A stretch of DNA of 18,030 bases. It comes from Pseudobdellovibrionaceae bacterium. Its GTDB lineage: Bacteria > Bdellovibrionota > Bdellovibrionia > Bdellovibrionales > Bdellovibrionaceae. Positions 1-18,030 of the stretch are shown piece after piece. The DNA lies in contig JBIKLL010000057.1 in assembly GCA_044359815.1 (NCBI GenBank), forward strand, positions 1-18,030, written 5' to 3'. A model generated the notes under the pieces. That model ran no database searches, was not told where the DNA came from, and saw nothing but the letters and a program-made list of their open reading frames with translations. The position numbers and the translations under genes are program-made. Position 1 is the stretch's first letter; every line of letters starts with the position of its first letter.

Positions 1-47
1 GCTTGCAGAATTGTCGCAATTTGAACATGGTGTTCACGCTTAAACAA
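1..47 (-). CDS. 5' fragment of a probable AbiEii/AbiGii-family nucleotidyltransferase toxin (runs off the window edge)
   Basis: Not in the ORF track. TTG at 47-45 overlaps the last codons and stop of the XRE gene, with GGGAG 7 nt upstream. It reads MFKREHHVQIATILQ(A), resembling the MF-x-R-x-HH-x-x-IA-x-x-L N-terminus I recall for AbiEii-like proteins encoded after this XRE type. Only 15 codons are visible. Confidence 0.6.
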   Translation of the reverse strand, partial: MFKREHHVQIATILQ

Positions 48-504
48 GCAAACGCTCCCGTCCAAAAGCAGCCAGTAGGTTATCTATAAACTCCTTTTCA
101 TCTAAATCCAGTTTTTTGATATCAACGTGACGCCAGTTTCTTTCGTATAATTCAAGCGCCTCTTGGGGACTTAACTCTTTGGTGCCCTTTAACTGCCAAG
201 CCAGCTTTTTCAATTGTCGATATTTTCCAATTCGAATTTTCCTTGGGAGCTTGGGGATTTGTTTTCTAGTTTTTAATTTGTCAGGATTTTGCAATTCAAT
301 TTCAAGCCCCAATGCCATGATCACACTCATGTATGCCCCCACAGAAACAGAGGCTTCCCCGCGCTCGATGCGATGAAGGGTGACTCTAGAAACTTCGGCG
401 GCCTCAGCTGTTGCAACACTGCTGATCTGTAAGTCTTTGCGTCGATCTCGAATAATCTGACCCAGTTTCCTCAGTGCCTTTTGATGGTTCAAATGTTGGC
501 TCAT
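40..504 (-). CDS. XRE-family helix-turn-helix regulator with C-terminal domain; probable antitoxin/autorepressor of an AbiE-like type IV TA pair
   Basis: LGQIIRDRRKDLQISSVATAEAAEVSRVTLHRIERGEASVSVGAYMSVIMALGL is a clear XRE/HipB-type HTH. The C-terminal 'LKKLAWQ...EALELYERNWRHVD' segment is typical of this subgroup. Confidence 0.85.
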   Translation of the reverse strand: MSQHLNHQKALRKLGQIIRDRRKDLQISSVATAEAAEVSRVTLHRIERGEASVSVGAYMSVIMALGLEIELQNPDKLKTRKQIPKLPRKIRIGKYRQLKKLAWQLKGTKELSPQEALELYERNWRHVDIKKLDLDEKEFIDNLLAAFGRERLLV

Positions 505-556
505 ATGTTACTTATTATATACAATATTGTTATTTTGTAAAGTATAAGAAACATAT
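503..556 (-). promoter_or_regulatory. sigma70 promoter overlapped by a 22-bp imperfect inverted repeat (putative autoregulatory operator)
   Basis: Minus strand reads TTTACA(541-536)-16 nt-TATAAT(519-514)-9 nt-ATG. Arms 503-524 and 535-556 match at 18/22 positions as reverse complements, with a 10-bp spacer. Confidence 0.75.
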
Positions 557-618
557 TTTTACATAGACCAAAGACCGTTTCCTCTTGATTTTCGCTTATA
601 TCAAATAAATGTTCCACC

Positions 619-643
619 AAAAGTGCTCACATCCTTGTGAACA
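619..643 (-). terminator. possible intrinsic terminator of the 657..1079 gene
   Basis: Minus strand TGTTCACA-agga-TGTGAGCA (8 bp with one G.U) followed by CTTTT, about 15 nt after the stop. Confidence 0.4.
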
Positions 644-656
644 AATTTGTTTCTTT

Positions 657-1079
657 TTATTCAAGCGGTGTGCAGTAGCCTTGAAAGTGTACGGTTTTAG
701 CTCCGACCTCGATCTTTAACATTGCGCGATCGTACCGAACCAAGTCGCTATTAAGCATCGGCACCATGTACACCAACGAAAATCCATTGCCAGTGTATTG
801 GGTGGACTTTGACCAAGGCTCAATCACCATCAAATGTTCGGCGCTATTGACGTCTCGATTTGCAACCGTTAACCATTCTGACAGATCTTTGTCGTATTTT
901 AACAAATTGATCGAATTCACCATCCCCCTGTCATTCATCTCAATCCGCAGATTTAACTGAAATCTGGCGTCTGCCATTTCAGTATCATCTTGTTCGCACA
1001 TCACAATGTCTTTCATGATGTAATCCGGTTGCGCTTGCGCCGACAGCGCAAGCAGTGTTGTTAGTAGTATCGTTTTCAT
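657..1079 (-). CDS. hypothetical secreted protein (140 aa)
   Basis: Strong RBS (AAGGAGGGG), Sec signal peptide MKTILLTTLLALSAQA and two Cys near the ends of the mature protein. No family recognised. Confidence 0.8.
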   Translation of the reverse strand: MKTILLTTLLALSAQAQPDYIMKDIVMCEQDDTEMADARFQLNLRIEMNDRGMVNSINLLKYDKDLSEWLTVANRDVNSAEHLMVIEPWSKSTQYTGNGFSLVYMVPMLNSDLVRYDRAMLKIEVGAKTVHFQGYCTPLE

Positions 1080-1336
1080 TTCCCCTCCTTAAATTAGGTG
1101 TTTGTGAGGAGGGAATATACTGATGGATTTTCGAGATACAATTTTGTAATTGGAAAGTTATTATGTGGTTTTTGAATACCGAAAAAATTGAAGCGCCACA
1201 CCCGGTGAGGAATTGTGGAGTTTCCTAATAATAAATCCCTCAATTTTAAAATAATGGTCCGAAAGACCTCCGACTAAAAAGTAATCCGGATTTTTCAAAA
1301 ATATTTTTTCAATTGTTTGCTTTGCAAGGCCGGCTG

Positions 1337-1364
1337 AAATAACAAAGGCGCATTGTTTTGCGCC
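1337..1364 (-). terminator. candidate terminator of an antisense (antitoxin) RNA, copy 1
   Basis: Minus strand GGCGCA-aaacaa-TGCGCC followed by TTTGTTATTT. It points opposite to the small ORF and lies upstream of its RBS. Confidence 0.5.
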
Positions 1365-1412
1365 CCCGTAAGATTTTTGGAGACCCCTTTCGGCAGAAAG
1401 GAGAATCTAAAA

Positions 1413-1523
1413 ATGAACAAACGAAACTATTTGTTTATTCGGAAAGTTTTATGGGTAACTAAAGACCTGTTAGTGATCCTTTTTCTTTTGTTAAAGGTCC
1501 TAACAATCCTAAGGCTCGTCTGA
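1413..1523 (+). CDS. small cationic-hydrophobic peptide (36 aa), candidate type I toxin; shorter allele
   Basis: AAGGAG at 1398-1403 and ATG at 1413. Sequence MNKRNYLFIRKVLWVTKDLLVILFLLLKVLTILRLV*. The frame continues past the TGA as PLILQRVQNW* to 1556, matching copy 2. Confidence 0.75.
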   Translation: MNKRNYLFIRKVLWVTKDLLVILFLLLKVLTILRLV

Positions 1524-1652
1524 CCGTTGATTCTCCAACGTGTTCAAAATTGGTGACTGATGCTCCAAGGCTGGACGTTGTACCGTCGAAAGGATGATCC
1601 ATGATGATTTGTACGGGGGCGCTTTTTGTGTGGATGATTTCGCGTTCACAAT

Positions 1653-1684
1653 CCTGCCTAAATTCAACCAAGAACTTAAGCAGG
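1653..1684 (-). terminator. 3' hairpin / possible terminator of the 1703..2398 gene
   Basis: Minus strand CCTGCTTAAGTTC-ttggtt-GAATTTAGGCAGG forms 13 bp with two G.U pairs (A.C mismatches on plus), 18 nt after the stop. The U-tract is weak. Confidence 0.5.
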
Positions 1685-1702
1685 GAATGTTTTTATTCAA
1701 TC

Positions 1703-2398
1703 TTATTTGGTGACGCGCTCAAAGATAGTTTGTTCTTTCAAGCATTCAGCATATTTGCTTTCTTCTACAAATTGAGCATAATCAAAAATTGTAACTAACC
1801 GATTACCCGATACTTTGAAACTAAATTCAAAGGATCTTTCTATGAATTGTTGATTGTTAGCATTAAATTCTTGTTCATAATCCGGGTATCCTGGACACTT
1901 AACTTCAGATTTAATCGGGATTGCTTTTATAAATCCTCCACTTACTTCGTATCTAGTCACACTGGAAATTTGGCATGAAAATGGTTTCTCATATTTTAGA
2001 AGATTTTTTAAAACACTAATACTATTGTTCATAGTTTCAATATCGGACTTCAATCTTTGTAATTCAGCTTCATCACATTTTTTGTAGGTGCCATCTTCAC
2101 ATTTTTTCAGTTCTGAAAGACTATTTATTAAACTTCTATTTGCAGTGACTAACCCACTTTCAATTTTGTTTTGAAAGTACCTAACTTTAAGTATCTCACT
2201 CGACCTCATTGAATCTAAGTCAAAACTCGCTTTTCGAAGTTCCAATACAATTTCATTTATTGAATCTGCAGCAAATACAACTTTGTTTTTTTCAATGCAT
2301 TTTTTTTCGACCATTTTCCAATTGCCTAAAAGTTCCTCGTTGTTAGCCAAAGCCAGGTTTGCAAACAACAAAACACTAATCGTAATAAACAATTTCAT
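1703..2398 (-). CDS. hypothetical secreted protein (231 aa from the likely ATG), possibly a lipocalin-like barrel with a coiled-coil insertion
   Basis: ATG at 2398 with GAGGAAGGA 7 nt upstream. Signal peptide MKLFITISVLLFANLALA, an early 'LLGNWKMV' GxW motif, six Cys and a central heptad-like helix. The DNA is visibly more AT-rich than the housekeeping genes. The fold is inferred. Confidence 0.8.
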   Translation of the reverse strand: MKLFITISVLLFANLALANNEELLGNWKMVEKKCIEKNKVVFAADSINEIVLELRKASFDLDSMRSSEILKVRYFQNKIESGLVTANRSLINSLSELKKCEDGTYKKCDEAELQRLKSDIETMNNSISVLKNLLKYEKPFSCQISSVTRYEVSGGFIKAIPIKSEVKCPGYPDYEQEFNANNQQFIERSFEFSFKVSGNRLVTIFDYAQFVEESKYAECLKEQTIFERVTK

Positions 2399-2446
2399 AA
2401 AATAATCCTTCCTCAAGGTTTTTTGAAATGAACCACAACCCTACTC

Positions 2447-2466
2447 AAAAAAAAAAAAAAAAAAAA
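2447..2466. repeat. A20/T20 homopolymer upstream of the 1703..2398 gene
   Basis: 20 consecutive A on plus, about 49 bp upstream of the ATG at 2398. Confidence 0.9.
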
Positions 2467-2469
2467 CCA

Positions 2470-2487
2470 CTGTCAGGAAAGTGACAG
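2470..2487. promoter_or_regulatory. CTGTCA-N6-TGACAG palindrome (CRP/FNR-family-like operator geometry, or a terminator stem before T20)
   Basis: ctgtca ggaaag tgacag, directly next to the homopolymer. Confidence 0.4.
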
Positions 2488-2608
2488 GTAATGGTTCTAC
2501 GATGATGTTTTTGACGACGGTGACACTTATGGGCAGCTGAAAAACAGATAGTTTAGATATTGGGTGATGCCTGCATTCAATTTTAGATCAAATCGAATTA
2601 AACTGCGC

Positions 2609-2628
2609 TCACTCCGGCGCCGGAGTGA
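2609..2628. repeat. perfect 20-bp GC-rich palindrome
   Basis: TCACTCCGGCGCCGGAGTGA is its own reverse complement. Confidence 0.9.
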
Positions 2629-2704
2629 AAATAAAAAAGCACCCCCGTAAAATCAGTCATGGATTGCCCCTTCGACGGTAAAACGTCCAGCCTTGGAGCA
2701 TCAG

Positions 2705-2848
2705 TCACCAATTTTGAACACGCTGGAGAATCAATGGTTGAACGAGCTTTAAGATTGTTAGGACCTTAATCAATAGAAAAAGAATCACCAACAGGTCTTT
2801 AGTTAACCATAAAACTTTCCGAATAAACAAATACTGTCGTTTATTCAT
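2705..2848 (-). CDS. small cationic-hydrophobic peptide (47 aa), candidate type I toxin; full-length allele
   Basis: Same RBS as copy 1. Sequence MNKRQYLFIRKVLWLTKDLLVILFLLIKVLTILKLVQPLILQRVQNW*. Of 13 codons differing from copy 1, 8 are synonymous, 4 conservative and 1 is CAA versus TGA. Confidence 0.8.
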   Translation of the reverse strand: MNKRQYLFIRKVLWLTKDLLVILFLLIKVLTILKLVQPLILQRVQNW

Positions 2849-2896
2849 TTTTAGATTCTCCTTTCTGCCGAAAGGGGTCTCCAAAAATCTTACGGG

Positions 2897-2923
2897 GGCG
2901 CAAACAATGCGCCTTTGTTATTT
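2897..2923 (+). terminator. candidate terminator of an antisense (antitoxin) RNA, copy 2
   Basis: GGCGCA-aacaa-TGCGCC-TTTGTTATTT. The stem and U-tract are identical to copy 1; the only change is a 1-nt indel in the loop. Confidence 0.5.
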
Positions 2924-3058
2924 CAGCAAGCCTTGCAAAGCAAACAATTGAAAAAATATTTTGGAAAAATCCGGATTACGTTTTGGTCGGAGGTCTTCCG
3001 GACCATTATTTTTATATAGTCCTCAATTTTTTGATTCCAATAAGCTTTTGTTTTGATT

Positions 3059-3232
3059 TAAATCCATCAATTTTAAAAATAATTTGAACTTCTTATTTTA
3101 AAAACGAGTTCGGACGTGAAGCTGCGCGGATGGTTTACATTTTTGATAATAAACTAATGCGCGCAGCTTTGCGCCCGCTGTTTGAGTTTTTAAAATAGAA
3201 AGTTCAAATTATTTTTTAAATTGAGGGATTTA
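3059..3232. repeat. long-hairpin repeat element, copy A (174 bp)
   Basis: Arms 3059-3105 and 3186-3232 are reverse complements at 43/47 positions. They enclose a GC-rich stem (CGGACGTGAAGCTGCGCG / CGCGCAGCTTTGCGCCCG). The core is shared with 8722-8809. Confidence 0.9.
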
Positions 3233-3245
3233 GTATTAGGAAACT

Positions 3246-3272
3246 CCACCACATCCTCATCGGATGTGGCGG
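3246..3272 (-). terminator. hairpin downstream of fadE (probable terminator / 3' stabiliser)
   Basis: Minus strand CCGCCACATCC-gatga-GGATGTGGTGG, 11 bp with one G.U, 20 nt after the fadE stop. The U-tract is poor. Confidence 0.55.
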
Positions 3273-3292
3273 TATATACGGAATTAAACAGA

Positions 3293-5728
3293 TTAGACGG
3301 TGTTGGCTTTAAATTCTGCTTCAGTGAAATCGTCGACCTGTATGGCGTCATATCTGACAGCCGCAGATTCTTTGATTAAAGCGTATTCTTCGGCAGTGAT
3401 CACGCCAGCATTTTTTGCGTCTTCCATGGCCTCTGGTCCCTTTTTCTTGGGGATTTTCTGAGCCTTGATAGCAGCGCGGATTTTGCGGTCAGCAGCCTCT
3501 GCTTTCAAAGTCACAACCATTGCATGATCCAATTTTGCCATCTGCTCTGTCGCAGTATTTTTAGGAAGGTATATTCCCTCAGTCAGCCTTTCACGATGTT
3601 CAAGGTCATTAAGAATGGAAACCACGACTCTGGATCCCAAACCATCACTGCCTTGTGAACCAATCGAATTGATTCGCGACCAACCACCCATCCAGCCTTT
3701 GAAAAACCAACGAAGCCCTGGGACCTTGATGTTGTCATAGATTCCGTCAAAAGCTTTTTGAATCTGCGACAAATTGTGTTTCAAAACAAAATCCACCATT
3801 GGCAAATCATCAGGTCTGCGTCCTTCAGCCTCGTACCTGCGTAAAACTGCACAACTGAAATACATATATGCCAAAATATCTGCAAAACGACCTGTGATTT
3901 TTTCTCGGAATTTCAATGAACCGCCCAAGGCACCCATAGCAATATCCGCTAAAATCGCAAAACTTGCTGAAGCCCACGATAGCCTTCGGTAATATTTTGC
4001 AGTCGGCCCAGACACTGGCGACGATGCCAAATATCCCCGAGTGAAACTCAACAACAAAGCTCTAAAGGAATTCCTGACGATATGACCGATATGACCCCAA
4101 AAAGCGGCATCGAAAGCTTTTAAATCATTTGCTTCAACTGCAGCCACTTCTTTATAAGCATAAGGATGTGCTCGCAAAGCGCCCTGACCAAATACGATTA
4201 AAGTTCTGGTTAAAATATTGGCTCCCTCAACTGTGATACCAATCGGAGTTCCAATATAAATTTGCGCTAGCAAATTTTTTGGTCCCAATGAAATTCCAGC
4301 TCCACCCAAAATATCCATAGCATCAGTAACACAGGCTCGACCCAGTTCCGTCGTATAGTATTTTACCATCGCTGTAATCACTGGTGGTTTGATACCTTTA
4401 TCTAAAGCTCCAAGCGTGTATCTGCGCATGCCTTCCAGACCATAAGTAAATGCAAAAATTCTGGCCAATGGCTCTTCAACGCCTTCAAACTTACCAATGC
4501 TGACACCAAATTGTTGTCTGATCACCGAATGTGCTGAACAAACTCGTGTCGCTAATTTACAAGCGCCCACTGTTTGCGCTGGCAATGAAATACCTCGGCC
4601 AGCAGCCAAACATTCCATCAACATCAGCCAACCCTTACCTGCGTAATCTGTTCCACCAACGATAGCATCGATGGGAACCACAACGTCTTTGCCTTGGGTC
4701 GGACAGTTATAAAACGGCACGCCCAATGGATCATGACGATTACCTAACACCACACCTTTGGTGCTGGATGGAATCAATGCACAAGTGATTCCTAAATCCT
4801 CACCCTTACCCAATAAATTTTTTGGATCGCGCAGTTTGAAAGCTAAACCAATAACCGTCGCCACAGCTGCCAGAGTGATCCATCGTTTGTTCCAGTTTAA
4901 TCTGATATACAGTTTTCCGTCTTCTCCCTTAAATATTTCACCACTTGACGTGATGGCTCCTGCATCCGATCCAGCCAATGGCTCGGTCAAACCGAAACAA
5001 GGGACCTCTATACCCTGAGCCAATCTGGGCAGGTAATGTCTTTTTTGTTCTTCGGTACCATAGTGAATTAATAATTCTGCAGGTCCCAATGAATTGGGCA
5101 CCATTATAGTAACACAGGCCGGGATGGATCGGCTGGCCAGTTTTTGCACGACTTCAGAGTGAGCCATAGCTGTAAATCCCAGTCCGCCGTATTCCTTAGG
5201 AATAATCATCCCGAAAAATTTTTCTTTTTTGATGTAATCCCAGATTTCTTTTTCAAGCTCTCGGGTCTTCCAGACCTTCCATGAATCAATCATTGCACAG
5301 AGTTTATCAACAGGTCCCGCCATAAAGGTTTTTTCTTCTTGGGTTAACTGGGGATAAGGTTCTGCAAGAATTTTTTTAAAATCAGGTTTTCCAGAAAATA
5401 AATCTTTTTCAACCCAAACCACTCCTGCATCCAAAGCGGTGCGCTCTGTTTCAGAGATTTTGGGCATTATACCCCTCATGACTTTCATCACCAGACTTGT
5501 GACCAACATCGATCTGACAGGCTTAATTAAAAACAGCGCAAAAAAAGCTGCGGCTGCAATCATCACATTGACAGAAGCTCCGAATCCATACAGCAGAGCT
5601 AAATCTGCTACCGCCCACAAAATTAATGGGCTTCCCGTGTATCCCAAAATCAAGGTGATTAAAACCGCGCCTAAACTGGCTGCCAAACAAAATTCATTTA
5701 AAAATCCGTAGTAGGGCAATCCTTCCAT
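3293..5728 (-). CDS. fadE: acyl-CoA dehydrogenase, long FadE type
   Basis: 811 aa with N-terminal TM segments, ISETERTALDAG, MVPNSLGPAELL, CFGLTEPLAGSDA, ITVEGANILTR and C-terminal IQVDDF. RBS GAGGAG. Confidence 0.95.
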   Translation of the reverse strand: MEGLPYYGFLNEFCLAASLGAVLITLILGYTGSPLILWAVADLALLYGFGASVNVMIAAAAFFALFLIKPVRSMLVTSLVMKVMRGIMPKISETERTALDAGVVWVEKDLFSGKPDFKKILAEPYPQLTQEEKTFMAGPVDKLCAMIDSWKVWKTRELEKEIWDYIKKEKFFGMIIPKEYGGLGFTAMAHSEVVQKLASRSIPACVTIMVPNSLGPAELLIHYGTEEQKRHYLPRLAQGIEVPCFGLTEPLAGSDAGAITSSGEIFKGEDGKLYIRLNWNKRWITLAAVATVIGLAFKLRDPKNLLGKGEDLGITCALIPSSTKGVVLGNRHDPLGVPFYNCPTQGKDVVVPIDAIVGGTDYAGKGWLMLMECLAAGRGISLPAQTVGACKLATRVCSAHSVIRQQFGVSIGKFEGVEEPLARIFAFTYGLEGMRRYTLGALDKGIKPPVITAMVKYYTTELGRACVTDAMDILGGAGISLGPKNLLAQIYIGTPIGITVEGANILTRTLIVFGQGALRAHPYAYKEVAAVEANDLKAFDAAFWGHIGHIVRNSFRALLLSFTRGYLASSPVSGPTAKYYRRLSWASASFAILADIAMGALGGSLKFREKITGRFADILAYMYFSCAVLRRYEAEGRRPDDLPMVDFVLKHNLSQIQKAFDGIYDNIKVPGLRWFFKGWMGGWSRINSIGSQGSDGLGSRVVVSILNDLEHRERLTEGIYLPKNTATEQMAKLDHAMVVTLKAEAADRKIRAAIKAQKIPKKKGPEAMEDAKNAGVITAEEYALIKESAAVRYDAIQVDDFTEAEFKANTV

Positions 5729-5763
5729 CGTGTACTCCTCATGCTGTGTTTTTCTTCTTGAAT

Positions 5764-5792
5764 AGTGTGCGACTAATGGATTTTAGGGTCAA
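5764..5792 (-). promoter_or_regulatory. candidate sigma70 promoter of fadE
   Basis: TTGACC-17 nt-CACACT on minus. Confidence 0.4.
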
Positions 5793-5793
5793 T

Positions 5794-6669
5794 CTAGTTC
5801 TGACATTTAGGACACCAATAGACAGAGCGGCCCGTTAAGATTTTGTGTTTTATTTTTGTGTTACACAGGACACAGTTTTGCCCTTTGCGATCGTAAACCT
5901 GATGGCGATTCTGAAAATCCCCCTTTATCCCATCCACCGAATGAAAATCATCAATACTTGACCCACCGGCCAGTATGGATTCAGCTAAAATTTCTCGAAT
6001 GTGCTTAAGCAACAGGCTGACATGACTCATCTTAAGTCTAGCGGCTGGCTTGAGTGGATTAATTTGTGCCCTAAACAGCGCTTCCGAAGCGTAGATGTTT
6101 CCCACTCCACACAACACACTTTGATCCAACAAAACATTGCGAATGGGGCTTTGCTTGTTGCTGATTTTTTGAAAAACTTCCGAATCGATGTTTTGCTGCA
6201 ACAGGGGATCAGGCCCCAAAATCTTATAAAATCTGTTTTGCCCTAAACTGTCGGCCAAACACACGTCCACGTATCCAAACCTGCGCGGATCATTATAAAT
6301 AAAATAGCGGTTAGCGATTTTTAAAAACAAATGATCGTGGTTTTTCAAATCTGGCTGCTGTTGCACACGCCAGTTGCCCGTCATTCCTAAATGCGACAGT
6401 ATCACATGATTTTCGAATTCAAAAATCAGATATTTACCCTTGCGATTAATGGTCAGAAGTTTTTCACCAATCAATTTTTTGAGACTCTTGCCGGGAATTC
6501 TGAATCTTAAATCAGGTCTAAATAATTTCACTTCTTGCAGGAAAGATTGCGACGTATTTTTTAAATCAATATTTGCCTGATGATTATTCTGCAAATCCGA
6601 ATCTGATTTTAAACTAAGATTTTTTAAAAGTCCCTGTCGGACGATTTCGACTTCTGCTAATTCTGGCAT
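5794..6669 (-). CDS. mutM: formamidopyrimidine-DNA glycosylase / AP lyase (Fpg)
   Basis: N-terminal MPELAEVE, RKGKYL, HLGMTG, DPRRFG, H2TH motif GVGNIYASEALF and a C-terminal CxxC...CxxC zinc finger. Confidence 0.96.
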   Translation of the reverse strand: MPELAEVEIVRQGLLKNLSLKSDSDLQNNHQANIDLKNTSQSFLQEVKLFRPDLRFRIPGKSLKKLIGEKLLTINRKGKYLIFEFENHVILSHLGMTGNWRVQQQPDLKNHDHLFLKIANRYFIYNDPRRFGYVDVCLADSLGQNRFYKILGPDPLLQQNIDSEVFQKISNKQSPIRNVLLDQSVLCGVGNIYASEALFRAQINPLKPAARLKMSHVSLLLKHIREILAESILAGGSSIDDFHSVDGIKGDFQNRHQVYDRKGQNCVLCNTKIKHKILTGRSVYWCPKCQN

Positions 6670-6777
6670 TGGGCTTATGTAAACTAGGGTTTTAGAAATG
6701 ACAAATTAAAGTCTTCCAAAAAAGGCGCTTTTCTTTGTTCTGAATTAATCCTATTAATTCCCTGATTCCAATTGAGG

Positions 6778-7821
6778 CTAAAATGTCTTGGCGTCGATGA
6801 CAAAGCGGTATTTAACTTGGCTTTTTAGAACCCTCTCGTAGGCTTCGTTGATTTTATCAGCCCCGATCAACTCGATGTCTGAGAAAACTTTTTTCTTGGC
6901 GCAAAAATCCAACATCTCCTGAGTTTCCTTGATCCCACCAATTAATGAACCGGTTAAACGCTTACGCCCGCCGATCAATGAAAATGCCGCAATTTTTGCT
7001 GGCTCTGGCGGCACACCCACAAGCACCATGGTTCCATCGATTTTTAGCGCTGCTAAATAAGGCGCAAAATCATGAACCGCCGATACTGTGTCAATTATCA
7101 AATCAAAATAAAACTGCAATTTTGAAAAATTATTTAAATCTTTTGAATACACAAAATGTTTTGCACCTAATTTTTTAGCATCGCTTTGTTTGTCCATCGA
7201 AGTGCTGAACACCGTGACTTCAGCCCCCATGGCCTTTGCCAATTTTACGGCCATGTGCCCAAGCCCACCCAATCCAACCACGCCGACCTTGGAACCCTTT
7301 TTGGTATTGTAACGTTTTAGTGGCGAATACGTTGTAATGCCCGCGCACAGCAACGGAGCAATACGCTCAAGAGGCTGGCCCTTTTTGATTTTCAGAGTGT
7401 ACTTTTCCTTGACCGTGATGTGAGTGGAATACCCCCCAAAGGTAGGAGTCTTATTATCCATTTCGGTGCTGTTGTAGGTGAACACACATTTTTTCTGGCA
7501 AAACTGTTCTTCGTTGGATTTGCAGCTTTCGCATTTGCCACAAGAATCCACGAAACACCCAACGCCGGCCGAATCACCAATTTTAAATTTTTTGACTTTT
7601 TTCCCAACCCTAATGACCTGTCCCACAATTTCGTGACCAGGCACGCAGGGATAAGCAGTCGGTCCCCATTCGCTGCGTGCAGTGTGGATATCCGAATGAC
7701 AGATTCCACAGTGGGATATCTGAATCACCACATCGTCAGGATTGGGTTCTCGCCTTTCGATTGTAATTGGCTGCAAAGGACTGGTTGCGGATTTATTGGC
7801 GAAGGCTTTTGTTTGTATCAT
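6778..7821 (-). CDS. Zn-dependent NAD(P)-dependent alcohol dehydrogenase (cinnamyl alcohol dehydrogenase / YahK-like)
   Basis: CGICHSD, PGHEIVG, structural-Zn CxxCxxC...C, APLLCAGITTYSPL, GLGGLGHM and YRFVID. Confidence 0.95.
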   Translation of the reverse strand: MIQTKAFANKSATSPLQPITIERREPNPDDVVIQISHCGICHSDIHTARSEWGPTAYPCVPGHEIVGQVIRVGKKVKKFKIGDSAGVGCFVDSCGKCESCKSNEEQFCQKKCVFTYNSTEMDNKTPTFGGYSTHITVKEKYTLKIKKGQPLERIAPLLCAGITTYSPLKRYNTKKGSKVGVVGLGGLGHMAVKLAKAMGAEVTVFSTSMDKQSDAKKLGAKHFVYSKDLNNFSKLQFYFDLIIDTVSAVHDFAPYLAALKIDGTMVLVGVPPEPAKIAAFSLIGGRKRLTGSLIGGIKETQEMLDFCAKKKVFSDIELIGADKINEAYERVLKSQVKYRFVIDAKTF

Positions 7822-7827
7822 GCGCGC

Positions 7828-7899
7828 AGACTAATTTGATTTTTTTTAAAACTCAAGCCCCAGCACTTTGTTGACATTGAGTCAGAACTGACAAATAGT
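7828..7899. promoter_or_regulatory. divergent sigma70 promoters, both close to their start codons
   Basis: Minus: TTGAGT(7856-7851)-17-TAGTCT(7833-7828)-6 nt-ATG. Plus: TTGACA(7871-7876)-17-AATAGT(7894-7899)-10 nt-ATG. Neither gene has an SD. Confidence 0.5.
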
Positions 7900-7909
7900 T
7901 TTCAGTCTG

Positions 7910-8608
7910 ATGTCACAACGTAAAGAAAATGGCTTTATAAATATCATCGTCAATGTCGTGATTCCGGTTTTTGTGCTGAACAAACTGTCAGAAAAACTGG
8001 GACCTGGAAACGCCCTGATTCTGGCGCTGATGTTCCCTTTGGGGTACGGGATTTATGACTGGATTTACCGCAAAAAAATCAACGCCATTTCAGCCCTGGG
8101 CTTGCTGAATGTGACCATCACTGGCGGATTGGCCCTGCTGGGTTTGGGTGGAATTTGGTTTTCACTCAAAGAGGCCGCCTTCCCGTTGTTGATTGGGATT
8201 TTTGTTTGGTTTTCAGCCAATTCTGAAAATCCTTTTATAAAAATGCTTTTAATCAATCCACAGGTCATGCATGTTGATAAAATTGAATCAAAGCTGAAAG
8301 AGCTCAATAACCAATCACTGTTTATGCAACATTTGTCGACATCCACCCGACTACTGGCCCTATCGTTTTTTATCTCTGCTGTTTTTAATTTCACCTTGGC
8401 GCAGTTTATCTTCCTGCCCTTGCCTGAGGGACTGCCTCAAACAGAAAAATCATTGCTGCTTAATCAACAGATAGCGCAAATGACTTCATGGTCATTTTTG
8501 GTGATTATGGTGCCTTCGATGCTGTTTTTGATTTTTATTTTTTATCATTTGCTCAATGGCATTAAAAAACTCACTCAACTGACTATGGAAGACATCGTCA
8601 GAAACTAA
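7910..8608 (+). CDS. integral membrane protein, VC0807-family-like
   Basis: About 6 TM helices. 'NIIVNVVIPVFVLNKLS', 'ALMFPLGYG', 'KEAAFPLLIG' and 'SFFISAVFNFTLA' resemble that family as I recall it. Confidence 0.75.
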   Translation: MSQRKENGFINIIVNVVIPVFVLNKLSEKLGPGNALILALMFPLGYGIYDWIYRKKINAISALGLLNVTITGGLALLGLGGIWFSLKEAAFPLLIGIFVWFSANSENPFIKMLLINPQVMHVDKIESKLKELNNQSLFMQHLSTSTRLLALSFFISAVFNFTLAQFIFLPLPEGLPQTEKSLLLNQQIAQMTSWSFLVIMVPSMLFLIFIFYHLLNGIKKLTQLTMEDIVRN

Positions 8609-8612
8609 CTTA

Positions 8613-8913
8613 AAAAGAGACCGTACAACTTTTTCTGTCTACACCGCAGAATGAAATCAAAAACTTATAAAGCCAAAACTGCAATTTCAAAAAAAATAAT
8701 ATTACTTTGCAGTCTTAAAAGCGAGTTCGGACGTGAAGCTGCGCGGATGCCTTAAATGCTTTGATTGCACGAATGCGCGCATCTTTGCGCCCGCTGTTTG
8801 AGTTTTTAAGACTGCAAAGTAATATTATTTTTAGAAATTGCAGTTTTGGCTTTTATATTCTTTAGACCGTTTTATCCTGCGGTGTAGACAGAAAAAGTCG
8901 TACGGTCTCTTTT
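8613..8913. repeat. long-hairpin repeat element, copy B (301 bp), filling a convergent intergenic gap
   Basis: Outer arms 8613-8656 and 8870-8913 match at 41/44; inner arms ~8669-8722 and 8802-8853 are near perfect. Core blocks match copy A at 28/28 and 37/38. Confidence 0.92.
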
Positions 8914-9614
8914 CAGAAATCATCATCTATGATCGGTGGCGGTGGGATTTCATCAAAATCTCCCATTGGCGGCGGTGGCGGTGGCGGAATGTCGGGTTCA
9001 AAAAACTCTGGCGCAGGTGGTGGCGGTGGTGCTGATTCAGAATAACTGGGCGGTACATAGGATCCACCGGATGATCCTGTTGGCCCCCCAGATCCTGTGG
9101 TGCCCAGCTTAAATTTACTCATCCAATTAGTTTTGCCATAAAGCGACCGTTTTTCTGGATCTGCCCTGTCTTTATCCTGATCCAATCCGTATTCGGTTTC
9201 AGGGCTTAGCTTGACAGCTTCGGCTTTCTCCCGCGCACGCTTGCGCTGTTCTGAATACTGCCGTTGTCTGGCCTGTTGAGCTTCCCATTTTTTGTATCTG
9301 ACTTCGCGATCTGCTTTATACTCTGGCCCCGTATCGTCTACGGACTTTTTTTGCTTTTTGCGATCAATCTGGTGCTGAATGATGGCTTTTTTTTGTTGCT
9401 CATCCCATTTTGCTTTTGATTTGCGAACATCAGCGGCCCCTGATTCGCGAGCCTTATCAAAATTTTTATTAGCCTTTTGCTTTTCTTGAAAGCCCTTAAG
9501 TCGTTGAGATTCAGAAAACAAGGGCTCAAAAGTTTCTGCAGCCAATGTCACCGAACAATTGCTAATGATGAAAATCAAAAAAAAGGCTTTCACAGGCTTC
9601 AGAATAAGAGTCAT
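8913..9614 (-). CDS. hypothetical secreted protein: charged coiled coil, Gly/Ser linker, poly-Pro/acidic tail
   Basis: Hydrophobic N-terminus ending ...SVTLA, a K/R/E/Q-rich helix and tail PPPPPPAPEFFEPDIPPPPPPPMGDFDEIPPPPIIDDDF. Confidence 0.8.
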   Translation of the reverse strand: MTLILKPVKAFFLIFIISNCSVTLAAETFEPLFSESQRLKGFQEKQKANKNFDKARESGAADVRKSKAKWDEQQKKAIIQHQIDRKKQKKSVDDTGPEYKADREVRYKKWEAQQARQRQYSEQRKRAREKAEAVKLSPETEYGLDQDKDRADPEKRSLYGKTNWMSKFKLGTTGSGGPTGSSGGSYVPPSYSESAPPPPPAPEFFEPDIPPPPPPPMGDFDEIPPPPIIDDDF

Positions 9615-9678
9615 TGCCGCACCCTACAAGAGCTTTCCTACTGGACCTTTCATAGATTCTGTATGATAGTCGCCGCCT

Positions 9679-10680
9679 ATGACTGAAGTCCTGATATTTT
9701 TAGCCAAGTTTGCCATTACTTTTGTTTTTTTAGCGGCTCTGATTTTGCTGATCGCAATGATTGTTTACAAAAGCTCTCATAAATCAGAAATGGATTTGGA
9801 ATTACTGAATGATAAATATGATGATTTCAAAACGGCTTTGCATTCTTTCACGATGCAAAAGTCAGAATTTAAAAAGGAAAAAAAGAAACTTAAAAAAGAC
9901 CGCAAAAAAGTCGAAGATTTTAAAAACACAGTTTTTGTCATTGATTTTAAAGGCGACATCAAAGCTTCTCAAACAGAGAATTTACGAGAAGAGGTCACGG
10001 CCGTTTTGCAAGTCGCCACCCCTACTGATGAAGTTGTGATCAAGATTGAAAGCCCTGGAGGTGTCGTACATGGGTATGGACATGCAGCTTCGCAACTTCA
10101 GCGCATCCGAGAAATCAATATCCCATTAACGGTTTGTGTTGATGAAGTTGCTGCCAGTGGCGGCTACTTGATGGCTTGCGTTGGCAATAAAATTTTGGCT
10201 TCGCCCTTTGCCATTGTAGGATCCATTGGGGTTTTGGCTCAGGTGCCCAATCTAAATCGATTGCTTAAAAAATATGATGTGGATTTCAAGGAATACACGG
10301 CGGGCGAATACAAACGAACTGTGACTATGCTGGGCGAAATCACCCCGCAGAAAGAGCAAAAATTTATTGAAAGACTGCAGGACACCCACGTTTTGTTTAA
10401 GGATTTTGTCCTTAAGAACCGCCCCCAGATGGATTTAGCCAAAGTTGCCACGGGGGATTTTTGGTTTGGCGAAGAGGCTATAAAACTGGGACTGATTGAT
10501 CAAATCAAAACCAGTGATGATTATTTGATGAGCAAAGCAGCTGAAAAGTCTCGCATCTTAAAAATCAAAATCGCTCACAAAAAACCATTAACAGACAAGT
10601 TATCAGACCTTGTGGGCAAGGCTTTGAAGCAAGCTCTGGAAGCGACTTTGCATCCCTTGAACAATCTAAAATTTCCTTAA
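9679..10680 (+). CDS. sohB: protease SohB (peptidase S49)
   Basis: N-terminal TM, FKGDIKAS, ESPGGVVHGYG, VAASGGYLMAC, GSIGV and TAGEYKRT. Confidence 0.95.
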   Translation: MTEVLIFLAKFAITFVFLAALILLIAMIVYKSSHKSEMDLELLNDKYDDFKTALHSFTMQKSEFKKEKKKLKKDRKKVEDFKNTVFVIDFKGDIKASQTENLREEVTAVLQVATPTDEVVIKIESPGGVVHGYGHAASQLQRIREINIPLTVCVDEVAASGGYLMACVGNKILASPFAIVGSIGVLAQVPNLNRLLKKYDVDFKEYTAGEYKRTVTMLGEITPQKEQKFIERLQDTHVLFKDFVLKNRPQMDLAKVATGDFWFGEEAIKLGLIDQIKTSDDYLMSKAAEKSRILKIKIAHKKPLTDKLSDLVGKALKQALEATLHPLNNLKFP

Positions 10681-10761
10681 AGAATTGTTTTCTTTGCATT
10701 TTATTTTTGTACAGGTTAGACCTTTCTTGTGTTTTGCAAACAATGGAGGAGGGGCCAAGCG

Positions 10762-11742
10762 TTGCAAGAAACAATTCTCAAGGTTGAAAACCTCGAAACA
10801 ACATTTTTTTCTAAACTCGGCGCATTCAAGGCTGTTAATAATCTATCCTACGAAATTAAAAAAGGTGAAACCCTGGGAATTGTGGGGGAATCCGGCTGCG
10901 GAAAATCCGTCACTTCTTTTTCGTTAATGCGTTTGATTGAAAAGCCTGGTCGCATCACTCAAGGCAAAGCCATCCTGAAGGGTCGTGATTTGTTGTCACT
11001 GCCGATGGAAACCATGCAACAGGTTCGTGGTGGCGATATGGCTATGATTTTTCAAGAGCCCATGACAGCTTTGAATCCAGTATTGACCATTGGTGATCAA
11101 ATAGACGAACAATTTATCCGTCACAAAAAGGTTTCTAAGGCCGAGGCCAAAGACCGCTCCATTGAGATGTTAAAACTGGTGGGAATTCCGTCACCCGAAA
11201 GTCGCTACACTAATTATCCTCATCAATTGTCGGGCGGCATGCGACAGCGAGCTATGATTGCCATGGCACTTTCCTGTGATCCCAGCTTGCTGATCGCCGA
11301 TGAACCTACAACAGCTTTAGATGTGACCATACAAGCACAAATTTTAGAACTGATTCAGAATCTGCAAGAAAAATTTAAAATGACAGTGCAGTTTATCACT
11401 CACGATTTGGGCGTGATATCCGAGGTCAGTGACCGCGTGATGGTTATGTATGGCGGGCAAATGTGTGAAAGCGCAAAAGCCCAAGATATTTTCAAACATC
11501 CTCTGCATCCTTACACTCATGCATTGATTTCGTCGCGACCCAAGTTTGGGCAAAGGGTCGCAAGGCTGAGCACTATTGAAGGATCAGTGCCTGCACCTCA
11601 CGAATTGCCAAAAGGTTGTCCGTTTTTTAACAGATGCCCCAAGGCGCAAAATCACTGTCAGCATGAACGACCACCAATAACCAATTTATCAAAAGACCCT
11701 AGCAGTCCCCATCTGGTGGCCTGCTTTCACCCAATGGATTAA
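10762..11742 (+). CDS. oppD: oligopeptide/dipeptide ABC transporter ATP-binding subunit (OppD/DppD type)
   Basis: Walker [31 protein letters not shown] and a C-terminal Cys motif. Likely start is TTG at 10762 after GGAGGAGGGG. Confidence 0.93.
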
Positions 11743-11743
11743 G

Positions 11744-12733
11744 ATGGAAACAATTTTAGAAGTTAAAAATCTTAAAAAATACTTCCCGATCAAAAAGGGT
11801 TTACTGCTGAAAGAAGTCGGGCAAGTCAAAGCCGTCGATGATGTGAGCTTTTTCGTTAAAAAAGGCGAAACCCTGGGCTTAGTCGGCGAATCCGGTTGCG
11901 GCAAATCCACTTTGGGCAGAACCTTGATCAGATTATATGAACCCACAGGTGGTCAGGTTTCATTTAAGGGCAATGATTTTTTAAAAATCAGTGGAACAGA
12001 ACTGCGCAATCAGCGAAAAGATTTGCAGATGATTTTTCAAGATCCCTTTGCATCCCTGGATCCACGAATGACTGTGGGCAGGATTTTGGCTCAGCCTTTT
12101 GATATTCATACCAAGATGAATGCCGAAGAAATCGAAGATCGTATCAAAGAACTGCTGGCAATCGTTGGTTTAAAACCGTCTCATATAAATCGCTATCCGC
12201 ACGAATTTTCTGGCGGGCAAAGACAACGCATCTGTATTGCCAGGGCCATTGCCCTGAATCCAAGCCTGATCATCGCTGATGAACCTGTCAGCGCTTTGGA
12301 TGTTTCAATCCAGGCTCAGATTTTAAATTTGCTGAAAGACCTTCAGCAAAAACTGGATTTAACTTATGTTTTTATTTCTCATGATCTGTCTGTCATCGAG
12401 CATCTGTGTGATCGGATTGCTGTGATGTATTTGGGAAAAATAGTCGAAATCGCTTCACGCGACGAACTGTTTGCAGCCCCTAAACATCCTTACACTCAAG
12501 CTCTGCTGGCAGCTATCCCTAGGGTGGGTGAAGGCAAAAAGAAAATAACAAAATCACTGAGCGGGGAAGTTCCCAGTCCTATCAATCCCCCCTCAGGATG
12601 TGCCTTTCACCCCAGATGTTCTAAGAAAATTGAGCCTTGCAATAAATTGCAACCTCAATTGTCAGGGAAACAAGATCATAAAACAGCTTGCTGGCTTTAT
12701 GACGAAAAAAACCCTGAGCGAATGGTAACGTAA
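11744..12733 (+). CDS. oppF: oligopeptide/dipeptide ABC transporter ATP-binding subunit (OppF/DppF type)
   Basis: [35 protein letters not shown] and GCAFHPRC. Confidence 0.93.
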
Positions 12734-12776
12734 TAAAACTCAAGACTGAGTCTTGAAAAGTAAAAGGAGTTTATCA

Positions 12777-14471
12777 ATGAAAACAGTTTTAAGATTTTTA
12801 ATACCGATGGTTTTACTGTCGCTGACGGCCCAAGCCGCTCCGACAAAAATGACCAATGAAGAATTCAAAATTGGAATCAGCCAAGAGTTTGAAACTTTAA
12901 ACCCTATGATTATGCAAATGGTTGCATCCAATTATTTGTACAGCATGGTTGGCAGATCGTTTGTAACCATGGATACAAATGGGAAATGGGTCCCGCAATT
13001 GGCAAAAACCATCCCCAGTTTGGAAAATGGATTAGCCAAAATCACAACGGTGGCTGGCAAAAAAACCCTGACTGCAGTTTGGGAAATCCAAGACAAAGCT
13101 CAATGGGGCGACGGAACTCCGCTAACCTGTGCGGATTTTCAGTTTTCCCGTGAAGTGGCTGAAAACAATAACGTCAGCCTAGGCTCAAAAGAAAACTACA
13201 CCATGGTTGCGAAAATTGATTTTGACCCTGCACTTCCTAAAAAATGCACATTAACCTACGACAAACCCAGATGGGATTTTTATCAAATGCCACAGTTTTT
13301 CCCTCTGCCTAGGCACTTGGAAGAGCCCGTTTACAAAAAATATGGAAACGAAAAAGAAGGCTACGAAAAAAATTCGAACTACAACAAAAACCCAACGCTT
13401 GAGGGTTTGTACAACGGCCCTTACAAAGTCGCAGAAGTTAAATTGGGAAGCCACATTGCATTTGCACCCAATCCTAAATTTTGGGGCGAACAACCTAAAA
13501 TCAAAAAAGTTATTGTAAAAATAATTCCAAACACAGCAACATTGGAAGCCAACTTAAGATCAGGCACTATTGATACTGTGGCTTCATTAGGATTTACTTT
13601 TGACCAAGCGATTTCGTTTGAGAAAAAAGTCAAATCAGAAGGCCTTCCCTACAATGTGTTATTTAAACCAAGCCTGACCTATGAACACATTGATTTAAAC
13701 TTGGACAATCCAATTTTAAAAGATGTGAAAGTCCGCAAAGCCTTAGTTTACGCCTTGAACCGACAAGAATTAGTTCAAGCACTCTTTAATGGCAAACAAC
13801 CTGCGGCCATTCACAATTTAGCTACCATTGATCCTTGGTACACAGCTGACCCTAAAAAAATTGTGATTTACAATTACGACAAGAAAAAATCGGGTCAATT
13901 GCTGGATGAAGCTGGCTGGAAACTGGGACCTGATGGTTACAGATACAAAGAAGGTCAAAAACTCTCATTACAATTAATAACTACTGCTGGAAACAAAGTC
14001 CGCGAAACAGTGCAGACCTTTTTACAGAGCCAATGGAAGTCCGTTGGTGTTGAAATTGCTCTGAAGACAGAACCAGCCCGAGTGTTTTTTGGCGAAACTA
14101 TGAACAAAAGAAAATATTCTGCCATGGGCATGTATGCTTGGGTTTCTTCACCTGAGAGCAATCAAAAACCTCAGTTTCATTCAAGCAACATACCGTCTGA
14201 AAAAAATGGTTTTTCAGGTCAAAACCAACCGGGCTGGAGAAACCCCAAGGTGGATGAATTAACAGAAAAAATTGAAGTTGAGTTTGATCCCAAAAAACGA
14301 GCTGAATTAGCGCAAAAGATTTTGTGGCATTACACAGACGATGTGCCCGTGATTCCATTGTATTACAGATCTGACATTGCTGTGGTCCCAACGGCTCTGA
14401 AAAACTTTGCTTTGCCTGGACATCAATTTTCTGAAACCAATTCTATTGAAGGGTGGACGATTCAACAATGA
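12777..14471 (+). CDS. oppA: peptide ABC transporter substrate-binding protein (family 5)
   Basis: ATG at 12777 after AAGGAG, signal peptide ending AQA, WGDGTPLT, NGPYKV, VRKAL...LNRQ and LLDEAGW. Confidence 0.92.
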   Translation: MKTVLRFLIPMVLLSLTAQAAPTKMTNEEFKIGISQEFETLNPMIMQMVASNYLYSMVGRSFVTMDTNGKWVPQLAKTIPSLENGLAKITTVAGKKTLTAVWEIQDKAQWGDGTPLTCADFQFSREVAENNNVSLGSKENYTMVAKIDFDPALPKKCTLTYDKPRWDFYQMPQFFPLPRHLEEPVYKKYGNEKEGYEKNSNYNKNPTLEGLYNGPYKVAEVKLGSHIAFAPNPKFWGEQPKIKKVIVKIIPNTATLEANLRSGTIDTVASLGFTFDQAISFEKKVKSEGLPYNVLFKPSLTYEHIDLNLDNPILKDVKVRKALVYALNRQELVQALFNGKQPAAIHNLATIDPWYTADPKKIVIYNYDKKKSGQLLDEAGWKLGPDGYRYKEGQKLSLQLITTAGNKVRETVQTFLQSQWKSVGVEIALKTEPARVFFGETMNKRKYSAMGMYAWVSSPESNQKPQFHSSNIPSEKNGFSGQNQPGWRNPKVDELTEKIEVEFDPKKRAELAQKILWHYTDDVPVIPLYYRSDIAVVPTALKNFALPGHQFSETNSIEGWTIQQ

Positions 14472-15439
14472 GTACCTACATCACTCGACGATTGATTCAA
14501 ACTTTAGTGGTCATAGTAGTCTTGAGCTATTTTTTGTTCTACATTATGACCCTTATGCCAGGGGATCCTGTTGAACTGTTGATCCAATCTAATCCCAAGA
14601 TCACATCTGCCGATATCGCCAGATTGAAATCCTTGTATGGATTGGATCAACCCGTGTACATGAGGTACCTTAACTGGGCACAGACAATTGTTTCGGGTGA
14701 TTTTGGATATTCTAGGACCTATCGTATACCAGTGGGTGAACTGATGGGACCCAAACTGGTCAACACTTTCTTTTTGTCCTTGGGATCTTTGACCCTAGCT
14801 CTATTGATCAGCATTCCCTTAGGGATTTTAACTGCCTTGCGACCCAACACCAAAATTGATTATTTGGTAAACTTTTTTTCCTTTGCGGGAATTTCAGTGC
14901 CCTCATTTTGGTTAGGAATCGTTTTAATCATTATTTTTTCTGTGTGGTTTCAAATTTTACCGGCCGGAGGGACATACACAATTGGGATAGACAATGCCCC
15001 TCTGTTGGACCAAATCCTGGATCGCATTAAATATTTAATTTTACCAACAATGGCGCTTTCATATTTGCAGATTGGCAGATTTGTCAGATTCACCCGCTCT
15101 GCTATGGCAGAGGCCATGAGAAATGATTTTATCAGAACAGCTCGCGCAAAAGGCTTATCTGAAAAACAGGTGATTTGGAGACATGGCTTTAGAAATGCTT
15201 TGTTGCCGTTAATTACAATATTAGCACTTAGCTTTTCATCTTTGTTTTCAGGAGCTCTGATTACAGAAACAGTGTTTGCTTACCAAGGCGTGGGCAAATT
15301 GGTTTATGACTCGATAATTGCCAATGATTTTAATGTGGCGATGGTGAGCTTTATAATTTCGGTAACTATGGTCTTAACAATGAATTTAGTGGCGGATATT
15401 TTATATGCATTTGCAGACCCAAGAATCACCTACTCGTGA
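14468..15439 (+). CDS. oppB: peptide ABC transporter permease (OppB/DppB type)
   Basis: ATGA overlap with the oppA stop; MPGDP, GLDQP, GDFGYS and the EAA-loop motif DFIRTARAKGL. Confidence 0.93.
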   Translation: MSTYITRRLIQTLVVIVVLSYFLFYIMTLMPGDPVELLIQSNPKITSADIARLKSLYGLDQPVYMRYLNWAQTIVSGDFGYSRTYRIPVGELMGPKLVNTFFLSLGSLTLALLISIPLGILTALRPNTKIDYLVNFFSFAGISVPSFWLGIVLIIIFSVWFQILPAGGTYTIGIDNAPLLDQILDRIKYLILPTMALSYLQIGRFVRFTRSAMAEAMRNDFIRTARAKGLSEKQVIWRHGFRNALLPLITILALSFSSLFSGALITETVFAYQGVGKLVYDSIIANDFNVAMVSFIISVTMVLTMNLVADILYAFADPRITYS

Positions 15440-15449
15440 GGTGAATAAA

Positions 15450-16700
15450 ATGAATCAAGAACCTGAGACACAGCAGTTGTCCAAGGCGGAAATGGCCCAA
15501 TATGAAAAGGTCATTCCCATGTGGAAAATTGTTTTCACACAGTTCAAAGAACACCGCATGGCCATGATTGGCCTGATTGTGATTTCATTGTTTGCAACCA
15601 TCGCCATCAGTGCAGATTTGATCTCAAAAATAACGGGCCTTGATCCCCAAGTTCAAAATCCACTAAACAGATATTCTGGAGTAATGACCGAAAGCTACCA
15701 GTCACACGAAATACGCGAAGAACGGCTGCAAAAATTCATAGATAAAAATCCAGATATGAGCCGTTTGATTGCAACCAATTTAAATGAAATCTTGATTCAT
15801 GAAACCGCAACCGTTGTTGATCCCACTGAAATCAGGACAGAGGATCAATCGGGGGTGGTAGATCCCAATCAGAGTTTATTCAATCTGGTAGCCAAAGACC
15901 GTGAAGAAGCCTTTCAGATTCTGGGCAAAATTAATGTGGCCGGAAAAGATGAATTTGAAAAACTGTTTAATGGCTTTGTTAAAACACATGTTTTTGGAAC
16001 TGATGAATTGGGTCGGGATGTTTTGATCCGTTTGATATATGGAACCAGAGTTTCTATGGGTGTGGGTTTGCTGGTTGCGCTGTCCTCTGCCTTGATTGGA
16101 TTACTGATTGGCAGCATGGCTGGTTTTTATGGTGGCACCCTGGATGCATTGCTGATGCGACTGACGGATGCTTTGTTGGCTTTACCTATTTTACCTATAC
16201 AAATTATCATTGCAGCTGTGGATCTGAACAAACTGCCTTTTATCAAATCAATGGTAGGGGCTCAGAGCGAAAATATTGTGAAATTAGTTTTTATATTAGT
16301 GATGTTTTCGTGGATGACGACGGCCCTGTTGGTTCGTGGAGCGATTTTATCACTGCGTGAGCGCGAATTTATATTGGCTGCCAGAACCCTGGGCGCCACT
16401 GACAGAATGATAATTGTTCGACATTTATTTCCGAACGTGATGGCTCCATTGCTAGTCAGTGTTACATTGGGCGTGGGGGAATCGATTTTATTTGAAGCTG
16501 CATTAAGTTTCTTAGGATTAGGAATTCAGCAACCCACTCCTAGCTGGGGAAACATGCTATTTAATGCACAAGATCTTATAACTGAGGCACCTTTTTTAGC
16601 TATATTGCCTGGTTTATTGATTTTGGCGACGACCATTTCATTTAACTATTTAGGCGACGGGCTTCAGGATGCAATAGATCCAAAAGCAGTGCGCCGATAA
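15450..16700 (+). CDS. oppC: peptide ABC transporter permease (OppC/DppC type) with an enlarged extracytoplasmic loop
   Basis: ATG at 15450 after GAGGTG; HVFGTDELGRD, REFILAARTLGA, LSFLGLG, PSWGNML and GDGLQDAIDP. Confidence 0.93.
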   Translation: MNQEPETQQLSKAEMAQYEKVIPMWKIVFTQFKEHRMAMIGLIVISLFATIAISADLISKITGLDPQVQNPLNRYSGVMTESYQSHEIREERLQKFIDKNPDMSRLIATNLNEILIHETATVVDPTEIRTEDQSGVVDPNQSLFNLVAKDREEAFQILGKINVAGKDEFEKLFNGFVKTHVFGTDELGRDVLIRLIYGTRVSMGVGLLVALSSALIGLLIGSMAGFYGGTLDALLMRLTDALLALPILPIQIIIAAVDLNKLPFIKSMVGAQSENIVKLVFILVMFSWMTTALLVRGAILSLREREFILAARTLGATDRMIIVRHLFPNVMAPLLVSVTLGVGESILFEAALSFLGLGIQQPTPSWGNMLFNAQDLITEAPFLAILPGLLILATTISFNYLGDGLQDAIDPKAVRR

Positions 16701-16809
16701 TTTACCTTTTTTTGAATTGATTATTTACAGACACAAAATCTAGTCAGATTTTTTCAAATTGCTTTATGAGTTTTTAATCACTTACAGCCCATTTATTTCA
16801 AAACAATAC

Positions 16810-16825
16810 AGGCACGGTACTTGTA
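16810..16825 (+). promoter_or_regulatory. candidate sigma54 (-24/-12) promoter
   Basis: AGGCACG-GTAC-TTGTA against consensus TGGCACG-N4-TTGC(A/T). GG-N10 spacing is correct, but the -12 element is GT rather than GC. Confidence 0.4.
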
Positions 16826-16899
16826 ACATACCTTTTTGAGAGTCTAGTTTTATTTTTTGCAAAGCCTTGGCTTTAAGCCTTAGGCAGAAAGGAGAGATT

Positions 16900-17964
16900 A
16901 TGTTACGACAAGTGGGCCTGTCTAAGACAATCTCTGCGACCATGATGGTTCTTTCGATGTTTGCTGCTGGATGCAGTAAAGTAGAACCTGCATTTCTAGA
17001 AGATCCCAATTGGCAATCTGCCGTAGCACCGGGTGAATCCACGGGCTTAGTCAGTGGCATAGCCAATATGAAAACAGAATCTTTTAAACAAACCAACGAT
17101 CAAAAAATCGACATTTTAGTTGTAATTGATAACTCGGGCTCAATGGGCGCCGACCAAGAAAAAATTGGTATGAGGTTTAATAACTTTATCAGTTCACTTG
17201 CCAATAAAAATTGGCAGATCGGAATCACCACGACAGCTGTTGAAGGTGGATCCTATTCTACCAACGGTGAATTGTTGGATCTGACTGGAGCCTCTGGCGC
17301 CATCATCACACCCACAACACCAAATGCTCAGGACGTGTTTTACCAAACAGTCGTCCGTGACGAAAGCAATGGTTGTTCTGGTTGCTTGACTGGTAGCGAA
17401 CAGCCCATGAAAGCCATCAAAATGGCCCTCGAGAAAAAAGACACAGCCAATGCTAATTTCTTCCGTCAAGGAGCTGATTTTGCAGCGTTGATTTTAAGTG
17501 ACGAAGATGAACAATCTAATCGCCCAACAACTGCTACTGCACCCATCGATGTTCTGAATACATTTAGAAATGCATTTGGCACCAGCAAAAGATTCACGGC
17601 ACATTCATTTGTAATCAAACCAGGTGATACTTCTTGTCTGGCAACTCAGACATCGCAACTGTCAGATGGTAACACCAGCTACTACGGTTCGGCGGCGGCA
17701 GAATTGTCGCAATTGACTGGTGGTAAACTGCAGTCAATTTGTGATGAGGATTTTGGACAGTCACTGAATGAAGTCAGTGCCAATCTGTTAACGCTTATTA
17801 CCCGAATCGATCTGAAAGAATCACCTAAGCCTGGTACAACAATCATCGAGCTTGATCCCGCAGATACGACAGTTAGATTTCAAGTTCAGGGTAAAACAGT
17901 GGTTTTTCAAAAACCACCTAAGGCTGGAACTGATATTAAGATTAGTTATCAGTCAGCGAATTAA
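16900..17964 (+). CDS. vWA-domain lipoprotein
   Basis: ATG at 16900 after AAGGAG, lipobox-like AAGC, MIDAS motif DILVVIDNSGSM, ILSDEDE and paired Cys. Confidence 0.85.
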   Translation: MLRQVGLSKTISATMMVLSMFAAGCSKVEPAFLEDPNWQSAVAPGESTGLVSGIANMKTESFKQTNDQKIDILVVIDNSGSMGADQEKIGMRFNNFISSLANKNWQIGITTTAVEGGSYSTNGELLDLTGASGAIITPTTPNAQDVFYQTVVRDESNGCSGCLTGSEQPMKAIKMALEKKDTANANFFRQGADFAALILSDEDEQSNRPTTATAPIDVLNTFRNAFGTSKRFTAHSFVIKPGDTSCLATQTSQLSDGNTSYYGSAAAELSQLTGGKLQSICDEDFGQSLNEVSANLLTLITRIDLKESPKPGTTIIELDPADTTVRFQVQGKTVVFQKPPKAGTDIKISYQSAN

Positions 17965-18030
17965 TTTTATTTCTGAGCTGAGTTTGAAGTGAGTACCAGT
18001 TTTGTGAAGGGTTTAACCAAAACTTTGCCA

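Follow-up and report, generated by a model that had tools for sequence, protein, structure and literature searches.

Two facing repeat units in the window (the whole 18,030-nt stretch of DNA from a Pseudobdellovibrionaceae bacterium that was analysed) each carry a small ORF (open reading frame) for a hydrophobic peptide on an mRNA predicted to be strongly structured. We consider it probable, at roughly 60%, that each unit represents a new family of chromosomal type I toxin-antitoxin (TA)-like modules, which in the searched genomes was found in its own order only. A type I TA locus, as had been proposed in a first-pass annotation made from the sequence alone, is the best reading of the units, and its parts stand at different strengths. 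The ORF is a real, conserved and duplicated small-peptide gene under purifying selection. The fold predicted for its mRNA shows the arrangement that is the hallmark of type I toxin transcripts, with support from covariation. The antitoxin half of the proposal fared less well: a hairpin favouring the antisense strand suggests, as the likely antitoxin, an antisense RNA whose end is at the 5' edge of the unit, with no antisense promoter above expectation. We infer toxicity and membrane targeting of the peptide from its shape only.

Repeat units and the small-peptide gene

The units, of approximately 385 nt each, converge across a spacer of 1 kb and share 92% identity over 373 nt. One pair of inverted-repeat arms, 1357-1627/2634-2904, is 271 nt long and 90% complementary; the other, 1243-1358/2902-3017, measures 116 nt with 93% complementarity. 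Both contain the short ORF (36 and 47 aa) behind a Shine-Dalgarno (SD) sequence that had been noticed in the first-pass annotation and that translation confirmed:

1243..1630 (+): repeat unit A, with upstream conserved region, structured mRNA, ORF, 3' UTR and T-run (inverted-repeat arms, alignment to unit B)
2634..3017 (-): repeat unit B, facing unit A (inverted-repeat arms, alignment)
1413..1523 (+), stop included: peptide ORF A, 36 aa, MNKRNYLFIRKVLWVTKDLLVILFLLLKVLTILRLV (translation; family profile E = 3.9e-19)
2705..2848 (-): peptide ORF B, 47 aa, its first 36 codons homologous to ORF A
1400..1403 (+), in copy B 2858-2861 (-): SD GGAG (read from sequence; paired in minimum-energy folds)

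The distance from GGAG to ATG is 9 nt in both ORFs. Copy B has CAA where copy A has TGA, which gives it an 11-residue read-through tail, encoded by what is conserved 3' UTR sequence in copy A; having lost the family stop position, at least one window copy thus deviates from the norm. Across the 36 shared codons of the two copies, 10 differ, six synonymously and four conservatively (N5Q, V15L, L27I, R34K), with pS 0.255, pN 0.067 and no indels; the synonymous and conservative bias that had been described stands, and the number of differing codons, given as 13, is corrected. The identical stretch before the ATG, estimated at approximately 60 nt, measures 56 nt and ends at a 1-nt indel in a T run.

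More copies were found in the source genome on contigs C72, C68 and C49, and the module occupies five places there, two of them decayed: the C72 copy has an internal deletion and C68 holds fragments, and some matches contain in-frame stops. Approximately 100 nt of upstream region are conserved among copies A, B, C72 and C68. A separate palindromic repeat adjoins copy B. The 231-aa gene between copies A and B was considered as a cargo and rejected, having no Pfam family, no homologue in 181 other genomes of its own family and no association with the module at other loci.

The family set comprises 32 units from 30 loci, in each of which an SD precedes a start codon that is ATG, GTG or TTG (one extra match is without a start codon), and exactly 36 codons are present in 21 of the 32. 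Variability at codon positions 1, 2 and 3 is 0.378, 0.198 and 0.465, respectively. The frame is kept among homologues, a check suggested together with the first description of the gene, with a median dN/dS of 0.34 (167 usable of 210 pairs); the other two frames have values of 0.63 and 2.40 and contain, per sequence, 5.0 and 2.3 stops. The N-terminus of the peptide is basic, as described earlier, and strongly so, and a stretch rich in Leu, Ile and Val comes after it; the peptide of ORF A was modelled as one helix spanning residues 3-35 (AlphaFold2 with a 31-sequence alignment, mean pLDDT 91.8). With 36 aa and a single predicted helix, it is of the small (<60-70 aa) hydrophobic kind, with a predicted transmembrane helix, that characterises type I toxins.

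Predicted architecture of the mRNA

A non-translatable, SD-occluded primary transcript, which in some families is achieved via a 5'-3' interaction, is described in a passage of PMC6733600 as 'a major hallmark of type I TA loci'. The elements of the units that would serve such occlusion are the following:

1360..1374 (+), in copy B 2887-2901 (-): clamp 5' strand, GCGCCCCCGTAAGAT (repeats, folds, family helix)
1607-1622 (+), in copy B 2639-2653 (-): clamp 3' strand, ATTTGTACGGGGGCGC (sequence, folds, family alignment)
1623-1627 (+), in copy B 2633-2638 (-): T run, of five T in copy A, the likely mRNA 3' end
1386..1401 (+): local 5'-UTR hairpin CCTTTC-ggca-GAAAGG (upstream anti-SD), hiding the first two G of the SD
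1413..1438 (+): start-codon hairpin, ATGAACAAA / TTTGTTTAT (folds, alignment helix)
1529..1536 (+): downstream anti-SD, GATTCTCC, 6 nt past the stop, pairing with GGAGAATC (1400-1407)

The predicted folding energy is -98 kcal/mol for unit A (z = -4.9) and -95.5 kcal/mol for unit B (z = -4.8), and none of 200 shuffles was equal. The clamp and the start hairpin were both recovered by RNAalifold on 28 units; the family clamp helix has 13 pairs with both-side changes at 10, and the start-hairpin helix (alignment columns 94-99/113-118) is 97% paired with both-side changes at three of its six pairs. For these 19 pairs, 91.3% of cells are paired, vs 32-47% with slid partners, and the covariation score is 0.459, vs 0.07-0.15 in slid controls, a value reached by 0 of 500 shuffles. 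For the clamp duplex, 27 of 29 units have the greater stability on the sense strand (-33.2 vs -24.9 kcal/mol), a count which, as with all others across units, is not one of independent cases, since the family units are mutually related.

The SD is paired in 29/32 minimum-energy folds and, when nascent transcripts are folded, in 27/29 units. Of 29 units, 23 have the 5'-3' interaction in the fold of the full-length transcript, and the minimum-energy fold of the other six is without the clamp. The duplex between the SD and the downstream anti-SD has a predicted energy of -13.2 kcal/mol; among control windows, 1.3% equal or better it for copy A and 2.4% for copy B. It lies within the top 5% of control windows in 16/32 units, so that no more than half of the units have a clear post-stop anti-SD. 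Copy C49, which has diverged, shows the SD and this element changing in step (aggagacc / ggtctcc). The helix equivalent to the upstream anti-SD hairpin is 74.6% paired in the family alignment. Occlusion of the SD, local or through the 5'-3' long-distance interaction, is in this way indicated by prediction and covariation only.

Sense promoter and candidate antisense RNA

No sense promoter was identified for the window copies. In 24/32 family units, a GG-N9-TGCA motif is located at -82 to -88 from the ATG, vs a background of 0.04 per window, and this -24/-12-type motif is absent from copies A and B of the window and from C72 and C49. In the sigma-54 consensus, -24 is occupied by GG and -12 by (T)GC, the spacing between them being constant. 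As such a motif is present in most members, their transcription may need an activator; the source genome encodes rpoN and 11 strong activator genes. A sigma-70 -35 element was sought ahead of the conserved TAAAAATGCA box, and the stretch 25-45 nt upstream of this box had no information content.

Two sites on the antisense strand resemble terminators:

1334..1367 (-), in copy B 2894-2926 (+): candidate terminator of a putative antisense RNA (the 5'-edge hairpin), GGGGGCGCA-aaacaa-TGCGCCTTT, then GTTATTTCAG
1246..1268 (-), in copy B 2992-3014 (+): second terminator-like site, GGTCTTTCGGACC + ATTATTTT (consensus scan)

The 5'-edge hairpin of copy A has a predicted energy of -16.2 kcal/mol with three G-U pairs when read as antisense, vs -11.4 kcal/mol and none as sense. 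Antisense is favoured in 30/32 units (-19.4 vs -16.2 kcal/mol), G-U pairs number 32 antisense vs 7 sense, and the 10-nt tail contains 4.2 T antisense vs 2.6 sense. Greater stability on that strand and the U-rich tail are what suggest an antisense RNA ending here. The two arms of the hairpin covary, and the sequence in the hairpin loop is complementary to the 5' clamp strand of the mRNA. Base composition can sway strand-bias tests such as that of the hairpin. In a sliding strand-bias profile, a clear antisense preference is confined to the region of this hairpin (-92 to -24; 15-19 of 21 units); windows from +84 to +152 have a weak antisense preference (13-14 of 21 units), and the ORF is sense-favoured throughout, to which composition may contribute. 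If the -24/-12 motif is the promoter, the expected start would fall inside the hairpin and the sense RNA would be without the 5' arm, in which case it is the antisense strand that requires this arm.

Candidate antisense sigma-70-like sites at +58 to +70 were rejected, as they are present in 15/32 units vs 18.0 +/- 2.0 expected from 300 synonymous resamplings of the ORF; their clustering at +63 to +66 is explained by Ile/Leu codons. A divergent small RNA upstream of the ORF (1245-1300 minus, 2960-3015 plus) was likewise set aside, its duplex with the mRNA being no better than those of shuffles (fractions 0.36 and 0.47). The second terminator-like site falls in the upstream region conserved among A, B, C72 and C68.

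Range of the family, alternatives and known systems

A profile search at E <= 1e-4 detected the family in 74/384 genomes of its own order (Bdellovibrio-type bacteria), with 60/181 in its own family and 13/202 in other families of the order, and with up to six matches per genome. In a phylum sample of 401 genomes, 22 had matches at E <= 1e-6, every one inside the order and none outside it. Protein identity to copy A is as low as 32-45% among relatives. B. bacteriovorus W carries an annotated homologue, BDW_02725. A pattern scan derived from eight closer sequences returned 10 loci, all from Bdellovibrio or Bdellovibrionaceae records; being made with a single peptide pattern, it sets no bound on the range of the family. 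The units are chromosomal and intergenic and stand alone between core genes (e.g. ftsQ/murB, secA, enolase, leuS, ligA), the neighbour gene is not fixed among them, and no transposase or other mobile genes are adjacent. Tandem arrays were found, for example with a 356-nt period, in which the gap between units is only approximately 50 nt. One locus, at about 12 kb, holds the same place in at least five complete genomes of one genus. Patchy distribution together with the multi-copy and tandem tendency is type I-like.

The peptide had been described as belonging to no named family, which held in searches of Pfam, NCBIfam, PADLOC and Rfam. Four peptides gave no match to toxin families at E <= 10 (Pfam, NCBIfam, PADLOC), and there was no significant match to the Hok/Gef, Ldr, TisB, Ibs and Fst profiles in Pfam/NCBIfam. 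None of 91 relatives matches any Pfam family over the cut-off, and all database relatives are annotated as 'hypothetical'. With Rfam, positions 1-4000 of the window and seven family loci yielded only sub-threshold chance matches (SmY, CRISPR repeat, Thr leader, miRNA), and the covariance models of type I antitoxin RNAs (Sok, Sib, Rdl, IstR, OhsC, RatA and others) had no match on either strand. The best matches in the ESM Atlas were unnamed clusters (cosine 0.84-0.86), all below the 0.9 line; the nearest cluster carrying a Pfam family was TisB, whose cosine of 0.77 lies in the range marked 'often chance' and is therefore a lead only.

On the in silico evidence, each unit encodes a peptide of approximately 36 aa with one long hydrophobic helix on a predicted mRNA of approximately 270-290 nt. 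The 5' region of this mRNA is predicted to be clamped to its 3' end, with the start codon inside a hairpin and the SD masked in the nascent transcript by the upstream anti-SD and in the full-length one by an anti-SD 6-30 nt past the stop; with all three in place, the primary transcript should be translationally silent. By analogy with hok/Sok and aapA/IsoA, nuclease removal of the 3' clamp strand would then expose both the ribosome site and the 5' region, and the peptide would enter the inner membrane and dissipate the membrane potential. A cis-antisense RNA overlapping the 5' UTR and stopping at the 5'-edge hairpin may capture the freed 5' region, which would lead to a translation block or to cleavage.

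The coding and structural evidence alone does not demand toxicity, and the product could instead be a non-toxic conserved small inner-membrane protein (e.g. a transporter, sensor or envelope modulator), restrained by mRNA structure and without a dedicated antitoxin. The housekeeping-like fixation of the locus at about 12 kb and the negative search for an antisense promoter agree with this; however, we regard it as rather unlikely, given the presence in only a third of the genomes of its own family, the multiple, tandem and decayed copies, the neighbour genes that are not fixed, and the double SD occlusion and antisense-biased terminator hairpin, which typify selfish or toxic modules and not accessory subunits. 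The promoter result would equally suit a toxin-type mRNA whose control comes solely from its own fold, from the processing of its 3' end and, in most members, from a promoter that depends on an activator, in which there is no antisense antitoxin and the 5'-edge hairpin serves the sense strand or the DNA. The fixed place of GG-N9-TGCA, far above its expected frequency, and the rpoN and activator genes mean that transcription could be tightly off by default, but the hairpin has covarying arms, a better antisense fold and a U-richer antisense tail, and a start at the -24/-12 motif would leave its 5' arm to the antisense strand; this explanation appears quite improbable to us.

Least credible is a structured non-coding RNA or MITE-like repeat element with an incidental ORF. 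The unit is repeated and inverted, its flanks are conserved equally with the ORF or better (copies A vs B) and a palindromic repeat lies beside copy B, but frame, start codon, SD and 36-codon length survive at the lowest protein identities to copy A, the in-frame dN/dS is low with the other frames stop-filled, and mobile genes are lacking next to the units. A more speculative proposal, which we hold to be a long shot, is that the unit is not an addiction or stress module and that it encodes a membrane-permeabilising peptide that is gated by development within the predatory life cycle, fired by a sigma-54 activator, silenced by the clamp until nuclease trimming and timing a membrane event of the predator itself. 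If true, such a peptide could time the arrest of growth when attack and growth phases alternate, or lysis and prey exit.

For the type I TA reading, aapA/IsoA of Helicobacter and Campylobacter, as far as covered in passages of PMC6733600 and PMC8594479, offers the following likenesses: a helical membrane peptide of approximately 30 aa with several chromosomal copies, an inert full-length mRNA formed via a 5'-3' interaction with a downstream anti-SD over the SD, extra local SD-sequestering hairpins in the nascent RNA, and an antisense RNA over the 5' part of the mRNA. In the new family, known here from sequence, the inert full-length mRNA and the local hairpins are predicted and the antisense RNA is putative. 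It differs in having no peptide or RNA similarity to aapA/IsoA (Pfam, NCBIfam, Rfam), in belonging to a different phylum, in the position of its 5' clamp strand in the loop of the antisense terminator hairpin, and in the -24/-12-type motif of most members, with no obvious sigma-70 promoter. With hok/Sok (plasmid R1 and enterobacterial chromosomes), it shares a 5'-end hairpin competing with the final fold and a structured silent primary transcript switched on by 3' trimming, both predicted here, and decayed chromosomal copies (for hok/Sok in part after passages of PMC6733600 citing Gultyaev 1997 and Nagel 1999). Unlike Hok, the new peptide has no Hok/Gef Pfam match at E <= 10, is 36 aa long and carries its charge at the N-terminus; there is no mok-like leader ORF, and the modules are chromosomal and intergenic, not plasmid-borne. 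TisB/IstR-1, Ldr, ShoB, Zor and DinQ resemble it in a single helix of approximately 30-36 aa with charges within or beside the hydrophobic stretch, although the TisB profile is not matched. In TisB/IstR-1-type families, a small RNA encoded divergently 5' of the mRNA, with no overlap, acts as the antitoxin (a passage of PMC8594479), whereas tandem units of the new family are only approximately 50 nt apart and the candidate divergent RNA is without complementarity.

If confirmed, the units would add a well-defined family to the type I class, in obligate predators with small genomes, and possible sigma-54 control would be an unusual gating for such a gene. The comparative set is unusually clear, with dozens of diverged copies having compensatory clamp changes, two alternative anti-SD elements and a strand-specific terminator hairpin, and with it the model in which toxin mRNAs are controlled through their folding pathway can be put to the test in a new lineage. 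A full-text literature search returned no report of a type I TA system in Bdellovibrio or relatives, and the genus Bdellovibrio and the Deltaproteobacteria go unmentioned in the main text of the T1TAdb paper (PMC8594479). In the supplementary material of Fozo et al. 2010, as far as accessible, one table gives B. bacteriovorus HD100 0 type I loci of known families, and file 7 contains one feature-based candidate from this strain, Bd3114, of 54 aa. Eight attack-phase small RNAs are listed for HD100 in Table 2 of PMC3627812, one of which, at 275 nt, has the size expected for the mRNA of the new family.

Two convergent units carrying a small gene

The best-supported reading of the two convergent repeat units is a candidate type I toxin–antitoxin (TA) family, in which the antisense RNA, processing and toxicity are putative. 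This reading rests on the type of peptide, selection on its coding sequence, a covarying mRNA architecture, a distribution in several and partly decaying copies, and a strand bias that points to an antisense terminator. The inverted repeat has two pairs of arms, one of 271 nt (90% complementary) and one of 116 nt (93%).

1243-1630, plus strand: unit A, one of two ~385-nt copies, convergent with unit B
2634-3017, minus strand: unit B, the second ~385-nt copy, convergent with unit A
1413-1523, plus strand: ORF A, 36 aa, GGAG 9 nt 5' of the ATG
2848-2705, minus strand: ORF B, 47 aa, GGAG 9 nt 5' of the ATG

The first-pass annotation had reported a short ORF behind a Shine-Dalgarno sequence (SD) in both inverted copies, preceded by some 60 identical nucleotides. 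This observation is real: both ORFs (36 aa and 47 aa) are present with GGAG before the ATG, and the 56 nt preceding the ATG are identical in the alignment of A and B. The differing codons, earlier given as 13 (eight synonymous), were recounted as 10 over the 36 common codons, six of them synonymous and four conservative (pS 0.255, pN 0.067). At the stop position of copy A and of most relatives copy B has CAA, and its ORF therefore runs on for 11 codons, through sequence that belongs to the conserved 3' UTR of copy A.

Among the family members compared, 32 units have a start codon behind an SD, 21 of them with exactly 36 codons; one additional match lacks a start codon. The consensus peptide is MRKxxYLRIRRVLxITKxxLxIILLILxIxxKxKxL, modelled by AlphaFold2 as a single helix (residues 3-35, mean pLDDT 91.8). 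Of the three codon positions, the second varies least (0.198) and the third most (0.465). The dN/dS comparison of homologues, proposed earlier as a check, gave a median of 0.34 in frame (167 usable of 210 pairs), against 0.63 and 2.40 in the two alternative frames, which also contain 5.0 and 2.3 stops per sequence. The small ORF is a gene.

Public protein sets hold 73 relatives, each unnamed or ‘hypothetical’, and 91 cluster representatives, none of which matched a Pfam family above cut-off. Four peptides searched against Pfam, NCBIfam and PADLOC gave no toxin family at E <= 10, in agreement with the first-pass annotation, which had not recognised the peptide as a member of a named family. As no description was found in these three databases or in the literature searched, we rate the peptide family as new, and its kind (probably type I TA) as already known.

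Structure of the mRNA and evidence from the opposite strand

Both window units fold more stably than shuffled sequences (z = -4.9 and -4.8). For 28 aligned units, RNAalifold predicted a 13-bp helix joining the 5' region to the 3' end (the clamp) and a 6-bp hairpin containing the start codon. In these two elements 91.3% of alignment cells are paired, compared with 32-47% for slid partners; two-sided changes occur at 13 of 19 pairs, and the covariation score of 0.459 (slid partners, 0.07-0.15) was reached by none of 500 shuffles. Minimum-energy folds pair the SD in 29 of 32 units, either with a segment 9-29 nt 3' of the stop codon or with an anti-SD further upstream within the 5' UTR. Shortly after the stop lies the motif CTCCAACGTGTTC (window 1534-1546, at an equivalent position in family loci), conserved throughout the order; its CTCC is the anti-SD, and its part AACGTGTTC is likewise conserved. 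The SD:post-stop duplex ranks within the top 5% of control windows for 16 of the 32 units, including copies A and B (-13.2 kcal/mol). With three truncated or clamp-less units excluded, the SD is already paired in the nascent RNA in 27/29, and the 5'-3' interaction is present in the full-length fold in 23/29. SD occlusion with a 5'-3' arrangement is described in PMC6733600 as a hallmark of toxin mRNAs in type I systems, with aapA/IsoA and hok/Sok as the cases studied in detail, and the predicted arrangement of our units is the same as theirs.

Every unit has a long hairpin at its 5' edge, with the 5' clamp strand within the loop.

1334-1367, minus strand: 5'-edge hairpin of copy A, candidate antisense terminator
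2894-2926, plus strand: 5'-edge hairpin of copy B, candidate antisense terminator
1246-1268, antisense strand: second terminator-like site

In 30 of 32 units this region folds more stably when read from the opposite strand (mean -19.4 vs -16.2 kcal/mol), where it has 32 G-U pairs as against 7 and is followed by a U-richer tail. The bias is reversed for the clamp, which is better in the sense strand in 27/29 units, and likewise for the start hairpin (23/32). These biases are most simply explained by transcription of both strands, with a putative antisense RNA that crosses the 5' UTR and terminates at this hairpin. A search for its promoter found none: sigma-70-like sites on the antisense strand were no commoner than the amino-acid sequence alone predicts, and Rfam gave no match for the units (window 1-4000 and seven family loci). 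A divergent small RNA candidate was rejected, its complementarity showing no excess.

A possible -24/-12 promoter for the sense transcript is GG-N9-TGCA, found 5' of the hairpin at a fixed distance before the ATG in 24 of 32 units (0.04 expected per window), at about 82-88 nt in family loci L036-L064. Its spacing is that of sigma-54-type promoters; the genome encodes rpoN, together with 11 strong activator genes. A transcript started from this motif would be expected to begin within the 5'-edge hairpin, with the clamp strand at the extreme 5' end of the mRNA; only the putative antisense RNA would then contain the 5' arm of the hairpin. The motif is absent from copies A and B and from the copies on two other contigs of the same genome, C72 and C49; these four have ~100 nt of conserved upstream sequence in common, within which the second terminator-like site lies.

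Distribution and decay of the family

A six-frame search with a profile built from 4 and later from 31 peptides detected the ORF, at E <= 1e-4 per genome, in 74 of the 384 genomes from the order: 60 of the 181 other genomes in the window's own family, and 13 of 202 from the other twelve families, with the same layout in members from four of these. In a phylum-wide sample, 22 of 401 genomes were positive at E <= 1e-6, every one inside the order; named carriers are Bdellovibrio species and Bdellovibrionaceae genomes. Copies reach six per genome at E <= 1e-4 and seven at the looser E <= 1. At locus L075 (G127:C2:71500-73300, minus) three units stand in tandem, repeating every 356 nt with ~50 nt between them, and the third ORF continues into other sequence; further pairs or arrays occur in genomes G080, G182, G208, G318 and G023. 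Part of the matches have in-frame stops or the N-terminal part alone. Ordinary core genes flank the units, and a scan of 44 flanking ORFs showed neither a recurring neighbour nor a mobile-element gene.

Within the window's own genome, the C72 copy has an internal deletion that cuts the ORF to 30 aa, and contig C68 holds two fragments of the module. The C49 copy is diverged yet intact, with a 37-aa ORF; its SD and post-stop anti-SD are altered in concert (aggagacc / ggtctcc), and its clamp strands differ wholly in sequence while keeping their complementarity (gcttacgcaagatcc / ggatcttgcgtaagc).

Surroundings of the units in the window

The 1-kb spacer between A and B houses a 231-aa ORF (1703-2398, minus) with a signal peptide-like N-terminus. 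It matched no Pfam family, and a search of 181 other genomes from the same family found no homologue; it is an orphan enclosed by the convergent units. Just 5' of its start is a terminator-like hairpin (2487-2470, minus), followed by an unusually long homopolymer of ~23 uninterrupted T (plus-strand A, about 2443-2465). Just left of unit A are an unassigned 140-aa ORF (657-1079, minus) and, beyond it, an XRE-type helix-turn-helix protein (40-504, minus; HTH_31/HTH_3). Compared with copy A, copy B has a ~175-nt palindromic element inserted next to it (3059-3232; also at 8692-8840), with 47-nt arms (3059-3105/3186-3232) and an inner inverted repeat, which resembles repeats of the MITE or REP type. 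It has 22 matches in the genome, three of them inside the query region, and one match adjoins a module fragment on C68.

Follow-up and report, generated by a model that had tools for sequence, protein, structure and literature searches.

The window, by which we mean the whole 18,030-nucleotide stretch of DNA that was analysed, carries two hairpin-forming repeats in the same orientation, copies A and B (Table 1). Copy A lies beyond the 3' end of an acyl-CoA dehydrogenase gene. Copy B occupies precisely the space that separates two convergent open reading frames, neither of which has a match in Pfam, and the last base of its right outer block overlaps the stop codon of the reverse-strand frame.

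Table 1. Features of the window and the RAYT-like gene elsewhere in the genome
Feature	Position	Strand	Evidence or remark
Paralogous site without the element, ...AAATCCCTCAATTT-TAAAATAAT-GGTCC	1215..1260	+	I5, I2; side-by-side reading
Stretch of 204 bp absent from the inverted paralogous segment	3014..3217	.	side-by-side reading
Copy A, hairpin of 47-nt inner arms and core, without outer blocks	3059..3232	+	inverted repeat I3, fold
Core of copy A	3106..3190	+	
Acyl-CoA dehydrogenase gene, 811 aa	3293..5728	-	copy A about 60 nt beyond its 3' end
ORF, 232 aa, membrane-like	7910..8608	+	stop codon 5 nt before copy B
Copy B, complete composite element, 301 bp	8613..8913	+	fold; inverted repeats I4, I6, I8
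Left outer block of copy B, REP-like end, AAAAGAGACCGTAC...CTGTCTACA	8613..8649	+	blastn-short of block, 94.6%
Left linker of copy B	8650..8668	+	poor pairing with right linker 8854-8870; bulges in fold
Left inner arm of copy B	8669..8722	+	mirrored at 8804-8853; I6, I8, arm alignment
Core of copy B	8723..8806	+	GAGTTC 5' junction, GC-rich stem with G.T wobbles
Right outer block of copy B, inverted	8871..8913	-	blastn-short of block, 97.7%
ORF, 233 aa, proline-rich C-terminus	8913..9614	-	converges on copy B
RAYT-like gene, 211 aa	C8:9504-10136	-	best PF01797 match in genome

Structure of copies A and B

As described in the original prediction, the two copies share a 28-nt block, CGAGTTCGGACGTGAAGCTGCGCGGATG, at 3105-3132 and 8722-8749 (28/28), and a 38-nt block at 3156-3193 and 8772-8809 with a single G/T difference; a repeat search returned these blocks as direct-repeat families D1 and D2. 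The GC-rich stem over an asymmetric loop, GAGTT opposite CTGTTTGA, is present in both, as is the claimed arm scaffold CAATTT-N1-3-AAAAATAAT-N14-TTAAAA(A/G)C. The N14 segment does differ between the loci without being hypervariable; it is an arm segment whose versions are homologous though diverged, and TTTACTTTGCAG-like ones are found in several copies. The arms pair over 47 nt in copy A (I3, 3059-3105 with 3186-3232, 91%) and through three inverted repeats in copy B (I4, 8613-8656 with 8870-8913; I6, 8692-8720 with 8804-8832; I8, 8669-8694 with 8828-8853), in which the apical loop of the core is variable and the 3' junction reads GCTGTTTGAG. Each copy is predicted to fold as a single long hairpin, at -76.5 kcal/mol (z -11.5) for copy A and -160.9 kcal/mol (z -19.8) for copy B, and none of the shuffled sequences folded as well as either. 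Copy A does not represent a short type of the element; its outer blocks are missing and its right arm is truncated.

The concern that the arms might be fold-back artefacts of one assembly can be set aside, in that contigs from four lake-water DNA runs (four studies) match them. Arm-plus-core pieces occur in these contigs with 0 differences, for example 8613-8812, 8632-8812, 2933-3125 and 3173-5878; no single contig of the four runs spans a whole hairpin.

A family of composite elements at gene 3' ends

The repeat extends well beyond the two copies first noticed, with 19 core copies and two divergent ones in the 2.95-Mb genome. From its end to its centre the full element, about 300 bp in length, runs through an outer block of about 40 nt, a linker that varies, an inner arm (about 55 nt) and a core of 84-87 nt, beyond which block, linker and arm follow in mirror image. 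The arms of 15 of the 19 copies can be aligned, over about 88-182 nt, and outer blocks are found on both sides in 14; the remaining five (A, C68:3811, C80:9040, C88:8820 and C106:31741) want intact blocks on both sides, C80 having a degenerate block on one side only. The linkers fall into two types that are not complementary to each other, and at an orthologous site on metagenome contig L031 the other linker type is present with flanks and core orientation unchanged.

The copies are scattered over 15 contigs among unrelated genes, one per intergenic gap, and all are located at gene 3' ends: 14 lie between convergent open reading frames, five between tandem ones and none between divergent ones. 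Relative to tandem genes the core is sense once and antisense four times in this genome, and sense four times and antisense five times in relatives. The copies C2:3301 and C3:3116 have unrelated flanks and share 310 bp at 89% identity. No other two whole elements exceed 80% identity, while their outer blocks are near-identical; the blocks may therefore be later additions or have been homogenised, rather than moved with the unit. Comparison of flanks revealed no target duplication or target motif at the element ends, and palindromy continues only 1-7 bp past the outer blocks.

Arms diverge and remain paired

The alignment of 19 copies bears out the original description of a dispersed family whose asymmetric core is nearly invariant and whose arms change without losing their pairing. 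In this alignment 36 of 60 predicted pairs show compensatory change, with both partners replaced. Between copies, inner arms are 69% identical and cores 86%; within a copy the inner arms are 89% complementary. The nearest relative of an arm is the second arm of the same copy for 14 of 18 copies; the arms of C80 are paired at 44 of 45 positions, and their best match to an arm of another copy is 75%. G.T mismatches in the arms outnumber A.C ones by 41:27 here (p 0.11) and by 35:19 in relatives (p 0.04). Three stem positions retain G.U wobbles on the GAGTTC-bearing strand, which as RNA gives a fold of -40.3 versus -36.8 kcal/mol for the opposite strand in copy A, and -34.0 versus -27.7 kcal/mol in copy B.

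The outer block flanks a RAYT-like gene

With as many as 3 mismatches allowed, 53 outer blocks were found in the genome (25 forward, 28 reverse), and none in the reversed control or in 150 relatives; at least 26 of the 53 are exact over a 27-mer. Inverted block doublets of 114-400 bp number 21, with and without a core, and there are nine short coreless doublets of 71-166 bp. A classical REP is itself a short, imperfect palindrome headed by GTAG or CGTC. The block is not palindromic: its 43 nt fold as DNA at -1.4 and -1.2 kcal/mol (z about 0.8), 162 of 200 shuffles being as good as the -1.4 fold (z 0.83), and GTAG occurs only within TGTAGAC, not as a head preceding a palindrome. A defining feature of a classical REP is thus absent, and the block more closely resembles a terminal inverted repeat.

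It had been suggested that copies be sought beside a transposase, and the outer block is indeed found, inverted, on both sides of the only RAYT-like gene of the genome, a gene for which tblastn gave one match. On the 3' side a block at C8:9475-9507 (+) is 33/33 identical and overlaps the stop codon, and on the other side an inverted block at C8:10266-10290 (-) is identical over 25/25. The original statement that the repeat matches no REP/REPIN-RAYT system, which took in just the core and inner arms, is not supported, for the outer 40 nt or so of copy B are this very block. The RAYT-like protein matches PF01797 above the cut-off (E 5e-8) and NCBIfam REP_Tyr_transpos (NF047646) with E 3.2e-20, at 72.5 bits below the curated cut-off of 80. 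Its sole PDB match is TnpA-REP 4ER8, in which its HFH corresponds to the HUH motif and its YIYQNP to the tyrosine motif.

The core junction recurs in related genomes

A covariance model of the core found matches in 13 of 150 related genomes, where the junction AAAAC-GAGTTC ... GCTGTYYGAG-TTTT is part of hairpin repeats with different arms and an upper domain of 13-74 nt; in some minimal hairpins the upper stem is capped by GAAA or GCAA loops. GAGTTC is exact in 31 of the 34 matches and TGTYYGAR is present in 34/34. Defined as a stem ending in AAAAC, GAGTTC, a paired upper domain, GCTGTYYGAG and (GC)TTTT, the full junction motif is found in 18 of the 19 local copies and in the divergent C4:63183 and C38:1256, the other regular-expression matches in this genome (C13 and C34) having no AAAAC lead-in. 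It is also found in 30 of the 34 matches in the 13 relatives, a count that is partly circular, the matches being selected by the model. The junction is kept in at least eight genera with differing surroundings, and we infer that core and inner arms belong to a junction-defined repeat superfamily across the Bdellovibrio-like family. Genome G022 has 20 matches to the junction pattern versus 3 in controls. No RAYT match was obtained in the motif-positive genomes G022, G004 and G064, and the motif adjoins none of the relatives' 22 RAYT loci.

An element-free paralog of the copy A site

The 204-bp stretch that distinguishes the copy A site from its inverted paralog is bounded by a 9-bp direct repeat, AAAAATAAT, at 3005-3013 and 3208-3216. 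Within it lie the core, the inner portion of the right arm and a long left arm with homology to the 88-bp arms of C68:3811. A joint from 3008 to 3213 that skips 204 was found in all four lake-water runs, and the contigs containing it are attributed to the left paralog. The paralogous site without the element retains about 23 nt of arm-like sequence and so looks like a deletion remnant, not a site that was never occupied. No insertion polymorphism was observed in the paralog comparison or in the contigs of the four runs.

Discussion

The hairpin family is an undescribed variant of a well-known type of selfish intergenic repeat, and it behaves as a non-autonomous element, as had been proposed; our literature search found no published description of it. 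With modest confidence, we regard copies A and B as REPIN-like elements that are mobilised by the RAYT without being autonomous, and that are built round an older, lineage-wide hairpin module. The 85-nt core and inner arms would constitute this module, which would have become the centre of the RAYT's repeat in this genome. The RAYT would act on the outer blocks when a single strand of the element has formed a hairpin, for instance on the lagging-strand template, and would move or copy the whole unit. If proliferation takes place only with intact ends and tip, selection among copies would keep the blocks and the core, and the arms would be under no demand beyond pairing. The core, with its GC clamp, probably nucleates the fold, and the asymmetric junction probably serves for strand-specific recognition once the strand is folded. 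We infer, as did the original prediction, recognition of the folded single strand by a protein.

Several observations weigh against the REPIN-like reading: the outer block has no palindrome of its own, the NCBIfam score falls under its cut-off, the element ends have neither target duplication nor motif, 5 of the 19 copies are without intact blocks on both sides, and insertion polymorphism was not observed, the sole "empty" site being deletion-like. Moreover, junction-type hairpins exist independently of this RAYT, given the 0/22 RAYT loci in relatives and the three genomes without a RAYT match. These last two points, and likewise the five copies wanting intact blocks on both sides, would suit a core hairpin that is mobile by itself through a non-RAYT enzyme, with the outer blocks as younger colonisers of its flanks or doublet landing sites and with arm regenerated from arm. 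Template switching or snap-back at each copying would keep drifting arms paired, in keeping with the closeness of an arm to its own partner, as in C80, with the switched linker type at the L031 site and with blocks much more uniform than the interior. We nevertheless consider this doubtful. No candidate enzyme was found, the multi-copy family of 203-aa Y1-like proteins being absent from the motif-positive genomes G058, G022 and G009 and its genes not being flanked by the element. The inner arms are homologous between copies and thus inherited, not made from local DNA; palindromy stops just outside the blocks; and lost intermediate copies could also yield the observed pattern of identity within and between copies. 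We think it quite unlikely that a self-renewing hairpin replicon is nicked or recognised at the junction (CGAG-TTC / TGTYY-GAG). In such a replicon an HUH-type enzyme would open the folded strand there and the 3' end would copy arm from arm, much as in parvoviral hairpin terminal resolution, here on a bacterial chromosome. The replicon, if real, would explain arms that drift freely yet stay paired, with the own arm as closest relative, as well as the orthologous linker switch and the presence of one junction in several genera whose hairpins have unrelated arms and upper domains.

An RNA function for the core, whether in a 3' element that stabilises or resembles a terminator or in a small RNA bound by protein, with a junction that forms a tandem sheared G.A motif and with the DNA repeat secondary, strikes us as unlikely. 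The 3'-end positions, mostly convergent, where both strands are transcribed, are compatible with it, and so are the G.U wobbles, the somewhat better RNA fold of the GAGTTC strand in A and B, the lean of arm mismatches towards G.T here and in relatives, and the GAAA or GCAA caps. Tandem sheared G.A pairs follow a sequence rule, and CGAG opposite TGAG at the junction fits it. Core orientation is nonetheless inconsistent (5 sense and 9 antisense in 14 tandem-gene cases) and lends the RNA role once proposed no support. Perfect 100-bp stems are a trait of DNA palindromes and atypical of functional bacterial RNAs, the upper domain can be as short as 13 nt or as long as 74 nt, and the wobble excess is weak in a setting where DNA hairpins also tolerate G.T. 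As foreseen, no Rfam family was matched: the only match in the window was MIR1435 (E 0.12, 33 bits versus a gathering score of 94), and the relatives' junction loci gave sub-threshold miRNA and snoRNA matches only. It is very improbable that the family is a decaying palindromic relic devoid of cis function, with a core that looks conserved just because the copies are young or GC-rich. Copy number is low, and many of the copies have degenerated or been truncated (A, C80, C88:8820, C106:31741), but the same copies combine arms at 69% with cores at 86% and near-identical blocks, and the junction is conserved across genera where everything around it differs.

REPINs (REP doublets) and their RAYTs are described for Pseudomonas and E. 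coli in Bertels & Rainey (2011, PMC3116915) and in PMC3337134, with a structure in PMC3479197. The present family resembles them in its inverted short-block doublets that form a hairpin, a block inverted around a single-copy HUH/Y1 gene, extragenic placement at gene 3' ends and a lineage-specific block (0/150 relatives). It differs in that the block does not fold alone, the doublet measures about 300 bp versus roughly 100, it carries a conserved 85-nt structured core plus inner arms of a separate, wider hairpin family, and copies number in the tens versus hundreds. E. coli BIMEs are mosaics in which REPs alternate with conserved motifs, for example the L motif, to which IHF binds. Like them, the element is a mosaic with inverted REP-type ends around a conserved centre and lies between convergent genes, but in place of a short linear protein site its centre forms a long hairpin, rich in GC and asymmetric at the junction. 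Correia/NEMIS, ERIC, RPE and RUP are bacterial MITE-like palindromic repeats, with which the family shares small size, non-coding and dispersed character, terminal inverted repeats and folding into one hairpin; it departs from them in having no target duplication or parent DDE-type IS that we could find, and in that its most conserved parts include the centre and not the ends alone. An IS-derived MITE was rejected, because the inverted ends are present without a direct duplication and matching ends were found at no gene but the RAYT-like one. Integron attC sites occur one per cassette, in arrays beside the integron integrase; they too were rejected as an identity, the copies being dispersed on 15 contigs without cassette arrays. 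The attC likeness lies in structure prevailing over sequence, in asymmetric unpaired bases that give strand identity and in a variable apical length, whereas the junction here sits mid-stem above arms of 20-110 bp and not at the hairpin base, the attC-type position.

A composite element with conserved ends and a conserved tip

The original prediction described a pair of long hairpins in the window, copies A and B, and sequence reading together with a repeat search of the window recovered both of their shared blocks, the arm lengths and the arm scaffold as described. Each copy forms a single long hairpin (z -11.5 for A and -19.8 for B against shuffled controls), and the 18-bp GC-rich stem above an asymmetric loop, with GAGTT opposite CTGTTTGA, is present in the fold. 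The 14-nt arm segment that had been presented as changing sequence does differ between the two copies, but is nonetheless a homologous, diverged portion of the inner arm. The element is a real family, of which the original prediction covered the inside alone and missed the outer blocks. The home genome (G000; 2.95 Mb, 41% GC, a draft of 125 contigs of which the window is C54) holds 19 copies of the core, and in 15 of these the arms align across about 88-182 nt. The element comprises an outer block of about 40 nt (AAAAGAGACCGTACGACTTTTTCTGTCTACAGCGCA...), a linker of about 20-30 nt that exists in two non-complementary types and is frequently unpaired, an inner arm of about 55 nt, and a core of 84-87 nt, beyond which outer block, linker and inner arm recur in mirror image. 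Besides copy A, four copies do not have intact blocks on both sides (see table). In a metagenome contig (L031) orthologous to the C28 copy, the right arm has a 31-nt linker of the other type, and there is little difference in the flanks, the block, the orientation of the core or the inner arm; this points to patchy replacement within the element.

A search of the window against Rfam (E up to 1) assigned no family, the sole match being a plant miRNA precursor (E 0.12), and loci from six relatives yielded only chance miRNA and snoRNA matches at E up to 0.1. The window has no tRNA or tmRNA genes.

Coordinates of the features discussed (C-numbers, contigs of the home genome; C54, the window)
Feature	Contig	Position	Observation
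Copy A	C54	3059-3232	outer blocks absent
Copy B	C54	8613-8913	complete element
Stop codons at the block ends of copy B	C54	8606-8615, 8911-8915	
Element copy	C68	3811	outer blocks absent
Element copy	C88	8820	outer blocks absent
Element copy	C80	9040	block on one side only, degenerate
Element copy	C106	31741	right arm lost
Element copy	C28	21621	ortholog in metagenome contig L031
Solo partial outer block	C8	14560-14665	~70 nt from a 14-nt core left-stem fragment (CATCCGCGCAGCTT); probably what is left of a composite copy
Divergent wider-type copy	C4	63183	
Divergent wider-type copy	C38	1256	
RAYT-like ORF	C8	9504-10136	211 aa
Y1-like gene of second family	C48	48186-48794	203 aa
Tandem block-end repeats	C20	49745-49775	
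Tandem block-end repeats	C106	36490-36520	
Tandem block-end repeats	C8	10266-10305	
Left paralog of inverted duplication	C54	about 1195-1627	
Right paralog of inverted duplication	C54	about 2634-3270	
Element-free site	C54	1215-1260	~23 nt of arm kept
Gene between the paralogs	C54	around 1703-2416	237 aa
Short hydrophobic ORF	C54	1353..1523 (+)	GGAG-ATG start
Short hydrophobic ORF	C54	2705..2884 (-)	GGAG-ATG start
Region of raised contig depth	C54	8872-9095	end of ORF 8913-9614, GGTGGCGG-rich and coding for proline

The ends of the element flank a RAYT-like gene

With up to 3 mismatches, the outer block occurs 53 times in the home genome (25 forward, 28 reverse; reversed control, 0), and a search of 150 same-family genomes found no occurrence. 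Nine coreless short doublets of the block, spanning 71-166 bp, are present, along with a few solo blocks. The view that the element matches no REP/REPIN-RAYT system did not survive, as the outer block flanks, in inverted orientation, a single-copy gene resembling a REP-associated tyrosine transposase (RAYT). The best Y1-transposase match in the home genome (PF01797) is a 211-aa ORF whose stop codon is overlapped by a full outer block; a partial outer block of 25 nt, in inverted orientation, precedes the start of the ORF by 130 nt. The predicted protein matches the NCBIfam model "REP-associated tyrosine transposase" at E 3.2e-20 (72.5 bits, below the cut-off of 80). E. coli TnpA-REP (4ER8) is the one PDB entry that it matches, and the alignment covers both the HUH motif and the tyrosine motif. 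Judged from sequence, the blocks around this ORF constitute a RAYT arrangement. Self-folding, a defining feature of REPs, is absent when the outer block is folded alone; its behaviour is accordingly that of a terminal inverted repeat, two copies pairing with each other. The outermost 12-14 nt of the block (AAAAGAGACYG..) are often tandemly repeated just outside the element and also beside the RAYT gene, and these repeats may be a footprint of the cutting and joining of ends.

REPIN-RAYT systems are known mainly from γ-proteobacteria, as short doublets of self-folding REPs. Here, in contrast, the RAYT-flanking block is non-self-folding and its paired copies enclose a large, conserved hairpin module, whose junction signature recurs in hairpin repeats of predatory Bdellovibrio-like bacteria from at least 8 genera. 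The third difference is the presence of RAYT homologues in 115 of the 150 genomes searched.

A wider family of junction hairpins

The core had no BLAST match in 40 relatives, and the exact core pattern was absent from the genome contig collection and present in a single metagenome contig, the ortholog of the C28 copy. A covariance model built from the core and 20-bp arms gave matches of 28-59 bits in 13 of 150 family genomes, which represent 8 genera (local copies, 114-140 bits); reverse strands of the local palindromes also reach 50-58 bits, so that the score alone proves little. The alignments share a signature consisting of a variable arm, AAAAC, GAGTTC, an upper domain, GCTGTYYGAG, (GC)TTTT and the complement of the arm. 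GAGTTC is exact in 31 of 34 matches in relatives and TGTYYGAR is present in all 34, a count that is partly circular because the model picked the matches. The upper domain in relatives ranges from a 12-14-nt capped hairpin up to ~74 nt. Counts of the junction pattern per genome were 10 (G058), 2 (G073), 4 (G082), 6 (G119) and 20 (G022), reversed controls giving 0-3, and the home genome has two divergent copies of this wider type. Among named genomes the pattern gave 43 matches, with about 34 expected by chance by our own calculation; by eye 13 of them are real hairpins, nine in Bdellovibrio-like or unclassified MAGs and four in one WWE3-labelled MAG. The hairpins of this MAG, labelled candidate division WWE3 (CPR), are clean and have 25-bp arms (L067, L084, L094 and L098); they represent either mis-binned Bdellovibrio-like DNA or a true occurrence outside the group.

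RAYT homologues are found in 115 of 150 relatives, the junction motif lay beside none of the RAYT genes at 22 loci inspected, and no RAYT match was obtained in three motif-positive genomes (G022, G004 and G064). The junction hairpins are independent of RAYT, and the composite thus looks like a RAYT with its end blocks meeting an older hairpin module. A second, multi-copy Y1/HUH-like family of 203 aa (10 matches in the home genome; found in 96 of 150 relatives) was rejected as a partner, since its genes are not flanked by the element and it is absent from motif-positive G058, G022 and G009; it is unrelated to the hairpin element. The 8 closest home-genome copies of this family are 87-93% identical. 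The family has a conserved ~60-nt upstream region, and simple tandem repeats, for example CTAACTAT x n, border several of its copies.

Layered conservation, position and the nature of the element

Conservation within the element is layered. Cores are 86% identical between copies, inner arms are 69% identical between copies and 89% complementary within a copy, and an exact 27-mer is kept in at least 26 of the 53 outer blocks. Whole elements are at most 80% identical, with the exception of the C2/C3 pair (89%), whose flanks are unrelated; from this pair it is clear that the entire unit is able to arrive at a new locus. The composites occupy intergenic gaps almost exactly, neighbouring stop codons lying 0-7 nt from the block ends. 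Some stop codons use the first A of the outer block (TGA|AAAGAGACC). The local copies lie between convergent (14) or tandem (5) genes and never between divergent ones; the 28 copies in relatives comprise 12 convergent, 9 tandem, no divergent and 7 inside probably spurious ORFs. This placement fits a DNA element tolerated at terminator sites.

On balance we lean towards a REPIN-like, non-autonomous repeat mobilised by RAYT, built around a lineage-wide hairpin module and acting as folded single-stranded DNA; RAYT would move the element, and the core would have its role in the folded strand. A core hairpin that is independently mobile and re-copies its arms is a less probable reading; in its favour, the nearest relative of an arm is the second arm of the same copy in 14 of 18 copies. 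Copying of the arms from neighbouring genes was rejected for the home genome, the arms being homologous between copies and palindromy extending only 1-7 bp past the blocks. We regard as unlikely a structured RNA. Arm mismatches on the GAGTTC strand lean to G.T over A.C (41:27, p 0.11, in the home genome; 35:19, p 0.04, in relatives), wobbles are maintained at three stem positions, and the GAGTTC-bearing strand folds slightly better; wobble lean and fold weakly suggest that one strand, DNA or RNA, is the relevant one. Relative to tandem genes the core is sense in 1 and antisense in 4 cases in the home genome, and sense in 4 and antisense in 5 in relatives, which argues against a sense-strand mRNA element. 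Readings of the junction by eye as a sigma-E-like promoter or a canonical kink-turn were discarded, given variable spacing and G.A pairs that do not adjoin the bulge. A functionless relic is very improbable: equal neutral decay would predict uniform divergence, and instead the ends and the tip stay conserved, with pairing the sole requirement on the arms. In the 19-copy alignment, 36 of 60 pairs still pair through compensated double changes.

A full-text literature search found no description of such repeats in Bdellovibrio. The motif and its candidate enzyme provide a concrete handle on palindromes with a conserved tip and free arms in the Bdellovibrio-like group. If the arms were truly re-copied, this would be a new mode of repeat self-maintenance; otherwise the family is one more of REP-like kind. 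Either way it is useful for annotation, because the elements break assemblies and abut stop codons.

Copy A, the inverted duplication and other assemblies

Copy A lies in the right half of a large inverted duplication in the window. The left paralog reads CAATTT-TAAAATAAT-GGTCC; the right reads CAATTT-AAAAAATAAT, followed by 204 bp and then AAAAATAAT-GGTCC. Within these 204 bp lie the core, a portion of the right arm and a long left arm that is homologous to the C68 copy's 88-bp arms. The original prediction had proposed looking for empty sites, and the element-free site in the left paralog was rejected as proof of insertion: because arm sequence is retained there, the site is in our reading the product of a deletion between 9-bp direct repeats (AAAAATAAT) rather than one that was never occupied. 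Deletion between direct repeats is a usual fate of palindromes. The duplicated segments (~430 bp, 90-93% identical) flank a gene whose 237-aa product has a signal-peptide-like N-terminus and matches no Pfam family, and each carries a short hydrophobic ORF; the segment could be invertible or recently duplicated.

A fold-back artefact of one assembly, which the original prediction had raised, is excluded, as arm-plus-core pieces of A and B recur with 0 differences in contigs from four lake-water DNA runs of four studies. No contig from these runs crosses a whole hairpin, all breaking inside the hairpins, and support for the full hairpin consists of overlapping pieces and the window's own assembly. 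A joint that skips the 204 bp, seen in all four runs, is no polymorphism, since it derives from left-paralog contigs. Summed contig depth rises to 66-283 in all four runs across the proline-coding end of the ORF that abuts copy B on the right, probably owing to low-complexity sequence common to other organisms.
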